NCBI GenBank assembly: GCA_045634455.1
Contig: JAZRAI010000005.1
Span: forward strand, 1,292-65,291
Reading direction: 5' to 3'
Source of the DNA: Acutalibacteraceae bacterium
GTDB lineage: Bacteria > Bacillota > Clostridia > Oscillospirales > Acutalibacteraceae
Length of the DNA stretch: 64,000 bases
Below, one piece after another: positions 1 to 64,000 of the stretch. The notes under the pieces are model-generated. The model had not been told where the DNA came from, made no database searches, and saw only the letters and a list, made by a program, of their open reading frames with translations. Position numbers and translations under genes: made by a program. The number at the start of each line of letters is the position of its first letter. The first letter of the stretch is position 1.

Positions 1-35
1 TTTACCTTGTCAAATTGCTTAATGGCCTCTTATTT

Positions 36-65
36 GCGATTACACGCAATTAGAAGCAATTACAA
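36..65. repeat. three tandem 10-bp units (gcgattacac / gcaattagaa / gcaattacaa)
   Basis: Read directly in non-coding DNA at the window edge. Confidence 0.6.
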
Positions 66-92
66 GCTGAAAGGTGGTCGTTTTAATATCGG

Positions 93-150
93 TTTTGGTC
101 TTTTTATATACATTTTGATACCATTTTTGGTCTTTGTGAACATTTTTTGA
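93..150. repeat. two ~26-nt direct repeats (ttttggtcttt..acatttt(tt)ga), 32-nt period
   Basis: Read directly; copies at 93-118 and 125-150. Confidence 0.5.
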
Positions 151-162
151 ATTTTACCGAAG

Positions 163-198
163 GAAAACCGCACCATAGTTTTTACACAATGGTGCGGC
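163..198 (-). terminator. intrinsic terminator of the surface-protein operon
   Basis: Stem ccgcaccat (168-176) / atggtgcgg (189-197). On the minus strand it is followed by TTTTCC, just 3' of the 229..1569 stop. Confidence 0.7.
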
Positions 199-228
199 TT
201 GAGAGGTAACTCAAAACAGAGTTATGAG

Positions 229-1569
229 TTATTTGAATATTTCAAAATTACCTTCTTTAGAATGTTTGTCATTGGCTTTATTCTTTTTAGCAACAATAAT
301 TATAATAACTCCACCTATAATTACCGCACCAATAATAACCCAAATAATCCAGCTGCTATCGTTATTTTCAGATGAATCAGTTGCATTATCTACATTAACG
401 GTATCATCAGGTTCAACATTGGTTTCAACATCATTCTTCTCAATCATAGGAATTTCTTCCTCAATGACTGTGTTGCAGATAGTACAAGTTTTTGTTTGCT
501 TTCCAACATCGGTTTCAGTGGCGGGAGTAACTACAACAGCTTCGCCGAAGGTATGCTCTTTTTTAGGTAAAGTATTTGTGGTTTCTTTATCACAACGGGT
601 GCATTTACCACTTTCAACACCTTCTTCAGAGCAAGTGGGCTCTTTAGTTACTGTTGGGTTAGAGAACTTATGTCCAAGAGCTTTAATATCTTTAGTTTCT
701 TTGTGAGAACATTTTGAACAAGTTCTTGTTTGACTACCTTTTTCCTCGCATGTTGCTTCTTTTGCAGTAGTCCAGTTGCCCATAGAATGACCTTTAGCAG
801 CAACGTCCTTTGTTTCTACTTTTTGACAAATAGAACAAGTGCGTGATTCTGTACCCTTTGCAGTGCAGGTAGGTTCTTTGGTCTGAGTCCAATTACCAAA
901 TGTATGATTTGTTGTTGTAGCAATTGTTTCGGTTTTTGTTGCATTACAAACAGTGCAAGTATAGGTCTTAACGCCTGTTTCTTTGCATGTTGCAGTCTTT
1001 GTTATAGTACCACCATTCCATGTATGTGCTGAGGATTCTGCGGTGCCGCAGGCAGTGCAAGTATGCTTATGATTGTTATTATCCGCTTTATCCCATGCAC
1101 CAAAACTGTGAGTTTTACAAATAACTTTTACAGTAGTGGTGTTTGCAGTGGAAGCTATAACGGTGCTACCATTTTTTATAACAGCTTCAGTTTTAATTGT
1201 TGTGTCTTTTAAAGAGGCGTTATTTTTAACTTTCAAAACGTATTTAAAAACATCTCCACTTTTATTAACCGCACTAGAATAACCGATTGCAGCATTTTTA
1301 TTATCAAAACTAGCAATCATCGCACCGGTTAAAATCCATTCGCCCGATACAACCTCAAAAACATTCTCATCGTATACAGGGGTTAGTGCCATGGATTTGA
1401 ATTCTGCATTACTATTTAAAGAAACCGTAACTGTAATTGTATCGCCAAGCTTTACAGTGTTTGCAGATGTTTTAGAGTTAACCTTTACAGCTTCTGCCGC
1501 AAAAACAGAAACAGAAAGTGAGAATATTAACACTAAACAAATCAAAAAACTAATAATCTTTTTCATCAA
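229..1569 (-). CDS. membrane-anchored surface protein: signal peptide, cohesin-like module, 6 CxxC repeat units, C-terminal TM anchor
   Basis: Signal peptide MMKKIISFLICLVLIFSLSVSVFA. Cohesin-like VKLGDTITVTVSL..YDENVFEVVSGEW. Repeat units such as EPTCTAKGTESRTCSICQKVETKDVAAKGH. C-terminal WIIWVIIGAVIIGGVIIIIVAKK. AAGGAGA RBS, 9-nt gap to the upstream gene. Confidence 0.8.
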   Translation of the reverse strand: MMKKIISFLICLVLIFSLSVSVFAAEAVKVNSKTSANTVKLGDTITVTVSLNSNAEFKSMALTPVYDENVFEVVSGEWILTGAMIASFDNKNAAIGYSSAVNKSGDVFKYVLKVKNNASLKDTTIKTEAVIKNGSTVIASTANTTTVKVICKTHSFGAWDKADNNNHKHTCTACGTAESSAHTWNGGTITKTATCKETGVKTYTCTVCNATKTETIATTTNHTFGNWTQTKEPTCTAKGTESRTCSICQKVETKDVAAKGHSMGNWTTAKEATCEEKGSQTRTCSKCSHKETKDIKALGHKFSNPTVTKEPTCSEEGVESGKCTRCDKETTNTLPKKEHTFGEAVVVTPATETDVGKQTKTCTICNTVIEEEIPMIEKNDVETNVEPDDTVNVDNATDSSENNDSSWIIWVIIGAVIIGGVIIIIVAKKNKANDKHSKEGNFEIFK

Positions 1570-1578
1570 TCTATCTCC

Positions 1579-3327
1579 TTATTTGTGTAATGGATATTTT
1601 TCAAGAAGCAAGGTGTGATAAAGCAAATAAATTGCATCATCACTATCTAAATCACCATCACCGTTAAAGTCACATTTTTGATTAACGGCATACTCTTCCG
1701 GTAGGAGTGTATGAAATAGAAGATAGATTGCATCGTCACTGTCAATTGTTTCATTTCCGTCAGCATCACCTAAAATATAAGTAAGCGCAGGAGTGATGTC
1801 GTATTTTTCCTCATGGTTACATACACTACATGTATGTGTTGTGTAACCGTCTTTTTTATATTCAGGCTCTACAATTGTCGGTGTTCCGTATTGGTGGCCA
1901 AGAGCAGATATCTCTACATATGTTGTATAATCACATATCCTACAAGTCTCATATGCATTCCAGCCAATCTCGGTGCAAGTAGCGTCTTTTGCATCGTGAT
2001 GAATTAAATTATGACCAGGTGCTTTAATCGTCTTATTTTCTCTTGAAAGTTCTTCATTACATGCTGAACAGTACACTACACTATCGTAAGAACCATCGGT
2101 GATACATGTTGCTTCTACGCGATTTTCTTCTTTAGTAATCGTGGGATTATGACCAAGCGGATGTATTTCTTTATAGGTTGTGTAATCACAACGTGAGCAT
2201 GTATCATAAGCATCCCAACCAACCTGGGTGCAGGTAGGGGGCTGTGCATCATGTGTAATTATATCGTGTCCGAGCTTATTAAGTGTAATTGTTTCACGAG
2301 AAAGTTCTTCGTCACATACCGAACAATACACAACACTGTCATAGGATCCGTCTTCGGTACAGGTAGGATTAACACGGTTCTCTTCAACCGCATTTGTAGC
2401 ATCGTGACCGGTGGCATCAATTGTAATTGCTTCGCGTGAGAGTTCATCATTACATACTAAGCAATATACTACGCTGTCGTAGGTGCCGTTTTCGGTACAA
2501 GTCGGAGCAATACGATTTTCTTCAACTGCATTGCCGGCAGTATGGCCTGTAGCATCGATTGTAATTACTTCACGTGAGAGTTCAACGTCGCATACTGAGC
2601 AATATACCACGCTATCGTATGAACCGTTCTCAGTGCAGGTAGATTCAATTCGATTTTCCACTACAGGTTCATCGGATGTGTGACCAAGGGAGGAGAGTGT
2701 GTTACCTTTAATATTTTCATTGCAAATATCACAGTGATAGGTTGTGTAACCTTCTTCGGTACAAGTGGGGTCTGTTACAACTCCAGCATTAGTATCAACT
2801 GCATGTGCTGCAAAAGATGCACGGCCGCCCACAAAGGGAACAACATTGAGACCGTTTATGCAGTTTTTATCCTGTCCATCAAAAACTTCTGCATAAATAG
2901 CGATATCTCCGCAAAAATCCTCTTTTACCTTGAAGTTCAAAGTAAGCATTTCGCCAGTTGCTGTAGAAACATTGTTCATCATTAATGTGTAGCAAATACT
3001 ATCGCTATAAACATAAACGCCTTCTATGTCGTTAGAAAACAGATTTGCACTAGTATAGTCAACAAACTCAAGCGCATCCGGGTCAAATTTAACAGAAAAT
3101 TTAAGAATAGTAATGCCGGTATTTTGGTCTGCACTAATCTTTACAGAAACTTCGTCACCGCTTTTATAAATAGCTGGTGAGAAAGAAACAGGAGTGGTGG
3201 TCTCTGCCACCACTCCCACCTCAAAAGTTTCGATAGTTTCAACAGTTTCAGCATTAACAGTAACCATTGAAGTTGAGAAGATTAGAGCGGCAGCCAAAAG
3301 CATCGATAAGATTCTTTTAAGTTGCAT
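1579..3327 (-). CDS. secreted protein: cohesin-like module, 8 CxxC repeat units, C-terminal dockerin-like module
   Basis: Signal peptide MQLKRILSMLLAAALIFSTSMVTVNA. Cohesin-like KFSVKFDPDALEFVDY. Repeat units such as ESTCTENGSYDSVVYCSVCDVELSREVITIDATGH. Duplicated Ca-loop motif GDADGNETIDSDDAIYLL / DFNGDGDLDSDDAIYLL. GGAGG RBS. Confidence 0.8.
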   Translation of the reverse strand: MQLKRILSMLLAAALIFSTSMVTVNAETVETIETFEVGVVAETTTPVSFSPAIYKSGDEVSVKISADQNTGITILKFSVKFDPDALEFVDYTSANLFSNDIEGVYVYSDSICYTLMMNNVSTATGEMLTLNFKVKEDFCGDIAIYAEVFDGQDKNCINGLNVVPFVGGRASFAAHAVDTNAGVVTDPTCTEEGYTTYHCDICNENIKGNTLSSLGHTSDEPVVENRIESTCTENGSYDSVVYCSVCDVELSREVITIDATGHTAGNAVEENRIAPTCTENGTYDSVVYCLVCNDELSREAITIDATGHDATNAVEENRVNPTCTEDGSYDSVVYCSVCDEELSRETITLNKLGHDIITHDAQPPTCTQVGWDAYDTCSRCDYTTYKEIHPLGHNPTITKEENRVEATCITDGSYDSVVYCSACNEELSRENKTIKAPGHNLIHHDAKDATCTEIGWNAYETCRICDYTTYVEISALGHQYGTPTIVEPEYKKDGYTTHTCSVCNHEEKYDITPALTYILGDADGNETIDSDDAIYLLFHTLLPEEYAVNQKCDFNGDGDLDSDDAIYLLYHTLLLEKYPLHK

Positions 3328-3343
3328 CTCTTATACCTCCAAA

Positions 3344-6300
3344 TCACATATCTAAATAGTCATCGTTGCCAACAACTGCATTGTGAAGAAGTGCAAAGTC
3401 ATAAGCAGTTACATATCCATCCTTATCAAGGTCAAATACGGTTTCGTAAACGCCTTCTGCTGCGTCTGCAGAATTATACCATTTAGCAAAATTCATGGTA
3501 TCAGCAGAATCAATAACACCGTTACCATCAGCATCACCAAGTGTTACAACGTTAATACCTGCTTCTGTGCCAAAATCAACTATTAATTCATTGATATAAG
3601 CATCATCGTCGTTACGAGCAGCAACACCGGGAACTACAGTGAAGTCTGCAACGCCAGTAAAGTCTTGATCAACCTTGAAAGTGAGAGTTGCAAAAAGATA
3701 TTCGCCTTTTTCGAATTTTTTATCAACATAGTTGTATCCCATGTTTTGTGCGAGTGCAACAACATATGAGCTGTTTGCTGCATCAATATATGTGTTAGCA
3801 GTTACATCAAATACCTTACCTTCAACATTTACCAAAGTAAGATTCTGATTGAAGCCGATAGCAAAGTTAAGACCATAAAGTCTTGCAATATCACTGTTAA
3901 CATTCATATAAACATTAAGTGTAATATAACCGGAATTTACAGCCACATCACTACCATTGATACCAATTGCTTCATAAGTAAAGGTTATCTCTTCATTTAA
4001 TGCAGCAATTTCATTCTGTGCAACGAGTACTTCATCACAAACGGAGCAATGCTTACCTTCGGTAAGACCTGTAGTGTCGTAAGTAGGAGCAACAGCTTCG
4101 TCGATAACTTCGGTGTGGCCAAGTGCAGCCAACTCATTATAAGTAGTATGATCACATCTGGAGCAATCTTCATAAGCATCCCAACCAATTTCGGTACAGG
4201 TAGGAGCCTTAGCATCATGCTGTGTTAAATCGTGACCAAGAGCAGCTAATTCGTTGTAGGTGGTATAGTCACATCTTGAGCAGTCTTCATAAGCGTCCCA
4301 ACCAATTTCAGTACATGTGGGAGCCTGTGCGTCATGCTGTGTTAAATCATGACCGAGTGCTGCCAACTCGTTATAATTTTCGATGTGATCACATCTAGAA
4401 CAATCTGTATATGCGTCCCAACCAATCTCGGTGCATGTAGGTGCTTTGGCTTCTACATCAAGCATATCGTGGTCAAGAGCGGCTAATTCGTTGTAAGTAG
4501 TATAATCACATCTTGAGCAATCCTCGTATGCGTCCCAACCGATTTCGGTACAGGTAGGAGCCTTAGCGTCATGCTGTGTTAAATCGTGACCGAGTGCATC
4601 AACAAAGTTATCTTTGAAGACTTCATCACAAATGAGGCACTTCTTAACAGTGTAGCCTTCTTCGGTACATTTTGACTCTACAATACCTAATGTCAAGCAG
4701 TCGTAGTGACCTAATGCATCAACAACGGTATCAACATAAACATCACCGCAAGTTGAGCAGGTGTGAGTTGTGTAACCTTCTTCGGTACAAGTAGGATCGG
4801 TTACTACTGCATCATAAGAATGACCGAGAGCAGCTAACTCATTGTAAGTGGTATAGTCACATCTTGAGCAGGTAACATAAGCATCCCAACCGATTTCAGT
4901 ACAAGTTGCAGCTTTAGCTTCGTGAGCAACTTCATCATGACCTAAAGCATCTACAAAAGCATCCTCATATGTATCATTACAACGCGAACAAGTGTGAGTA
5001 GTGAATCCATCATTTAAACAAGTAGCTTCAGTAACTACATCTATATAATTATGATTATCAGGATCAATCGGAGTTGTCTTTTGTGCTGCTAAAACAATGT
5101 GGCAATCGCCGCATTCGATTTGGAAGGTAAGACCTGTTTCGGTACAGGTTGCCTTAACTTCGTCTTTAGTAATTACGCCTCTATGAGAAAGAGGATTAGG
5201 ATCAACATAGCTGTCAACGTATGAATCGTCGCAACGTGAACAATCGTGGGTAGTGTAACCTTGTGCAGAACAAGTAGGAGCTGTTACAGTAGGAACGTAG
5301 TCGTGTCCAAGAGCATCTACTACCTGCTGAGCCTCAATAATAGTATCACATACAGAGCAATGCTTACCTTCTGTAAGACCGGTTTCGGTACAAGTGGGAG
5401 CAACAGCGCTATCAGTTGTCTCGGTGTGACCAAGAGGATCAACTACAACATTTTCACGGCTGAGTTCTGCATCACATACATCACAGTAAATAACGGAATC
5501 ATAAGAACCAGGGTTTACGCAATCAGCGGCAACAATGTTTTCCTTAACAGCCTCTCCGTGAATGTGTTGAAGAGGTTCTCCAACAGCCTCATCGAAAGTG
5601 AAGGAACATACCTTACAAGTATATCTTACAGTTTCGGCGTCTTCACAAGTAGCGCCGATTACCTGCTTGTCATAATCGTGATGTCCAACACACGCAATCG
5701 TTTCTCTCTTGGTTTCGTGACATACAGTACACTCGTAATCGATGTAGCCGTCTACAACACAAGTAGCATCCTGTCTGCCAGTCTCTTGGTAGTCGTGGCC
5801 TGTAGCAGTAATTGTGTGTGAAGCACGAACAAATTCCTCTCCACATACAGCGCAGTAGATAACGGTGTCATATGAGCCATTGTTTTCACAATCTGCCTCA
5901 ACACGGTTTTCTTCAACCTCGCTGCTTGCGGTATGACCTAATGCATCTACATATGTATCTACATAAGTGTCAGCACAATCGGGGCAAGTATGAGTGGTGT
6001 AACCCTGTTCAGTACAAGTAGGATCGGTTACTACTGCATCGTGGGAATGTCCTGTAGCAGGAATTTCCACATATTCGTTTAAATCACATGTGTTACAGGT
6101 TCTGTAAGCATCCCAACCAATTTCAGTACAGGTAGGAGCCTTAGCATCATGATTTACATAATCATGTGCGCCTGTAGGCACAGCGGTAAGTTCAGCATAT
6201 GTTCCGTGGCATTCGTCACATTCATATACTTTGTATCCAAAGTTTGCGCATGTAGGAGCAACTTCGCCTGTTACAGTTCCTGTACGTGTTGCAGGATCAC

Positions 6301-6406
6301 ATTCACATTTCGTTGCTTCTAATGCAGATGCAGGTATTATAAGCTGTGTTAAGAGCATTGATAATACTAAAAGCATCGCAAAAATTTTAGAAAAATGTCT
6401 CTTCAT
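3344..6406 (-). CDS. large secreted protein: 19 CxxC repeat units, cohesin-like module, C-terminal dockerin-like module
   Basis: Signal peptide MKRHFSKIFAMLLVLSMLLTQLIIPASA. Repeat units such as PTCTEIGWDAYEDCSRCDYTTYNELAALGH. Cohesin-like TLTFKVDQDFTGVADFTVVPG region. Dockerin-like LGDADGNGVIDSADT..FDLDKDGYVTAYDF. AAGGAGAAAA RBS. Confidence 0.85.
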   Translation of the reverse strand: MKRHFSKIFAMLLVLSMLLTQLIIPASALEATKCECDPATRTGTVTGEVAPTCANFGYKVYECDECHGTYAELTAVPTGAHDYVNHDAKAPTCTEIGWDAYRTCNTCDLNEYVEIPATGHSHDAVVTDPTCTEQGYTTHTCPDCADTYVDTYVDALGHTASSEVEENRVEADCENNGSYDTVIYCAVCGEEFVRASHTITATGHDYQETGRQDATCVVDGYIDYECTVCHETKRETIACVGHHDYDKQVIGATCEDAETVRYTCKVCSFTFDEAVGEPLQHIHGEAVKENIVAADCVNPGSYDSVIYCDVCDAELSRENVVVDPLGHTETTDSAVAPTCTETGLTEGKHCSVCDTIIEAQQVVDALGHDYVPTVTAPTCSAQGYTTHDCSRCDDSYVDSYVDPNPLSHRGVITKDEVKATCTETGLTFQIECGDCHIVLAAQKTTPIDPDNHNYIDVVTEATCLNDGFTTHTCSRCNDTYEDAFVDALGHDEVAHEAKAATCTEIGWDAYVTCSRCDYTTYNELAALGHSYDAVVTDPTCTEEGYTTHTCSTCGDVYVDTVVDALGHYDCLTLGIVESKCTEEGYTVKKCLICDEVFKDNFVDALGHDLTQHDAKAPTCTEIGWDAYEDCSRCDYTTYNELAALDHDMLDVEAKAPTCTEIGWDAYTDCSRCDHIENYNELAALGHDLTQHDAQAPTCTEIGWDAYEDCSRCDYTTYNELAALGHDLTQHDAKAPTCTEIGWDAYEDCSRCDHTTYNELAALGHTEVIDEAVAPTYDTTGLTEGKHCSVCDEVLVAQNEIAALNEEITFTYEAIGINGSDVAVNSGYITLNVYMNVNSDIARLYGLNFAIGFNQNLTLVNVEGKVFDVTANTYIDAANSSYVVALAQNMGYNYVDKKFEKGEYLFATLTFKVDQDFTGVADFTVVPGVAARNDDDAYINELIVDFGTEAGINVVTLGDADGNGVIDSADTMNFAKWYNSADAAEGVYETVFDLDKDGYVTAYDFALLHNAVVGNDDYLDM
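4115..4591 (-). repeat. four in-frame near-identical tandem repeats (117, 117, 120, 117 bp) inside the 1020-aa gene
   Basis: Unit boundaries taken at the Gly/Asp-His codons: gtggcc 4115, gtgacc 4232, atgacc 4349, gtggtc 4469, gtgacc 4586. Encoded unit is HDLTQHDAKAPTCTEIGWDAYEDCSRCDYTTYNELAALG. Confidence 0.9.
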
Positions 6407-6549
6407 AATTTTTTCTCCTTATTAGTTTTTGTTTTTACATTTGATACAAGTTCGAGGATGTCCGCGTGGTAACACAATAAAAAAGCACAAAATTCAACAA
6501 CTCCTGATTTCCCGTTAATATAGGGCTATTTTTTGCGACAAAATGACAA

Positions 6550-6575
6550 TTATCAAATGGTGTACCTTTTGATAA
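6550..6575. promoter_or_regulatory. hix-like recombination site 1: TTATCAAATGGT-GT-ACCTTTTGATAA
   Basis: 12-bp imperfect inverted half-sites (1 mismatch) around the 2-bp core GT. Outer bases TTATCAAA / TTTGATAA match Hin-family half-sites. Confidence 0.6.
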
Positions 6576-6659
6576 TGGCCGTTTTTAACAGGTAAGGAAT
6601 TGCTTTTCAGTTATCATTAAATAAATATCTTCAAAAATTCGATTTTTTCTTAAAAGTAC

Positions 6660-6688
6660 TTGCATTTTCTTTTCATTTATGATAAAAT
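6660..6688 (+). promoter_or_regulatory. sigma-A-type promoter TTGCAT-N17-TAAAAT inside the putative invertible segment
   Basis: -35 at 6660-6665, 17-nt spacer, -10 at 6683-6688. It points toward the invertase 3' end in this assembly. Confidence 0.5.
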
Positions 6689-6698
6689 ACCATAGAAT

Positions 6699-6736
6699 AA
6701 AATGACTCTCAAAAGGTACACCTTTTGAGAGTCATT

Positions 6737-6738
<2 letters not shown>
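6699..6738 (-). terminator. hairpin terminator of the invertase gene (overlaps hix-like site 2)
   Basis: 18-bp perfect stem aaaatgactctcaaaagg / ccttttgagagtcatttt with loop taca. T-runs on both sides. It abuts the stop codon at 6737-6739. Confidence 0.7.
6706..6731. promoter_or_regulatory. hix-like recombination site 2: CTCTCAAAAGGT-AC-ACCTTTTGAGAG
   Basis: Perfect 12-bp inverted half-sites around the 2-bp core AC, the reverse complement of the site 1 core. 21/24 identity between site 1 and the reverse complement of site 2. Confidence 0.6.
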
Positions 6739-7444
<706 letters not shown>

Positions 7445-7558
7445 TTAAACAAAGCAAATCGTCATATATTGTGGAAAAAAAGAAAATATTGTGATATAAT
7501 GTAAAAAATAAGAATTCGAATGCTGTATTAAAAAACTTGTGTAAAAGGAATGTTAAAC

Positions 7559-9406
7559 ATGCTTAATTATCCTATAAATGTTACTATTGATACAAATGTA
7601 TTGTACGCTACAAACTATGATTTCAGCGAAAACAGCCCTCTTTCGCTTCTTGTAAAATATGTTCAAAAAGGAAAAATCAAGGTGATCTTAAGTGATATTG
7701 TTATAAGGGAAGCAAAGGCACATATATCAAAGCAAGTGAGTGATGTATGCGGAACTGCACGCAGGTTAAGAAAAGAAGTTTTGGAAAAATCCACAAAATC
7801 GCTTGTAGATTATATTGGAATGGGTAAATTATTAGAATTAGTTAATGACAAGAACAACCTTGTATTAAAGGGTTGTGAAATGTTTGATAATTTTATAATT
7901 CAAACGGGAGCGGAAATTTTAAAAACTGATCTAATAGATTTAGATAATATAATAGATGATTATTTTGAAATAAACCCTCCTTTTCAAAATGGCGAAAAAA
8001 AGAGAAAAGAATTTCCAGACGCATTTATAGCTTGCCAAATTAGAAAACGCTTTGGTGAAACTGAAGATGTCATTATCATAAGTAATGATAATGGCTTTAA
8101 GGCAGCGTGTGGAAATAATTCAAATCATATCTTTTTGAGTTCATTGGGCCAACTCTACAATACGATAAATAAGGAAGAGAAGGCATATGATGATACGATA
8201 AATTTAATTAAGGAATTACAATTCCGTATTCGAACAGAAATATTTGAATTCATAAAAACAAATGAAAGTATTGACGTAAGAGGTCTTTCTTATGATAAGG
8301 ATGGTATCGTAAGCGGATATGACTATGACGAATTTTATTTACAAGACATCTCAAACGGCACATTTGTAGTTCATTCTGTAGATGAAATATCTGAAAAAAC
8401 ATCTATAATAACTCTTTCGTGCAAGGCCAAAATGTCTGTTGATTGTTACTATGAAGATTATGAAAATGCTCCTTGGGATTCTGAAGCCAAAGAGTATGTT
8501 TTTGTCGAAAGTATAAAAATGAGAGAGGAACACGATGCAAGATTTGCTTGCCAAATTCAACTTAATCGCGAAACAAAAGATTTTAAAATTTCACCCTTTA
8601 AAGTGATTTTAGGTGGAGATTCCCGCAAAGAAGTTTATGAAATCAAAGATGAAGAAACTGAGAATTGTGAACGTGATATTTGCAATATGGATAGAGAAAC
8701 GTTAGGTTTTAATGCTCTTGGTAGTTATGAGTCATATTTACAAGAAGCATTGCCAGAATCTGATTTCAGCAAGAGAATTATCGAACAATTCGAAATAATC
8801 AATAGCTTTCGTAATCAATACGAAGAGATGAGTATAGATTATTACGAATTGTTTGAAAAAATCAATAAAGATGATAATCCTAAAGAAATATGTGGTGCAC
8901 TTTATAAAAAATTAAAAGAGTGTAATGGTTTTCCAACAATTATTAATGAAGAACATATTAGCGATGATGAATTAACAAAAATAAAAAAGTGGTTTGAAAC
9001 TGCCGGTGAAACGACTTGTGAAATCTCTGAAGAAGGACATTTGCCAGACTATATAAGTTACGGCGACACAATTCTCATAAAAGGTATTGATGATGAATTG
9101 ACGTTATCAATTCAAGATATTAGCAATATAGATCCGAGTGCTGGCGAACAGGAGAGCATAGATGTTTTATTATCTAAAGCTCAAGAAACAATAGCTACAG
9201 GGTCTATTACGTTGACAGTAGGTTATTTAGATTTTGATGAAGACGGAGGTGCAGCGAACGGTATTGAAGATAATATAGAATACGAATGCCATGAAATAAT
9301 CGAAAAAATTGATGGTTTCATCTTAAAACAAAAAGAAAAGGTAGAAGAGTACTTGAAAGTAAGTGAAATTTTAAAAGAATTCTTAGATACAGACATTATG
9401 AACTAA
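7559..9406 (+). CDS. PIN-like nuclease-domain protein with a ~400-aa acidic C-terminal region of unknown function
   Basis: N-terminus INVTIDTNVLYA, IVIREAK, FPDAFIACQI and IIISNDNGF fit the acidic-residue pattern of the PIN-like (DUF4935/PIN_12-type) fold. Start may be 7550 or 7559; the AAAGGAA spacing favours 7559. Confidence 0.6.
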   Translation: MLNYPINVTIDTNVLYATNYDFSENSPLSLLVKYVQKGKIKVILSDIVIREAKAHISKQVSDVCGTARRLRKEVLEKSTKSLVDYIGMGKLLELVNDKNNLVLKGCEMFDNFIIQTGAEILKTDLIDLDNIIDDYFEINPPFQNGEKKRKEFPDAFIACQIRKRFGETEDVIIISNDNGFKAACGNNSNHIFLSSLGQLYNTINKEEKAYDDTINLIKELQFRIRTEIFEFIKTNESIDVRGLSYDKDGIVSGYDYDEFYLQDISNGTFVVHSVDEISEKTSIITLSCKAKMSVDCYYEDYENAPWDSEAKEYVFVESIKMREEHDARFACQIQLNRETKDFKISPFKVILGGDSRKEVYEIKDEETENCERDICNMDRETLGFNALGSYESYLQEALPESDFSKRIIEQFEIINSFRNQYEEMSIDYYELFEKINKDDNPKEICGALYKKLKECNGFPTIINEEHISDDELTKIKKWFETAGETTCEISEEGHLPDYISYGDTILIKGIDDELTLSIQDISNIDPSAGEQESIDVLLSKAQETIATGSITLTVGYLDFDEDGGAANGIEDNIEYECHEIIEKIDGFILKQKEKVEEYLKVSEILKEFLDTDIMN

Positions 9407-9408
9407 AC

Positions 9409-9449
9409 AACAAGAAAATCCTTGCCTTTAAGGCAAGGATTTTCTTGTT
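9409..9449 (+). terminator. strong hairpin terminator after the PIN-like gene
   Basis: 19-bp perfect stem aacaagaaaatccttgcct / aggcaaggattttcttgtt with a 3-nt loop. Confidence 0.75.
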
Positions 9450-9507
9450 TAAAAAACTAATACTATGGATTAGCAAAATAAATATTTACAGGTGTATATT
9501 ATTGCAG

Positions 9508-9535
9508 TTGCAAATATTTATTTTTGTGTTATAAT
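9508..9535 (+). promoter_or_regulatory. promoter of the four-gene operon: TTGCAA-N16-TGtTATAAT (extended -10)
   Basis: -35 at 9508-9513, TG at 9527-9528, -10 at 9530-9535. Confidence 0.6.
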
Positions 9536-9555
9536 ATACAAATGGAGGGGTGTTT

Positions 9556-9810
9556 ATGGAGAATATTGATTTTGGCAATATACGTATTTCCCTTAATAGT
9601 GTAATAAAGCAGAAGAAAATAAGTAAAAATCTTTTAGCCGAGAAAGCAAATCTACAGCGTACGCAATTAAACGCATATTGTAATAATAAAATTAAAAGAC
9701 CGGATTTTGAAGTGTTATCAAGAATTTGTTATGCATTAGAATGTGACATATCTGATATTTTAAAATACACTAAACCAAACAAAGGAGAAGAATTAAATGG
9801 CAACAATTGA
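9556..9810 (+). CDS. XRE-family helix-turn-helix transcriptional regulator (84 aa)
   Basis: ISKNLLAEKANLQRTQLNAYCNNK is a typical HTH_3-type core. GGAGGGG RBS 5 nt before the ATG at 9556; the ORF-track start at 9550 is a GTG. Confidence 0.75.
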   Translation: MENIDFGNIRISLNSVIKQKKISKNLLAEKANLQRTQLNAYCNNKIKRPDFEVLSRICYALECDISDILKYTKPNKGEELNGNN

Positions 9811-10519
9811 AGTATACAATAATTATTCTTCCCTAGGCATTGTTTCTAGACCAATTACATATGGCGAAGAATTTGAAATGGTTCAGCAGTTTATTGATTT
9901 TAAAAAGAATTCTTTTAAGGAACAAACCAACAAACAATTAGCTATATTTATAGAAACAAAAATTAATGACGCTTATCCTGATGTAATATTTGCGGAATAC
10001 GATCCCTGCAAATATGAAAAATGGAATGCTTCTCGTAAAAACCTATCAACTCCTGATTTGAAGTTGTTGCATTATCTGTATGTAAATAGAGATGTCACAT
10101 CTAGAAAAATAATTAATGACTTGTCTATTCAATACAAAACATTATTACAATCGTTGGAAGCGTTACTTGACGCAGGACTTATTAGCAGATCAAATGAGTG
10201 TTGGAACATCCTTGATCGTGAAAACTTATTTGCCGTGAACAAAATAGAAGCTGTTGAGGCAAAAATAAGCAAATGGGATGCAGTTATGCAACAAGCAATA
10301 CTTAATAAGTCATTTGCTTCTGAAAGTTTTGTCTTGTCAAAGTGCAAGCGAGAGCCTAATGATGATATTGTTAAAAGAATCAGTTCTTTCGGCATTGGTA
10401 TATATTTGTTTGACGATTACCATTTTTCTCGTGTCGCAAGAGCAAAGCGTAATCGATTTCCTTCTAATTACAATTCGGTGTATTTAAATGAATGTATTGG
10501 AAAAATTTTAAACGCTTAG
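9797..10519 (+). CDS. hypothetical protein with winged-helix-like segment and PD-(D/E)xK-like motif pattern
   Basis: wHTH-like LKLLHYLYVNRDVTSRKIINDLSIQYKTLLQSLEALLDAGLISR. Nuclease-like pattern YGEEFEMV / YPDVIFAEYD / IEAVEAKISKW / QQAILN. AAAGGAGAA RBS. 14-nt overlap with the HTH gene. Confidence 0.45.
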   Translation: MATIEVYNNYSSLGIVSRPITYGEEFEMVQQFIDFKKNSFKEQTNKQLAIFIETKINDAYPDVIFAEYDPCKYEKWNASRKNLSTPDLKLLHYLYVNRDVTSRKIINDLSIQYKTLLQSLEALLDAGLISRSNECWNILDRENLFAVNKIEAVEAKISKWDAVMQQAILNKSFASESFVLSKCKREPNDDIVKRISSFGIGIYLFDDYHFSRVARAKRNRFPSNYNSVYLNECIGKILNA

Positions 10520-10529
10520 GAGGTTTAAA

Positions 10530-11366
10530 ATGATAAACGAATTATTGAAAAAGTATCCTTCGTTAAAAGTATTAAAAAAGTTCCCCGAATCAGGTCAGAA
10601 ACATGTTTTTCTTGTTAGTATTGAAGGATTTGGCATTTTAATGCTTAAAATAATTAAGAAGATGGATGAACGCATTCGGCGTGAAATTGATATTGTAAAT
10701 AACAATGATATTCCTGGTGTCCCAAAAATCAGAGAGTTCTCTTCTTTTTCATTTAATGGAGAGGAATGTTTTTACTTGTTGGAGGATTACATAGAAGGTA
10801 AAACTCTAACAGAGGTAATAAAAAGTGGATCTCTCGACTTGCCCAAGGCTATATCTTTATTTGAATATCTTCTTAATGCAGTTGTAAAACTTGAAGAACT
10901 AAAAATTGTTCATCGTGATATAAAACCTGATAATATTATTTGTGCAGATGATGGTTCTTATCATTTGATAGATTTTGGTATTGCCCGAAATTTAAATCTT
11001 TCATCGTTAACCTTAACTGTTGCTGCAGTTGGCCCACATACACCTGGATACGGAGCACCTGAATTGTTTCAATATAGCAAATTTAAAATTGATAGTCGTG
11101 CAGATTTGTTCTCTATAGGTGTGGTAATGTATGAAGCAATTATCGGCAAACATCCTTTTATTACGGGACATGAGGTAGATTTGAATGAAATATGGTATCA
11201 AACCGCTACAGTTACACCAAAGGATTGTTTGATACCGGGTGACAATGAGAAACAATTAATGGGGTTAATTCAAACTTTAATGCAAAAACCTGTAAGCAAA
11301 CGTCCCCCTAATGCACAAAGAGCTCTTCAATGGTTTAGGTTGGTTTTATCTACTATATCGATGTAA
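10530..11366 (+). CDS. stand-alone Hanks-type Ser/Thr protein kinase domain (278 aa)
   Basis: HRDIKPDNI catalytic loop, IDFGIARNL (DFG), GYGAPE (APE). No TM segment or accessory domain. GGAGG RBS. 10-nt gap to the upstream gene. Confidence 0.85.
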   Translation: MINELLKKYPSLKVLKKFPESGQKHVFLVSIEGFGILMLKIIKKMDERIRREIDIVNNNDIPGVPKIREFSSFSFNGEECFYLLEDYIEGKTLTEVIKSGSLDLPKAISLFEYLLNAVVKLEELKIVHRDIKPDNIICADDGSYHLIDFGIARNLNLSSLTLTVAAVGPHTPGYGAPELFQYSKFKIDSRADLFSIGVVMYEAIIGKHPFITGHEVDLNEIWYQTATVTPKDCLIPGDNEKQLMGLIQTLMQKPVSKRPPNAQRALQWFRLVLSTISM

Positions 11367-11382
11367 ACGGAGGTGTATATAG

Positions 11383-12594
11383 ATGGAGTTATTTCTTCAA
11401 TTTGGATATGGTATGAAAAATCTCACAATTGATCTCGCTAAAAAATGGAATGGTGCATCAGTTATTTTAAGTCCTCGTGACATGGAGCCAACACAATTGC
11501 ACAAATGGAGTAAGGAGTTTGAAAAAGCGGGAGTCGATTGTTATTTTGATCCTCAATGTTATTGCCCTAAAAGCGAATTGAAGCGATTGACTAAATACTC
11601 ATATTGGGACTGTAACTTAAATACAAATTTACAATCAAATAACACTTATGTAGAGCAAAAAATTGAAAACATCAAGCAATATAATGATATAGCAATGACG
11701 AAAGCATATATTCTTCCATGCATACTAAACAAATATGAAGATACGTGGGAGGATCGATTTGTTTTGCAGCAAAAGAGATTTATTGATGCTGCCCACAAAA
11801 CAATGAAAGATAAACCGATATATGCAACTCTTGCTTTACCTAGTGATTTTTTGATACAAAATGAAAAGATAATTGAGCCTTTTCTTAATGAAATATGTGC
11901 TTTAGATGTAGATGGTTTTTATATTGTGGCTGAAGCATTAGATAAAAAATACTTAATAGATAGTCCCATGTGGTTGTCTAATGTATTTCATTTGTGCGCA
12001 ACCCTGAAAATGGCTGGCAAAAAAGTGATATATGGATATGGTAACCATCAGATGTTGCCATTGTCATTAATTAAGGTTGATGCTATGGCATCCGGCACAT
12101 GGTTAAATGTAAGGAGTTTCACCAATAGATTTATTGATACCGATGAACAAAAGCGAAAAAGTACATGGGTGTATTATCCCGAATCTTTGTCAGAGTATAA
12201 ATTATCATTCCTTGATTGGGCATATAACACTGGATATTTGTCAACAATGAAATCTGGCGATAAATCATTCATGGATGAACACTATAACAAGTTATTTCAA
12301 ACCTCTGTTGCACCTTCTACTACAAACTTTAATGAAACAGATGCATTTAAACACTATCTTTGCTGCTTGCGTCATCAAATTGAATTATTAGATAAAAACA
12401 CTTATAGTGAAGCTTTTGAGAGCTATAGCCTTATTCTAACTACTGCAGAGCGAGAAATTGAGCGATTGGAAAAGGTAGCAATTTATGCCCAAGCTAGAAG
12501 TTTTAAGAATTTTATTGATGTAAATCGTGCGGCTATAACTCAATTGGATCGTAGTCATGGATTTGCAATTAATATGTCTTGGAATGATTTGTAA
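11383..12594 (+). CDS. hypothetical protein, 403 aa, no recognisable motif (alternating beta/alpha-looking N-terminal ~300 aa, helical tail)
   Basis: Long ORF with GGAGGTG RBS and a 16-nt gap after the kinase gene. A terminator lies about 105 nt downstream. Confidence 0.7.
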   Translation: MELFLQFGYGMKNLTIDLAKKWNGASVILSPRDMEPTQLHKWSKEFEKAGVDCYFDPQCYCPKSELKRLTKYSYWDCNLNTNLQSNNTYVEQKIENIKQYNDIAMTKAYILPCILNKYEDTWEDRFVLQQKRFIDAAHKTMKDKPIYATLALPSDFLIQNEKIIEPFLNEICALDVDGFYIVAEALDKKYLIDSPMWLSNVFHLCATLKMAGKKVIYGYGNHQMLPLSLIKVDAMASGTWLNVRSFTNRFIDTDEQKRKSTWVYYPESLSEYKLSFLDWAYNTGYLSTMKSGDKSFMDEHYNKLFQTSVAPSTTNFNETDAFKHYLCCLRHQIELLDKNTYSEAFESYSLILTTAEREIERLEKVAIYAQARSFKNFIDVNRAAITQLDRSHGFAINMSWNDL

Positions 12595-12700
12595 GTTAAA
12601 AAGGAATAGATATTTTGATTCTAAAATTGATCCTATGATATTTGAATTAAATAAACATTCCTATTAATTCAACAAAAACTTAAATAACAAATAGCATATA

Positions 12701-12737
12701 AAAGACCGGTGCACACTTCAAGGTGCTACCGGTCTTT
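12701..12737. terminator. bidirectional hairpin terminator between convergent genes
   Basis: aaagaccggtgcac / gtgc(t)accggtcttt stem with T-runs on both strands. Confidence 0.7.
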
Positions 12738-12752
12738 ATATTTCATGTATGT

Positions 12753-13655
12753 TTAATATATTCTTGTTAAGTAATAGTCAGCTTCTTGCAAACATGCACT
12801 TTTAACATTTCGAAAACCATAAAGGCTATTCTGAGTATGAAATGCGGTGGTATCAAAGGTTATATCTACATTCCACCAAGCGCTATCAAAGCAAACTCTG
12901 TTCCAAGTGTGGTGATATTGAGCGTTATCACGCTTATCGCCATCAACTACATAGCAGGGAATGTTCTGACTCCGACATAGTGCGGCAAACAGATGAGAAA
13001 AGTCATAACAGATTCCTTTTCGTGTGCTTAAGGTTTTACGAACATTGAAATACTGTATTAGAGGTTCGCAGTCATAGTCATACTCAAAATTATAAATCAT
13101 CCATTTGTATATTGCTTTTACCTTTTCTTCATCAGTATCACAATCAACACAAATTTCGTCAGCGAGTTTAACAGTGTCTGTATCCCACAAGGTTGCTTGA
13201 CCGTTTGTAAGCGAAACATCATTTTGTTCGTAGATGAAAATATATGCTGAGAAAAGCAATAACAAAATTGCAACAGATAACACCAAAACACAAATTTTCG
13301 TCAATAACCTGTCTTTACGAGTGGCGTTAGCAAAAGCAATAAAATACATAAAGACAATGCCGAGTGATATGATTGCTAATATGGGAAATACTCTACGGCA
13401 ATAAATTGCATAAGAAATATTCATACAAGCAATAAGCATCAGCGAAATATAAACCGCTGTTATCATTGCTTTTGAATTTATCTTAACCGTTAAAAACAAA
13501 GTCGGTAGAGCCGATAGTAAATAGAACACCTGTAGAGTGGGAGAAAGAACAAGAAAGTCTCTCAAGTGAAATCCCAATATTATATTATATGTAAGTGCTA
13601 TGGTAAAGAAAATAAGTCTTGATATATTAGTTTTAGGTGCTTTTTTAGTCTTCAT
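12753..13655 (-). CDS. polytopic membrane protein with C-terminal transglutaminase-like cysteine protease domain
   Basis: Several TM helices, then GICYDFSHLFAALCRSQNIPCYVVDG..HHTWNRV..WWNVDITFD (Cys-His-Asp pattern). Start moved to MKTKK (13655), downstream of AAAGGAGA. Confidence 0.7.
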   Translation of the reverse strand: MKTKKAPKTNISRLIFFTIALTYNIILGFHLRDFLVLSPTLQVFYLLSALPTLFLTVKINSKAMITAVYISLMLIACMNISYAIYCRRVFPILAIISLGIVFMYFIAFANATRKDRLLTKICVLVLSVAILLLLFSAYIFIYEQNDVSLTNGQATLWDTDTVKLADEICVDCDTDEEKVKAIYKWMIYNFEYDYDCEPLIQYFNVRKTLSTRKGICYDFSHLFAALCRSQNIPCYVVDGDKRDNAQYHHTWNRVCFDSAWWNVDITFDTTAFHTQNSLYGFRNVKSACLQEADYYLTRIY

Positions 13656-13697
13656 TTCAAAATCTCCTTTATGTACGAAATTCATTGAAACAAAGAA

Positions 13698-13732
13698 GTG
13701 GCAGTACAGAGCGACTAGCTCTGCACTGCCAC
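13698..13732 (-). terminator. hairpin between tRNA-Leu and the transglutaminase-like gene
   Basis: 15-bp stem gtggcagtacagagc / gctctgcactgccac (1 mismatch). TTCTTTGTTT follows on the minus strand. Confidence 0.55.
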
Positions 13733-13768
13733 AAACAAAGGCTATTTAACATCTTTTAAGAAAACAAC

Positions 13769-13808
13769 AAACCCGAACGTTTCACCAATCGGTAAAAGGT
13801 TCGGGTTT
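13769..13808 (-). terminator. hairpin immediately 3' of tRNA-Leu
   Basis: aaacccgaac / gttcgggttt stem. TTGTTGTTTTCTT follows on the minus strand. Confidence 0.55.
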
Positions 13809-13816
13809 GAATGCTT

Positions 13817-13903
13817 TGGTGCCGATGACCGGACTTGAACCGGTACGATATTGCTACCGAGGGATTTTAAGTCCCTTGTGTCTGCCTATTCCACCACATC
13901 GGC
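13817..13903 (-). tRNA. tRNA-Leu (anticodon UAA), encoded CCA end
   Basis: The reverse complement folds as GCCGATG/CATCGGC acceptor stem, AGGGA-CTTAAAA-TCCCT anticodon arm, long variable arm, GGTTCAAGTCCGG T-arm, then ACCA. Confidence 0.9.
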
Positions 13904-13912
13904 ATACCTAAT

Positions 13913-13941
13913 ATATTACAGTATACAAGGTATTTTGTCAA
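13913..13941 (-). promoter_or_regulatory. tRNA-Leu promoter TTGACA-N17-TAATAT
   Basis: Minus-strand -35 at 13936-13941 and -10 at 13913-13918, about 10 nt upstream of the tRNA 5' end. Confidence 0.6.
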
Positions 13942-13967
13942 GCATTTTTTCAAACTTTTAGAAAAAA

Positions 13968-14339
13968 TCATTTGCAACTGCAACAACTTTTAAAAAGCTT
14001 GTCTATCTGCAAAGATTTTTCCTCCTTTGATTTTATGAAATCTATCCTTTTCAAAAAGCTTTCAGGCAACGTTTCTGCATAAAAAGCATTCATTATGCTT
14101 CTTTCTGCTGCAATATGCAAAGTACTTCTGAGTATACCGTCTGCAAGAGGAATATCCGAAATAGGTTCAATAAAAATCACAGTTATTTTCTCGCTATCAA
14201 GATAATAAAGACTTTTACCTATTACCTCTTTACCATCAAACGCGGTAAGCACTCCCGAAAACTCGTTAAACTCAAAATTCAATTCTTTAAAAATACTTTC
14301 AATTTCACTTTTTTCTTTTAAAGGAGCTAATGTAAGCAT
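13968..14339 (-). CDS. hypothetical small protein (123 aa)
   Basis: ORF packed directly after the pseudouridine synthase gene. No motif recognised. Confidence 0.5.
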   Translation of the reverse strand: MLTLAPLKEKSEIESIFKELNFEFNEFSGVLTAFDGKEVIGKSLYYLDSEKITVIFIEPISDIPLADGILRSTLHIAAERSIMNAFYAETLPESFLKRIDFIKSKEEKSLQIDKLFKSCCSCK

Positions 14340-14340
14340 A

Positions 14341-15081
14341 CTAATTCTCCTTACTTTGTGTATTCACGTTGGTAAGATGACGCATTTCCCTTTCGTTTAA
14401 AGGACGCCACTTGCCCTGAGGTAACATACCTAATTTAACGCCCGCAATCTCAGTTCTTTTAAGGCGCAAAACATCAAGCGAAACAGCTTCACACATACGT
14501 CGGATTTGTCTGTTTCTGCCCTCGCAGATTATGAAAATAAGAACGGTGCGCTCTCCCCTTTTTTCTGCCACAAAGCAGTCACACGGAAGTGTTTTAACAC
14601 CGTCAAGCAAAATCCCTTCACGAAGCTTTATTAGCTTTTCGTCGGTTACCTCACCCTCGACCGTTACTCTATAGGTTTTATTCACATGAGCCGACGGATG
14701 AGTAAGATTATTAGCAAAATTTCCGTCATTAGTCATAATAAGCAAGCCTTCGGAATTCCTGTCAAGTCTGCCAACAGGAAAAAGCTTAACACCTGCATCC
14801 TTTACAAGGTCGCTTACACACTTACGGTCAAGCTCATCCTTTAAGGTTGTAACATAACCTCTCGGTTTATGGAGCATTATATACATTTTTGTATTCTGAG
14901 CAATAACAGTCTTACCGCTTACTGTTACTTTATCGCGCTTAGGATCCACCTTAGCACCTATCTGAGCCACTCTGCCGTTTATACGCACCTTACCTGCAAC
15001 AATTAACTCCTCCGCTTTTCTGCGAGAAGCTACACCGCTTTCAGATAAATGCTTTTGTAATCTGATTTTATTATCCTTCAT
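14341..15081 (-). CDS. rluB: pseudouridine synthase, RluB/RsuA family
   Basis: S4 domain RLQKHLSESGVASRRKAEELIVAGKVRINGR and catalytic GRLDRNSEGLLIMTNDG. Confidence 0.85.
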   Translation of the reverse strand: MKDNKIRLQKHLSESGVASRRKAEELIVAGKVRINGRVAQIGAKVDPKRDKVTVSGKTVIAQNTKMYIMLHKPRGYVTTLKDELDRKCVSDLVKDAGVKLFPVGRLDRNSEGLLIMTNDGNFANNLTHPSAHVNKTYRVTVEGEVTDEKLIKLREGILLDGVKTLPCDCFVAEKRGERTVLIFIICEGRNRQIRRMCEAVSLDVLRLKRTEIAGVKLGMLPQGKWRPLNEREMRHLTNVNTQSKEN

Positions 15082-16212
15082 CTATATCTCCCAAATTTTT
15101 AAAAAAATCTCTTTTATATTTATAGCAATAATTTCACCGAATTTTTGCTTATTTTTTACTGCTTTTATATCAGTTTTAGCGGTAATCTCCGCTTGATTTA
15201 TAACTCTATCTCCCGATTTATATAAAACCGTAGCAATTTTATCACCCTTTTTAATTGGTGCATATAAAAACCGTGGAGCTATAACCTCTGCTGAAAAGCC
15301 GTCTTTATCAAGTGCTGATATTGTATAGGTTTCTGTTTTTTCGCAAATATACTCACTTTCACCGCCGATTACGGGTATTTTACAAGACTTATTATCGGGT
15401 TTTATCTCAACGACACTAAGCCTTTCTAAGCCATAATTTAACATTTGCTTATGGTCCTGCCAATCGTTTGGTGCATTCAAGGTTACTGCAATCACATACT
15501 TTTCGTCCTTTCGTGCTGCTGTAACCAAGCATCTGCCTGACTTTTTAGTAAATCCGGTTTTTACACCTATAACCCCATCTACCGAGCCTAAGAGCTTATT
15601 ATGATTTGTAACAGTTCTTTTGTAGGGTGGATTTCCAAAGCAAAGGGTTGCCGTTTTTGTTGCGACGCATTTTGCAAAATTCTCATTTTTAAGAGCTTCA
15701 CGAGTAAGCAACGCCAAATCATAAGCGGTTGTATAATGCTCGGCACCGTCAAGCCCCGAAGGTGTTACGAAGTTTGTGTTTTTAAGACCTAATGCCTTTG
15801 CTTTTTCATTCATTTGCTTTACAAATGCATCTACCGTACCCGAAAGACTAAAAGCTATAACATTTGCCGCATCGTTACCCGAACAAAGCATCAATCCGTA
15901 TAAAAGGTCATGAAACGTTACTCTGTCTCCCGCCAAAAGTCCCATAGACGAGCCCTCTACCCGAAGCATTTCGGCAGTAACCGTTATTTCTTTGCTTAAA
16001 TCGGCTTTTTCACACAAAATAAGACCTGTCATAATTTTGGTTGTGCTTGCCATTGGAAGTCTTGTATCGGCGTTTTTTGAATAGATAATTTCACCCGTAT
16101 CACCACAAATAACAACACCTGCTTTTGCAGAAACTGACAACGCCGACGTATTTACTGAACAAACAGAAAAAAGCAAAGAGAAAAAAAGTATAAACGAAAT
16201 TATCCTTTTCAA
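15082..16212 (-). CDS. D-alanyl-D-alanine carboxypeptidase (serine type, S11)
   Basis: ASTTKIMT (SxxK), CSGND (SxN), VKTGFT (KTG). Start set at the TTG at 16212 (MKRIISF signal peptide), 7 nt after GGTGAGG. Confidence 0.85.
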   Translation of the reverse strand: MKRIISFILFFSLLFSVCSVNTSALSVSAKAGVVICGDTGEIIYSKNADTRLPMASTTKIMTGLILCEKADLSKEITVTAEMLRVEGSSMGLLAGDRVTFHDLLYGLMLCSGNDAANVIAFSLSGTVDAFVKQMNEKAKALGLKNTNFVTPSGLDGAEHYTTAYDLALLTREALKNENFAKCVATKTATLCFGNPPYKRTVTNHNKLLGSVDGVIGVKTGFTKKSGRCLVTAARKDEKYVIAVTLNAPNDWQDHKQMLNYGLERLSVVEIKPDNKSCKIPVIGGESEYICEKTETYTISALDKDGFSAEVIAPRFLYAPIKKGDKIATVLYKSGDRVINQAEITAKTDIKAVKNKQKFGEIIAINIKEIFLKIWEI

Positions 16213-16261
16213 ACACGACACCTCACCATAATTTATTTTTATTACGGCAAGGTATCATGTA

Positions 16262-16633
16262 TTACTTATTTTCTTTTTTAGGAAAAAGTTCCTTGGCTTT
16301 ATCTATAAGCTCGGGTGCCATTGAAATTGCTTTTTCAACAGTTGTAAGCTCATTATAAATTGGCAACATTTTAACCTTGCCATCATTAATTACAATAAAG
16401 GCTACGGGAACAACCGTAACGCCGGCTCCGCCACCGCCACCAAAAAGGTCTTGTCCTGTTTTTGAGGGAAAGTCGCTTCCGCCAGTGGCTAAACCGTAGG
16501 AAACACGAGATACGGGCACCATAGTAATTCCGTCAACAACAATGGGATTACCTGTTATTATATCGGCATTTATCATACCCTTTAATTTTTCCATTGTAAC
16601 ATCTAAAATTCCCTTAATATTGTTTTCACTCAT
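16262..16633 (-). CDS. ytfJ: sporulation protein YtfJ/GerW family
   Basis: ITGNPIVVDGITMVPVSRVSYG..GGGGGAGVTVVPVAFIVI. Start set at the ATG at 16633. Confidence 0.8.
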   Translation of the reverse strand: MSENNIKGILDVTMEKLKGMINADIITGNPIVVDGITMVPVSRVSYGLATGGSDFPSKTGQDLFGGGGGAGVTVVPVAFIVINDGKVKMLPIYNELTTVEKAISMAPELIDKAKELFPKKENK

Positions 16634-16637
16634 TTTA

Positions 16638-17231
16638 TTAAACCCTTTCAATAAAATTTTTATATACCTTATACGCCTTAAAGGCAGTAGCCAAAAAATA
16701 ACAAAGACTAAACCTTACTTCCCCACTAAACGAAAAATGTGGCTCGGTATTTTCAAAATCACTTTTAATATCAATTTTTTTATAACCTATATCTGCCACA
16801 GTTTCCAAAAAAGAAAGTATCGGATACGCGGCTGTGCATACAGCACCGTATTCAATAGCCGTTGTTGCTGCATCAGACGATGCCACAAGAACACAAAGCT
16901 TTATTTTTCTTATCTTAATATGTGGTATTAACGGCTTTATTACCGACAGTATTTCCTTAAAAAAGGCAAAAAATGCTTTAACTGTACCAAAAAAGCCATA
17001 TTTTTCTTTAAAGCGGGAAAATAATGATTTTGGCTTTATGCCACTTTTTTCATCCGACTTATCGTTTTTCTTAAGGATCCTCTGTTTTTCTTTATATTTA
17101 TAAACAGGTATTCCAAGAAATTTAACCTTAAACTTAAAGTCCTCAACAAAAGTTATTTCCAAACTAAAAGGCAAAATAAGAATTAAAGCTGCCAAAACCA
17201 AGACCGCTAAAATTATATAAACTGCGAGCAC
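16638..17231 (-). CDS. DUF2953/YtfI-like sporulation membrane protein
   Basis: N-terminal TM helix and position directly upstream of ytfJ, as in Bacillus ytfI-ytfJ. Confidence 0.55.
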   Translation of the reverse strand: MLAVYIILAVLVLAALILILPFSLEITFVEDFKFKVKFLGIPVYKYKEKQRILKKNDKSDEKSGIKPKSLFSRFKEKYGFFGTVKAFFAFFKEILSVIKPLIPHIKIRKIKLCVLVASSDAATTAIEYGAVCTAAYPILSFLETVADIGYKKIDIKSDFENTEPHFSFSGEVRFSLCYFLATAFKAYKVYKNFIERV

Positions 17232-17233
17232 TG

Positions 17234-17803
17234 TTATTGCTCCTCTGCAGCTTCTATCTCGAGCTGTTCACCAACATCGCGTTGGTCGTTTTCGTTTTGA
17301 GGAAGTGGAGGAAGCTCCGATAAATCTGACATTTCAAAGCTTTTTAAAAAGTTCTTGGTAGTGCCGTATAGCAAGGGCTTACCCGGAAGTTCCAAACGGC
17401 CTCTTTCCTCAACAAGACCTTTTTCTATAAGGGTTGTAACAACGCTTGAACAGTCAACACCTCTTACCTGCTCTATAAAGGATTTTGTGACCGGTTGGTT
17501 GTAAGCTACAACCGCCAAAACCTCGAGTGCGGCAGGAGAAAGCGGAGTTCTGCGACGCAGGTCAAAAGCCTTTTTGATATACTCGGCATAATCCTTTTTA
17601 GTAACCAACTGATAGGTATTTTCAAGTCTTACTAATTCTAAACCGCTGTTTTCTTTTTCAGTTTTCTCTTTTAAAATAAGCATTACTTCATTCACGGTTT
17701 CAGGTATTGTATCAAAAACCTGAGTAAAGCGTTCTATACTTACAGGCTCACCGCTTGCAAAAAGTATAGCTTCAAAAGCGGGTACCAATTCACTAATTTT
17801 CAT
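17234..17803 (-). CDS. scpB: segregation and condensation protein B
   Basis: AILFASGEPVSI, LSPAALEVLAVVAYNQPVTK, LLYGTTKNFL. Confidence 0.9.
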   Translation of the reverse strand: MKISELVPAFEAILFASGEPVSIERFTQVFDTIPETVNEVMLILKEKTEKENSGLELVRLENTYQLVTKKDYAEYIKKAFDLRRRTPLSPAALEVLAVVAYNQPVTKSFIEQVRGVDCSSVVTTLIEKGLVEERGRLELPGKPLLYGTTKNFLKSFEMSDLSELPPLPQNENDQRDVGEQLEIEAAEEQ

Positions 17804-18519
17804 CTGTCCTTATGCCCTTTCACAAGTGATATTTCTTGATTTTCGGCGTCGCCCTCAATTTTAATGCGATTAGCCTTACAAAGTTCCAACACTGCCAAAA
17901 AGGTTGCAACCAACTCTGAACGGCTTTGTGCTGTTTTATACAAAGAGGAAAGTTTTTTCTTTCCGCCCGAAAAAAGATTTCTAATAACAAAGACAATCTT
18001 TGTAGATACCGCAACAATCTTTTTTGCAACAATTTTCTGAAATGGTGCGGTAGAAGGCGGAAGCCTTCTTTTACCTCTGCCTATTGCCTGCAAATAAGAT
18101 AGATATATCAAATCCTTACTGTGAGTAAGCTCATAGGTTTTCGGGAAATCAATTTCATCAGGCTTCTTTGCAAACTTATCAAAACCTGTTTGCATTAAGT
18201 TTAATTTTTCTGCAATCTGCTTGCAAACCATATATTCAAGAAGTTCTCCCGTAAGCTCCTCTTTAAGCTCGGCAATTTCATCGTGCTTAGGAAGCAAAGA
18301 TACGGTTTTTATATAGATAAGCCTTGATGCCATCTCCAAAAATTCGCTTGCAAGCTCCATTTCCTCTGTCTCGTAAAGCTTTATCTGTTCCAAATACTGA
18401 TCGATAAGCTCGGTAAGAGGAATATCATAAATATTCATTTTATTTCGGGCAATAAGTTGAAGAAGTAAATCAAGCGGTCCTTCAAAGCCCTCTAATTTAT
18501 AAGAAATTATGTTCTCCAT
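17800..18519 (-). CDS. scpA: segregation and condensation protein A
   Basis: FEGPLDLLLQLI and DIPLTELIDQYL. 4-nt overlap with scpB. Confidence 0.9.
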   Translation of the reverse strand: MENIISYKLEGFEGPLDLLLQLIARNKMNIYDIPLTELIDQYLEQIKLYETEEMELASEFLEMASRLIYIKTVSLLPKHDEIAELKEELTGELLEYMVCKQIAEKLNLMQTGFDKFAKKPDEIDFPKTYELTHSKDLIYLSYLQAIGRGKRRLPPSTAPFQKIVAKKIVAVSTKIVFVIRNLFSGGKKKLSSLYKTAQSRSELVATFLAVLELCKANRIKIEGDAENQEISLVKGHKDR

Positions 18520-18536
18520 TTTCTACCTGCCAAAAG

Positions 18537-19235
18537 TTAATATCCAAGCAATTTAAACGGTAAATAAGCAATGTTTGAAACAAAGTTCATAAGTCCGTTT
18601 GATAATATACTGATAGGTCCGTCAAGGACACCCACATAAAGCAAAATCATAAGACCGAAAAATATAAATCTTTCGTACTGCATAACCTTAAAATAATATT
18701 TGTCAGGCAAAAACGCAAACAAAAGACGTGAACCGTCAAGCGGAGGAATGGGAAGCAAATTAAATACCGCAAGCGAGACGTTGATTTGTGCTAAATAAAA
18801 AAGAATAAAATAAATATACCCAAAAACCTCTGCCACAGTTAGAGAAAGAAGTAAAAACACATTTCCGAGCAAAAGCGCCAATATAGACATTACTATGTTT
18901 GAAAGAGGACCTGCGAAGGCAACTATTGCCATACCCATTTTTGGGTTATCAAAATTTCTTGCATTTACACCCACAGGCTTTGCCCAACCAAAACCAAAAA
19001 GTAAAATACAAAGCGAGCCTAAATAATCTATATGTGCAAACGGGTTAAGGGTTAGTCTGTTCTGCCACTTAGGTGTATTATCGCCAAGCTTTACAGCTAC
19101 AAATCCGTGAGCAAACTCGTGAACAGGAAGCGTTAAGAAAACTACCAACACCGTAGATAAAATATAAATTACGGCATTCGTGAAATCCAAACTGCCCGAT
19201 AACAATCTTGAAAGCAAAATTTTCACTCCTAACAT
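18537..19235 (-). CDS. site-2 protease family (M50) membrane metalloprotease
   Basis: HEFAHGFVA (HExxH), [13 protein letters not shown], multiple TM helices. Confidence 0.8.
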
Positions 19236-19334
19236 ATTATACCAAGATAATTATATAACATTCTTGACAGAATTACAAGAAAAATATATAATACATAGGT
19301 TGCAAAATTATAATAAGGGGTAACAATTTTTAAG

Positions 19335-20711
19335 ATGTTTAAAAAATTGGTCAAAAACAAAACATTTTACAAACAAATATTGGCTCTTGCAATTCCAATT
19401 ATGATACAAAACGGAATTACCAATTTTGTGAATATGCTTGACAACGTGATGGTCGGCAAAATAGGCACTTACCAAATGACGGGTGTGGCAGTTACAAATC
19501 AACTTATATTTGTATTTAATCTCTGCATTTTCGGTGCTATTTCAGGTGCCGGCATATTCGGGGCTCAGTTTTTTGGCAAAAATGATGTCGAGGGTATACG
19601 TCACACTTTCAGATTTAAGCTTGTATTTTGCAGTATTTTATGCATTTTTTGTATTCTGTTGTTTCTTTTTTTCGGTGAAAACCTAATCGGTCTTTATCTG
19701 AAAGAAGGTAGTGCCAAAGCAATATCGGCTTCCCTTAAATTCGGCAAAAGCTATCTCCTTATAATGCTAATAGGTCTTATCCCCTACACTATTACTCAGT
19801 GCTATTCAAGTACGCTTCGTGAAACGGGCGAAGCGGTACTTCCTATGATAGCAGGCGTTATAGCCATCTTAATTAACCTGATTTTGAATTATATACTGAT
19901 TTTCGGCAAATTCGGAGCACCAATGCTCGGTGCAAACGGTGCAGCAATAGCAACCGTTTTTTCCCGTTTTGTCGAGCTTTTGATAGTTGTTATCTACACC
20001 GCAAGGCATAAAAATAAAAATCCGTTTATAATCGGTGCGTTCCATAGCCTTTATATTCCTGTTTCCCTGATTAAAAAAATCACCGTAAAGGGTTTACCCT
20101 TAATGCTCAACGAAACCATGTGGGCTTCCGGTATGGCTACTCTTAACCAATGCTATTCATTAAGAGGTATAGATGTTGTTGCTGCCAATAATATCTGCCA
20201 AACCTTTTTCAATGTTTTTTCAGTAGCTTTTATGGCAGTAGGCGTTGCTATCGGTATATTGCAGGGACAAATTTTAGGTACGGGTAATATAGAAAAAGCC
20301 AGAAATTATAGCTTTAAGCTGATTAATTTTTCGGTTTTCGTAAGCTTAATTTTTGCCGTAATTTATATTTTTGCCGCAAATTATATCCCCGAAATTTATA
20401 ACACTGAACCCTCTATCAGGCTGACCGCTGCTCGGCTCATGCAAATTTCGGCTATTGCAATGCCGCTTGACGCTTATGCCCACGCATCCTATTTTACATT
20501 GCGTTCAGGCGGAAAAACCGCAATAACCCTTATTTTTGACAGTGGCTTTATGTGGGTAATTTGTGTGCCGACAGCATTTATACTAAGCCGATTTACCTCC
20601 CTTTCAATTTTGCCCTTATTTGCAATTATTCAAGCAATAAATATCATAAAATGTATTTTGGGCTATACCTTTGTTAAAAAAGGTCAGTGGCTTAAAACTA
20701 TTGTAAATTAA
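19335..20711 (+). CDS. MATE family efflux transporter
   Basis: 12-TM-type sequence with N-terminus ILALAIPIMIQNGITNFVNMLDNVMVGK. Confidence 0.8.
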   Translation: MFKKLVKNKTFYKQILALAIPIMIQNGITNFVNMLDNVMVGKIGTYQMTGVAVTNQLIFVFNLCIFGAISGAGIFGAQFFGKNDVEGIRHTFRFKLVFCSILCIFCILLFLFFGENLIGLYLKEGSAKAISASLKFGKSYLLIMLIGLIPYTITQCYSSTLRETGEAVLPMIAGVIAILINLILNYILIFGKFGAPMLGANGAAIATVFSRFVELLIVVIYTARHKNKNPFIIGAFHSLYIPVSLIKKITVKGLPLMLNETMWASGMATLNQCYSLRGIDVVAANNICQTFFNVFSVAFMAVGVAIGILQGQILGTGNIEKARNYSFKLINFSVFVSLIFAVIYIFAANYIPEIYNTEPSIRLTAARLMQISAIAMPLDAYAHASYFTLRSGGKTAITLIFDSGFMWVICVPTAFILSRFTSLSILPLFAIIQAINIIKCILGYTFVKKGQWLKTIVN

Positions 20712-20740
20712 AAAAAGGCGGGAAACCGCCTTTTTATTTT
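20711..20740 (+). terminator. intrinsic terminator after the MATE gene
   Basis: aaggcgg gaaa ccgcctt followed by TTTTATTTTT. Confidence 0.75.
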
Positions 20741-20750
20741 TGTTAAAGTA

Positions 20751-20778
20751 TTGACAATTTTTCAAAATATGGTATAAT
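20751..20778 (+). promoter_or_regulatory. promoter TTGACA-N16-TGgTATAAT
   Basis: -35 at 20751-20756 and -10 at 20773-20778 with an upstream TG. Confidence 0.6.
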
Positions 20779-20819
20779 AATAAAAAATGTCTCATTTGAG
20801 ACAGTTTCGTGAGGTTAAA

Positions 20820-21458
20820 ATGAATTCCTTAAAAAACTTGTTTTTGTTTGCAGGCTTAACAGATGCTGAAAAAGACGAAATCATATCCGGCTTCTCAAAG
20901 CCCTGTAAATTTAAAAAAGGTGAAGTGATTTACTCGGACGATAACTTCCGTAATGCTATGGGTGTAATACTTAAAGGTAAAGCATTTGCGGTTACAAACG
21001 GAAACAGCGAGCTTTATATGAAAAGCTTTGAAAAAGGTGCTGTTTTCGGGGTAGCTTCAATGTTTTGCAATGAAGCGGTTTATGTAAGTACAATAGTTGC
21101 CTCAACAGAAACCGAGGTGCTTTTCATTGACGAAGCAAGCCTTCGTTCCGCAATTTTGAAAAACCCACAAATTTCACTTAACTATATAATCTTTTTATCG
21201 GGAAAAATCCGTTTTTTAAACTCAAAACTTTCTATGCTTTCGGCAAGCTCGTCAGAAGATACGCTTTATGGATATCTTTGCTCTGTGTCGGGCAATAACG
21301 GTATCGCCGCTATTCCGAAAAGTATGACATTGCTTGCAAAAATGTTGGGGCTTTCACGCGCCACCTTATATCGTTGCCTTGATACCCTAATCGAAAGCGG
21401 AAAAATAACAAAAGAAAATAATTTAATAAAGGTGATAAAAAATGAAAAAAATTGTTAG
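20820..21458 (+). CDS. Crp/Fnr family transcriptional regulator
   Basis: cNMP-binding-like N-terminus and C-terminal HTH MTLLAKMLGLSRATLYRCLDTL. Start at the ATG at 20820, after GAGG. Confidence 0.75.
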   Translation: MNSLKNLFLFAGLTDAEKDEIISGFSKPCKFKKGEVIYSDDNFRNAMGVILKGKAFAVTNGNSELYMKSFEKGAVFGVASMFCNEAVYVSTIVASTETEVLFIDEASLRSAILKNPQISLNYIIFLSGKIRFLNSKLSMLSASSSEDTLYGYLCSVSGNNGIAAIPKSMTLLAKMLGLSRATLYRCLDTLIESGKITKENNLIKVIKNEKNC

Positions 21459-22455
21459 CTTAGTATTAGTTCTTTTATTGGTTTTAGGTCTTGCCGCTTG
21501 CGGCAAAGCAGACAGTAAGAAGCCTGCAAGTAAACCTGATGCCGAAATCACAAAGCTTGATGTAGACTGCAACGTATACGTTTTGCAGGGTCCCACAGGC
21601 ATAGGTGCCGCTGCTCTTTGGGATAAGGCAGAAAAAGGTGAAGGCTCACTGAATTACAATTTCAATATGGTTGCCGCAAACGATGAAATTGTTGCAAAGG
21701 TTGTAAACGGTGATGCCGATATTGCCGCAGTTGCTACTAATGTTGCCTCTAACCTTTATAACAAAACAAACGGCGGTGTAACTGTGCTTGCAGTAAATAC
21801 CTTAGGTGTGCTTAACGTTGTAACTAAGGACGAAAACATTAAATCTATTGCAGATTTAAGAGGTAAAACCGTATATCTCCCGGGACAAGGCGCTAATCCC
21901 GAGTTTATCTCAACCTATATTTTAGAGCAAAATGGCTTAAAGGTTGGCAAAGATGTAAAGCTTGAATTTGTGGGCGATGGCAGCGAATTAGTTCCCAAAA
22001 TCGTAGCCGACAAGAAAAACGAGGTTGTAGTTATAGCTCCTCAACCGGTTGCAACCACAATTACAGTTCAGGCTCCCGAAGCAAAAATTGCCATAAATCT
22101 TAACGACGAATGGGATAAATGCACAGACACAAAGCTTGTTATGGGTGCAGTTATTGTAAATAACAAATTCTTAAAGAAAAATCCCGATGCAGTAAAGCTC
22201 TTTTTAAAGGATTATGCTGAATCGGTAAATACTGTAAATACTGATACAAAAAAAGCAGGTGAGCTTTGCGAAAAATACGGAATCGTACCCAAAGCCGCTA
22301 TTGCTACAAAGGCTATCCCTTATTGCAACATTGTTTGCCAAACCGGAAAAGAATTAAAGAAAGACCTTTCTGCTTATTTAGAATTTTTATTTGAGAAAAA
22401 GGCAGCTCTTGTAGGAAATAAACTTCCTGCGGACGAATTCTACTATGCTGAATAA
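21442..22455 (+). CDS. ABC transporter substrate-binding lipoprotein (NMT1/SsuA-like)
   Basis: Lipobox LGLAAC. Lies in an operon with a permease and an ATPase. Confidence 0.65.
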   Translation: MKKIVSLVLVLLLVLGLAACGKADSKKPASKPDAEITKLDVDCNVYVLQGPTGIGAAALWDKAEKGEGSLNYNFNMVAANDEIVAKVVNGDADIAAVATNVASNLYNKTNGGVTVLAVNTLGVLNVVTKDENIKSIADLRGKTVYLPGQGANPEFISTYILEQNGLKVGKDVKLEFVGDGSELVPKIVADKKNEVVVIAPQPVATTITVQAPEAKIAINLNDEWDKCTDTKLVMGAVIVNNKFLKKNPDAVKLFLKDYAESVNTVNTDTKKAGELCEKYGIVPKAAIATKAIPYCNIVCQTGKELKKDLSAYLEFLFEKKAALVGNKLPADEFYYAE

Positions 22456-23191
22456 AGCAATTAAAAAAACCTTAATAATTCTTTTTTGGATTTTAGTATG
22501 GCAAGCAATAGCAAGTATAGTTAATCTTGAATTAATACTTCCCTCTCCGTTACAAACCGTAAAAGCACTTTTTGTAATATCGCGCGAAAGCGAGTTCTAT
22601 ATCGCGGTATTTTCCTCACTTTCAAGGATTGTTACGGGCTTTATATTAGGAGTAGCGGTAGGCTTTGTAGGTGCCGTTTTATCAAGCCGATTTAAGCTTG
22701 TATCAGAACTTTTCGCTCCTATTCTGCGCCTTTTGAGGGCGGTTCCTGTGGCATCGTTTATAATAATAGCCTTTTATTGGCTATTGTCGGATAGCGTACC
22801 CACACTTATATGCTTTTTAATGGTTTTACCGCTTATATGGACTACGGTAGAAACGGCGCTTAACAACATCGACAAAAGGTATCTCGAAATTGCAAAAATT
22901 TACCGTTTAAGCGGTTTTAAAACCTTTTTCGGCATTAAGCTTCCGTTTATTATGCCAAATCTTATGTCCACAGTGCTAACCTCATTAGGCTTTGCTTGGA
23001 AATCGGGCATTGCGGCAGAAATTATATGCCTGCCCCCCGCTTCCTTAGGCGGTCTTATAGGCAGTTCGAAATCGGCACTGCTAACAAGCGAGGTATTTGC
23101 AATAACAACGGTTGTAATTATACTTTCAATAATACTTGAAAGTGTTGTAAAACTAACACTTAGGAGGTTTACAAATGATAACTCTAAATGA
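22445..23191 (+). CDS. ABC transporter permease (SsuC/TauC-like)
   Basis: Six-TM pattern and position between the SBP and ATPase genes. Confidence 0.7.
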   Translation: MLNKAIKKTLIILFWILVWQAIASIVNLELILPSPLQTVKALFVISRESEFYIAVFSSLSRIVTGFILGVAVGFVGAVLSSRFKLVSELFAPILRLLRAVPVASFIIIAFYWLLSDSVPTLICFLMVLPLIWTTVETALNNIDKRYLEIAKIYRLSGFKTFFGIKLPFIMPNLMSTVLTSLGFAWKSGIAAEIICLPPASLGGLIGSSKSALLTSEVFAITTVVIILSIILESVVKLTLRRFTNDNSK

Positions 23192-23744
23192 TGTAAGCTT
23201 TTCCTACGGTGAAAAAAAGGTGCTCGAAAACTTTTCTTTAAATATTGAAAAAGGTGATAAAATTTGCCTTTTCGGCGAAAGCGGTTGCGGTAAAACCACT
23301 GTAACACGTCTTATTTTAGGACTTCTAAAACCCGACAGTGGCGAGATTTTAAAAGATAAAAACCTGAAACCAAGTGTTGTTTTTCAAGAAAATCTGTTGC
23401 TCCCCTTTAAAAGTGTTTTAAAAAATATAACCCTTCTCGGGGCAGATGTTGAAACCTGCGAAGCCAACTTGGAAGCACTCGGTATTGCCGAGTATAAAAA
23501 TAGCCTTCCCTCCTCCCTTTCGGGCGGAATTGAAAGGCGTGCAGCAATAGCGAGAGCTATTAGTCAGGATTTCGATTTTCTGATACTTGATGAACCTTTT
23601 ACAGGGCTTGATAAAGAAAATATTTTAAAAGCCGCAGAACTCATTTTGAAAAAAGCAAAAAACAAGCCGATAATTTTAATAACCCATTCTATGCTTGAAG
23701 CTGAGATTTTAGGTTGTAAAATTATTGAAATGAAAAAAATCTAA
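23175..23744 (+). CDS. ABC transporter ATP-binding protein (short, 189 aa)
   Basis: Walker A GESGCGKTT, signature variant LSGGIERR, Walker B FLILDEPF. Confidence 0.8.
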   Translation: MITLNDVSFSYGEKKVLENFSLNIEKGDKICLFGESGCGKTTVTRLILGLLKPDSGEILKDKNLKPSVVFQENLLLPFKSVLKNITLLGADVETCEANLEALGIAEYKNSLPSSLSGGIERRAAIARAISQDFDFLILDEPFTGLDKENILKAAELILKKAKNKPIILITHSMLEAEILGCKIIEMKKI

Positions 23745-23751
23745 TATGCAT

Positions 23752-23784
23752 AAAAAAGCTGTCTCGCAAAACGAGACGGCTTTA
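23752..23784. terminator. bidirectional terminator
   Basis: gctgtctcg caaaa cgagacggc flanked by A/T runs. Confidence 0.7.
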
Positions 23785-23797
23785 AATGTTATGTAGC

Positions 23798-24037
23798 TTA
23801 TTTTACAACCTTTAAGTAATCAAGAACAGATAAGATAATGCCAACTAAAACATATACCTCAACTATCCAACCGATTATGCCGATTAAAATTCCAACAAAA
23901 GGAATTTTACCAAGAAGTCCCATAACAAGACCGATGATAGCACCTACAACAATGTAAATAACAATATTAACTACAAGTGCTACAACATCCTTCTTTTCAG
24001 CGAAGGAAAAAGGGAAAATCGCCTTTAAAGTATCCAT
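23798..24037 (-). CDS. small two-TM membrane protein (79 aa)
   Basis: Hydrophobic ORF with its own terminator. No motif recognised. Confidence 0.5.
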   Translation of the reverse strand: MDTLKAIFPFSFAEKKDVVALVVNIVIYIVVGAIIGLVMGLLGKIPFVGILIGIIGWIVEVYVLVGIILSVLDYLKVVK

Positions 24038-24220
24038 TTTTTACACCTCACAAAATTTATTTGCTATATTTAATTTAACACAATTCGACAGTATTTTCAA
24101 GTACTTTTATAAAATTCCGAAATTTTAATTTAAAAAAATAAACCCGCAATATATATCTTGAAATTTCTTATATTATATAGTATACTTATTAAGTATGCTT
24201 AATTTCCAAAAAAAGGTGAA

Positions 24221-26380
24221 ATGATGGATATTTTAAAAACTTTGCAAGAGGAATTTTCCTTAAAGCCGTTTCAGGTTGAAAATACGGTAAAGCTTATCGA
24301 CGAGGGAAATACCATTCCCTTTATCGCAAGATACCGAAAAGAAGCTACCGGCTCGCTTGATGACCAGGTATTGCGTGAACTTTATGACAGACTTTTGTAT
24401 CTTCGCAATATGGAGGAGACGAGGGAGAAAATCAAGGCTTCTATTGAAGAGCAGGGCGCTCTTACAGACGAGCTTATTTTGGCTATCGAAAATGCCAAAA
24501 CCTTGACCGAGCTTGATGATATTTACAGACCTTACAAGAAAAAGAAAAAGACAAGGGCATCTGTTGCAAAGGAAAAGGGACTTGAACCACTTGCCGATTT
24601 AATTTATGCGCAAGAGCCAAACTCTAAAACTCCTATCGCTTTGGCAGAGGATTTTATAAATCCCGAGCTTTCAGTAGAAACCGCAGAGGATGCTTTGCAG
24701 GGAGCTCTTGACATTATTGCTGAAAAAATTTCCGACGATGCGGACATTCGTCGTCGTATGCGTTTTGTAGCATCGGCTCACGGAATTTTGCGTGTAAAGG
24801 CAGATAAAGAGGATGTCGGTGTTTACGAAATGTACTCCGATTACAGTGAGAGCGTTGCCAAAATTCCCGACCACAGAGTGCTTGCAATAAACCGTGGCGA
24901 AAAAGAGGAAGTTTTAAAGGTTTCGCTCGATTTTGACCGCGACAAGGCGATGTTCATAATTGCAAAAAACCATATTAAAGAGGGGTCTGCTTGCACAGAA
25001 GCGGTAAAAATTGCCGCCGAGGATGCTTATCAAAGGCTTATTTTCCCCTCCATTCAAAGAGAAATCCGTGCTTCCCTTACCGATAAGGCAAGTATTAGCG
25101 CAATAAAGGTTTTCTCCACTAATTTACAACAGTTACTTATGCAGCCACCTGTAAAGGATAAAGTAACCTTAGGTCTTGACCCCGGTTATAGGACAGGCTG
25201 TAAGGTGGCAGTTGTTGACGGCACGGGAAAGGTGCTTGATACCGCAGTAATTTACCCCGTTCCCCCAAAATCCGAAATCCCGGAAGCAAAGCTTATTATA
25301 AAGACTTTGGTAAAAAAACACGGTGTAGAGGTTTTTGCGATAGGTAACGGTACCGCAAGCCACGAAACCGAGTGCTTTGCAGCAGAGGTTATAAAGGAAC
25401 TTGGCACAGGTCTTTCATATATGGTAGTAAGCGAGGCAGGTGCGAGCGTTTACTCGGCTTCAAAATTAGCAGCCGAGGAGTTCCCCGATTACGATGTATC
25501 ACTCAGGAGCGCCGTTTCTATTGCGAGACGCCTTCAAGACCCACTCGCCGAGCTTGTAAAAATTGAGCCAAAGGCTATTGGTGTAGGTCAGTATCAACAT
25601 GATATGCCCCCTGCTCAATTAAACTCTGCTCTTGACGGTGTGGTTGAAGCTTGTGTAAACAACGTAGGTGTTGACCTTAACACCGCTTCCGTTCAGCTTT
25701 TATCACGTGTTGCTGGAATTGGTCCCGCACTTGCTAAAAACATTGTAGCCCACCGTGAGGAAAACGGAAAATTCACTACTCGTACCGAACTTAAAAAAGT
25801 TTCAAAGTTAGGACCGAAAGCTTTTACTCAGTGTGCCGGCTTCCTAAAAATTTCCGACGGTAAAAACGCACTTGATAACACAAGCGTTCACCCCGAAAGT
25901 TATGATGCGGCAAAGGCTCTTTTAAAGCTTTTCAATTTTTCCGAAAAGGATATAAAAAGCGGTAATGCTAAAAATTTAAGCGAACTTGTTTCAGCTCGCG
26001 GTATTGAAGTCACCGCAAATGAATTATCGATAGGTGTTCCTACATTAGAGGATATTATAAAAGAATTGGAACGTCCAGGCAGAGATCCGCGTGACGAACT
26101 ACCCGCACCTTTGCTTCGTCAGGACATTATGTCCTTAGAGGATTTAAAGGTTGGTATGAAATTAAAAGGCACTGTCAGAAATGTTATTGATTTCGGTGCA
26201 TTTGTCGATATCGGTGTTCACGAGGACGGTCTTGTTCATATTTCGGCTATATGTGACCGCTTTATTAAGCATCCTTCAGAAGTGCTTAAAGTTGGCGATA
26301 TTGTTGAGGTTTACGTTATAGGCGTAGATGTTGCCAAAAAGAGAATATCGCTTAGTATTAAGGAGCCAAAGCAAAAATGA
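24221..26380 (+). CDS. tex: Tex-like transcription accessory protein with C-terminal S1 domain
   Basis: TIPFIARYRKE, YqgF-like GLDPGYRTGCKVAVVD, HhH region, S1 domain GTVRNVIDFGAFVDIG. Confidence 0.9.
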   Translation: MMDILKTLQEEFSLKPFQVENTVKLIDEGNTIPFIARYRKEATGSLDDQVLRELYDRLLYLRNMEETREKIKASIEEQGALTDELILAIENAKTLTELDDIYRPYKKKKKTRASVAKEKGLEPLADLIYAQEPNSKTPIALAEDFINPELSVETAEDALQGALDIIAEKISDDADIRRRMRFVASAHGILRVKADKEDVGVYEMYSDYSESVAKIPDHRVLAINRGEKEEVLKVSLDFDRDKAMFIIAKNHIKEGSACTEAVKIAAEDAYQRLIFPSIQREIRASLTDKASISAIKVFSTNLQQLLMQPPVKDKVTLGLDPGYRTGCKVAVVDGTGKVLDTAVIYPVPPKSEIPEAKLIIKTLVKKHGVEVFAIGNGTASHETECFAAEVIKELGTGLSYMVVSEAGASVYSASKLAAEEFPDYDVSLRSAVSIARRLQDPLAELVKIEPKAIGVGQYQHDMPPAQLNSALDGVVEACVNNVGVDLNTASVQLLSRVAGIGPALAKNIVAHREENGKFTTRTELKKVSKLGPKAFTQCAGFLKISDGKNALDNTSVHPESYDAAKALLKLFNFSEKDIKSGNAKNLSELVSARGIEVTANELSIGVPTLEDIIKELERPGRDPRDELPAPLLRQDIMSLEDLKVGMKLKGTVRNVIDFGAFVDIGVHEDGLVHISAICDRFIKHPSEVLKVGDIVEVYVIGVDVAKKRISLSIKEPKQK

Positions 26381-27309
26381 CGTTCAATAAAAACAATATT
26401 AAGGGCAGTATAATTCTATCTACTGCCGCCCTTATATGGGGACTGGCTTTTGTAGCTCAAAGCGGTCTTGCCGATAAGGTACCCCCTTTTATCTGCAATG
26501 CCTTGCGCTCAATTATAGCGGCAGTATTTTTACTGTTATTTTGGTTTTTAACAAGCAGAAAAGAAAAAATCGAATTTTTTCATAAAGACCAAATAAAACA
26601 ATACCTTTCAGGCGGTGTTATTTGCGGAATTTGTCTGGCGGTCTCTGTTAATTTTCAACAATTTGGAATTGCGGCTTATGAAAGCCAGGGTGCAAATAGT
26701 GAAGCCCGAGCCGGTTTTTTAACCGTTTTATACGTAATAATGGTACCTCTTATTTCGGTATTTATGAAGAAAAAAATAACCATGCCCGTATGGTTTGGCG
26801 TAATAATTGCCCTTTTGGGAATTTATATGCTCTGCTTCTCGGGTGGAATTGACGGCATTTATTTAGGCGATTTATTGGTGCTTTTTTGTGCCTTTACATT
26901 TTCACTTCACATAATTGCGGTTGATAAATATGTGGGATTAATAGGCGGAGTTAAGCTTTCTATATTACAGTTTTTTGTCTGCGCTATAATTTCCTTTATA
27001 ATGTCCGCATTTTTTGAAAGCTCATCGGTTACAGTATCAGGTATTGTCTCAGCAATGCCTCAGGTGCTTTACCTTGGAATAATGTCAAGCGGTATTGCTT
27101 ATACGCTTCAAGTTGTAGGTCAAAAATTTGCAGAGCCTACGATAGCTTCAATTTCTATGAGCCTTGAAAGTGTGTTTGCGGCTCTCGGTGGTTGGATTAT
27201 TTCCAAAAACGCTTTAAGCGTGCGCGAACTTATCGGTTGCAGTCTTGTTTTTTGCGCAATCATTATAGCTCAGTTGCCCGATTTTAAGAAAAAACAAACT
27301 TCTAATTAA
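26377..27309 (+). CDS. DMT (EamA) family transporter
   Basis: 10-TM pattern with duplicated EamA-like halves. Confidence 0.7.
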   Translation: MTFNKNNIKGSIILSTAALIWGLAFVAQSGLADKVPPFICNALRSIIAAVFLLLFWFLTSRKEKIEFFHKDQIKQYLSGGVICGICLAVSVNFQQFGIAAYESQGANSEARAGFLTVLYVIMVPLISVFMKKKITMPVWFGVIIALLGIYMLCFSGGIDGIYLGDLLVLFCAFTFSLHIIAVDKYVGLIGGVKLSILQFFVCAIISFIMSAFFESSSVTVSGIVSAMPQVLYLGIMSSGIAYTLQVVGQKFAEPTIASISMSLESVFAALGGWIISKNALSVRELIGCSLVFCAIIIAQLPDFKKKQTSN

Positions 27310-27388
27310 CAGTTTGTTTATACTTTTTGCTTTAAATTTTGATAATATATTTAAGAAAATTTAAACTTTTCAGTTTGGAGGAATATAA

Positions 27389-28366
27389 ATGATTAAGGTT
27401 AAAGGCCTTAGCAAAAGATACGGAACACATCTTGCTGTTAAGGATGTAAGCTTTGAAATCAAAAAAGGTGAAATCATAGGCTTCTTGGGACCAAACGGTG
27501 CAGGTAAGTCTACAATTATGAACATTATTACGGGTTACCTCTCCGCAACGCAGGGCTCGGTAGAAATCGACGGCTTCAATGTTGCAGAGTTTCCTGAGGA
27601 TGCAAAGCGCCGTATAGGTTATCTGCCCGAAATACCTCCCCTTTATATGGATATGAAGGTGCGCGAATACTTAAACTTTATTTATGACCTTAAAAAGGTT
27701 AAATTTCCGAAAGGACCTCATATCAACGAAATTTTAAAGCTTGTACAGATTGATAAGGTTGCAAACCGACTTATTAAGAACCTTTCAAAAGGTTACAGAC
27801 AAAGGGTTGGCTTTGCAGGTGCGCTTGTAGGCAATCCCGACGTACTTATTTTGGACGAGCCGACAGTTGGTCTTGACCCCAAGCAGATTATTGAAATCAG
27901 AAATCTTATTTCAAGACTTGGTAAAAATCATACCATTATCCTGTCTTCTCATATACTTTCCGAAATTCAGGCTGTGTGCAAACGCATAATTATCATCAAC
28001 CAAGGTCAGATAGTTGCCGACGATACCGCCGAAAACCTTTCAAACAAGCTTTCTACTGACCACTCTGTTGTGGCACGTGTAATGGCAAGTGAAAAGGAAA
28101 TGCTTGATATTTTATCAAGTGTTAAGGGTGTAAAGAGTGTTACTTCCTTAGGTAAATTTGAAGAAAACACCTTTGACTTTTTAATAGAACCCCAAAAAGG
28201 CGAGGATGTTCGTGCTGCCATTTTTGAAAGAATTGTATCCCGCGGCAAAAAGCTTTTGTCACTTTCAAGCAATAAGCTCTCCCTTGAGCAGATATTCTTA
28301 AAGATTACCGAAAGCACAAATCCCGACGAAATAAAAGCTATGTTAAACAGTGAGGAGGAAAACTAA
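27389..28366 (+). CDS. ABC-2 type transporter ATP-binding protein (GldA-like)
   Basis: GPNGAGKST, LSKGYRQRV, LILDEPTVGLD. Confidence 0.85.
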   Translation: MIKVKGLSKRYGTHLAVKDVSFEIKKGEIIGFLGPNGAGKSTIMNIITGYLSATQGSVEIDGFNVAEFPEDAKRRIGYLPEIPPLYMDMKVREYLNFIYDLKKVKFPKGPHINEILKLVQIDKVANRLIKNLSKGYRQRVGFAGALVGNPDVLILDEPTVGLDPKQIIEIRNLISRLGKNHTIILSSHILSEIQAVCKRIIIINQGQIVADDTAENLSNKLSTDHSVVARVMASEKEMLDILSSVKGVKSVTSLGKFEENTFDFLIEPQKGEDVRAAIFERIVSRGKKLLSLSSNKLSLEQIFLKITESTNPDEIKAMLNSEEEN

Positions 28367-29070
28367 TGCTTGCCATTTTTAAAAGAGAATTCAAATCTTA
28401 TTTTAATACACCTATCGGCTATATCTATTTGGCTGCGGTTTACTTCTTTTTAGGTCTTTTATTCCACAGCATTTATGCCGTAGGCGATACCAGACTTAAT
28501 TTGGTAATTACGTCCCTTGCTAACATTATAATCTATATTTTACCTATTCTCACAATGCGTCTTATGAGTGAGGACAGAAAGCAACGTGTAGACCAAATTT
28601 TACTTACTGCTCCCGTAAAGCTTACCTCTATCGTTTTAGGTAAATTTTTAGCGGCAATGGCAGTTTTTGCAATTGGTCTTGCTCCCACAGTTATATTTGA
28701 AGCTGTACTTGCTGCAAATGTTGAAAACATTCAGCTTATGTACTACATTTATTCGCTTATTGGAATTATGCTTTTGGGCGGAGCTTTGGTTTCTATTGGT
28801 ATGTTTATCTCATCCCTTACTGAAAGCACCGCAATTTCCGCAATTCTTTCCCTTGTAATTAACATACTTGTGGCCTTTGTTCCCTATTTTGCAAGTATGA
28901 TAAAAATCAAATGGTTATCAACTGCGGTTGATACTCTTTCATTCCTTACAAGGTTTGAAAATTTCAGCGAAAATATTTTTTCAATTGCAGATATAATTTA
29001 TTTCTTAAGCATTATTGCGATATTTGTATTCCTGTCAATTCGCTCGCTTGAGAAAAAGAGATGGGCTTAA
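28366..29070 (+). CDS. ABC-2 type permease (GldF-like)
   Basis: Six-TM pattern, coupled to the ATPase gene. Confidence 0.7.
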   Translation: MLAIFKREFKSYFNTPIGYIYLAAVYFFLGLLFHSIYAVGDTRLNLVITSLANIIIYILPILTMRLMSEDRKQRVDQILLTAPVKLTSIVLGKFLAAMAVFAIGLAPTVIFEAVLAANVENIQLMYYIYSLIGIMLLGGALVSIGMFISSLTESTAISAILSLVINILVAFVPYFASMIKIKWLSTAVDTLSFLTRFENFSENIFSIADIIYFLSIIAIFVFLSIRSLEKKRWA

Positions 29071-29085
29071 AGGAGGTATAATAAA

Positions 29086-30699
29086 ATGCAAGAAAATAAG
29101 AACTTAACTCCCGAAACAGAAATTGAGGAAATTGTAAATACCCCCAAAAAGCCGAAAAGAGAAAAGCTTATTAAAAATCAAGCGTTATTTAAAAAAGGCG
29201 GTTTTTCTTTAGCCATTACCGCAATATTTATTGTAGCCGTAATAGTTTTTAATATTTTGGTGGGCGCTCTTTGTGACCGCTTTGTGTTAGAATTTGATAT
29301 GACACGCGACGCTGTAAACACAATTGATACAAAAAATATTGACTATATCAAAAAGGTTACGGACGATATCACTGTTATTGTTACGGCAGACGAGGCTACC
29401 TATGCAGATTATACCGCCAATTATGCTGCAAACTACTACAATATTACCGATTCTACTGCCAACGAATATTTCAAGCAAACAATAAAGCTTATCAATAAAT
29501 ACAACTCCTATAATAAAAAAATTGATGTTCAGTATATCGATATGTACTCAAGCGAATTCGTTGATATCAATTCTAAGTACGGCGAGCACGGTCTTACCTA
29601 CGGTGATATTATAGTTTCCTGCAAAAACGGTGATAACGAGCGTGTAAAGGTTTTGCGTTTTGACGATATATACGACCTTTACGAGGATACAACTAATTCG
29701 TATTACGGATATAGTTCATATCAGCTTGTAGGTAATAAAATTGAAACCGCCCTTACAAGCGCTATTTCCTATGTGACGAGCGCAGAGACAAAAACTATTG
29801 GTATTATAACCGGTCACTCTCCAACTGATTATACACAGTATTACCGTCAGCTACTCGAAAACAACAATTATGAAATTGTAGATATTGACAGCAAGATAGT
29901 AACCTCTATTCCAGAGGAGGTTGACACTATCGTAATCCCTGCCCCTTCACGCGATTTCACGGCTGAGGAAATCTTCACAATTGAGGAATTCTTAAATAAT
30001 AACGAAAAGCTTGAAAAAGGTATGGTATTCTTTGCAGACCCCAATGCTTCATATTTAACTGCACTTTATGATTTCTTACTACAATGGGGCATTCAGGTTG
30101 ATGAGGGTATCCTTTTTGAAACCGACGCTAACGCCCACATTCCCGATGACCCATTCACCCTCTTTACAGGCACTACATCAGCTCACGATAAAATTGAGGG
30201 TGAGTTTGTCTGCCTTACAGGCTATAATGCTCCTTTAAGCGCAGTAGAAGCATCAGATAAAGTAATTAAAGCAACCAGTGTTATTGATTCCTACGGCAAA
30301 CCCGTTGCAGCTCCTAAGGGCGTTGATGCCTCTTGGAAAGGCTATAAGGATTATACTCCAAAAACCTATTCGGGTCTTGTTTGCGCCGAAAAGACAGCTT
30401 ATGATAACGATACCAAAAAGAACATTTCAAGCTATGTTATGGCATTCAGCTCTATTGAATTCATATACTCAAACTATATAAGCTACTACAACAACTTGAA
30501 CGTTACCTATTCTGCTACCGAAACTGCAATTGACGCTGAGGATGCAGGAATATTCTTTGATTCCAAGATTATTACAGAGGAAACCTTTGAGGTAACCGAG
30601 GCAGATGCCAACACAGTTAAAACATTGTTTATGTACATTTTACCTCTTGCTTGCCTCGTTGTATCCGTTGTAGTATTTATCAGAAGAAGGAACGCTTAA
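29086..30699 (+). CDS. GldG-like ABC-transporter auxiliary protein
   Basis: N- and C-terminal TM anchors with a large extracytoplasmic domain, in the position after the ABC-2 pair. Confidence 0.55.
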   Translation: MQENKNLTPETEIEEIVNTPKKPKREKLIKNQALFKKGGFSLAITAIFIVAVIVFNILVGALCDRFVLEFDMTRDAVNTIDTKNIDYIKKVTDDITVIVTADEATYADYTANYAANYYNITDSTANEYFKQTIKLINKYNSYNKKIDVQYIDMYSSEFVDINSKYGEHGLTYGDIIVSCKNGDNERVKVLRFDDIYDLYEDTTNSYYGYSSYQLVGNKIETALTSAISYVTSAETKTIGIITGHSPTDYTQYYRQLLENNNYEIVDIDSKIVTSIPEEVDTIVIPAPSRDFTAEEIFTIEEFLNNNEKLEKGMVFFADPNASYLTALYDFLLQWGIQVDEGILFETDANAHIPDDPFTLFTGTTSAHDKIEGEFVCLTGYNAPLSAVEASDKVIKATSVIDSYGKPVAAPKGVDASWKGYKDYTPKTYSGLVCAEKTAYDNDTKKNISSYVMAFSSIEFIYSNYISYYNNLNVTYSATETAIDAEDAGIFFDSKIITEETFEVTEADANTVKTLFMYILPLACLVVSVVVFIRRRNA

Positions 30700-30704
30700 A
30701 CGCT

Positions 30705-32288
30705 ATGGAAAATTTACCCGAAAATCAAAATTTTGCAGAGCCGTCAGAAAATGAAGAAAATATGCAGGAATCTACCATATTTTCCGACCCTGCCGAGCAC
30801 AGTAATAAAAACAAAGGCAAAAAAAGAAAGCCTTGGCTTACAATTACAGCCGCAGTTTTGTCTGCCGCAATACTTATAGGCTCTACTGTGGCTATTGTAA
30901 AGCTTATTCCAAAAAAGAAAGACAGTACCGGTCAAGGCAGTCTTACAGATAACACCATTTCCGTTATTGAAAAAGATGCTGCTACTCTTAAAACTGTTAA
31001 AGTGGAAAATAAGAACGGAACCATGCTTTTTTATTCCGTAAAAAATGCGTCAGGTGATGCTGAAACGGTTAATTGGTATCTTGACGGATACGAAAAGGAG
31101 CTTATAAGCACTACTGCTACCGAAAGTATAGTAAGCTCTGCCGCACTTATCTCGGCTTCTCAGGAAATCACTAAAATGACTGTTTCCGACTGCGGTCTTG
31201 ATAACCCTGATGTTACGGTAACTGTTGTGGAAAACGGCGGTAAAACCTATAAAATACTTATAGGCGATACCTCCTTTGACGGTGCTAACTGCTACCTGAA
31301 ACTTGAAAATAAGGATAATATATATCTCTGCGATATAAGCCTTAAAGAAAGTTTTGAACTTAAACCGCTTGATTTTGCTACAACTGCTTCACTTAGCGGT
31401 ATGCCTATCACAGATGAAATTGCAGAATACGTAAGCGATGAGGGAGCTATATTTACCTTTGATACCATTACTGTATCAGGCAAAAATATTACAGATAAAA
31501 TCATTCTATCGCCTACCACCACAACCGATAATGAAATTATGGTGTCCCTTTATCCTTACAGTGTAACGGCTCCCACACAGCGCTATGCCGAAACCACCGC
31601 AGTTGACAGTATTTTTTCACTTTTCAAAACCGGTCTTAGCGGAATTACAGGGGCTTATTCATTTGATGTAAAAAGCGAAACATTAAAAGAGTTTGGTCTT
31701 GATAACCCCGATTTCAAGGTGACAGTTGCGATGGGTAAAAAAACTCTTACTTACAGTTTTTCTGTAATCACCGAAGAGGACAGCACAAAATACTGTGCGG
31801 TAATTAACGATTACTCAAAGCTTATAAGCAAGATAGCCCTTTCAAATGTACCTTTTGTAGAATACCGACTCAGTGATTTATACACCCCTTATGTTTCTAT
31901 GATAAATATCAAGGCGATTTCTTCATTTACTGTGGATACACCTGATGCAAGTTATAAATTCGAGATTACACCAAATGATAAGGATTCCTTTGATGTAACC
32001 CTTAACGGTAAGAAAATAGATTACGATAAATACTTCAACCCGCTTTATACAAAGGTTGTAACTGTCCTATGCAGTGACTTTACAGTAACACCTGTAACAG
32101 GAAAGCCCGAGTTTACATTCACTTTTGCATTTAACGAGGAAAACGGTAGCGGCAAAACGGTTATAGAGTTTTATAAAATTTCTGAAACACGTCATCAATA
32201 TTTGACCGACGGCTTAAATTTAGGAAAAGTTAATTCCACCTCAATAAGAAAGATTATAGAGCTGCTTTCCAAAATACCCCAAAATTAA
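30705..32288 (+). CDS. DUF4340-like membrane-anchored protein
   Basis: Single N-terminal TM helix and the usual fourth position of this cluster. Start at the ATG at 30705 (MENLPEN). Confidence 0.5.
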   Translation: MENLPENQNFAEPSENEENMQESTIFSDPAEHSNKNKGKKRKPWLTITAAVLSAAILIGSTVAIVKLIPKKKDSTGQGSLTDNTISVIEKDAATLKTVKVENKNGTMLFYSVKNASGDAETVNWYLDGYEKELISTTATESIVSSAALISASQEITKMTVSDCGLDNPDVTVTVVENGGKTYKILIGDTSFDGANCYLKLENKDNIYLCDISLKESFELKPLDFATTASLSGMPITDEIAEYVSDEGAIFTFDTITVSGKNITDKIILSPTTTTDNEIMVSLYPYSVTAPTQRYAETTAVDSIFSLFKTGLSGITGAYSFDVKSETLKEFGLDNPDFKVTVAMGKKTLTYSFSVITEEDSTKYCAVINDYSKLISKIALSNVPFVEYRLSDLYTPYVSMINIKAISSFTVDTPDASYKFEITPNDKDSFDVTLNGKKIDYDKYFNPLYTKVVTVLCSDFTVTPVTGKPEFTFTFAFNEENGSGKTVIEFYKISETRHQYLTDGLNLGKVNSTSIRKIIELLSKIPQN

Positions 32289-32297
32289 AATACCTCT

Positions 32298-32326
32298 TGA
32301 CAAATGTTCTGTTTGTCTGTATAATA
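32298..32326 (+). promoter_or_regulatory. consensus promoter TTGACA-N17-TATAAT
   Basis: -35 at 32298-32303 and -10 at 32321-32326. Followed by a small hairpin aaggactg..cagtcctt in the leader. Confidence 0.65.
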
Positions 32327-32408
32327 TTAAAGCAGTAAGGACTGTATTTCTATTTTGAAGTGCAGTCCTTTGTTTTGCGTAAATTTTTTAAAAAAGGATA
32401 GAATATTT

Positions 32409-33788
32409 ATGTCAGATTTTAAAAAATACGATATAGCAATTATCGGCGGCGGTATTGGCGGTCTTATGGCGGCTTACCGATTAAAGCAAAATGCTCCCGA
32501 TACAAAAATTGTTATTACTGAGCGCGGTAATACCCTTGAAAAAAGACATTGTCCCGCAGGAAAAAATAGTGTTTGTGTACACTGTAAGCATTGCAGTATC
32601 ACAAGCGGTTATGCAGGCGCAGGTGCTTTTTCCGACGGTAAGTTTAACCTTGGCACTGCTTATGGCGGCACCTTGGGTGAGGAGCTTGGTGAGGAACTTG
32701 CCAACAAGTATATCGATGAGGTTGATAAAATCCTTGTTAAATACTGTACCTCAGGCGAGGTTAAAATTTATAAATCAAATGACGAATTAAAGCTTAAATG
32801 TATTCAGAACAATTTAAGGCTTCTTGATATGAATGTTAAGCATTTGGGTACTGATAAAAACTTTGTCACCATGCAAAACCTGATTGCCGCACTTGAAGCA
32901 CTTGGCGTTGATATGCTTACATTTTACGATTGCGAAAAGGTTAATAAAACCGACAACGGTTATCTTCTTTCATATACAAATGGTGAAAAAATTGAAGCTC
33001 AAAAGATTATTATTGCCACAGGCAGAGGCGGTGCAAACTTTGTATCAGATTTCTGTAAGAGCTTCGGTGTTAAAATGCACTCAAACCATATTGATATCGG
33101 CGTAAGAGTTGAAATGAAGGATATTGTTTGGCGCGAATTTTCTGACAAGATTTATGAACCGAAAATCCTTTATAAAACCAAAACTTTTGAGGATAGATGC
33201 CGTATGTTCTGCTTTAATAAGGGTGGTCTTGTGTCGGCTGAAAACAATCACGGCATCATTACTGCAAACGGCCACTCCTATGCAGAGGACGAAAAGCGTA
33301 CAGAAAACTGCAACTTTGCAATTCTTTCCTCTATCCGCTTTACAGAGCCGTTTAATCAACCCACCGAGTATGCCGAAAACATTTCCCGACTTGCTAATAT
33401 GATTGGTAACGGAAACGTTTTGGTTCAGCGTTTCGGCGATTTGATAAGGGGCAGACGAACAAACGAACATCGTCTTTCTCAAAACACCGTAGAGCCTACA
33501 TTAAGAGCTACTGCCGGCGATTTATCACTTGTTTTACCGCATAGAATTTTAACCAATATTATAGAAACCATTTATGCGCTCGATAAGGTAGCTCCCGGAT
33601 GTGCTAATGATGATACATTGCTTTACGGTTGCGAAAGTAAATACTATTCCATAAGACCTGAATTTTTAAACAATAAATTCGAGCTTACCGACGGTGTATT
33701 TATCATAGGCGACGGTTCAGGCATCTGCCGTGGTCTTTCACAGTCCGGTGCAATGGGCATTTACGTTGCAGACTGCATTACAAAATAA
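32409..33788 (+). CDS. FAD-dependent oxidoreductase (COG2509-like)
   Basis: YDIAIIGGGIGGLMAA dinucleotide-binding motif. Start at the ATG at 32409. Confidence 0.7.
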   Translation: MSDFKKYDIAIIGGGIGGLMAAYRLKQNAPDTKIVITERGNTLEKRHCPAGKNSVCVHCKHCSITSGYAGAGAFSDGKFNLGTAYGGTLGEELGEELANKYIDEVDKILVKYCTSGEVKIYKSNDELKLKCIQNNLRLLDMNVKHLGTDKNFVTMQNLIAALEALGVDMLTFYDCEKVNKTDNGYLLSYTNGEKIEAQKIIIATGRGGANFVSDFCKSFGVKMHSNHIDIGVRVEMKDIVWREFSDKIYEPKILYKTKTFEDRCRMFCFNKGGLVSAENNHGIITANGHSYAEDEKRTENCNFAILSSIRFTEPFNQPTEYAENISRLANMIGNGNVLVQRFGDLIRGRRTNEHRLSQNTVEPTLRATAGDLSLVLPHRILTNIIETIYALDKVAPGCANDDTLLYGCESKYYSIRPEFLNNKFELTDGVFIIGDGSGICRGLSQSGAMGIYVADCITK

Positions 33789-33813
33789 AAAGTTTATTTT
33801 ATAATTAAAAAAT

Positions 33814-33849
33814 AAAACTGTGTAGAAAAAACTACACAGTTTTTTATTT
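33814..33849. terminator. bidirectional terminator
   Basis: aaaactgtgtag / ctacacagtttt stem with T-runs. Confidence 0.75.
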
Positions 33850-34575
33850 TTATTCATTTTCCTCGGAAATTTCTTCCTCTGGATACATAGCTTTTTGCTT
33901 TTTAAAATCGATAACTACCGTTACAATAATCGCAACTGCTACTATTGATATTAAAATAATTGAAAGCAAAATGCCTGTAGTATTCGTTTTTGGTTTTTCT
34001 GTTTCAGTATACTTAAAAAACTCATCAGATGAAAAAGAAGCAAATATCCTTTCGGCATATTCTGTACTTTCGGCTTTGGCAGTTAAAAAATTTAAAATAT
34101 GAAATTTATTATTAACAACCGTTATATACTGCGCAATAACATATTCCCCGCCGTTGTCATTAGAAAGAAAATCGCATTTAATGAATTTCTGCCCATTTTT
34201 TTCTATAATTTTGCCCTTTGCATCTTTAACATCAACTATATCGGGAATAAGTGCTTCTATCTTATCATCGGCAAGACTGCTTATATTACCTATTTCTTTA
34301 GAAAAACTGTCAGCATAACAGATATATTTTATCTGCTTTGTGTTATCCTCGTTTGCACCAAGCTCAATTAAATTGTTTTCAGAAACGTAATTGTCAAGAT
34401 TTTTTTCGTCAAGCCCCAAAATTTCAGATAACTGAGCCTTATCATCGGTGTAGGTATAAAATTCGTCAGGCAAATTTAAGATGGGACGGTTCTCTGTTTT
34501 AGCAAAGCATACTACCGTAAAAGTATTTAAAAGGATAAGTATCGCTGCAATTATACGTTTAATCAAAGAAATCAT
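33850..34575 (-). CDS. hypothetical exported protein with C-terminal TM anchor
   Basis: Signal-like N-terminus and C-terminal ILLSIILISIVAVAIIVTVVI. Confidence 0.55.
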   Translation of the reverse strand: MISLIKRIIAAILILLNTFTVVCFAKTENRPILNLPDEFYTYTDDKAQLSEILGLDEKNLDNYVSENNLIELGANEDNTKQIKYICYADSFSKEIGNISSLADDKIEALIPDIVDVKDAKGKIIEKNGQKFIKCDFLSNDNGGEYVIAQYITVVNNKFHILNFLTAKAESTEYAERIFASFSSDEFFKYTETEKPKTNTTGILLSIILISIVAVAIIVTVVIDFKKQKAMYPEEEISEENE

Positions 34576-34577
34576 CC

Positions 34578-35426
34578 TTAAATATTATTTTGTTTTTTTG
34601 CCGCGGTTAATGTGTTTTGCATAAGCATTGCAATGGTCATCGGGCCCACTCCTCCGGGTACGGGTGTGATATAAGATGTCTTTTTGCTTACCGCCTCATA
34701 ATCAACATCTCCGCAAAGTTTACCGTTCTCGCGGTTCATACCAACGTCAATAACAACTGCTCCGTCTTTTACCATATCCTCGGTAACAAATTTTGCTTTT
34801 CCTACTGCCGCTACCAATATATCGGCAGTTTTACAAACCTCTTTTAAATTCTTTGTTCTTGAATGGCAAATCGTAACAGTTCCATTTTTATGTAGCAGCA
34901 GCATACCCATAGGCTTTCCAACAATGTTTGAGCGACCAATTACAACACAGGTTTTGCCCTCTACATCAATATTCTCGTAAGCTAACATTTCCATAACACC
35001 TGCTGGTGTGCAGGGTACGAAATCATAATCGCCAATCATTATTTTTCCTACGTTTGATGGATGAAAAGCATCTACATCCTTTTCAGGCAAAATAGAATTT
35101 ATAATGATTTTCTCATCAAGATGGCGAGGTAACGGCAACTGACAAAGAATACCGTTAATGCTCTTTTTAGCGTTGAGCTCTTTAATAAGCGCCAAGAGTT
35201 CCTCCTCTGTGGTGCTTTCAGGAAGTGCATACTCCTCAGAAACAATACCAAGTGCCTCGCAAGCCTTTTTCTTGTTTGCAACATATACCTTGGATGCAGG
35301 GTCTTCGCCCACAATTATTACCGCAAGACCAACGCTAATACCCTTTTTATTAAGTTCCTTTACGCCCTCTGCCACTCTTTCCTTAACTGCGGCAGAAATC
35401 ACTTTTCCGTCAATTATCTTAGTCAT
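34578..35426 (-). CDS. folD: bifunctional methylenetetrahydrofolate dehydrogenase/cyclohydrolase
   Basis: IIDGKVIS, VGEDPASKVYV, PGGVGPMTIAML. Start at MTK (35426), after AAAGGAGAA. Confidence 0.9.
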   Translation of the reverse strand: MTKIIDGKVISAAVKERVAEGVKELNKKGISVGLAVIIVGEDPASKVYVANKKKACEALGIVSEEYALPESTTEEELLALIKELNAKKSINGILCQLPLPRHLDEKIIINSILPEKDVDAFHPSNVGKIMIGDYDFVPCTPAGVMEMLAYENIDVEGKTCVVIGRSNIVGKPMGMLLLHKNGTVTICHSRTKNLKEVCKTADILVAAVGKAKFVTEDMVKDGAVVIDVGMNRENGKLCGDVDYEAVSKKTSYITPVPGGVGPMTIAMLMQNTLTAAKKQNNI

Positions 35427-36321
35427 TTTCATTCTCCTTTGAAATGTTGTCTGCGTTGTCCTCAAAAACAGATGTGTAATCCTTATCGGTTACCGTTTGT
35501 TTTTGCTTTTTGTGAAAGTATACCAATAAGGCAACAGCTGTTATAGTAAGCAAGAATGAAAGTAAAGCCGATACCTTGAAAGGTCCTAACATTAAACTGT
35601 CGGTTCTGAAAAGCTCAATAAAGCCTCTGCCAAGGCCGTACCAAGCGGCATACATTAAAGCTACCTGACCGCTATACTTACGGTTTCGGCTCAGCTTATG
35701 TATAATAAAGAAACCTACTATACACCAAACCGATTCATACAAAAAGCAAGGATGAGCCAAAGCGTTTACGTCGTATCCTTTAAGATAAAAATCAGTGACA
35801 ACGTTTTCGCTTGTCATTCCCCACCAATCACTGCCTGTAGGACCGCCAAATGCTTCCTGATTTATAAAATTACCCCATCTGCCAATACCTTGTCCTATAA
35901 GAAAGCCCAAAGCTCCCAAATCGAACATATCAAGTATATTTACTTTTCTTATATAGCACATTAAGGCACCGCAAGCAAACGCGCCTATTACAGCTCCGTA
36001 AATTGCAAGTCCCGAAAAACCGCGACCGTCACCAAGGCCAAAAAATTCACCTATACTGCTTAACTTTTCACCATCGAAAATAAGGTAATAAGCTCTTGCA
36101 CATAAAACCGAAACAGGAACGGTAACAATAACCACATCGAGCATACGGTCAAGGTCAAGATTAAAGCGCTTATAGTTTCTTAGACCATAAACAAGTGCCA
36201 TTAAAAAGCCTAAGGCTATAATTATGCCGTACCAATAAATTTCCCACGAAAAAGAACCTATTTTAAGGGTAAAGGCAATAGGATTTATAGTAAGCTTTAT
36301 GCCAAAAATTATAACATCCAT
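35419..36321 (-). CDS. lgt: prolipoprotein diacylglyceryl transferase
   Basis: GRWGNFINQEAFG motif in a polytopic membrane protein. Confidence 0.9.
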   Translation of the reverse strand: MDVIIFGIKLTINPIAFTLKIGSFSWEIYWYGIIIALGFLMALVYGLRNYKRFNLDLDRMLDVVIVTVPVSVLCARAYYLIFDGEKLSSIGEFFGLGDGRGFSGLAIYGAVIGAFACGALMCYIRKVNILDMFDLGALGFLIGQGIGRWGNFINQEAFGGPTGSDWWGMTSENVVTDFYLKGYDVNALAHPCFLYESVWCIVGFFIIHKLSRNRKYSGQVALMYAAWYGLGRGFIELFRTDSLMLGPFKVSALLSFLLTITAVALLVYFHKKQKQTVTDKDYTSVFEDNADNISKENEND

Positions 36322-37593
36322 TTAGTTTTCCTCCACCGGCATTATTACAGATAATACCGATTTTTCATCCTCAAGCTTTAAAAGACGCTTATATACATCC
36401 TCGCTTGTAACAGATTTAAGATACTTGATATCATCAAATACGCCCGTATCACACATAGCAGCATCCACCATTTGCATTGCAATGCCTTCAACACTGTCAA
36501 AAAGTCTTATTGCATTGCCATACATACCTGCTCTTACAGCAGTAAACAGTTTTTTATCTATTCCCTCCGCTTTAAGACGGGCAATTTCTTTCTTTATCTC
36601 CTCTGCTACTGCCTTGGGGTCACTTGATTCACCCTCAAATATAGTAGCGGCATAACCGTAACCTGTAAAATACTCGGTTGAGAATTCATCATTAATAAGC
36701 CCCATATTAGTAAGCTTTTTATAAAGCGGTGAAGCCTCGCCCACCAAAATTTCAAGCAAAATAGCCGAGCTTATTTTGTGCTTAACACTACGTTCAGGCT
36801 TCGACATGGATTCTTTAAAGCCAAAGCAGAACATTGGTTGTGCTACCGCTAATTTCTGCTCAACGTAATTATTTGCCACTTCTTGTGGCTCATCTGCGGT
36901 TATTCTGTCAATTTCTATCGGTTCAGATGCCTTTATAGAGGTTTTAATCTGTTGTAAAACCTTTTCTGCATTAACATTTCCCGCAATGCAAATAAACATA
37001 TTTGAAGGATTATAAAACGTGTTATAGCATTTGTACAGAAGTTCTGCATCAATTTTTGCAATTGATTCAACTGTACCCGCAATATCAATCCTTACAGGAT
37101 GCTTGCTATACATAGAAAGCAACATATTGAACATAACGCGCCAAGCAGGACTATCGTCATACATTCTGATTTCCTGACCTATAATTCCCTGCTCCTTCTT
37201 AACAGTAGCCTCGGTAAAATAAGGCGACTGCACGAAATCAAGTAAAATAGCTAAATTTTCATAAAACTTATCCGAGCAGGAAAATAAATAACAGGTTTTA
37301 TCAAAAGAAGTGAAGGCATTTGCATAAGCACCGGTTTTTGCATACTTTGTAAATGCATCACCATCCTCACTTTCAAAAAGCTTGTGCTCCAAAAAATGAG
37401 CAATTCCCTCTGGAACGCTTACAGTTTCGCCGTTTACAGAAAACATAGTATCAATAGAACCGTATTTGGTTCCGAAAATTGCATAAGATGAATTATATTG
37501 CGGTTTTTCTAAAATGTAAATTCTAAGTCCTGAGGATAATGTAGCTTTAATATAGCTCTCACCTATTTCGCTTTCAAAGACTTCTCTTTTCAT
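36322..37593 (-). CDS. M16 family zinc peptidase (active subunit)
   Basis: HFLEHKLF (HxxEH). Confidence 0.8.
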   Translation of the reverse strand: MKREVFESEIGESYIKATLSSGLRIYILEKPQYNSSYAIFGTKYGSIDTMFSVNGETVSVPEGIAHFLEHKLFESEDGDAFTKYAKTGAYANAFTSFDKTCYLFSCSDKFYENLAILLDFVQSPYFTEATVKKEQGIIGQEIRMYDDSPAWRVMFNMLLSMYSKHPVRIDIAGTVESIAKIDAELLYKCYNTFYNPSNMFICIAGNVNAEKVLQQIKTSIKASEPIEIDRITADEPQEVANNYVEQKLAVAQPMFCFGFKESMSKPERSVKHKISSAILLEILVGEASPLYKKLTNMGLINDEFSTEYFTGYGYAATIFEGESSDPKAVAEEIKKEIARLKAEGIDKKLFTAVRAGMYGNAIRLFDSVEGIAMQMVDAAMCDTGVFDDIKYLKSVTSEDVYKRLLKLEDEKSVLSVIMPVEEN

Positions 37594-38870
37594 TTCGCTT
37601 CCTCCTTAGGCAACAATTTATAAACCGTGTGAAGCTTTACGCCTTTTGCGGCGGCAATTACGTCCTCTTTTGTAACAGATAAAAGCTTTTCTGCCAATTC
37701 ATCGGGAGAATAAAGCACATCGTTGTTAGCTTTTAAGGTATACCACATATCAAGCGAGGTAAGTGAATCTGAATAGGTTTTAAATGAATCTCTAATGCTT
37801 TTTAATGAGGATTCAAACTCAAAATCGGAGAACTCTCCTCTCTTTACAATTTCGAGCTGATTTAAAATTTCTTTCTGTGCCTTATCGGCATTTACTGCTT
37901 CAACACCCGAATCAACGGTTATTAGTCCCTTAATTCTTGAACTTGAAGCCGAACAGTAATAGCAAAGGCTCATTTTTTCACGAACATTGCTGAAAAGACG
38001 TGAATAAGGTCCTCCGCCGAAAATATCACACATAATCATAAGCGGTAATGTATTGTCATCATTACCGAAAAGCTCAGTTGAAAAGCCCATTACAAGCTTA
38101 CCCTGATTAACCGACATTTCCTCAACTATTGTCTGTACCTCGTTTGCAGGTTTTGTCCGCTTTGTCTGCTTTAAATCCAATATGCTTTCACGTTTAATGG
38201 AATTAAACTTTTCGGAAATCTCATCAAAAAGTCCCTGCGGTAAAGCAGATGATACCACCTGAACAGAAATATTTGCGGTTTTAAGCATACTTTCCCATGC
38301 TTTATAAAGAGTTTCGCCCGTAATTGCCGATACTTGCTCTATTGTTCCGCACTTAGGAAGTCCAAAAACATCATCTTTATACATAGCGGAAATAAGCTGT
38401 TTCTTGGCATATATGCGTTTTTCGTTAAATTCACCCTTTATATGCTCAATAGCTTTGCGTTTTTCACGTTCTACATCGTCAGGCAAAAATGCCATATCCT
38501 TAACGCTCGGCTCAAAAATAAGACTTAAAAGCAAGTCGCAGGCTCTTTTAACAAGCGACTCATCATCTAACGAGTATTTATCATTTATAAGGGATACTGT
38601 CATTTTAAGAAGCTGATAATCACCGTATTTTTCTGCCGAAGCATCAAGTCTTGCACCGTAAAGCTTTGCCAAAATATAATTAAGCCTTGAAAAATCGGGA
38701 TACTTTTCACTGCATGAAGTAAGAATAAACGGCAGTAATGCATTATCAGCCACGGTATCCTTATTTAAAGGTAAATAAAAATTAAAAGAAAGCAAAGTAG
38801 TCTTAAAGCGGTCGTTCTTTATGAAAATCCCTTTTACTCCCTCTGCTAAGTTTACAGCGTTAATCGGCAT
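37590..38870 (-). CDS. M16 family peptidase-like protein (no HxxEH seen, probable non-catalytic partner)
   Basis: Similar size and 4-nt overlap with the downstream M16 gene. Confidence 0.6.
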   Translation of the reverse strand: MPINAVNLAEGVKGIFIKNDRFKTTLLSFNFYLPLNKDTVADNALLPFILTSCSEKYPDFSRLNYILAKLYGARLDASAEKYGDYQLLKMTVSLINDKYSLDDESLVKRACDLLLSLIFEPSVKDMAFLPDDVEREKRKAIEHIKGEFNEKRIYAKKQLISAMYKDDVFGLPKCGTIEQVSAITGETLYKAWESMLKTANISVQVVSSALPQGLFDEISEKFNSIKRESILDLKQTKRTKPANEVQTIVEEMSVNQGKLVMGFSTELFGNDDNTLPLMIMCDIFGGGPYSRLFSNVREKMSLCYYCSASSSRIKGLITVDSGVEAVNADKAQKEILNQLEIVKRGEFSDFEFESSLKSIRDSFKTYSDSLTSLDMWYTLKANNDVLYSPDELAEKLLSVTKEDVIAAAKGVKLHTVYKLLPKEEAK

Positions 38871-39016
38871 TGTTTCATCTCCGTGTAAATTTATATTTAG
38901 TTTATTATACCATAATTAACAGTAAATTTACAACTATTATATAAATAAATTTGAAATTTATGCTAAAATGTGGTAAAATATAAAATGTGAAATTTTAAGA
39001 AAGGAATAAAGTTGCA

Positions 39017-40549
39017 ATGAAAGTTAAAAACAACCGAGGCATTAGAATTCCTACCCGCATAATACTGTCCGGATTATTACTATTGTTTCAATTATTACTC
39101 TTGTTCGGATTTGTAAACGGCTTTGCCGAGCAATATGCCTTTGCTTATGGAATTACTTTAATTCTCGGTGCTTTAACGGTTATAATCATACTTAATCGCA
39201 AAGGTAATCCTGACCACAAAATCCCTTGGATTATTTTTATACTTATATTCCCTGTTTTCGGAATAAGCGTATTTTTACTTTGGGGTGGCGGAAGAGTAGC
39301 TCCCCACATAAAGAAAAAAATGCGTCTTTGCGAAGCTCGTTACCTGCGCTACTTAAAGGACGATTCTGATGTGCGAGACCGTCTCGGTTATTACGACTTA
39401 ATGCACGCGCGTCAAGCCGACTACTTAACAAGAGAATCGGGCTATCCGCTTTATGATAAATCCTCAGCCGAGTATTGCTCCTCGGGAGAAGCCTTCCTGC
39501 CGAGAATGTTAGAAGAGCTTGACAAAGCACAAAAATATATTTTTATTGAATTTTTCATCTTAGCCGAAGGCAAAATGTGGGATGAAATCCATACAGTATT
39601 AAAGCGAAAAGCCGAATCAGGCGTAGAGGTAAAAATCATTTTTGATGATTTTGGTTCTATTAAACGCCAACGAAAAGGTTTTGTTTCAAGGCTTAAAGCA
39701 GAGGGAATCTCGGTTTGTATTTTTAACCCTATAAATCCGTTTATGAATATATTTATGAACAACCGCAACCACAGAAAAATAATTGTTATAGACGGTAAGG
39801 TTGCAATGACAGGCGGCATAAATATAGGAGACGAGTATATTAACCATGTTAAGCGATTTGGATATTGGGCAGACAGTGCGGTAATTATAAAAGGAAATGC
39901 TGTTAAAAGCTTTGTGGCTATGTTCTGCTGTATGTGGGATTTTATAACAGGAAGACATTTACCGATAAAATCCTATTTTGCCGATGCTCCAACTATGGAT
40001 GACGGATTTGTAATACCTTACAGCGACAGTCCTTTAAATGATAAAAACCCCGCCGAGGGTATATATATGCAAATTCTTAACACAGCGCAAAGATACGTAT
40101 ATATAGCAACTCCGTATTTAATCATTGATAACACCATGAAAAATATGCTTCAAATGGCGGCAAAATCGGGCATAGACGTAAGAATTATCACTCCGCATAT
40201 ACCCGATAAATTTTATGTTCATCCGGTAACGCAATACAACTATGCCGAACTTTTAGAAGCAGGAGTTAAAATTTATGAATTTACTCCCGGCTTTATCCAC
40301 TCAAAGCTCTTTATCTCGGACGATAAGGTAGCTACTGTCGGCTCGGTTAATATGGATTACCGCAGCTTTGTTTTCCACTTTGAATGCGGTGCTTGGATTT
40401 GCGACAGCTCAACTGTTACTGATATTAAGGAGCATTTTTTAAGTCTTATGGACCGTTCTAAGGAAATAAGACCTGAAAAATGGAAAAGACGACCTCTGTT
40501 TATGAAAATCAAACAGGCATTGTTCCATTTGTTTGCACCATTTATGTAA
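39017..40549 (+). CDS. cls: cardiolipin synthase
   Basis: Two HKD motifs, NHRKIIVIDG and IHSKLFISDDKVATVGSVN, plus N-terminal TM helices. Confidence 0.9.
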   Translation: MKVKNNRGIRIPTRIILSGLLLLFQLLLLFGFVNGFAEQYAFAYGITLILGALTVIIILNRKGNPDHKIPWIIFILIFPVFGISVFLLWGGGRVAPHIKKKMRLCEARYLRYLKDDSDVRDRLGYYDLMHARQADYLTRESGYPLYDKSSAEYCSSGEAFLPRMLEELDKAQKYIFIEFFILAEGKMWDEIHTVLKRKAESGVEVKIIFDDFGSIKRQRKGFVSRLKAEGISVCIFNPINPFMNIFMNNRNHRKIIVIDGKVAMTGGINIGDEYINHVKRFGYWADSAVIIKGNAVKSFVAMFCCMWDFITGRHLPIKSYFADAPTMDDGFVIPYSDSPLNDKNPAEGIYMQILNTAQRYVYIATPYLIIDNTMKNMLQMAAKSGIDVRIITPHIPDKFYVHPVTQYNYAELLEAGVKIYEFTPGFIHSKLFISDDKVATVGSVNMDYRSFVFHFECGAWICDSSTVTDIKEHFLSLMDRSKEIRPEKWKRRPLFMKIKQALFHLFAPFM

Positions 40550-40625
40550 TAATAGTTTGACAAGGCGAGCTTTTTCTTGTATAATATTATTAGAGATTAC
40601 GAAAAGCTTGGAAGGAGCGTTTAAT

Positions 40626-40784
40626 ATGAAGGGTTTTTTAAAAGTTTTTTTATCATTTTTAGCAGTTATCGGCGCAATTGTAGGCGCACTTGCAATTTTT
40701 GATAAGTTTTCAAATAAAAACCGTATCAAAGGCGATTATTTAGAGTGCAATTCCGATGAATTTGCTGAGGATGAAGAAGAATAA
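40626..40784 (+). CDS. small membrane protein (52 aa)
   Basis: GGAAGGAG RBS, TM helix FLAVIGAIVGALAIF, acidic tail. The upstream extension in the ORF track overlaps cls. Confidence 0.45.
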   Translation: MKGFLKVFLSFLAVIGAIVGALAIFDKFSNKNRIKGDYLECNSDEFAEDEEE

Positions 40785-40822
40785 AATTATTCCTAAATTC
40801 TATTATATTAAGTTTGTGTCGC

Positions 40823-40864
40823 AAAAAAGTCTCTAAACGCAAATAGCGTTTAGAGACTTTTTTT
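40823..40864. terminator. bidirectional terminator
   Basis: aaaaaagtctctaaacgc / gcgtttagagactttttt. Confidence 0.75.
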
Positions 40865-41456
40865 ATATAAGTTCACTTAAATATCCTGCCAATATTCCGC
40901 CGACAGCCGACAAAAGAATTATTAAAATGGGATGTTTCTTTTTTAATGCCAACCACAGCATTGCTCCAAAAATAATAACCGATGTTATAAATTGAGGAAT
41001 TGCTATTGCGCCAATATTAAATCCGTTTGGGAAAAATACGGTTAAAGCGGTAGATACCAAAGCCGCACCTATAAGACCGATTACCGCAGGCTTTAAACCT
41101 GTCATACAACCTGCTACAATTTTACTTGTTTTAAATTTATCGTAAACCCTGGCTACAATTAAAATTATTGTAAAAGAAGGAAGCACTACGCCAAGCGTTG
41201 CACAAAAAGAACCTAATAATCCGCCTAAAACGCCATATTCCCCTCTCACAACCTCCATGCCTACATAGGTAGAACAATTTATGGCAAAAGGACCCGGAGT
41301 GCTCTCAGAAACGGCTATAAAGTTTATAAGCTCGGTTTCTTGAAGCCAACCTTTATTTATAACCGCCTCTTGAATAAGCGGAAGCATTGCATAACCGCCG
41401 CCAAAAGTAAATGCGCCGATTTTCAGAAAGGTAAGAAACAAATCAAGAAAAATCAT
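40863..41456 (-). CDS. chrA: chromate transporter family protein (second half-size subunit)
   Basis: KIGAFTFGGGYAMLPLIQ and ESTPGPFAIN. Confidence 0.8.
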   Translation of the reverse strand: MIFLDLFLTFLKIGAFTFGGGYAMLPLIQEAVINKGWLQETELINFIAVSESTPGPFAINCSTYVGMEVVRGEYGVLGGLLGSFCATLGVVLPSFTIILIVARVYDKFKTSKIVAGCMTGLKPAVIGLIGAALVSTALTVFFPNGFNIGAIAIPQFITSVIIFGAMLWLALKKKHPILIILLSAVGGILAGYLSELI

Positions 41457-42019
41457 TTGTTTTTCTCCTTTCTTGCAACCACCAATGAGGAGATAAGTCC
41501 TATTACCGCGCAGGCAATTATTACGTATAGTAAATTAATATTTGTAAATACCGTGACCGCAAAAGCAAAAAATATTACAATATAACTTATAAGACCTTTT
41601 TTGCACTGCTTATACATATTCACAAGCGCCTTTGCAATAAGCGCCAAAACACCTGCTCTTATACCCATAAAGGCATATTTTACAGTTTTAAGTGCCTCAA
41701 ATTGTCTTAGCACAAACGAGATTAAAATTATTATTATAAAGGACGGAAGCACAACACCGAGTGTTGCAAAAAAAGAACCGAAAAAACCTGCAACTCGGTA
41801 GCCTATAAAGGTTGCCGAATTAATCGCAATAGGTCCGGGCGTGCTTTCGGCAATGGCAATAATATCCAATATATCCTGGTCGGTAATCCATTTTTTATTG
41901 TCTACCACCTCTTTTTGAATAAGTGGTATCATTGCATATCCTCCGCCAAAGGTAAATGCACCGATTTTAAGAAATGTTAAAAAAAGCGTCAGAATACGCG
42001 AGAGCTTGCTGTCTTTCAA
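41453..42019 (-). CDS. chrA: chromate transporter family protein (first half-size subunit)
   Basis: KIGAFTFGGGYAMIPLIQ and ESTPGPIAIN. 4-nt overlap with its partner. Confidence 0.8.
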   Translation of the reverse strand: MKDSKLSRILTLFLTFLKIGAFTFGGGYAMIPLIQKEVVDNKKWITDQDILDIIAIAESTPGPIAINSATFIGYRVAGFFGSFFATLGVVLPSFIIIILISFVLRQFEALKTVKYAFMGIRAGVLALIAKALVNMYKQCKKGLISYIVIFFAFAVTVFTNINLLYVIIACAVIGLISSLVVARKEKNK

Positions 42020-42194
42020 TTCTTAAATCTCCTTTTTTATATTCACATTAAGATTATATTATCCAAAAAAGGATATGTCAACTCAAAATAAGAAAGATTT
42101 GTTTTGCTAATTAAATTTATGTTGTAAAAATCAAGATAAAGTGGTAAAATATAAATAATTCTTTTGATAAAAATAAATTGCAAAGGACCTTTTT

Positions 42195-42371
42195 ATGAAA
42201 AGTAACTGCGAAAACTGTGCCAACTATGTTTACGATGATTATGACGATTGTTACACCTGTGAAGCACAGCTTGACGAGGATGAAATGGGCAGATTTTTAA
42301 CCCATCAAACAAAGGATTGCCCCTATTTTTCATTTTACGATGAATATTCTATTGTTAAAAAACAAAATTAG
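42195..42371 (+). CDS. small zinc-ribbon-like protein, 58 aa (below the ORF-track cutoff)
   Basis: Own translation: MKSNCENCANYVYDDYDDCYTCEAQLDEDEMGRFLTHQTKDCPYFSFYDEYSIVKKQN. CxxC..CxxC pattern. Ends 9 nt before plsC. Confidence 0.5.
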   Translation: MKSNCENCANYVYDDYDDCYTCEAQLDEDEMGRFLTHQTKDCPYFSFYDEYSIVKKQN

Positions 42372-42380
42372 AGGTGCGAA

Positions 42381-43235
42381 ATGACGTATATTTACACTGT
42401 TTATCTTATTATAAGTATCGTAATCACTCTGCTTTTAAACAATTCTTTCAGCATTTTTACGGCAGCTCATTCTTGGTGGTCTGCACCGCTTTTGGCTATC
42501 GGAATTTTTTTAGGATTAGTAATTATTCAACTTCTTGTTTTGGTTTTGCTTGTTTTTACAACCAACACCGCAAAGCCGGTATCCTTTAAAAAGACACGTT
42601 TTTTCAGGGCAGTACTCAACGCTTCGCTTTTGCCTATTTTAAAATTAATGGGCATCAGAATTACCTTTGAGGGTGGCGAACTTTTGCCAAAAGATAAACG
42701 TTTTCTTTTACTGTGCAACCATCAGCAAGACTTTGACCCTGCAATTATAATCAGTCAATTACCCGATAGCGAGCTTGCTTTTATCGGCAAAAAAGAAATT
42801 TACACCGAAATGAAATTTGTCTCTCAGGCTATGCATTTAATTCGCTCGCTTCCGATAGACCGCGAAAATGACCGCGAGGCGGCTAAAACCATTATTAAAG
42901 CGGTAAATACTATTAAAAATAATGAAGCTTCTATTGCTATTTTCCCCGAAGGTTACACAAACAAAACGCCTGAAAAAGGGCTTTTACCTTTTAGAAACGG
43001 TTGTCTGAAAATAGCTACAAAGTCCGGTGCGCCCATCGTGGTTTGTGTTGTAAACAATACAAGGCAGATACCGAAAAACATATTCAGACGCAGAACATAT
43101 ATTGACCTGAAACTCATCCGCGTAATTTCCCCTGATGAATACAGCGATTTAAATACGCAGGAGTTAGGCGACCTTATACATAAAGAAATGGAAAACGCAT
43201 TAAACGATATATTGCAAAAGAAAAAAGTTAGGTAA
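42381..43235 (+). CDS. plsC: 1-acyl-sn-glycerol-3-phosphate acyltransferase
   Basis: NHQQDFD (HxxxxD) and FPEGYT motifs, N-terminal TM helices. Confidence 0.85.
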   Translation: MTYIYTVYLIISIVITLLLNNSFSIFTAAHSWWSAPLLAIGIFLGLVIIQLLVLVLLVFTTNTAKPVSFKKTRFFRAVLNASLLPILKLMGIRITFEGGELLPKDKRFLLLCNHQQDFDPAIIISQLPDSELAFIGKKEIYTEMKFVSQAMHLIRSLPIDRENDREAAKTIIKAVNTIKNNEASIAIFPEGYTNKTPEKGLLPFRNGCLKIATKSGAPIVVCVVNNTRQIPKNIFRRRTYIDLKLIRVISPDEYSDLNTQELGDLIHKEMENALNDILQKKKVR

Positions 43236-43251
43236 AACCTAACTTTTTTTA
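43226..43251 (+). terminator. terminator overlapping the plsC stop
   Basis: agttaggt aaa acctaact followed by TTTTTTT. Confidence 0.7.
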
Positions 43252-43509
43252 TTTCATATTAAGCTTTAATTCTTCTAATTTCTCTATACATTTTTTACAT
43301 ACTGTGCGACCTTCGTAGGAAACACTCTGTGTAAGGGAATTGCAAAACGTACATGCAGGAGTATATTTTTTAAGCACTATCCTATCATCTTCAACATAGA
43401 TTTCAAGCTTATCCTTTTCATTTTCAATATCCAACTGAGCACGAATTTCTTTTGGAATAACTATTCTGCCCATACGGTCCACCGTTCTTAAAATACCTGT
43501 ACTTTTCAT
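43249..43509 (-). CDS. AbrB/SpoVT-family regulator with C-terminal CxxC..CxxC extension
   Basis: MKSTGILRTVDRMGRIVIPKEIR swapped-hairpin motif. C-terminal CTFCNS..CKKC. Start at 43509, after GGAGG. Confidence 0.8.
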   Translation of the reverse strand: MKSTGILRTVDRMGRIVIPKEIRAQLDIENEKDKLEIYVEDDRIVLKKYTPACTFCNSLTQSVSYEGRTVCKKCIEKLEELKLNMK

Positions 43510-43578
43510 ATCAGTACCTCCAAATGCATTAAAAACCTTTAATATAAGTATAGCACAAATACGAAAAAATGTCAATAT

Positions 43579-44238
43579 TTACCATTTTATGGTAGAAAAT
43601 CCTTTATTATATAGTATTTCATTGGTTTTTGAAAAATGCTTGCAACCGAAAAAACCTCTCGAAGCAGAAAGCGGACTTGGATGCACCGAAATAAGCTTTT
43701 TATGAATAGGATTAGTTATAATCTCCGCTTTTTTCTGTGCGTAAGCTCCCCAAAGCAAGAACACAACAGGAGTTTCTTTCTTATTAAGCTCAGCGATTAC
43801 TCGGTCGGTGAAAATTTCCCAACCCTTATCCTTATGGCTTGTGGGCTCACCCTCTCTTACTGTAAGCACTGCATTAAGCAGAAGTATTCCCTGACGCGCC
43901 CAATCGGTAAGACAACCGCTTGTCGGTATTTCTTTTCCGACATCGGTTTTTAGCTCCTTAAATATATTCCTAAGCGAGGGAGGAAACCGCACACCGTCTT
44001 TTACCGAAAAACAAAGTCCGTGTGCCTGACCTTCTCCGTGATATGGGTCCTGACCGATGATTACAACACGCGTATCCTCAAAGGAAGTAAATTTTAGTGC
44101 ATTAAATATGTCGTTCATATCGGGATATACCGTATTATTTGCATATTCTTTCTTTAAAAATGCCATCAATTCTTTATAATACGGTTTTTGCCATTCGTCA
44201 GCCAATATAGTATCCCAATCGTTACCTATATTTACCAT
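43579..44238 (-). CDS. ung: uracil-DNA glycosylase
   Basis: [11 protein letters not shown] and HPSPLSA motifs. Confidence 0.9.
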
Positions 44239-44240
44239 TT

Positions 44241-45536
44241 TTATACATCCAGTCTTACAAGATCTTCAAGTGTTTCGCGCTTTACCGCAATATAATCCTT
44301 GCCGTCTTTAAGCATTACTACCGCCGGACGGGCAATACGGTTATAATTTGATGCCATTGAATAGTTATACGCACCTGTTGTGAGCACTGCAATAATCTCA
44401 CCGCGTTCAGGCTTCGCTATTAAAACATCTTCTTGTATAATATCTCCCGATTCACAACATCTGCCCGCAATAGTTGCCTTAAAATCACAACTGTCGTTTG
44501 CTTTGGAAGCATTGATAACAGTATATTCAGACTCATACAAAGTATAGCGAGGATTATCTGCCATACCACCGTCTATTGAAACATAGTTTTTATAGCCCTT
44601 GATTTCCTTTACTGCGCCTACCGAATAAAGCGTAAGTCCTGCGTCGGCAACAAGGCTTCTGCCCGGCTCCATATGTATTACAGGTATCGGAATACCTTGC
44701 TTTTTGCAAATCTTTTCTAAAGAAACAGCCACCTCGGCAATTTTTTCTTCATAATCGATTACGGGGTCTGTATCAACATATCTTACACCGAACCCGCCTC
44801 CGAGATTAAGCATTTCGGCAGTAAATCCTAATTCTGCTTTAATTTCAGCTATAAACTGCATCATAATCTCAGTAGCAGTTATAAACGGCTTGCTTTCAAA
44901 TATCTGAGAACCTATATGGCAATGAAAACCGATAAGCTCTAAATTACTAAGGCTTAGTATTTTTTCTGTTAAATCCTTGGCGTCTCCCGTTTTAATTGCA
45001 ACACCAAACTTTGATTCTACCGAGCCGGTAGAAATTTTTTTATGTGTGTGCGGGTCAATATTAGGACTTACTCTGAGTAATACCTTTTGCTTTATTCCCT
45101 TTTCTGCGGAAATTCTATTTAAAGAAACTGCCTCTTCGGCATTGTCTATTACAAAATATCCTACACCTTTATCTATCGCAAAAGTGATATCCTCGTCGGT
45201 TTTGTTATTGCCGTGAAAGAAAACACGCTCCATTGGAAATCCTGCGGAATAAGCGGTATATATTTCGCCTATTGATACCACATCGGCATCAATTTCTTCC
45301 TCTTTAAGAATTCTGTAAATCTGCTTTACAGAAAACGCTTTACTTGCAAATTCAGGGCAAGAACCATGCGGAAAATATTTTTCCATAGCGGTTTTATATG
45401 TACGGATATGCTCCCTTATTTTGTTTTCGTCCATAAGATATAAGGGGGTACCGTATTTCTCCGCCAATTCAACAGTATCAAAGCCCGCAAATGTAAGATG
45501 GCCTTTTTCGTTTACCGAAAGATTATCGCAAATCAT
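44241..45536 (-). CDS. lysA: diaminopimelate decarboxylase
   Basis: PLP-fold pattern FASKAFS, HCHIGSQ, EPGRSLV, CESGD. Confidence 0.9.
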
Positions 45537-46429
45537 TAAATATTTATACCTGCCTTACGCATTTCTGCAAATAAAATTTCTCTGTGATTATCCTCCATAG
45601 GAGTTAAAGGAAGTCTTAAATAATCCTCGCAGAAGCCCATTTCTGCCATCGCCGCCTTAACGGGGATAGGGTTTACCTCTGAAAAGAGTGCATTTATAAG
45701 GGGTAAATATTGGAGCTGCATCTTACAAGCAGTCTTTACATCACCATCAAAGAATTTCTTGCACATAAGAGATGATTCTTTAGGCAAAACATTTGAAAGA
45801 ACTGAAATACATCCCTTTCCGCCAAGTGACATAATTGGTACAACCTGGTCATCGTTGCCTGAATAAATATTAATATTGTCACCGCAAAGTGCCGCAATTT
45901 CAGCAATTTTTGAAATGTTACCACAAGCCGCTTTAATACCGTTAATATTAGGATGCTTTGAAAGCTCCATTACGGTTTTAGGTTCAAGACTAACACCTGT
46001 ACGTGACGGAACATCATAAAGTATTACCGGAGCTGTTGCAATATCAGCAATTTGAGTGAAAAGCTTAATAAGACCGTTTTGTGTAGCCTTATTGTAATAA
46101 GGAGTTACTACCAATACTGCATCTACACCTGCATCACAAGCATATTTTGTAAGCTCTAAGGCATAAGCCGCGTCATTTGAGCCTGTGCCCGCAATAATAG
46201 GAACACGCTTATTTGCTCGCTTTACAGCATAGGTTATAGCCTCTTTATGCTCTTCATCGGTAAGGGTTGAGCCTTCACCGGTAGTACCGCAAACAACAAT
46301 ACCGTCAATTCCCTCTTCTATCTGCCAATCTATAAGCTTTCCAAAAGCCTCAAAATCGATACCTTTTTCGGTAATTGGGGTTATAAGGGCGGTAGCCATT
46401 CCTTCAAAAACTGGTTTTTTCATAATCAT
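45536..46429 (-). CDS. dapA: 4-hydroxy-tetrahydrodipicolinate synthase
   Basis: GTTGEGSTL, TPYYNK, and the active-site Lys in INGIKAACGN. Confidence 0.9.
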   Translation of the reverse strand: MIMKKPVFEGMATALITPITEKGIDFEAFGKLIDWQIEEGIDGIVVCGTTGEGSTLTDEEHKEAITYAVKRANKRVPIIAGTGSNDAAYALELTKYACDAGVDAVLVVTPYYNKATQNGLIKLFTQIADIATAPVILYDVPSRTGVSLEPKTVMELSKHPNINGIKAACGNISKIAEIAALCGDNINIYSGNDDQVVPIMSLGGKGCISVLSNVLPKESSLMCKKFFDGDVKTACKMQLQYLPLINALFSEVNPIPVKAAMAEMGFCEDYLRLPLTPMEDNHREILFAEMRKAGINI

Positions 46430-46451
46430 TACATCCTTTTAAAAATTTCAA

Positions 46452-46692
46452 TAAAAAATAGCCGATTGCTCGGCTATCAAAAAAATGGAAACGGTAACCA
46501 CAATTACCGCCTAAAATCCCTTTTTCGATAGCACTCCGCAAATGCGACAGTAAAGCAGATATTATTCTGAATTACCAAGTCGGATACACGCCTGTATCCG
46601 CTTTCGGCGACTGCTCCTTTCACTTTAGCATCTTTCTGCCGAAATTAACAGCTAAAAGCTACTGATAGCACATCGCACCTCTATCTTACTTA
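46452..46692 (-). promoter_or_regulatory. lysine riboswitch (L-box) with terminator, leader of dapA-lysA
   Basis: The minus strand reads AGATAGAGGTGCGATG..GAAAGGAGCAGTCGCCGAAAG..ACTGTCGC, matching conserved L-box elements. It ends in TAGCCGAGCAATCGGCTA plus TTTTTT (46453-46476). Confidence 0.8.
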
Positions 46693-46696
46693 GGAT

Positions 46697-46725
46697 AATA
46701 TAACATTAAATATCCGATTTGTCAA
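46697..46725 (-). promoter_or_regulatory. promoter TTGACA-N17-TATATT for the L-box leader
   Basis: Minus-strand -35 at 46720-46725 and -10 at 46697-46702. Confidence 0.6.
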
Positions 46726-46728
46726 GTA

Positions 46729-48705
46729 TTAATCTAAAACTATAAAAGGCTTATCCTCAGCCACAGAATTACTTTCTGTAAAGAAATAAGAATCAAGAAT
46801 AGCACGTGCTACACTTACAGTAGAAAAAGTAGAACTACCGTGCTCTAAAACAACCGAAACCGCAATTTCAGGCTTATCAAAAGGAGCAAATGCGATAAAT
46901 ACACTGTGGTCGGCTGCATTATTCACCTGAGACGTACCTGTTTTACCGCCAACCTTTATAGGATAGTTTCCAAGAGCCGCACTACCCGTTCCGTCCACAG
47001 TAACAGAAAGCATTCCTTTTTTAACAGAAGCTATACTACTGTCGCTAAGCTTTATATTGTTTAAAACCTTTACCTCATTTTTGGCATAGGTCTTAGACAT
47101 ATCATAAGAAACAACCTGACCTATAAGTGTTGATTTATACCTTGTTCCGCCGTTTGCAAGCGTACCTACATAAGAGGAAAGCTGAAGCGGAGTAAACGCA
47201 TTAAGCTGACCTATTGAAATCTGCAAGGTATTACCGCTAAATGTGTCTGACGTAGGTTCCAACAAAATACCTGAGGCATCGTCCACTTCTACACCCGTTT
47301 TTACTCCAAATCCAAACGACTTGAAATAATCGGTAAGGGTAATTGCACCTACTCTACGTCCCAAGTCATAGAAAAAGTAGTTACAGCTTTTTGAAAGTGC
47401 AGTAGTTAAATTCATACTGCCGTGATAATGCATACACTGAGGTGTAAAATCATCAAAATAAGTATAATAACGCTTACAGAATATTGTCTCGCCGTCATTA
47501 TAATGGCCATTTTCAAAAGCCGCCAGAGCCACAATAGGCTTTATTGTAGAGCCTATTGGATAAACACCCTGAAAAGCTCTGTTTGTAAGCGGTTTTGCAG
47601 GGTCTTTAAGCAAGCTTTCATATTGCTCGCTCATAGTAGCCGAATCATAAGTTGGGTAATTTGCAGCGCAAAGCACCTGACCCGAATCCACTCTTGTTAC
47701 AACCGCCGCGCCTGCTGTTGCAGTTCCTCCCTCTGACTGAAGCTTTAAAACTGCATCTCTTAAAGCATTTTGCGCAGTTCTTTGCATTACCTTATCCAAG
47801 GTAAGCATTATGGTTTTACCTGCAACAGGTGGTTTTGTTATTTCCTTAGAAATAATATTTCCGTTTACATCAAGCTTGTAGGTTACCTCACCGTCAATAC
47901 CGCGCAGGTATTCCTCTCCCCAAAGCTCTATTCCGCTTTTTCCTACCTTATCATTATATGAATATCCCTTTTGCTTGTATTCCTCCCAGTCCTCCTCATA
48001 AATAGGACCTACCGAACCGATAAGATTTACTGCAAGAGAGGTATCAACATACTCTCTGAAAGGTACCACATCCACCGTTACTCCGTCCAAAACAAAGGAG
48101 GATTCCGAAATTTTAAGCATCAGTTCTGTCGGGATATCCTCAGCTAAAGTAAACGGATAGGAAACTGAAAAATCACGGATAGTCATACTATATCTGACAC
48201 CCATAATTTTCCGTTGCTCGGCTTTAGTAAATTTTTCTAAACCGTACTTTGAAACCATTTCTTTAACACAGTTTTCCGCCGTTGCGAATTTAGCAAGACC
48301 TAAGGTTTTAACAAGTTTTTCCACCTTACCGTCAGGCAAAAATTCATAAGGCTCCGTACGGCTTACAGGAAGTTCATCTGCCCACTCGTGTGAGCTTTCC
48401 TCAAGTAAATTCACAAGGCACAAAATAACCGAGTTGATATTATCCTTTACGTATGCTTTATTAAAAACAATATTATATCCGTCTCTGTTTATCGCAATTT
48501 GTCTGCCGTAGCAATCAAGAATTTCACCTCTCGGAGCTTTAAGCACCGCAGTTAAAACATTGGCCGCACCGCCTGATTTATCGGCATATTTGGAGGCGTT
48601 GGCAATTTGAAGGCTATATATTCTTACTGTGTAAAGCAAAATCGCAAGAACCAGAATTATTGATAAAACCGTCAACTGAGTTTGACTTTTTCTCTTAAAA
48701 GGCAA
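46729..48705 (-). CDS. mrdA: penicillin-binding protein 2 (elongation transpeptidase)
   Basis: N-terminal TM helix, GSTIKP (SxxK), KTGTS. Located after mreBCD. Confidence 0.85.
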   Translation of the reverse strand: MPFKRKSQTQLTVLSIILVLAILLYTVRIYSLQIANASKYADKSGGAANVLTAVLKAPRGEILDCYGRQIAINRDGYNIVFNKAYVKDNINSVILCLVNLLEESSHEWADELPVSRTEPYEFLPDGKVEKLVKTLGLAKFATAENCVKEMVSKYGLEKFTKAEQRKIMGVRYSMTIRDFSVSYPFTLAEDIPTELMLKISESSFVLDGVTVDVVPFREYVDTSLAVNLIGSVGPIYEEDWEEYKQKGYSYNDKVGKSGIELWGEEYLRGIDGEVTYKLDVNGNIISKEITKPPVAGKTIMLTLDKVMQRTAQNALRDAVLKLQSEGGTATAGAAVVTRVDSGQVLCAANYPTYDSATMSEQYESLLKDPAKPLTNRAFQGVYPIGSTIKPIVALAAFENGHYNDGETIFCKRYYTYFDDFTPQCMHYHGSMNLTTALSKSCNYFFYDLGRRVGAITLTDYFKSFGFGVKTGVEVDDASGILLEPTSDTFSGNTLQISIGQLNAFTPLQLSSYVGTLANGGTRYKSTLIGQVVSYDMSKTYAKNEVKVLNNIKLSDSSIASVKKGMLSVTVDGTGSAALGNYPIKVGGKTGTSQVNNAADHSVFIAFAPFDKPEIAVSVVLEHGSSTFSTVSVARAILDSYFFTESNSVAEDKPFIVLD

Positions 48706-48716
48706 GCTTTAACCTC

Positions 48717-49220
48717 CTATTTTTTACTCAGATATCTGAAAAGATAATAAAACGGCAATATAAATAGCGCCGTATAAACCGCAGAAGGAAAGGCATAGCT
48801 TAAAATGTATGTTAAATTTTCCTCTGCTTTAAGGGCGGGCATATAAAAAATCGCCCAATTAAGAATAAAATAAATAACCGCGGTTATAAGCGAAATAACA
48901 AGTGCCGCCCATATATTTTTGTTAAACAAATTGTTAGCCGTAAGGCAAACTATAAGTGCTGTAAGCATTAAGCAAAGCGTATTAAAGCAATACGCACCGG
49001 TAGCTACTGAATCCACGCAAATTCCACATAAAAGCCCAACAAAAAACGACTTTAATGGTGTTGCAAAGACAGAATAAGCTACAATAAGCGGCAAAACCGT
49101 AAATGGTACTGCATTTTTTATGCTAATATCAATAGCCGAACTTAAATGAAGTATAATAACTACAAAAAATATAGCAAATATAACGGCTTTAACTATTATG
49201 GATGACTTGTTTTTAAGCAT
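48717..49220 (-). CDS. mreD: rod shape-determining protein MreD
   Basis: Polytopic 167-aa protein directly after mreC. Confidence 0.75.
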   Translation of the reverse strand: MLKNKSSIIVKAVIFAIFFVVIILHLSSAIDISIKNAVPFTVLPLIVAYSVFATPLKSFFVGLLCGICVDSVATGAYCFNTLCLMLTALIVCLTANNLFNKNIWAALVISLITAVIYFILNWAIFYMPALKAEENLTYILSYAFPSAVYTALFILPFYYLFRYLSKK

Positions 49221-49222
49221 TA

Positions 49223-50083
49223 TCAGTCACCCTCTTTAAGAGCCAAACCGCCCTTACCCTCAAAATCGACAATAATCATAACATCGCGGATTTCATCTAT
49301 ATTTGCAAAAAGTGAAACAGATGCAAATATCGAGGTATTATACTCATCACTGCTTACCGATAATATTTCGCCGATTAAAAGTCCTTTCGGGAAAATGCCC
49401 TCTCCCGAGGTTACAACATAGTCACCGATAGCAATATTACAGGAACGTGCAAGATTATAAAACTTGGTAGAATTATTTTGTGCCATATCGAGAGTTCCTG
49501 AAATAATGCCCGAGTCGTTTGTTCGGCTTGACAAAGCGCCAAGTGTTATATCGGGATTAAGAAGAGTTACCACCTTTGATGTGGTAATTCCCACCTCTGA
49601 AACATAACCTACCAAACCCTCTTTGGTGATTACAGGGTCATATTGCTTTATTCCGTCGGCAGAGCCTTTATTGATTACGAAGCCTTTATAAGGGTCTTTT
49701 TTATCTGCCGAAATTTTAGTTGCAGACGCAAACTTGAAATCAGGATTATTTTCCTTTATTTCAAGAAAGTCCTTATAATGCTCGTTTTCTCTCACCTTTT
49801 CCTCATAATCAACCAACTGCTCACGCAGTTTATTGATTTGTGATTCAAGCTCGGCATTCTCTATCATTGCTTTTTCGCCGTCGGTATAAACGTCGGCAAA
49901 ATCAGAAATAGCGTTTGATATTTTTGTGGTAGCCGCTTTGAAAGGTGCGGTAATAGTACCTATTATATCTGCCTGCGGGGAAATTCTGCTACCTAAAATA
50001 ATACAAAAAACAGATATTGCAATTACTGTAAGCGTTACTGCAAGTATTATTTTAAACTGCTTTGATGCGAAGAAAAAACGCAT
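49223..50083 (-). CDS. mreC: rod shape-determining protein MreC
   Basis: N-terminal TM helix, coiled-coil ELESQINKLREQL, beta-rich C-terminus GLVGYVSEV. Confidence 0.85.
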   Translation of the reverse strand: MRFFFASKQFKIILAVTLTVIAISVFCIILGSRISPQADIIGTITAPFKAATTKISNAISDFADVYTDGEKAMIENAELESQINKLREQLVDYEEKVRENEHYKDFLEIKENNPDFKFASATKISADKKDPYKGFVINKGSADGIKQYDPVITKEGLVGYVSEVGITTSKVVTLLNPDITLGALSSRTNDSGIISGTLDMAQNNSTKFYNLARSCNIAIGDYVVTSGEGIFPKGLLIGEILSVSSDEYNTSIFASVSLFANIDEIRDVMIIVDFEGKGGLALKEGD

Positions 50084-50105
50084 TTTAATCCTCCGTTAAT
50101 TTAAG

Positions 50106-51125
50106 TTATCTGAAACGCTTTCCTCTGCGGAAAACATAATTATTAAAGCCACTGTCTCCCTCAAGACGCTTAGCAGTACCTAAAACCACACAGTCAAGTG
50201 GATTTGCAGCAATAGTAACCGGCATACCGGTTTCCTCGGCAATAAGCTCGGCAAGACCGCGAAGCAGCGCTCCTCCGCCCGTAAGTGTGATACCTCTGTC
50301 CATAATATCCGCCGAAAGCTCAGGCGGTGTTTTTTCAAGTGTCAGGCGTATAGTGTCTATAATCTGAGAAATAGGGTCAGTCATAGCGGTGCGCACTTCC
50401 TCAGCGGTAATCACTACCGTTTTAGGTAATCCGTCTACTTGGTTTCTACCCTTTACCTCAATATCGGTTTCGTTTTCATACGGCTTTGCAGAGCCAATTT
50501 CAATCTTTATCTGCTCGGCAGTGCGTTCACCTATAAGCAAATTGTGCTTGCGCCTTACATAAGCGATAATAGCCTCATCTAAATCGTCACCCGCTACACG
50601 GATAGACTGTGCGGTTACAATATCTCCAAGGGATATAACGGCAACCTCGCTCGTGCCACCGCCTATATCAACTACCATATTTCCGGCAGCGTCCCAAACG
50701 GGAAGTCCTGCACCAACGGCAGCTGCCATGGGTTCCTCAACCAAATCTATATCGGAAGCTCCTGCCTGCTTTGCAGCATCATAAACCGCACGGCTTTCAA
50801 CCTCTGTAACGCCTGACGGAATACATATAACCATTCTTACTCTTGAAAAGAAGGAGCCTTTAAGCGCCTGACGCACGAATCTTTTAAGCATTGCCGCAGT
50901 TACATCAAAGTCGGCAATAACGCCGTCCTTCAAAGGACGTACTGCTACTATTGAGCCGGGGGTTCTGCCTATCATTTCCTTTGCTTCTGTTCCTACCGCA
51001 CGTACAGCATCATTTCGTGTATCGTATGCCACAACCGAGGGTTCTCGCATAATAATTCCCTTACCCTTTAAACACATAAGTGTATTTGCGGTGCCAAGGT
51101 CAAGTCCTATATCTCTTGTAAACAT
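50106..51125 (-). CDS. mreB: rod shape-determining protein MreB
   Basis: [33 protein letters not shown]. Confidence 0.95.
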
Positions 51126-52042
51126 TATTTGTCTCCTCTTCTCTCTTTATCGGGAACAATAAACTTTATAGCATCGTGAATGTTTTCTATTACTAATTTA
51201 TCGCTTCCTATTGCGTGCTCGCCGTCAAGCGTCCAATCAAGACCGTCGCATCCTTCGATAACAACCTTTTTTGTATGCAAGAACTCGATACCCTCGCGGT
51301 CAAACTCGCGTTTTAAAATGCCGTCTATTGCAGGCTGAAGTTTTAAAATATTATCGGGATTTTTAATAAGTATAATTTCAAAAAGTCCGTCGTTAAGCTT
51401 TACCTTGTTTTCATCGTATTTAACAATTCCGCCAACCGACATTGAATTTGAAACCGCACCGAAAAGAAAATCACCCTCAACCGTCTTTTCATCTGCTATA
51501 AGCTTAATATGAATAGGCTTAATAGTGCCAATGCTCTTTACACCCTCTAAAATATAGGCAGACTGACCTAATATGTTTTTAACATTCTGAGGTGTTGTAT
51601 AAGAAGCAGATGTAAAAGCGCCAAACGAAGCTGTATAGGAAAAATACTTATCGCCGAATTTACCTATATCAAGAGTTATTTCCTTGCCGTTTACAATATC
51701 CTCTGCCGCTTTTTTGATATTTCGCGAAATACCGAGTCCTTGTGACCACTCGTTTAACGTGCCGGACGGAATATATCCGATAGGTACATTTACACCTGTC
51801 TGCATAATACCGGTGATAACCTCATTAAGAGTTCCGTCACCACCCGAAACCACAACAATATCATATTCATCCTGCTTTATATTAAGCGCTCTTGTAGTAC
51901 CGTCTGCCCTTTGCTTTGTGGGATAAACAGTAACATCAAAACCGTTATTCGAAAAAATTTCTACCACACTCATAAGCTCGGTTTTCATTCGTGCCTTACC
52001 TGAATTGGGGTTTACTATCAAAAGAAGCTTTTTAGTTTCCAA
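51125..52042 (-). CDS. diacylglycerol kinase-family lipid kinase (YegS/BmrU-like)
   Basis: [10 protein letters not shown] and [12 protein letters not shown] start after AAAGGAAG. Confidence 0.8.
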
Positions 52043-52064
52043 GTGTATCTTCCTTTCGTGAAAT

Positions 52065-53072
52065 TTATCTGTAATTTATAGGTAAAGTGGCAGTCGCGTT
52101 AAGTTCCTGCCCTGCGGTATTACCGCTTTCAAACTCGTATATTGCTTGTGCGCCTACCATTGCGGCATTATCACCACAATATTTAAGCGGAGGATAAAAA
52201 AGCTCGTATCCGCGTTTTTCACATTCCTCTGTAACTCTTTTTCTAAGCTCGCTGTTTGCAGAAACACCGCCCGCAATAGCTATTTTTTTATAGCCTTTGT
52301 TTTCTGCCGCCAAGAAAAGCTTATCGATAAGCATATCGCAAACTCTCTCGCGTACTGTGGCACAAAGTACGGGAATATCAATTTCCTCGTTCTTTTGTTT
52401 TGCATTATGTATTGTGTTAATAACAGCAGTTTTAAGTCCCGAAAAGCTAAAATCGTATTCTCCGCCGCCTGATTTAGGATAAGGCAGGGGGTATTTATTA
52501 AAATCGGAAACTGTTGCAATTTTATCAAGTGTTACACCGCCCGGATATTCAAGTCCCATACATCGGGCTGTTTTGTCAAAGCACTCGCCTGCCGCATCAT
52601 CCAAGGTGCCACCCAATATTTTAAAGCTTGTATAATCGGTAACCTCTGCTATAACTGTATTACCGCCTGAAACCAAAAGGCACAAAAACGGTGGCTTTAA
52701 ATCCTTATGCTCCAAATAATTTGCTGCAATATGGCTTCTTAAATGATGAACAGGAATAAGCGGTACACCCAGTGACATTGCAAGCCCCTTTGCAAAGTTT
52801 ACACCCACCAAAAGTGCACCGATAAGACCGGGCGCAAAGGTAACAGCTATCGCTTCGATGTCACTAAAAGTAAGTTCTGCCTGCTTTAATGCTTCATCAC
52901 AAACAGCAGAAATTGCCTCAGTGTGTCTGCGGGAAGCAATTTCGGGCACTACACCGCCGTAAATTCTATGCTCAGCAATTTGCGTTGCCACTACATTTGA
53001 TAATACCTCTCTGCCCTCGACTATTGCAACCGAGGTTTCATCGCAAGAGGATTCTATTGCTAAAATTTTCAT
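52065..53072 (-). CDS. tsaD: tRNA N6-adenosine threonylcarbamoyltransferase
   Basis: ILAIESSCDETSVA, VHHLRSHI, LVSGGNT, AGGVSAN. Confidence 0.9.
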   Translation of the reverse strand: MKILAIESSCDETSVAIVEGREVLSNVVATQIAEHRIYGGVVPEIASRRHTEAISAVCDEALKQAELTFSDIEAIAVTFAPGLIGALLVGVNFAKGLAMSLGVPLIPVHHLRSHIAANYLEHKDLKPPFLCLLVSGGNTVIAEVTDYTSFKILGGTLDDAAGECFDKTARCMGLEYPGGVTLDKIATVSDFNKYPLPYPKSGGGEYDFSFSGLKTAVINTIHNAKQKNEEIDIPVLCATVRERVCDMLIDKLFLAAENKGYKKIAIAGGVSANSELRKRVTEECEKRGYELFYPPLKYCGDNAAMVGAQAIYEFESGNTAGQELNATATLPINYR

Positions 53073-53076
53073 TCTT

Positions 53077-53901
53077 TCAGAACCTTTTTGTCATAATAAG
53101 TGCATTTTCCGAAGGGTCAGTATAAAAATTTTTGCGCAACCCCTCAGTTTCAAATCCCATTTTTTCGTAAAGATGTATAGCCGATAAATTAGACTCTCTA
53201 ACCTCTAAGGATATAAAGCTTAAAGAAAGTTCATCCTTTAAAGAAAAGACCTTGTTTAAAAGTGCCGTTCCTACACCCATACATCTGAACTCAGGAAAGA
53301 CGGCAACATTTGTAATGTATCCCTCGTCTACTACACAACTAATACCGATATAGCCCAAAACTGTATCGCCTTTTTGAGCTACAAAAAATTTTGTGCCGTG
53401 AGAAAACGCATCTAAAAGTGCATCCTCGCTCCAAGGAGTGCTGAAAACTACCTTTTCAAGCTTTGCTATCTGCTTTAAATGCTTATGCTCTACGGGAACT
53501 ACCGAAAAAGTTGGAAATAAGCTATCTATTTCAGCGATAATACTGTCTCGGCAAATTTTATATTCATCCAAATCCCCGCCAAACGGGTCGGGTATTCCGT
53601 TACCGAGCAAATATGTTTTATCGGGGGCAATGGGTAAAATTGCCATTTTATGGGCTTCGCTCATACAGTAAATCTTATCTGCCCACAAAACATCCTCTTT
53701 TGATATAGGCTTTGATATATGCTCTGACATATCAATACCAATTTCTTTTAAAGCCTTTAAAGAATTGTCACTTATTTTTTGAAAGCCGACAGACAATCCT
53801 CTGCTTCGGACATTCACTCCGTCAATTTTAAGAGAATTCAAATATCCCTCAGCCATAGGGCTTCGGCAGGTATTTCCCATACACACAAAAAGTATATTCA
53901 T
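53077..53901 (-). CDS. rimI: fusion protein: low-molecular-weight phosphatase domain + RimI-type GNAT acetyltransferase
   Basis: N-terminal ILFVCMGNTCRSPMAEG (CX5R-S) and DPFGG. C-terminal FPEFRCMGVGTALL GNAT core. The ATG at 53901 overlaps the polA stop (TAATG). Confidence 0.75.
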   Translation of the reverse strand: MNILFVCMGNTCRSPMAEGYLNSLKIDGVNVRSRGLSVGFQKISDNSLKALKEIGIDMSEHISKPISKEDVLWADKIYCMSEAHKMAILPIAPDKTYLLGNGIPDPFGGDLDEYKICRDSIIAEIDSLFPTFSVVPVEHKHLKQIAKLEKVVFSTPWSEDALLDAFSHGTKFFVAQKGDTVLGYIGISCVVDEGYITNVAVFPEFRCMGVGTALLNKVFSLKDELSLSFISLEVRESNLSAIHLYEKMGFETEGLRKNFYTDPSENALIMTKRF

Positions 53902-56426
53902 TATCCCTTTGCCTCTAACCAAGTTTTTCCGTAAGAAGCTTCGGCAACAAGCGTTACTGAAAGCTTCACGGCATTTTCCATTTCCTCTGATAAAAGTTTT
54001 GAAACCGCTTTGGCATCATTTTGGTCACATTCTACTATCAGCTCGTCGTGTACCTGTAAAATAAGCTTAGCGGTAGGAATTTCTAACGCCAATCGGTTAT
54101 AAACCTTAATCATAGCAAGCTTGATAATATCTGCCGCAGTACCTTGAATTGGAGCATTTCTTGCCACCCTTTCACCAAAGGCACGCATCATTCCGTTAGA
54201 ACTTGCAAGCTCGGGCAAATATCTGCGTCTGCCAAAGTAGGTTGTTACAAAACCATCAAGCTTTGCTTTTTTAATGGTATTCTCCATATAATCGGCAACA
54301 GACGGATATGTGGCTAAATAGTTTTTAATATAGCTATCCGCTTCCGAACGTGTAACACCGATATCCTTAGAAAGCGAAAAAGCGCCTATTCCGTAAACTA
54401 TTCCAAAATTCACCGCTTTTGCACGGCTTCGCATAACGGGAGTTACCATATCTATCGGCATTTGGAATACCTGTGAAGCGGTAACGGTATGAATATCTAT
54501 CCCCGAACAAAAGGCATCTATCATATTTTTATCATTAGCAATGCTTGCAAGCACTCGAAGTTCTATCTGTGAATAGTCGGCATCACAAAGCACACGGCCT
54601 TCACCTGCTACAAAAAACTCACGCAGGCGTCTGCCCTCGGCAGTTCTTACGGGAATATTCTGCAAATTAGGTTCAAGAGAGCTTATTCTGCCCGTTCGTG
54701 CTTCTGTTTGATTAAATGTGGTATGAATTCTGCCATCCTCTGCTATTGCAGATTGCAGACCCTCAGTATAGGTTGATTTTAACTTTGCAAGCTGTCTGTA
54801 CTCGAGCAAAAGATTAATGGCGGGATGCTTATCACGAAGCTCCTCCAAAACCTCTGCACTTGTACTGTATCCGCTTTTTGTTTTTTTCTTGGCAGGAAGT
54901 CCCAAATCCTCGAAAAGGGCAACACCTAACTGCTTAGGTGAATTAAGATTAAATTCATATCCGACAAGCTCGTAAAGCTTGCTTTGTAGCTCGGATATTC
55001 GTTCACCAAGCTGTGCCGACATTTTGGAAAGACCTTCTTTATCAACTAAAAAGCCGACAAGCTCCATATCGCCAAGTACCCTTGCAAGTGGTAATTCTAT
55101 GGTATAAAAAAGCTCTGCCTGATTTGTTTTTTGAAGCTCATTTATAAGATTATCGCAAGCAACTGAAAAATTCGCAACCGTTTTTATCAGTTCACTATCG
55201 CTACCCTTTATTTCCACATTAGCACCATATTCTGCTATCAAACGTTCAAGCTCATATGATGAGGACGGGTTACAGATATAACCTGCAAGCGTAGCATCAA
55301 AAACAATGTTTTTAATATTTTGATTATCCTTGTAAAGATTTTTATAGTCGTAAACCCTTTTGGCTATGTTTTCATTTTCAAGAATTGCCTTTAATTCGCC
55401 GTCGCTTACAAAAAAGACCATATCCTTTGCAGATGCAACATTCTGATTATCGATAGTAAGCAAAGTAATTTCTTTTAAATTCTCAGGTAGTTTATCGCAA
55501 AAAGTAAAACAATTATCGTTGCCTTCATCAAGACAAATTCCCATTTGAGTATGCTCTGCCTCAATGCCCATTTTCTCCATAAGCTTAAAAAATTCAAGCC
55601 TTGTCATAAGACGGGCAAGCTCTTTTTTATCGCCTTCGGAAATCAAATAACTCTGAGCATTGGTATCTATGGGGGCCGACTTACAAATAGTACCGAGAGT
55701 TCTGCTTAAAAACGCACTTTCTTTATCAGTTTTAAGCTTATTACGAACACCCTCTTTAATATCAAGGGTATCGATATTTTCATAAATGTAATCAATACTA
55801 TGATACTTTGTAATAAGCTCGGTGGCGGTTTTTTCACCAACTCCCGCAACACCGGGTATATTGTCAGAGGAATCGCCCATAAGACTTTTAAGCTCTATCA
55901 TTTCGTCGGGTGTAAGACCGTATTTCTCAAAAAGTGCGTCCTTTGTGTAATTAATAACCTCAGTCTTACCCATTCTTGTGGCTGCCAAAAGCACTCGTGT
56001 TTTATCGGAAATAAGCTGTAAAGAATCTCTGTCACCCGTAGAGATAACACACTCGTCCCCGCTTTGCTCGCAAGCATAAGCTAATGTACCGAGAATATCG
56101 TCTGCCTCGTAACCCTCACACTCAATACAGGAATATCCCGCAAACGTAAGCCATTCTTTTAAAATTGGCATCTGAGAATGAAGTTCCTCAGGCATACCCT
56201 TTCTGCCGGCTTTATATTCCGCATACATTTTATGGCGGAAAGTAGGAGCTTTAAGGTCAAAAGCAACTGCGACTGCGTCGGGACTTTCCATCGCAATCAA
56301 TTTATTAAGAATATTTATAAATCCGTAAACCGCATTTGTATATTGCCCATCCTTAGTGGTAAGCAGTTTTATACCGTAAAAAGCACGATTTATAATACTG
56401 TTACCGTCTATCGCCAAAAGCTTCAA
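53901..56426 (-). CDS. polA: DNA polymerase I
   Basis: 5' nuclease N-terminus LLAIDGNSIINRAFYG, and polymerase motifs DYSQIELRVLA, RSRAKAVNFGIVYG, QVHDELI. Confidence 0.95.
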   Translation of the reverse strand: MKLLAIDGNSIINRAFYGIKLLTTKDGQYTNAVYGFINILNKLIAMESPDAVAVAFDLKAPTFRHKMYAEYKAGRKGMPEELHSQMPILKEWLTFAGYSCIECEGYEADDILGTLAYACEQSGDECVISTGDRDSLQLISDKTRVLLAATRMGKTEVINYTKDALFEKYGLTPDEMIELKSLMGDSSDNIPGVAGVGEKTATELITKYHSIDYIYENIDTLDIKEGVRNKLKTDKESAFLSRTLGTICKSAPIDTNAQSYLISEGDKKELARLMTRLEFFKLMEKMGIEAEHTQMGICLDEGNDNCFTFCDKLPENLKEITLLTIDNQNVASAKDMVFFVSDGELKAILENENIAKRVYDYKNLYKDNQNIKNIVFDATLAGYICNPSSSYELERLIAEYGANVEIKGSDSELIKTVANFSVACDNLINELQKTNQAELFYTIELPLARVLGDMELVGFLVDKEGLSKMSAQLGERISELQSKLYELVGYEFNLNSPKQLGVALFEDLGLPAKKKTKSGYSTSAEVLEELRDKHPAINLLLEYRQLAKLKSTYTEGLQSAIAEDGRIHTTFNQTEARTGRISSLEPNLQNIPVRTAEGRRLREFFVAGEGRVLCDADYSQIELRVLASIANDKNMIDAFCSGIDIHTVTASQVFQMPIDMVTPVMRSRAKAVNFGIVYGIGAFSLSKDIGVTRSEADSYIKNYLATYPSVADYMENTIKKAKLDGFVTTYFGRRRYLPELASSNGMMRAFGERVARNAPIQGTAADIIKLAMIKVYNRLALEIPTAKLILQVHDELIVECDQNDAKAVSKLLSEEMENAVKLSVTLVAEASYGKTWLEAKG

Positions 56427-56621
56427 GCCCTAATCCCCCCATAATAATAAATATTTAATATATTATAACACATTAATATTATTATGTCATCTTTTTTTTG
56501 CAAAAATTTGAGGTATTTTAACCATTTGTTTTAAATTTCTTCACTATTTCAAAAAACGCACATAATATGGTATTGAAGTTACCCGTTATTTTGACTTCAA
56601 TTACATTTAGGAGGCTTATTT

Positions 56622-57434
56622 ATGTCAGAACTCAAAAACGGAGCTAACCAAAGCTCTGAATTTAAGGAAGCGGTCTGTATTGACGGCGGCAGAGTGTATG
56701 ACTCCTGCTGCGATAAGGATTGCCTTGAGGATTTAAGATGTTTCTTTTTGCCCGATGCACAGGAGGTTATAAACTGCGCCGCAAGTGTACGCTTGCGCTC
56801 TGCAGAAGTACTTAACGCTTTTATTGATGTACGCCCTGTAAACTTTAACAAAGGCTTTTATTCTTGCGACATCACCTTCTATTTTCTTTTGGGCTTCGAT
56901 GTTTTCACATCTCACAATGCTTGCCCCACCGCTGTAAACGGAATTACAAGTTACAGCAAAAAAGCCATTCTCTACGGCAGTGACGGAAATGTAAAGGTAT
57001 TCTCAAACACGCTCAATACCGATTGCACCGCACAAAGCATTACAAACGGAACTACAAATTCGCCAAAATGTGTAGTTCAGGCAGTTGACCCTATTCCTCT
57101 TGGAGCAAAGCTTTGCGAGGTTAGAGACTGCTATGAAAACATCTGTTGCCTACCTCAGTGCATCTGCGATATTTTAGGTGGAAATGTTGTAACCGATTTA
57201 CCCCAAGGCACTCCGACTGTATTCGTATCGCTCGGTCTTTTCACCATAATTCAGCTAATTAGAAACGTGCAAATGCTAATTCCTGTTTATGATTTTTGCA
57301 TACCCGAAAAAACTTGCAATGATGCTGTAACTACCGACCAGCCCTGCGACGCTTTCAAGAAAATTAAATTCCCCACAGCCGATTTCTTTCCTCCGAGACC
57401 TGATAACATAGACTGCGGTTGCGGTTGTAATTAA
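56622..57434 (+). CDS. cysteine-rich hypothetical protein (about 22 Cys, no signal peptide)
   Basis: AGGAGG RBS and its own terminator. Cys clusters DSCCDKDCLEDLRC, ENICCLPQCIC and C-terminal DCGCGCN. Confidence 0.65.
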   Translation: MSELKNGANQSSEFKEAVCIDGGRVYDSCCDKDCLEDLRCFFLPDAQEVINCAASVRLRSAEVLNAFIDVRPVNFNKGFYSCDITFYFLLGFDVFTSHNACPTAVNGITSYSKKAILYGSDGNVKVFSNTLNTDCTAQSITNGTTNSPKCVVQAVDPIPLGAKLCEVRDCYENICCLPQCICDILGGNVVTDLPQGTPTVFVSLGLFTIIQLIRNVQMLIPVYDFCIPEKTCNDAVTTDQPCDAFKKIKFPTADFFPPRPDNIDCGCGCN

Positions 57435-57438
57435 AAAT

Positions 57439-57471
57439 AAACATAAGGCGGCAAAATGCCGCCTTATGTTT
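57439..57471 (+). terminator. intrinsic terminator
   Basis: aaacataaggcggca aaa tgccgccttatgttt. Confidence 0.8.
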
Positions 57472-57562
57472 AAATAATGACTTAAAGCAAAAAATTTTAA
57501 TTCGGAAAGCCAATCCTCGAAACAGCTCTTTTCTGTGAACTGTAATCCGTAATTTTAACTCC

Positions 57563-57682
57563 TTAGAAATTGGTAAAAAAATACTGTGCGGAGTAATAGC
57601 CTATAAAGAAAAGCGCTATCACCGCCGCCGTATAAAGCATAGATTTTAAAAATATACTTTTAGCTCTGCTGTTCTTTTCCAT
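57563..57682 (-). CDS. possible small membrane protein, 39 aa
   Basis: Own translation: MEKNSRAKSIFLKSMLYTAAVIALFFIGYYSAQYFFTNF. GAGGTG RBS 7 nt upstream. Confidence 0.35.
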   Translation of the reverse strand: MEKNSRAKSIFLKSMLYTAAVIALFFIGYYSAQYFFTNF

Positions 57683-57742
57683 TTCAAAACACCTCAACGG
57701 TAGTTTTGACGTAAAAAACAGTATTTAAACACGAGGTGTTCT

Positions 57743-58240
57743 ATGACCGTTTACCGACTTACAGAAAACCGACTGAAAATTGCCCTTACCTACACAGAAA
57801 TCGCATTAGGTTTCGGCGGATTAAGAGAGCTTATCTCCATGAACGAGAAGGTAAAACTCCGCCTTAAACTGCTTATTTCCAACGTAGCAAACAGTTTTTA
57901 TATACAGGGAGAAAGAATTAAAGCAAGACTTTCTATTACCGCCGATAAAGGTTGCTTTATCGAGCTTTGCTTCGCAAATCCCTATCTTTACTATTTTCAT
58001 TCGAGTGAACAGCTGATAAAATCCGTAATCAATATATTCCCTATGTGCAAAAACATAAAAAGCGATTTATTTTTAATGGATAACGGATACAGAATACTAT
58101 CAAGTGCTAAGCTAAACGGTTTCTGCGAATATGAAAGCCAAAACGGAATTCATATTGCCTACACAAAAGAATACGGTAAACCGCTTATCTTAAATAATGC
58201 AATTTACCGTTTTGGAAAGGCTTTTATTAAAGACTTTTAA
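57743..58240 (+). CDS. hypothetical protein, possibly MecA-like adaptor (N-terminal pattern only)
   Basis: MTVYRLTENRLKIALTYTEI resembles the MecA N-terminus. Weak evidence. Confidence 0.3.
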   Translation: MTVYRLTENRLKIALTYTEIALGFGGLRELISMNEKVKLRLKLLISNVANSFYIQGERIKARLSITADKGCFIELCFANPYLYYFHSSEQLIKSVINIFPMCKNIKSDLFLMDNGYRILSSAKLNGFCEYESQNGIHIAYTKEYGKPLILNNAIYRFGKAFIKDF

Positions 58241-58871
58241 GATATGCCATTCTCTCTTCCATATCGTCGGTAAAGAGATAACTTCCCGCAACCAGAACGT
58301 CTGCTCCCGCTTCTACTGCAAGAGGTGCAGTTTCAGCATTGATACCACCATCAATTTCAAGCAAAACATCAAGTCCTTGCCTGATGATTTCTTTTTTCAA
58401 GGCTTCGAGCTTCGAGAGTGACTCAGGCATAAATTTCTGACCGCCAAAGCCGGGTTCAACCGACATTACAAGCACCATATCGCAAAGTGGTAAAAGGTGG
58501 AAAATTTCCTCAGGGGCTGTGCAGGGCTTAATGGTAAGGCAAGACTTACATCCAAGCTCTCGGATTTTTTTGAGGGTTTCCTCAACAGGGCTACCGGCCT
58601 CGAAATGGAAGCCGAGATAATCCGCCGCTTTTGCAAAATCCTCTATGTATCTATGCGGTCTGTCTATCATCAAATGGACATCAAGCGTAACATTTGTATG
58701 CTTTTTAATAGCACTTATTACGGGCATACCGAATGAAATATTAGGTACAAAAATACCGTCCATAACATCTAAATGGAGCATATCTGTTCCTACTTTTTCA
58801 AATCGCTTAACATCCGCCTTTAAATCAGCAAAATCAGCCGATAATACCGACGGAGAAATTTTAACTGCCAT
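58227..58871 (-). CDS. rpe: ribulose-phosphate 3-epimerase
   Basis: SPSVLSADF, HLDVMDG, VEPGFGGQKF, IDGGIN. Confidence 0.9.
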   Translation of the reverse strand: MAVKISPSVLSADFADLKADVKRFEKVGTDMLHLDVMDGIFVPNISFGMPVISAIKKHTNVTLDVHLMIDRPHRYIEDFAKAADYLGFHFEAGSPVEETLKKIRELGCKSCLTIKPCTAPEEIFHLLPLCDMVLVMSVEPGFGGQKFMPESLSKLEALKKEIIRQGLDVLLEIDGGINAETAPLAVEAGADVLVAGSYLFTDDMEERMAYLKSL

Positions 58872-58958
58872 AGTTTTAAACCCCTTTTGAATATACTATA
58901 TCAATTTTAAACCCTTTGACTCCTTTTGTCAATATTGCTTATAAAATATATTCTCTAT

Positions 58959-59504
58959 TTAGACATTATATCTAAGATAAATTTCACTATTTTCGAGATT
59001 TTTCCATAAAAACTCGCCGTTTTCGAGCATCATATAACTATGACAGGAATCCTCCTTAGGAATAGAAACCGAACCGGGATTCATATAAACAAAATTCTCA
59101 TACTCTGTGCATTTTGGAATGTGAGTATGCCCGTTTAAAAGAATATCACCTTTCGCCAAAGGCGGCAAGGTTGATGGGTTATAGTTATGTCCGTGTGTAG
59201 CGTAAATTAACTTATCTCCTACGGGAATTACCGCATAATCTGCAAGAACGGGAAAGGATAACACCATTTGGTCTACCTCTGTATCGCAATTACCCCTTAC
59301 ACAAAGTAGTTTTTCCTTTATGGGATTAAGCATTTCTATTACTTTTTTAGGTGCATAATCTCTTGGTAAATCGTTGCGCGGACCGTGATATAAAATATCA
59401 CCTAAAAGTATAATTCTGTCAGCGTTTTCTTTTTCTATTGCTTTTAAAAGCAGGTCGCAATAAAAAGCTGAGCCATGTATATCACTTGCAATTAAAAATT
59501 TCAT
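58959..59504 (-). CDS. YfcE-like metallophosphoesterase
   Basis: ASDIHGS, LLGDILYHGPRN, RGNCD, THGH, NGHTH. Confidence 0.75.
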   Translation of the reverse strand: MKFLIASDIHGSAFYCDLLLKAIEKENADRIILLGDILYHGPRNDLPRDYAPKKVIEMLNPIKEKLLCVRGNCDTEVDQMVLSFPVLADYAVIPVGDKLIYATHGHNYNPSTLPPLAKGDILLNGHTHIPKCTEYENFVYMNPGSVSIPKEDSCHSYMMLENGEFLWKNLENSEIYLRYNV

Positions 59505-59505
59505 T

Positions 59506-60003
59506 TTACTCTCCTATAAAAACTTTTTCTATTTTTCCTATAATCATATTGTGCAAATCGCCGTTATACCATTTTTGAAGCGGTTCTTTATCGCAAAAAG
59601 CATTCTCGCTAAGCGGGGCTACATATTGCTTTTTACAAACAAGTACAAGCCTTGCCTCAGCGAAATAAACAGTATTATCTGCAAAAATCGGAGTAAGACC
59701 GGTAAGTTCGGTTTTATCAACATCCCTTCCCGACATAGAACCGCAAACCTTATGAATTTGCCTTTCATTTCCGTAAAAGCTAAGTGTAAAATAATCCGAC
59801 TTATCAATAAATTCCATTGTATATCTCTGCGGGCGCACCATAACCGAAACCGCATCGTTTCCCCACATTTCGCCCATAAAGCCCCATGAAGCCGTCATCA
59901 TATTATATCCGTCCTTATTTCCGGCGGTTATCAGCATCCATTCATTGCTTATAATATCTATCAGATTTTCCTTAATCTCGCAAGCTTTAATTTCTCTAAA
60001 CAA
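59506..60003 (-). CDS. flavin reductase-like (FMN-binding split-barrel) protein
   Basis: WMLITAG..YNMMTASWG pattern. Confidence 0.55.
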   Translation of the reverse strand: MFREIKACEIKENLIDIISNEWMLITAGNKDGYNMMTASWGFMGEMWGNDAVSVMVRPQRYTMEFIDKSDYFTLSFYGNERQIHKVCGSMSGRDVDKTELTGLTPIFADNTVYFAEARLVLVCKKQYVAPLSENAFCDKEPLQKWYNGDLHNMIIGKIEKVFIGE

Positions 60004-60013
60004 AAAACCACTC

Positions 60014-62023
60014 CTAATTACTGTTTAATTTAGTGTACAAAGCCTTAATTTGAGCTTTAAGACCTACATTTTCTTCATTTTCAAGCTTCTTATCGGTTTT
60101 AAGCAACAATTCTGCCTCTTTCCCCGCAATATGCAAAACGCTTCTATCGGCAAAAAGGTCTGCGATTTTCATATCGGGTAATCCGTGCTGACGCGAACCC
60201 AAAAAGTCACCCGGACCTCTGAGTTCTAAATCGGCATCAGCAATTTTAAAACCGTCCGAAGTTTCCTTTATTACATTTAAACGCTCTGCATTAGTATCGG
60301 AAATAAGGATACAGTCTGATTTTTCTGAACCTCTGCCAATTCTACCTCTTAACTGATGAAGCTGAGAAAGACCGAAGCGCTCGGCATTTTCTATAACCAT
60401 TATAACGGCATTTGGCACGTCTATACCTACCTCTATTACCGTAGTTGAAATAAGCAGGTCTATTTCTCCAAGTGAAAAAGCGCGCATCACCTTTTCTTTT
60501 TCGCGTGGTTTCATTTTTCCGTGCAAAAGACCGAGCCTATAATTTTTAAACTCGCCGTTTTTAAGATTTTCATAATATTCGGTAGCCGAGGTTAAATCGC
60601 TTTCCTCATTTTCCTCCACCATAGGGCAAACAATATAGCCTTGACGTCCTTCATCCAGGAATTTTTTAATATACTTGTAAATTCGCGTTCTGTAAGAGGT
60701 ATCCACAAGATAAGTGTCAATTTTTTGTCTTCCTTTTGGATACTCGTCAATAATACTAATATCAAGGTCGCCGTAAAGTATAAGTCCCAAAGTTCTCGGT
60801 ATAGGTGTGGCCGACATTACAAGTGTATGCGGATTTTTCGCTTTATTTGACAGTTTACCTCTTTGTGAAACGCCAAAGCGGTGTTGCTCATCAGTTACAA
60901 CAAGTCCCAAATTCCAAAATGTAACATCATCAGAAATAATTGCGTGAGTTCCTACAAGAACATCAATTTCACCCGATAAAAGCTTATTCTTTATAATTTC
61001 TTTTTGCTTTTTGGTGGTAGAGCCTGTAAGCAAAGCAACATTAATTCCGCTGTTTTCAAAGAAAGCGCTTATTGTTTTAAAATGTTGTTCTGCTAAAATT
61101 TCAGTAGGAGCCATAAGTGCAGATTGAAAACCGTTCTTAGCCGAAACATACATAAGCGCAGCGCTTACAGCCGTTTTTCCGCTTCCTACGTCACCTTGAA
61201 CAAGTCTGTTCATTGGGCGCTCACTTTTCATATCCGAAAGACATTCGTTTATTACCCTCTTTTGAGCAGAGGTTAGTGAAAAAGGCAATAAACCTTCAAA
61301 CTCTGCAAAGCAGTCCCTTTTAATAATACTTGCCGTCTTTCCGCGTTTATGCTCTTTAAGTAGCATAAGGCCCGTTTGCAAAACAAAAAGTTCCTCAAAA
61401 ACAAGTCTTTTCTTTGCTTTTTCAAAGCCTTCCTTGGTTTTTGGAAAATGTATATTATTTAATGCCGTTTTAATATCCGCAAGGTCGTTTCTCTCTCTTA
61501 CGGATTTCGGCAACGTCTCTATCGGTTCGGTGGCAAAAAGTGCTGTTTTTACAAGCTTTTCAAGTGCTTTTGAGGAAAGTTGCTTAGAGGCAGGATAAAT
61601 CGGCTCAATGCCCATAAACGTTGCTTCCTTGATTATTGGCGAAGACATCTGCCTTATGTAAAAATCGCCCTGACACCTGCCGTAAAACAAATATTCGCGG
61701 TCTACTCGCAAGGACTCTGCCAAATAACGCTGATTAAAAAGCGTTATTTGCATTCTGCCGCTATTATCCTCTACTATAAATTTATAAAGCGTCATTGAGC
61801 GCTTTTCTATTGTTTCAACGGGGGTAACGATTCTTGCTTTTATACAGCAATTTTCATAAAAGGAAGCCTTGGAAATTTCTGTTATATCAGTCCAATCAAG
61901 ATAAGCTCTCGGATAAAAGTGCAAAAGGGCATCGACAGTATCGATACCCTTAACATTTAGATATTCAGCCCTTTTTTCACCAACACCCTTTAAATATCTG
62001 ATGTCAGTATTGGGAGTTATCAT
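60014..62023 (-). CDS. recG: ATP-dependent DNA helicase RecG
   Basis: GDVGSGKT, VVTDEQHRFG, MSATPIPRT, QLRGRIGRG, N-terminal wedge/OB region. Confidence 0.95.
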   Translation of the reverse strand: MITPNTDIRYLKGVGEKRAEYLNVKGIDTVDALLHFYPRAYLDWTDITEISKASFYENCCIKARIVTPVETIEKRSMTLYKFIVEDNSGRMQITLFNQRYLAESLRVDREYLFYGRCQGDFYIRQMSSPIIKEATFMGIEPIYPASKQLSSKALEKLVKTALFATEPIETLPKSVRERNDLADIKTALNNIHFPKTKEGFEKAKKRLVFEELFVLQTGLMLLKEHKRGKTASIIKRDCFAEFEGLLPFSLTSAQKRVINECLSDMKSERPMNRLVQGDVGSGKTAVSAALMYVSAKNGFQSALMAPTEILAEQHFKTISAFFENSGINVALLTGSTTKKQKEIIKNKLLSGEIDVLVGTHAIISDDVTFWNLGLVVTDEQHRFGVSQRGKLSNKAKNPHTLVMSATPIPRTLGLILYGDLDISIIDEYPKGRQKIDTYLVDTSYRTRIYKYIKKFLDEGRQGYIVCPMVEENEESDLTSATEYYENLKNGEFKNYRLGLLHGKMKPREKEKVMRAFSLGEIDLLISTTVIEVGIDVPNAVIMVIENAERFGLSQLHQLRGRIGRGSEKSDCILISDTNAERLNVIKETSDGFKIADADLELRGPGDFLGSRQHGLPDMKIADLFADRSVLHIAGKEAELLLKTDKKLENEENVGLKAQIKALYTKLNSN

Positions 62024-62049
62024 TTATATCACCATAGCCTTCGAAAAAA

Positions 62050-63726
62050 TTATTCAACCGAAACAATGTAATAATATACAGGCTGACCGCCATCAATAAA
62101 GGTGATTTCTACACGGCTTCCGTATTTTTCTTCTATCTTCGCTTGTATTTCATTGGCGGTACGCAAATCAACATCTGCGCCATGAATAACGGTTACAAAC
62201 TGACTGTCCTTTTTAATCATTTGCTTTAAAAGTTTTAAAACGGTAGCAGTCAAATCTGTATCAACATAGGTAATCTTACCGCCAAGCAGTGCCATAAGCT
62301 CGCCTTTTTTAATCTTGTGACCGTCAAAATCAGAATCTCTTGCCGCAAAGGTAATCTGACCTGTGGCAATATTCTCTGCTGCTTTTTCCATCTCGATAGC
62401 GTTTGCTTCGCTATCTGCATCGGGATCGAAAGTAAGCATTGCAGTAATACCCTGAGGAATTGTGCGTGTGTGAAGCACTATTACTTTACGGGTACTAATC
62501 GGTATCGTCTGCTCTGCTGCCATAATAATATTCTTGTTATTAGGAAGAACATATACAGTTTCAGCAGGAGTAGCTTCAATAGCCTTTAATATATCATCGG
62601 TGCTGGGGTTCATTGTCTGACCGCCGGAAACTACTGTATCAACACCTAAATCCTTGAACAAAGATTCAAGACCTGCGCCTGCCGAAACAGCCACAAAACC
62701 GAAAGGCTTGGTAGGTTCAACAGGAGTAAAGGTTTCTGTTCTGTCAGCACTCTTTGCAGGCTTTTTCTTGGAGGTTTCTGCGTCATGCTTTGCTCTTTCG
62801 TGTTGGTCACGCATATTTTCTATCTTTAAATGAACAAGCGAACCAAAGGTAAGTGCATTTTCAATAGCATTACCGGGATGGTCTGTGTGAACGTGTACCT
62901 TAATAATTTCCTCATCATCAACCACAACAACGCAGTCACCGATAGTTTCAAGGAAAAGTCTTAACTCGTTAGGCTCTTTCTCACATTCAGGATTTCTGTT
63001 TACAATAAACTCGGTGCAGTAGGTAAAGGTAATTTCACCCTCAAACTCGCCTGCGGCATTTCTTGATTCCTCACCCTCGGGTTCTTCAACGTTAGAAGCA
63101 GAGTTAGAAGGAATGACAATGCCATCCTTAAAAACAGAGTACATACCCTTTAAAATAAGCACAAAGCCATATCCGCCCGCGTCAACAACACCTGCTTTTT
63201 TTAGCTGAGGCAAAAGCTCGGGAGTTTCTGCCAAAGCCTTTTCAGCACCTTCAATAGCTGCCTCGAAAACGCCAAGCTCATCCTTGCCATCGCGCAATGC
63301 GGATTTTGCATATTCACTTGCAACTCGGGCAACTGTTAAAATGGTACCCTCTGTCGGCTTGATAACAGCCTTATATGCTGCCTCAACGCCAAGCTCTAAC
63401 GCACGTGAAATATTTTCTGCAGTAACATATTCATCATCTGCCATACCCTTAGCAAAACCACGGAACAAAAGTGATGTAATAACACCTGAGTTGCCTCTTG
63501 CACCTCTTAACAAAGCAGAAGCATTTGTAGCTGCTACCTTACCTGCATTAGCACCGCTTAACTTTTCAAGTTCTCTTGCGCTGTTTGAAAGCGTCATAGA
63601 CATATTTGTACCTGTATCACCGTCAGGAACGGGGAATACATTTAAATCGTCAACCTGTTTTCTGTTATTTGAAAGGTTGTTTGCCGCGGAAATTATCGCT
63701 TTAGACAATATATCGCCGTTAATCAT
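62050..63726 (-). CDS. DAK2 domain-containing protein (YloV-like)
   Basis: LNVFPVPDGDTGTNM and RGNSGVI. Confidence 0.85.
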   Translation of the reverse strand: MINGDILSKAIISAANNLSNNRKQVDDLNVFPVPDGDTGTNMSMTLSNSARELEKLSGANAGKVAATNASALLRGARGNSGVITSLLFRGFAKGMADDEYVTAENISRALELGVEAAYKAVIKPTEGTILTVARVASEYAKSALRDGKDELGVFEAAIEGAEKALAETPELLPQLKKAGVVDAGGYGFVLILKGMYSVFKDGIVIPSNSASNVEEPEGEESRNAAGEFEGEITFTYCTEFIVNRNPECEKEPNELRLFLETIGDCVVVVDDEEIIKVHVHTDHPGNAIENALTFGSLVHLKIENMRDQHERAKHDAETSKKKPAKSADRTETFTPVEPTKPFGFVAVSAGAGLESLFKDLGVDTVVSGGQTMNPSTDDILKAIEATPAETVYVLPNNKNIIMAAEQTIPISTRKVIVLHTRTIPQGITAMLTFDPDADSEANAIEMEKAAENIATGQITFAARDSDFDGHKIKKGELMALLGGKITYVDTDLTATVLKLLKQMIKKDSQFVTVIHGADVDLRTANEIQAKIEEKYGSRVEITFIDGGQPVYYYIVSVE

Positions 63727-63783
63727 TGTAACACTCCTTGAACAGACAAAAACATTTTATGTTTTTTCCTAATAATCGTAAAA

Positions 63784-64000
63784 TTACTCTTTAATGCCGT
63801 CAACCTTAACAATTACCTTCTCAACATTGATACCGGCAACCTCGTTAACAACATATTTAACCTTCTCAGTAATGCTTGCTGCAATAGCGTTGATATTCAT
63901 ACCGTAAATCACAACAATATGGATTTCAACGGTAGCGCCTTGTGCAGTACCAAACACCCTTATACCTTTATTGATAGGTGCTTCCTTTGAAACAACACCC
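63784..64000 (-). CDS. Asp23/Gls24 family protein (YloU-like), C-terminal part, truncated by the window end
   Basis: Own minus-strand translation ends ..GATVEIHIVVIYGMNINAIAASITEKVKYVVNEVAGINVEKVIVKVDGIKE*. Confidence 0.75.
   Translation of the reverse strand, partial: GVVSKEAPINKGIRVFGTAQGATVEIHIVVIYGMNINAIAASITEKVKYVVNEVAGINVEKVIVKVDGIKE

Follow-up and report, generated by a model that had tools for sequence, protein, structure and literature searches.

A probable promoter-inversion switch between a Sin-related serine recombinase gene and a cohesin/dockerin operon in an Acutalibacteraceae bacterium

Phase variation in gut bacteria is known mainly from Bacteroides (tyrosine recombinases, Mpi) and C. 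difficile (RecV). Among the closest described systems are Hin/hix (the flagellar switch of Salmonella) and the rest of the Din family (Gin, Cin, Pin), in which a small serine recombinase acts on inverted 26-bp sites of 12+2+12 architecture with AA or GA cores; the recombinase gene lies within a segment of ~1-4 kb, and in Hin/hix a promoter inside that segment switches an adjacent surface-protein gene. Mpi and the polysaccharide promoter invertons of Bacteroides fragilis combine a serine recombinase encoded elsewhere with promoter segments of ~200 bp for gut-commensal surface structures, Mpi working in trans on many scattered promoters. Sin (Tn552/pI9789) and the beta recombinase of Gram-positive plasmids come from Firmicute hosts and need a bending protein of the HU type. 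Their res or six sites lie upstream of the gene, consist of a crossover and an accessory site and serve resolution; the beta recombinase is capable of inversion as well. Further short invertible segments, with a promoter or leader and control over surface structures, are represented by fimS (FimB/FimE, E. coli), by the RecV switches of Clostridioides difficile and by Clostridia inverton group 139, some of them from the same bacterial class as the locus described here; group 139 is linked to tyrosine recombinases (PMC11892184).

The present locus lies in a 64-kb stretch of DNA (the window, that is, the whole stretch that was analysed) and has the generic layout of an inverton, with inverted repeats, a promoter-bearing segment, and an adjoining recombinase gene and regulatable gene (Table 1). 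The interval 6550-6731 is very probably a promoter-inversion (phase-variation) switch with an invertible promoter, OFF as assembled. The small serine recombinase and the inverted 26-bp 12+2+12 sites are shared with Hin and the Din family, the promoter inside the segment and the adjacent surface-protein gene with Hin/hix, and the outer half-site TTTTGATAA is identical to that of hix (PMC3241671). Unlike the Din systems, the recombinase gene is outside the segment, segments in this family measure 117-223 bp (5-30 times shorter), three core-adjacent nucleotides differ from hix (ACC/GGT swapped), the cores vary across the family, and the catalytic domain is nearer to Sin and gamma-delta than to Gin. 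The Bacteroides invertons resemble the locus in enzyme class, gene position, segment size and type of target; here, however, every switch is directly preceded by a recombinase gene of its own, the repeat sequences differ, and the score against the Mpi model NF009949 (NCBIfam) is far under the cut-off (44.7 bits; cut-off 272). Sin is the best solved-structure match, but the arrangement is not that of res or six: the promoter, on the downstream side of the gene, is flanked by a pair of crossover-type sites whose cores are inverted. FimS, RecV and group 139 use tyrosine recombinases, which are of another superfamily and chemistry and have no 2-bp core logic, and their inverted repeats are unrelated in sequence to those found here. 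Fis is a proteobacterial protein and is not known in Firmicutes, so that Fis/enhancer control is unlikely at this locus.

Table 1 Features of the locus, with positions in the window
Feature	Position	Strand	Description
Cargo gene 3	229-1569	-	446 aa; signal peptide, cohesin, Cys-rich repeats, C-terminal membrane anchor
Cargo gene 2	1579-3327	-	582 aa; secreted; N-terminal cohesin, Cys-rich repeats, dockerin-like C-terminus
Cargo gene 1	3344-6406	-	1020 aa; secreted; Cys-rich repeats, C-terminal dockerin
Fixed leader, distal site to operon start codon	6407-6549	-	143 nt; GGAG RBS at ~6416-6419
Site 1, recombinase-distal crossover site	6550-6575		12+2+12; TTATCAAATGGT-GT-ACCTTTTGATAA
Putative invertible segment	6564-6717		154 bp between cores; 156 bp core to core
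A/T-tract region upstream of -35 box	6626-6659	+	cttcaaaaattcgattttttcttaaaagtac; information-content peaks in anchored family alignment
Switch promoter	6660-6688	+	TTGCAT-N17-TAAAAT; read from the sequence
Palindrome I1, centred on site 2	6696-6741		Perfect, 22+2+22; T-runs on both sides; repeat search and terminator scan
Site 2, recombinase-proximal crossover site	6706-6731		12+2+12; CTCTCAAAAGGT-AC-ACCTTTTGAGAG
Small serine recombinase gene	6737-7345	-	202 aa from ATG at 7345; PF00239
Candidate recombinase promoter	7406-7434	-	TTGAAA-N17-TATATT; consensus scan 10/12; inferred

Two 26-bp 12+2+12 sites had been reported in a preliminary description of this DNA, and re-reading of positions 6300-6900 agreed exactly with the coordinates given there. 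The core of site 1 is GT at 6562-6563 (AC on the recombinase strand), that of site 2 is AC at 6718-6719 (GT on the recombinase strand); the inverted orientation claimed from these cores was confirmed in the sequence and is backed by core covariation in the family (see below). In the repeat search the two sites form inverted repeat I3 (20 nt, 95% complementary). The degenerate 20-nt pattern TCAAAWGGTRYACCWTTTGA, with up to 3 mismatches, has exactly two matches in the 64 kb, namely sites 1 and 2; the expectation from shuffled sequence is 0.05, and two matches were reached in 0/100 shuffles. No further crossover site and no second copy of the recombinase were found in the 64-kb window. The similarity counts first given for the two sites (21/24 in reverse complement, 19/24 direct) need correction: over 26 nt the matches are 21/26 and 19/26, a difference that is due to the core alone, as the arms tie at 19/24 in both alignments. 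HixL reads TTCTTGAAAACC-AA-GGTTTTTGATAA, with GGTTTTTGATAA as the hix half-site (PMC3241671 Table 3). The half-site had been given correctly in the preliminary description, and its likeness to site 1 holds for the outer part; the right arm of site 1 equals it at the outer 9 of 12 nt, and the three core-adjacent nucleotides differ (ACC vs GGT).

The enzyme, at first called a Hin-type invertase, is indeed a small serine recombinase (PF00239, residues 11-155, E 2.3e-26), but Sin (2r0q; 103 bits, E 1.2e-28) and gamma-delta resolvase (79 bits, E 3e-21) score above Gin (57 bits, E 2e-14) in the comparison with solved structures. On sequence comparison, it is neither a Din-family nor an Mpi-family enzyme. 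The open reading frame is extendable to a TTG at 7366; homologues are 201-204 aa long. The YVRVSS catalytic motif and the DRLGR motif, which include the catalytic Ser and Arg motifs, are intact and can be aligned with Sin and gamma-delta; the C-terminal part can be matched with the DNA-binding domain of gamma-delta. No Pfam HTH model matched the recombinase; the C-terminal 54 aa alone, searched against PDB, gave no Hin domain and no meaningful match because this query is too short. The candidate promoter of the gene lies inside a block that is common to a contig of the same species (L081) and ends at 7440; DNA upstream of the recombinase differs between strains.

Relatives of the recombinase number at least 8000 in metagenomes (E <= 1e-10), and at least 589 were confirmed in one-genome-per-species data, of which the best 80 were kept; hosts are Oscillospiraceae, Acutalibacteraceae, Lachnospiraceae, Ruminococcus, and others, and isolates with such modules include Faecalicatena faecalis AGMB00832, Guopingia tenuis NSJ-63 and Coprococcus sp. 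OM04-5BH. Among these best 80 of at least 589, about 55 loci have this palindromic site right behind the recombinase stop codon, with its partner 117-223 bp away on the downstream side, and ~45 non-redundant homologous loci with a site pair were analysed. The family site consensus is nnnTCAAAAGGT-NN-ACCTTTTGAnnn. Cores are reverse complements of each other in 42/44 first-pass site pairs; the two exceptions were mis-paired and were resolved by re-pairing. Seven core combinations occur (GT/AC, AC/GT, GC/GC, AT/AT, TT/AA, AA/TT, CT/AG), and even in L116-L118, which are closely related to the window locus, the cores read AC/GT, versus GT/AC in the window. This covariation is compensatory change at the positions cut by a serine recombinase, as selection for inversion between inverted sites predicts.

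Core-to-core spacing in the family is clustered (117, 127, 136/137, 146-148, 156-160, 166, 176/177, 188-190 and 200 bp), with the strongest periodicity at 10.25-10.5 bp (~10.4; R 0.73); as the loci are phylogenetically related, the family counts and the Rayleigh statistic overstate independence, and the p-value is no more than indicative. In the anchored alignment of family segments, A-runs lie ~10-11 nt apart upstream of the -35 box; in the window, the A/T tracts at 6626-6659 may act as an intrinsic bend or an UP-like element. The quantised spacing and phased A-runs suggest that the sites need the same helix face to synapse across a nucleosome-sized loop.

The TTGCAT-N17-TAAAAT promoter that had been proposed on the plus strand inside the segment was confirmed, and it is the element that the family conserves. 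It consists of a -35 box TTGCAT (6660-6665), a 17-nt spacer, an extended -10 TG (6680-6681), and a -10 box TAAAAT (6683-6688) that ends 29 nt from the proximal core; in the assembled direction it points to the 3' end of the recombinase gene (OFF). All-against-all comparison of inner segments, forward versus reverse complement, gave a signal from the promoter alone; segments diverge too fast between species, and a position-specific promoter test was therefore used instead. With segments anchored on their sites, the sole strongly conserved element is a sigma-70-type promoter, TTGmaA-N17-(TG)nTAtAAT, whose -10 box ends 28-30 nt from one core; a promoter at this offset is present in ~36 other loci. 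It is found at the proximal end, directed toward the recombinase, in ~30 non-redundant loci (window included), and at the distal end, at equal offset and directed toward the downstream gene, in L013, L014, L017, L028, L039, and L087.

Downstream of the switch, 39/45 loci have a co-directional open reading frame of at least 100 aa that starts at most 450 nt past the distal core; with a median gap of ~55 nt, there is often no room for another promoter. These cargo genes are mutually unrelated and mostly encode surface or envelope proteins: BspA-type LRR, VWA, dockerin, collagen-like, and TSP3 repeat proteins; among enzymes, GtrII, LicD, group 1 glycosyltransferases, and an MBOAT acyltransferase. 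Phase-variable functions of surface and envelope are typically of these kinds. Three cargo genes of the window share the strand of the recombinase and lie directly downstream of the switch; their products are predicted to form a small cohesin/dockerin assembly, with the third protein as its anchor. On the opposite flank, a gene for a PIN_12 protein is divergently transcribed.

The palindrome around site 2 overlaps the stop codon of the recombinase gene and scores as an intrinsic terminator, with RNA hairpins of -30.3 and -29 kcal/mol (z -9.9 and -7.5). It is a predicted bidirectional terminator, serving the recombinase mRNA, which ends there in the -29 kcal/mol hairpin, and the switch promoter as assembled, which faces the -30.3 kcal/mol hairpin followed by UUUUAUUUAUUU. 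Antisense RNA to the recombinase, considered earlier because of the convergent arrangement, is not what this structure predicts, since a hairpin of -30 kcal/mol and a U-run separate the promoter from the gene. For the flipped state, a hairpin of -13 kcal/mol without a long U-run is predicted on the operon side (hybrid distal site), and the recombinase 3' hairpin is predicted to weaken from -29 to -10.8 kcal/mol. Palindrome length is an independent signature that agrees with the promoter positions in the family. Where the orientation is that of the majority, the palindrome at the proximal site is usually extended (on average 13 nt per arm; 8.9 nt with inner arms swapped), and the swap of inner arms lengthens the palindromes in L013, L017, L028, and L087 (four of the six loci with a distal promoter; in L013 from 11 to 20 nt), which look like recombination products.

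In the mechanism proposed here, dimers of the adjacent recombinase, the likely enzyme for the flipping, would bind the two 26-bp palindromic sites and cut at the central dinucleotides GT and AC, which are therefore reverse complements, and strand exchange would invert the 154-bp segment. In the OFF state the promoter would fire into the extended proximal palindrome, a strong bidirectional terminator; because the proximal site doubles as terminator, this state should be tightly silent. In the ON state the promoter would lie at a distance of 29 nt from the distal core; transcription would begin ~7 nt beyond the -10 box and run through a leader of ~180 nt into the cohesin/dockerin operon (6406 to 229), which would depend on this promoter. 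The junction predicted after reverse-complementing 6564-6717 is ...CTCTCAAAAGGTGTACCTTTTGATAATGGCC..., and the swap of half-sites would dismantle the extended palindrome; the terminator would thus exist in the OFF state only, because the inner arms are exchanged, and ON transcripts would have to cross just the much weaker hybrid hairpin at the distal site (-13 kcal/mol). The short loop is probably enabled by helical phasing of the sites, A-tract curvature in mid-segment, and an HU-type bending protein.

The assignment of the assembled state as OFF, with inversion aiming the promoter at the operon, was borne out by the mirror-image promoters of the six loci named above and by an exact inversion in a close homologue. 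The recombinase P0031 is 87% identical to that of the window, and contigs that encode P0031 exactly come in two forms, with the promoter toward the recombinase in L111 and toward the cargo gene in L112 and L113. When the inter-core segment of L111 (cores TT-AA) is reverse-complemented, no mismatch to L112 remains in 2,615 nt; unmodified, the two differ at 81 positions. The exchange is confined to an interval from -4 to +9 around the core (14 nt including the core). Ten more contigs of the P0031/P0034 locus (L090-L099) are all recombinase-facing, which brings the totals to 11/13 contigs OFF and 2/13 cargo-facing.

Both orientations thus occur in nature for this 87%-identical homologue and across species. 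For the window's own locus and its nearest relatives, a search of 11 contigs gave no flipped copy (L081-L086, L115, and L116-L118 are window-like); every contig that encodes one of the exact proteins of the window lineage (P0001, P0002, P0003, P0004, P0010) is window-oriented; and a metagenome scan for the window's predicted inverted proximal junction matched only another family member (L087-L089), itself flipped. Contig ends inside the sites (L082, L085, L114) were considered as evidence of mixed orientation and rejected as weak, since a perfect palindrome that exceeds k interrupts a de Bruijn assembly in any case. We infer that the window copy itself flips. It is unlikely that the family switch is real and this copy is nevertheless locked or decaying, OFF without a meaningful flipping rate, as the 11/11 OFF contigs of the window lineage and closest relatives and the decay of related loci (the entire segment lost in L102-L109; no distal site in L119) would allow; the recombinase reading frame and catalytic motifs are intact, both sites are near consensus with complementary cores, and assemblies report the majority orientation only, the flipping P0031/P0034 locus being likewise OFF in 11/13 contigs.

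About as improbable is a second reading, in which the segment inverts and the operon is more than an ON/OFF target: it may have a promoter of its own (6407-6549) or be reached by read-through from the recombinase gene, and inversion would then just modulate its expression, or would chiefly govern recombinase termination or antisense transcription. The preliminary description had seen only weak fixed minus-strand candidates in 6407-6550, and this proved right: the sole scan match is 9/12 (6556->6528), with the site arm serving as -35 box. With a leader of 143 nt and such a promoter-like match, some constitutive expression of the operon is possible. Rfam searches of 6200-7600 gave sub-threshold matches only, caused by the hairpins, and no riboswitch or leader family in the fixed leader. 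The recombinase 3' hairpin is weaker when flipped, so that read-through would vary with orientation. Set against this, the 30-60 nt between distal core and start codon in many homologues leave no place for a promoter, strong conservation within the segment is confined to the switch promoter, and the strong terminator blocks antisense transcription in the OFF state.

That the palindromes form a res-like resolution site, or operators, of a mobile-element resolvase rather than an inversion switch is highly unlikely. The similarity of the enzyme to Sin and gamma-delta resolvases and the strain-to-strain variation upstream of its gene would suit a mobile element, but both sites are of the 12+2+12 crossover type, lie downstream of the gene and are 117-223 bp apart in the family, and their cores covary as reverse complements, which resolution does not need. 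The inversion between L111 and L112 is exact, and the promoter occurs in mirror-image positions. Identity with res or six was accordingly rejected, the sites being downstream of the gene, the cores inverted, and the product in the homologue an inversion. It is scarcely credible that site 2, although a textbook terminator hairpin, is a mere recombinase terminator and site 1 a chance or degenerate copy of it, given two pattern matches where 0.05 are expected, a site pair that dozens of species retain with compensatory changes in the core, and the exact L111/L112 inversion.

No account of the family emerged from a literature search on the site sequence and on Clostridia invertons with serine recombinases, although inverton catalogues may list single instances; the site motif is absent from those supplements of PMC11892184 that were examined. 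The logic of a promoter-inversion switch is familiar; what appears to be new to the literature is the enzyme lineage, the architecture of the cassette and the geometry of the mini-loop. Tentatively, as a reading that is possible in its entirety but for which we would claim no more, the switch in the window may belong to a large family of 'mini-loop' invertases, related to Sin and as yet undescribed, that is present in gut Clostridia and their neighbours. Under this joint reading, each recombinase gene would have a portable promoter cassette of 117-223 bp immediately downstream; synapsis would be Fis-free, with the sites in helical register (~10.4 bp) and phased A-tracts; the proximal crossover site would be a terminator in the OFF state only; and differing core dinucleotides would stop cross-recombination of switches within one genome.

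The locus is a pointer to a distinct family of switches, built on serine recombinases and spread over Oscillospiraceae, Lachnospiraceae, and their relatives. Orientation is hidden in assemblies and contigs break at the crossover sites, which matters for the reading of metagenome assemblies. The short, helically phased loop would be a compact natural case of Fis-free inversion by a serine recombinase, and the site and core variants of the family are possible orthogonal genetic switches. The genes placed under stochastic on/off control would be those for adhesin-like LRR proteins, cohesin/dockerin assemblies, and envelope-modifying enzymes, which bears on surface variation of abundant gut Clostridia facing phages and host immunity.

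Across the family, that is, loci with a related recombinase and the same kind of site pair after the recombinase stop (L001-L090), the distance from core to core is stepped, with classes separated by about 10.4 bp (117, 127, 137, 147, 157, 166, 177, 188 and 200 bp), which implies that the two sites are helically phased; the spacing in the window is 156 bp. Coordinates are collected in the table.

Features of the window and of homologous loci (core, central dinucleotide of a site; cargo, genes downstream of the switch)
Locus	Feature	Position	Strand
Window	Three-gene cohesin/dockerin cargo operon	229-6406	-
Window	-35-like hexamer in site arm	6551-6556	
Window	Distal core, GT	6562-6563	
Window	Promoter-bearing segment	6564-6717	
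Window	Proximal core, AC	6718-6719	
Window	Recombinase gene	6737-7345	-
Window	Flank upstream of recombinase gene, with 618-aa PIN_12 protein	7367-9406	
Window	Limit of homology with L081 (1-4000)	7440	
L018	First, second and third site	5681, 9031, 9177	
L061	Cargo with Cys-rich repeat	5853-6464	

In close relatives of the window locus (L116-L118), whose recombinase is 88% identical and whose 1020-aa cargo is of the same type, both cores are swapped, AC/GT versus GT/AC in the window; the two cores have thus changed recently and in a compensatory manner.

Loss of the switch was seen at the loci carrying recombinase P0058 (L100-L109), where the region about 20-220 nt past the recombinase stop holds the full switch in three contigs and shows a clean deletion of the entire invertible segment in seven, one hybrid site remaining directly before the cargo gene. 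The deletion junction maps to TATCAAAA, common to the site arms, and not demonstrably to the core. L119, a relative at 92% identity, retains the proximal site and the promoter and runs on into unrelated sequence about 130 nt past the recombinase stop; no distal site was found up to about 210 nt from where the sequences diverge. Either rearrangement of the locus or chimerism of the contig may account for this. Five metagenome contigs (L082, L085, L114, L002 and L010) end within or just past one of the sites; both orientations may have been present in the sample, or the palindromes may simply have broken the assembly graph.

The site arm ACCTTTTGAnA, in the window and at most loci, holds a -35-like hexamer (TTGACA, TTGATA or TTGAGA) in both directions, and weak promoter-like matches are therefore produced at every site.

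Homology with the same-species contig L081 extends only about 95 nt beyond the start of the recombinase gene on its upstream side; past this limit L081 carries an HTH gene and AAA_15/OLD-TOPRIM-like genes instead of the PIN_12 protein. The upstream flank resembles a variable region of the defence-island type. On the cargo side, the three window proteins are made up of numerous Cys-rich repeats, each about 30 aa long (e.g., CTEIGWDAY..CSRCDYTTYNELAALGH), without match to any Pfam family; a similar repeat occurs in the cargo at L061, also a locus of this family.

Three sites are present in a single locus, L018, all with a palindromic AT core, and the first and third sites share identical outer flanks (ACCTTTTGATAAttgcagtagt). 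These features suggest that several sites work together here, so that two genes could be served by a single promoter cassette, or inversion could involve larger segments.

Follow-up and report, generated by a model that had tools for sequence, protein, structure and literature searches.

A mobile cassette of three linked genes, encoding a Hanks-type kinase, a predicted PD-(D/E)xK-fold protein and a predicted TIM barrel, as a candidate conflict system

What is the role of the compact operon at 9480-12603 of the window (the whole 64,000-nucleotide stretch of DNA analysed here), in which a protein kinase gene (K, 278-aa product) stands between two genes of unfamiliar type, B (240 aa) and D (403 aa), behind a gene for a small XRE-type regulator (84 aa)? 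A sequence-only reading had proposed that these four genes, all on the plus strand, together form a conflict (defence) system not described before. The features of the locus are as follows.

6737-7366, minus strand: serine recombinase, neighbour of the operon
7550-9406, strand not given: PIN_12 gene, neighbour of the operon
9477-9490, no strand: operator O1, 14-bp palindrome-like site AATAAATATTTACA (inverted repeat; position kept in relatives)
9508-9535, plus strand: sigma-70-type promoter with extended -10 (promoter scan; conserved in relatives)
9509-9522, no strand: operator O2, TGCAAATATTTATT, a further copy of the O1 palindrome (inverted repeat; position kept in relatives)
9556-9810, plus strand: XRE/Cro-C1-type HTH regulator, 84 aa (ATG start; HTH_26 match)
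9797-10519, plus strand: B, predicted PD-(D/E)xK fold with inserted winged helix, 240 aa (AlphaFold2 model, conserved motifs)
10530-11366, plus strand: K, Hanks-type Ser/Thr protein kinase, catalytic domain only, 278 aa (Pkinase match)
11383-12594, plus strand: D, predicted orphan (beta/alpha)8 TIM barrel with C-terminal helical bundle, 403 aa (AlphaFold2 model)
12700-12738, no strand: stable hairpin lying between D and the convergent transglutaminase gene (folding energy against shuffles)
13817-13903, minus strand: tRNA-Leu, neighbour of the operon

The layout described from the sequence was exact in its coordinates: four open reading frames on the plus strand, a 14-nt overlap between XRE and B, gaps of 10 nt (B-K) and 16 nt (K-D), and a GGAGG-type ribosome-binding site ahead of every start codon. 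For XRE an in-frame GTG is also available at 9550. The AT-rich island (G+C 0.30-0.34 across 7-13 kb, flanks 0.36-0.44), the PIN-like gene, the serine recombinase and the tRNA gene were all present. The extended -10 promoter was recovered by a scan as TTGCAA-16-TG-n-TATAAT (10 of 12 matches, TG extension present). Taken alone this site is not significant, the scan having found 41 sites where 38.7 were expected; its position is kept in relatives with XRE only 62-87% identical. The two operators, 32 bp apart from centre to centre, belong to a family with the approximate consensus TGCAAATATTTGCA, and three related loci (L005, L006 and L012) carry the motif at the corresponding place ahead of XRE. 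They are putative binding sites of XRE, and the overlap of O2 with the -35 hexamer and spacer of the promoter suggests autorepression.

The hairpin that had been taken as the terminator of the operon is a genuine, stable structure (-23.1 kcal/mol, z = -6.5; 0 of 200 shuffles were equally good), but it is not a part of the mobile cassette. It lies about 100 nt past the stop codon of D, where two genes converge, and falls beyond the block homologous to L005, the nearest relative; it is therefore probably a shared or bidirectional terminator of the locus.

The assignments of the XRE-type HTH protein and of a bare Hanks kinase were borne out by domain searches. XRE matched HTH_26 with 64.9 bits (cut-off 22, E = 8e-18) and HTH_3 with 30.7 bits (cut-off 23), which places it among Cro/C1-type HTH proteins. 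K matched Pkinase with 110.8 bits (cut-off 31.7, E = 1e-31) over essentially all of its 278 residues. In an alignment of 50 kinases, 49 of them from loci carrying the triad B-K-D and one from the window, each of K40, E52, HRDIKPxN, DFG, GYxAPE, D192 and R258 is kept in at least 90% of the sequences. Judged by these motifs, K is a bare Hanks domain whose catalytic residues appear intact; its Pfam matches include no HipA-type family. Comparison with the PADLOC models, which had been suggested as a check, left B and D without a match and gave K 131 bits (E = 1e-38) on the PD-T4-6 model, about the same as on the generic Pfam Pkinase (111 bits). The same HMM label also tags a 1.87-kb gene in 27 of 27 analysed Streptococcus thermophilus genomes (PMC11514479), whose product has an N-terminal kinase domain and repeated modules that can be read as PASTA repeats, as in a housekeeping kinase. 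Because of this, and because the score is so close to that of the generic domain, the PD-T4-6 label, which a PADLOC run would probably assign to K, is probably non-specific and uninformative.

For B, the AlphaFold2 model (pLDDT 90.7) has the topology alpha-beta-beta-[wHTH]-beta-alpha-beta, with a winged helix at about residues 78-140, and agrees with the earlier proposal that such a segment separates the PD motif from the ExK motif. E25, P61-D62, E154-x-K156 and Q166 are invariant across phyla, and the PD-(D/E)xK residues of the window copy (E25/E53, P61-D62, E154-A-K156) are invariant or nearly so. No PD-(D/E)xK family of Pfam was matched by any of 35 members, up to 12 of which matched MarR, TrmB or HTH_24; in domain searches no family exceeded the threshold for B, and neither PADLOC-DB 2.0.0 nor NCBIfam 20 contained a matching model. 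The Foldseek searches that had been advised were run with the models of B and D and gave weak or generic matches. Those of B were to ArsR/MarR proteins and to the Card1/Can2-like VC1899 (PDB 1xmx), the top match, at a TM-score of 0.24. The modelled core, alpha-beta-beta-beta-alpha-beta with E...PD...ExK residues, resembles that of PD-(D/E)xK nucleases with a fused sensor or DNA-binding domain, whereas in B the winged helix lies inside the nuclease-like core (between strands 2 and 3) instead of at one end, and a CARF domain is absent. B is thus predicted, from model and motif, to be a DNA-binding nuclease or a sensor.

The 403-aa protein D had been described as devoid of recognisable motifs. 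This holds for sequence families, since no match was found in Pfam, NCBIfam, PADLOC or PHROG, nor any PDB sequence or profile match, but the AlphaFold2 model (pLDDT 87.2, pTM 0.88) predicts a TIM barrel with a conserved pocket, followed by a C-terminal helical bundle. The invariant residues (Q6, D56, T149, Y180, Y219, Q223, G238, Y264, P266, E271, H324, Y325 and Q332; P57, Q58 and R244 are at least 95% conserved) lie at the barrel end and would form a polar and aromatic pocket. Structural matches were weak and limited to generic TIM barrels, so that the modelled fold points to no specific function. D evolves more slowly than B, and this, together with the strictly conserved pocket, makes the predicted TIM-barrel enzyme a better candidate for a putative effector than the nuclease-like B.

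A genome scan gave 58 dereplicated loci, about 49 of which keep order and strand of B-K-D, with gaps of at most 27 nt or overlaps; the exceptions were mostly contig ends or decayed copies. The K-to-D gap did not exceed 20 nt in any of 53 loci measured (in 19 the two genes overlap, by 1 or 4 nt), the spacing of B and K ranged from -23 to +27 nt, and K stood alone in no locus. Pairwise distances of the three proteins are correlated (r = 0.90-0.92, Mantel p = 0.001). XRE adjoins the triad only in L005, L006 and L012 (3 of 58 loci) and is found elsewhere in the locus in one more; the same 84-aa XRE gene was called in L076. There is no fourth conserved gene. The claim of a syntenic, horizontally transferred unit therefore stands, but the unit comprises three genes, B-K-D, with obligatory linkage and a common pattern of divergence, and XRE is a lineage-specific accessory confined to the window's own lineage. 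By their kinase motifs, PD/ExK residues and barrel-end residues, respectively, K, B and D appear to be intact enzymes under selection.

DNA homology between the window and L005 covers exactly 9480-12603; the flanks are unrelated, and those in L005 consist of two tyrosine integrases. An element of at least 14 kb, 93-99.9% identical, carries the triad in eight genera of Flavobacteriaceae, and in L083 T4SS genes (TrbC, VirB3, VirB4 ... TrbL, VirB8) enclose the triad. More than 10 bacterial phyla are represented among the loci, as well as Bacillus plasmids and one haloarchaeal plasmid; for the many loci taken from metagenome-assembled genomes the taxonomic assignment may be in error. The cassette is thus horizontally mobile between distant bacteria and an archaeal plasmid. 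Among 50,697 phage records no homologues were found, which is neutral for a role in defence but takes away one line of support.

Only two neighbour families recur in these otherwise heterogeneous neighbourhoods, large serine recombinases (8 of 58 loci) and tyrosine integrases (6 of 58). As expected from the window, the surroundings of B-K-D loci are those of mobile elements and defence islands: they are rich in recombinases, T4SS genes, restriction-modification, AbiH, retrons, Mrr, toxin-antitoxin and DUF1156/DUF499 genes, and the most frequent neighbours belong to defence and recombinase families. The defence genes include Type I restriction-modification, Hma/DUF1156/DUF499, Mrr, AbiH, a retron RT with ATPase-Toprim, AAA_15/21 and PRTase-CE; one set combines SNF2-NOV_C with DUF1156-DUF499-HEPN, another Fic, NERD and Mrr. 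Many neighbours are ordinary genes: the Enterococcus faecalis cassette abuts rseP-proS-polC, and D adjoins arginine-biosynthesis genes in L073. Among 128 genes neighbouring the cassette downstream in the whole family, PP2C was found in only 2. One D homologue is partnered with an AAA_14 ATPase in place of B and K.

Is the cassette a variant of a known kinase system? No description of B-K-D was found in the literature. The reported lack of PP2C, FHA, vWA/TerY, PglZ, PglX and HipA partners was confirmed by a domain scan of seven proteins (the four operon products, the PIN_12 protein, the serine recombinase and the transglutaminase), and the locus fits none of the named systems from which it had been set apart. 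TerY-P, MADS (MAD6) and Pgl/BREX type 2 (PglW) likewise have a eukaryote-like kinase in a multi-gene defence-island operon, and K shares partial HMM similarity with MAD6 and PglW, but the partners of these kinases (TerY/vWA, PP2C, PglX/Y/Z, MAD1-5/7/8) are absent; those of K are the predicted PD-(D/E)xK-wHTH protein B and the predicted orphan TIM barrel D. TerY-P was rejected as the scan of the seven proteins detected neither vWA nor PP2C, Pgl/BREX type 2 as K reached 55 bits on PglW (NCBIfam cut-off 990) and PglX, PglY and PglZ are absent, and MADS as K scored 99 bits on antiphage_MADS6 (cut-off 460) and neither B nor D matched any mad model. HipBA and HipBST also have an XRE-type HTH gene overlapping the first gene, a Ser/Thr kinase in the operon and palindromic operators over the promoter; K, however, is a Pkinase of Hanks type without a HipA domain, XRE is dispensable across the B-K-D family, and two further predicted enzymes are obligatory. 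The closest parallels in the kinase itself are Stk2 of Staphylococcus epidermidis and PD-T4-6 of E. coli, in which a Hanks-type kinase with intact catalytic motifs is likewise the core, although these are stand-alone and usually longer kinases and K is a bare 278-aa domain always linked to two other predicted enzymes. In Stk2 and PD-T4-6, phage-triggered phosphorylation leads to growth arrest, and by analogy a similar action of K is plausible.

The three computational results that had been named as arguing against a conflict system turned out otherwise: synteny is kept, homologues lie outside housekeeping operons, and B and D match no named system. We consider it somewhat better than an even chance that B-K-D is a mobile, self-contained three-gene conflict system, directed against phages or mobile elements, to which an XRE autorepressor was added in this lineage. 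The defence assignment is made through guilt by association, since B and D have no match in PADLOC-DB 2.0.0 or NCBIfam 20, and B-K-D is a good candidate for a new immune system. In such a system XRE would keep expression low from the two palindromic operators over the promoter, B would bind DNA and sense or cleave invading nucleic acid, and K might serve as a switch coupling B to D through phosphorylation, or, like Stk2-type kinases, might have proteins of the host or the phage as its substrates. The Asp/Glu/His and Tyr/Gln/Asn pocket of D resembles a glycosidase or transglycosylase site, and its chemistry on a nucleotide, sugar or nucleic acid could block phage replication or kill the infected cell; the order would be sensor, kinase, effector.

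The pocket of D also lends itself to a reading closer to restriction-modification, which we regard as unlikely: D would mark self DNA (or tRNA) by base exchange or glycosyl transfer in the manner of TGT/DpdA, B would cut unmarked or differently marked DNA, and K would keep the balance, a role in which PglW is thought to act in Pgl/BREX type 2. The best whole-chain overlaps of D are tRNA-guanine transglycosylases (6rkq and 2ash; TM 0.43-0.50, E about 1e-4), a viral 'queuine tRNA-ribosyltransferase' matches structurally as well, and D shares with TGT/DpdA of the Dpd system a (beta/alpha)8 barrel with an Asp-containing polar and aromatic pocket at its mouth, where the invariant Asp and the aromatic/Gln/Asn residues would suit a base or a sugar. 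The PD...ExK motif of B is complete, and in one locus an Nmad4 nucleotide-modification-associated gene follows D by 21 nt. However, those structural E-values do not surpass the ones obtained with unrelated TIM barrels, glycoside hydrolases and aldolases matching equally well; none of 39 D homologues matched TGT (PF01702) at E up to 1, the PADLOC DpdA and other Dpd models and PDB sequences gave no match, the invariant columns hold no Cys/His zinc-site pattern, the C-terminal domain is a helical bundle, and the cassette has no DpdB/C partners, DpdB-like ATPase or preQ0-synthesis gene. Frequent carriage of the cassette as cargo of integrative, conjugative or plasmid elements would suit an addiction module stabilising its carrier, with K or D as the toxin held in check by a partner and XRE and with no dedicated anti-phage role. 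The HipB-type overlap of XRE with the first gene, the Fic gene, MNT-type pair and SocA_Panacea nearby, and the decayed copies (L064, L074 and L077) are in line with this; a set of three enzyme-like products, 240-400 aa long and each retaining its catalytic residues, would be unusual for a toxin-antitoxin pair, most loci lack XRE, and K is not of HipA type. We hold this reading, too, to be rather improbable, and the addiction and abortive-infection functions can coexist.

That the module serves the mobile element itself, for example through counter-defence, through entry exclusion or by regulating transfer or excision via phosphorylation, and does not protect the host from phages, seems very unlikely. 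The T4SS surroundings in L083 are suggestive of it, as are the Eco57I-methylase/helicase giant protein, typical of conjugative elements, that adjoins the triad in Flavobacteriaceae and the D5_N primase and integrase genes adjoining it in Neobacillus, but many loci have no transfer genes within 8 kb and are surrounded by restriction-modification, Abi and retron genes instead. Cargo regions of ICEs are a well-known site of defence systems, so that this context fits the element-serving reading and the conflict system alike. There is likewise very little probability, in our judgement, that the genes form an ordinary accessory regulatory or metabolic operon uninvolved in genetic conflict, for example one in which a wHTH protein and a kinase govern the expression or activity of a carbohydrate-active TIM-barrel enzyme. 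GH53 and GH5 glycosidases and sugar epimerases do give D its top Foldseek E-values, the winged helix of B is MarR/TrmB-like, and some loci lie beside housekeeping genes. Against this, D appears, from model and alignment, to lack the catalytic Glu-Glu pair that clan GH-A carries where strands 4 and 7 end, and the neighbour families include no recurring transporter, sugar kinase or other metabolic partner, recombinases and defence genes dominating instead. The distribution is patchy across phyla with near-identical copies in different genera, and B carries a conserved nuclease motif beyond its regulator fold.

Four open reading frames lie on the forward strand exactly where the sequence-only reading, which proposed them as a candidate four-gene conflict operon, had placed them:

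9556-9810 (+), XRE, an 84-aa HTH regulator counted from ATG; an in-frame GTG also occurs at 9550
9797-10519 (+), B, 240 aa, a PD-(D/E)xK-like protein with a predicted winged-helix insert
10530-11366 (+), K, 278 aa, a Hanks-type Ser/Thr kinase
11383-12594 (+), D, 403 aa, a predicted TIM-barrel protein

The 14-nt overlap and the subsequent gaps of 10 and 16 nt are exact, and a GGAGG-like site precedes every start codon. The hairpin proposed as terminator (around 12700-12738) has a high predicted stability (-23.1 kcal/mol, z = -6.5) and sits between the convergent D gene and the gene of a transglutaminase-like membrane protein, which also flanks the operon. The AT-rich island is equally real, G+C falling to 0.30-0.34 over 7-13 kb, where GC skew switches sign, and the PIN_12 protein, small serine recombinase and tRNA-Leu named as neighbours are present.

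A scan using one genome per species yielded 71 related loci. Most of the 71 are from Bacillota; the others come from Bacteroidota, Campylobacterota, Verrucomicrobiota, Planctomycetota, Acidobacteriota, Desulfobacterota, Zixibacteria, Caldiserica and further groups. Dereplication at 90% identity left 58 loci. Three of the four genes of the proposed unit proved to be conserved: B, K and D follow each other in this order on one strand in about 49 of the 58 loci, whereas XRE adjoins the triad in no more than three loci, those closest to the window (L005, L006 and L012), and was rejected as a core component. The exceptions to the B-K-D order are contigs cut inside the cassette, the decayed loci L064 and L074, an inverted B in L072, and a lone D in L033 and L073. 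The distance from the K stop to the D start is at most 20 nt in all 53 measurable loci, with overlap in 19, and B and K are separated by -23 to +27 nt. The pairwise distances of B, K and D correlate closely with one another (r = 0.90-0.92, Mantel p = 0.001), B evolving fastest (mean p-distance 0.61, against 0.57 for D and 0.545 for K). All-against-all clustering of 570 neighbour proteins revealed neither a fourth conserved gene nor a phosphatase partner, and ten genes lying directly downstream all differ (AbiH, PRTase-CE, DUF3991, a methyltransferase, a metallophosphoesterase and others). B-K-D is shown to be an obligatorily linked operon; its three products, all predicted enzymes, share a divergence pattern and keep their catalytic signatures intact. 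Decayed cassettes were seen in L064 (7704-7988), L074 (about 7700-8945) and L077 (6995-8182), with the kinase shortened to about 90 aa and, in L064, lying beside a 396-aa reverse-strand gene; on the Bacillus bombysepticus megaplasmid a frameshift splits D into two ORFs.

The XRE product is a clear HTH_26/HTH_3 protein. The promoter claimed for the operon, TTGCAA-16-TGtTATAAT at 9508-9535, was recovered by a consensus scan and is kept in the relatives, but the scan alone was non-significant: the AT-rich region holds 41 promoter-like sites where shuffled sequence predicts 38.7, so that a consensus scan proves nothing by itself. A 14-bp palindrome occurs twice upstream of XRE (9477-9490 and 9509-9522; family consensus about TGCAAATATTTGCA); the copies are 32 bp apart, and the second overlaps the -35 hexamer. 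Both palindromes and the -10 element are kept in L005, L006 and L012 despite XRE identities of only 62-87%. Autorepression by XRE through the two palindromes would be the simplest reading of this arrangement. XRE is a lineage-specific switch added to a three-gene cassette.

K had been described as a bare kinase and indeed consists of the Pkinase domain alone (E = 1e-31). When it was aligned with 49 kinases from related cassettes (n = 50), the beta3 Lys (K40), the alphaC Glu (E52), HRDIKPxN, DFG, GYxAPE, the alphaF Asp and the alphaH-I Arg were at least 90% conserved, and K is therefore predicted to be active and is under purifying selection. K reaches 99 bits on MAD6 of MADS (curated cut-off 460) and 55 bits on PglW of Pgl (curated cut-off 990) and fails both. 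PADLOC models of PD-T4-6 match K at 131 bits, little above the generic Pfam Pkinase score. The PD-T4-6 label has also been given to a 1.87-kb gene present in 27 of 27 S. thermophilus genomes analysed (PMC11514479), whose product has an N-terminal kinase domain and then repeated modules; we read these as PASTA repeats and the protein as the housekeeping kinase. Naming K 'PD-T4-6' on HMM score alone was rejected, since the score is near that of a generic Pkinase and the label also tags a housekeeping kinase. Domain and PADLOC scans found no PP2C, FHA, vWA/TerY, PglX/Y/Z or HipA partner and no other mad gene in the window operon, and with PADLOC-DB 2.0.0 and NCBIfam 20 (June 2026) neither B nor D matched any model. 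A full-text literature search, which included the DefensePredictor paper and in which results on MADS were dominated by plant MADS-box papers, found no description of the triad. We class B-K-D with the kinase-containing defence-island systems; it includes two protein families without annotation.

Searches of Pfam, NCBIfam, PADLOC, PHROGs and PDB sequences and profiles gave no family above threshold for B, and a permissive search of 35 members recognised only the winged-helix insert, with MarR, TrmB, HTH_24 and HTH_27 matches in up to 12 of them. In the AlphaFold2 model, which is confident (pLDDT 90.7) and was built from 34 homologues, a winged helix at residues ~78-140 splits a predicted alpha-beta-beta ... 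beta-alpha-beta core; for this insert Foldseek returned ArsR/MarR structures. The residues invariant across phyla (R18, G23, E25, P61-D62, R80, E154-x-K156, Q166, N170 and E232) make up the classical (E)...PD...ExK signature. The model, the HTH matches and the invariant PD...ExK residues thus support, at the level of prediction, the reading of B as a winged helix inserted between PD-(D/E)xK-like motifs. A winged helix within a predicted nuclease core is an unusual architecture. The top whole-chain structural match, a weak one, was VC1899, which we take to be Card1-like.

D had been reported to carry no recognised motif, and it matched nothing in Pfam, NCBIfam, PADLOC, PHROGs or PDB sequences; searches of the family with profiles and with permissive thresholds on 39 members were also empty. 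The AlphaFold2 model (pLDDT 87.2, pTM 0.88) predicts a canonical (beta/alpha)8 TIM barrel from residue 1 to ~300, then a helical bundle. Fourteen residues, Q6, D56, N101, T149, Y180, Y219, Q223, G238, Y264, P266, E271, H324, Y325 and Q332, are invariant in 39 of 39 aligned homologues, and S30-P31, P57-Q58, Y60, P62, N221, N242, R244, F246, W262, S270 and D278 are at least 92% conserved. Many of these conserved residues are located where the predicted barrel strands end C-terminally, directly beyond that point, or in the stretch of loop and strands after strand 8, the region in which TIM-barrel active sites are situated. The pocket has many Asp/Glu/His and Tyr/Trp/Gln/Asn residues and few patterns that would bind metal or phosphate; it appears more like that of a glycosidase or transglycosylase than that of a metallo-nuclease. 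Foldseek matches in PDB and BFVD were all weak and of a generic TIM-barrel kind (E ~1e-4), and the largest overlaps were with tRNA-guanine transglycosylases (TGT; TM 0.43-0.50). A TGT gene is absent from the window and from every related locus retrieved. Assignments to TGT/DpdA, GH-A glycosidases, endonuclease IV/xylose-isomerase-like enzymes or amidohydrolases found no backing at the sequence level, and the invariant residues do not fit clan GH-A or a metal-dependent enzyme.

Protein searches returned 624 homologues of D, nearly all of 395-405 aa and none with an informative name, and an HMMER scan of 1.84 billion representatives gave 815 clusters at E <=1e-3, the best 150 of which contained no fused domain. 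No homologue was found in phage records. D thus stands for a family of about 800 clusters at 50% identity which has no assignment and possesses an invariant, active-site-like pocket. In L073 (4743-7344) a D homologue of 29% identity, without B or K, starts 17 nt after the gene of a 462-aa AAA_14 ATPase and adjoins argJ-argB-argD; the ATPase may be an alternative partner of the TIM-barrel enzyme.

DNA similarity between the window and its nearest relative L005, a gut Ruminococcaceae MAG with proteins ~87% identical, extends exactly over 9480-12603, from the first palindrome to just beyond the D stop, with none outside, and the L005 cassette is flanked by two tyrosine integrases. Eight Flavobacteriaceae genera share an element of at least 14 kb, 93-99.9% identical, in which the triad adjoins the gene of a 1671-aa Eco57I-methylase/helicase protein; this near-identity indicates recent transfer between genera, and the element is probably carried on an ICE. 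Its loci (L053-L061) include Flagellimonas, Maribacter, Euzebyella, Croceitalea, Cytophaga sp. and Allomuricauda. Other copies lie within a metagenomic T4SS conjugation cluster and on plasmids of B. bombysepticus and Bacillus mycoides, the latter beside a recombinase and an integrase. An archaeal triad is present on plasmid CP095393 of the haloarchaeon Natribaculum breve (L079, 5426-8893), directly after the gene of a 1339-aa protein read from its motifs as a type IIG-like methylase/restriction enzyme. The conserved order, the homology to L005 confined to the cassette and the plasmid, T4SS and Flavobacteriaceae copies show that B-K-D is a syntenic and horizontally mobile unit.

In the clustering of neighbour proteins only four families recur: large serine recombinases in 8 of the 58 loci, tyrosine integrases in 6, small HTH proteins in 4 and HsdR in 3. 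When 258 proteins, from the nearest three genes per side, were scanned with Pfam and PADLOC, the neighbours were otherwise heterogeneous, with repeated occurrence of type I restriction-modification, Hma/DUF1156/DUF499/PLD-helicase, Mrr and AbiH genes, DNA methylases, AAA_15/21 and retron RT with ATPase-Toprim. In nine of nine annotated contexts, genes of mobile elements, defence or toxin-antitoxin systems lie within 8 kb. B-K-D is therefore located in defence islands and cargo regions of mobile elements; the enrichment of such genes is qualitative, the values being raw frequencies in the loci themselves. Among downstream neighbours of the 58 loci, PP2C phosphatase domains were seen in 2 of 128 and PADLOC mad2 and mad3 matches in 3. 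A 229-aa calcineurin-like metallophosphoesterase gene 21 nt past the triad in L079 could encode a lineage-specific phosphatase partner. In L088 an Nmad4 (nucleotide-modification-associated domain 4) gene (9224-9622) follows D by 21 nt, and AAA-ATPase/PDDEXK_9 and AAA_14/DUF4143 genes lie upstream. The Enterococcus faecalis triads (L080-L082, 6418-9179) sit at a single chromosomal position, with a small HTH-rich island on one side and rseP-proS-polC on the other, and occur in many assemblies (94 blocks of the collection by index).

B-K-D is a real, widespread and undescribed three-gene cassette. The observation made from the sequence holds, and its interpretation is supported in part; we lean slightly towards a conflict or defence system. 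In such a system B would bind or cut invader DNA, K would be the switch and D the effector; the slower divergence of D relative to B and the D homologue paired with an AAA_14 ATPase both fit a conserved effector with an exchangeable sensor. Tentatively, and with some doubt, the cassette may be an undescribed three-part immune system of bacteria and one archaeal plasmid, in which a eukaryote-like kinase relays the signal from B, a DNA-sensing nuclease fold with a winged helix in its core, to D, the founder of a new TIM-barrel family whose effector chemistry would be of a new kind, such as an N-glycosidic attack with nucleotides or the bases of DNA or RNA as targets.

Four rival readings are less likely. 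The structural overlap of D with TGT could be taken to suggest a restriction-modification-like system with D as a TGT-like modifier. The plasmid and conjugative copies would suit an addiction module, or a cassette serving the mobile element itself, as well as cargo used in defence; the repeated restriction, AbiH and retron neighbours speak against the second of these readings. An ordinary accessory operon would agree with the copies beside housekeeping genes such as rseP-proS-polC, and is to be weighed against the defence-island locations.

How Ser/Thr kinases of bacterial immunity sense infection, and what their downstream targets are, is poorly understood. Under the defence reading, B-K-D would represent a minimal, three-part and apparently self-sufficient form of kinase immunity, K having two dedicated enzyme partners, and could influence phage therapy or gene transfer in carrier organisms. 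If it does not serve defence, it is still a widely transferred kinase module. Tractable carriers (E. faecalis, Bacillus cereus-group plasmids and Paenibacillus, besides gut Oscillospiraceae) make the hypothesis directly testable.

Further features were noted in the window. The PIN_12 gene (7550-9406, +) encodes 618 aa; a PIN_12 domain (E = 9e-27) occupies the N terminus, and the C-terminal ~430 aa carry no annotation. A separate promoter-like site (7472-7500) precedes the gene, and a perfect 20-bp hairpin (9409-9449) follows it. The protein has no PADLOC or NCBIfam match and was never found alongside the triad in other loci; the gene may be an independent unit of the same island, encoding a toxin or a defence protein by itself. 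The small serine recombinase (6737-7366, -; 209 aa, resolvase/invertase type) is found where the low-GC island ends, adjoined by a perfect 22-bp hairpin (6696-6741), and no convincing att-like direct repeats of tRNA-Leu (13817-13903) were found flanking the island or pairing with the recombinase. A lysine riboswitch (Rfam RF00168, 86.9 bits) is present at 46521-46691 (-). At 3344-6406 (-) a gene with 117-nt and 237-nt tandem repeats (4115-4598) encodes a Cys-rich repeat protein of 1020 aa, for which a signal peptide is predicted and which ends in a dockerin-like motif at the C terminus; this suggests a host of the cellulosome-type gut Clostridia.
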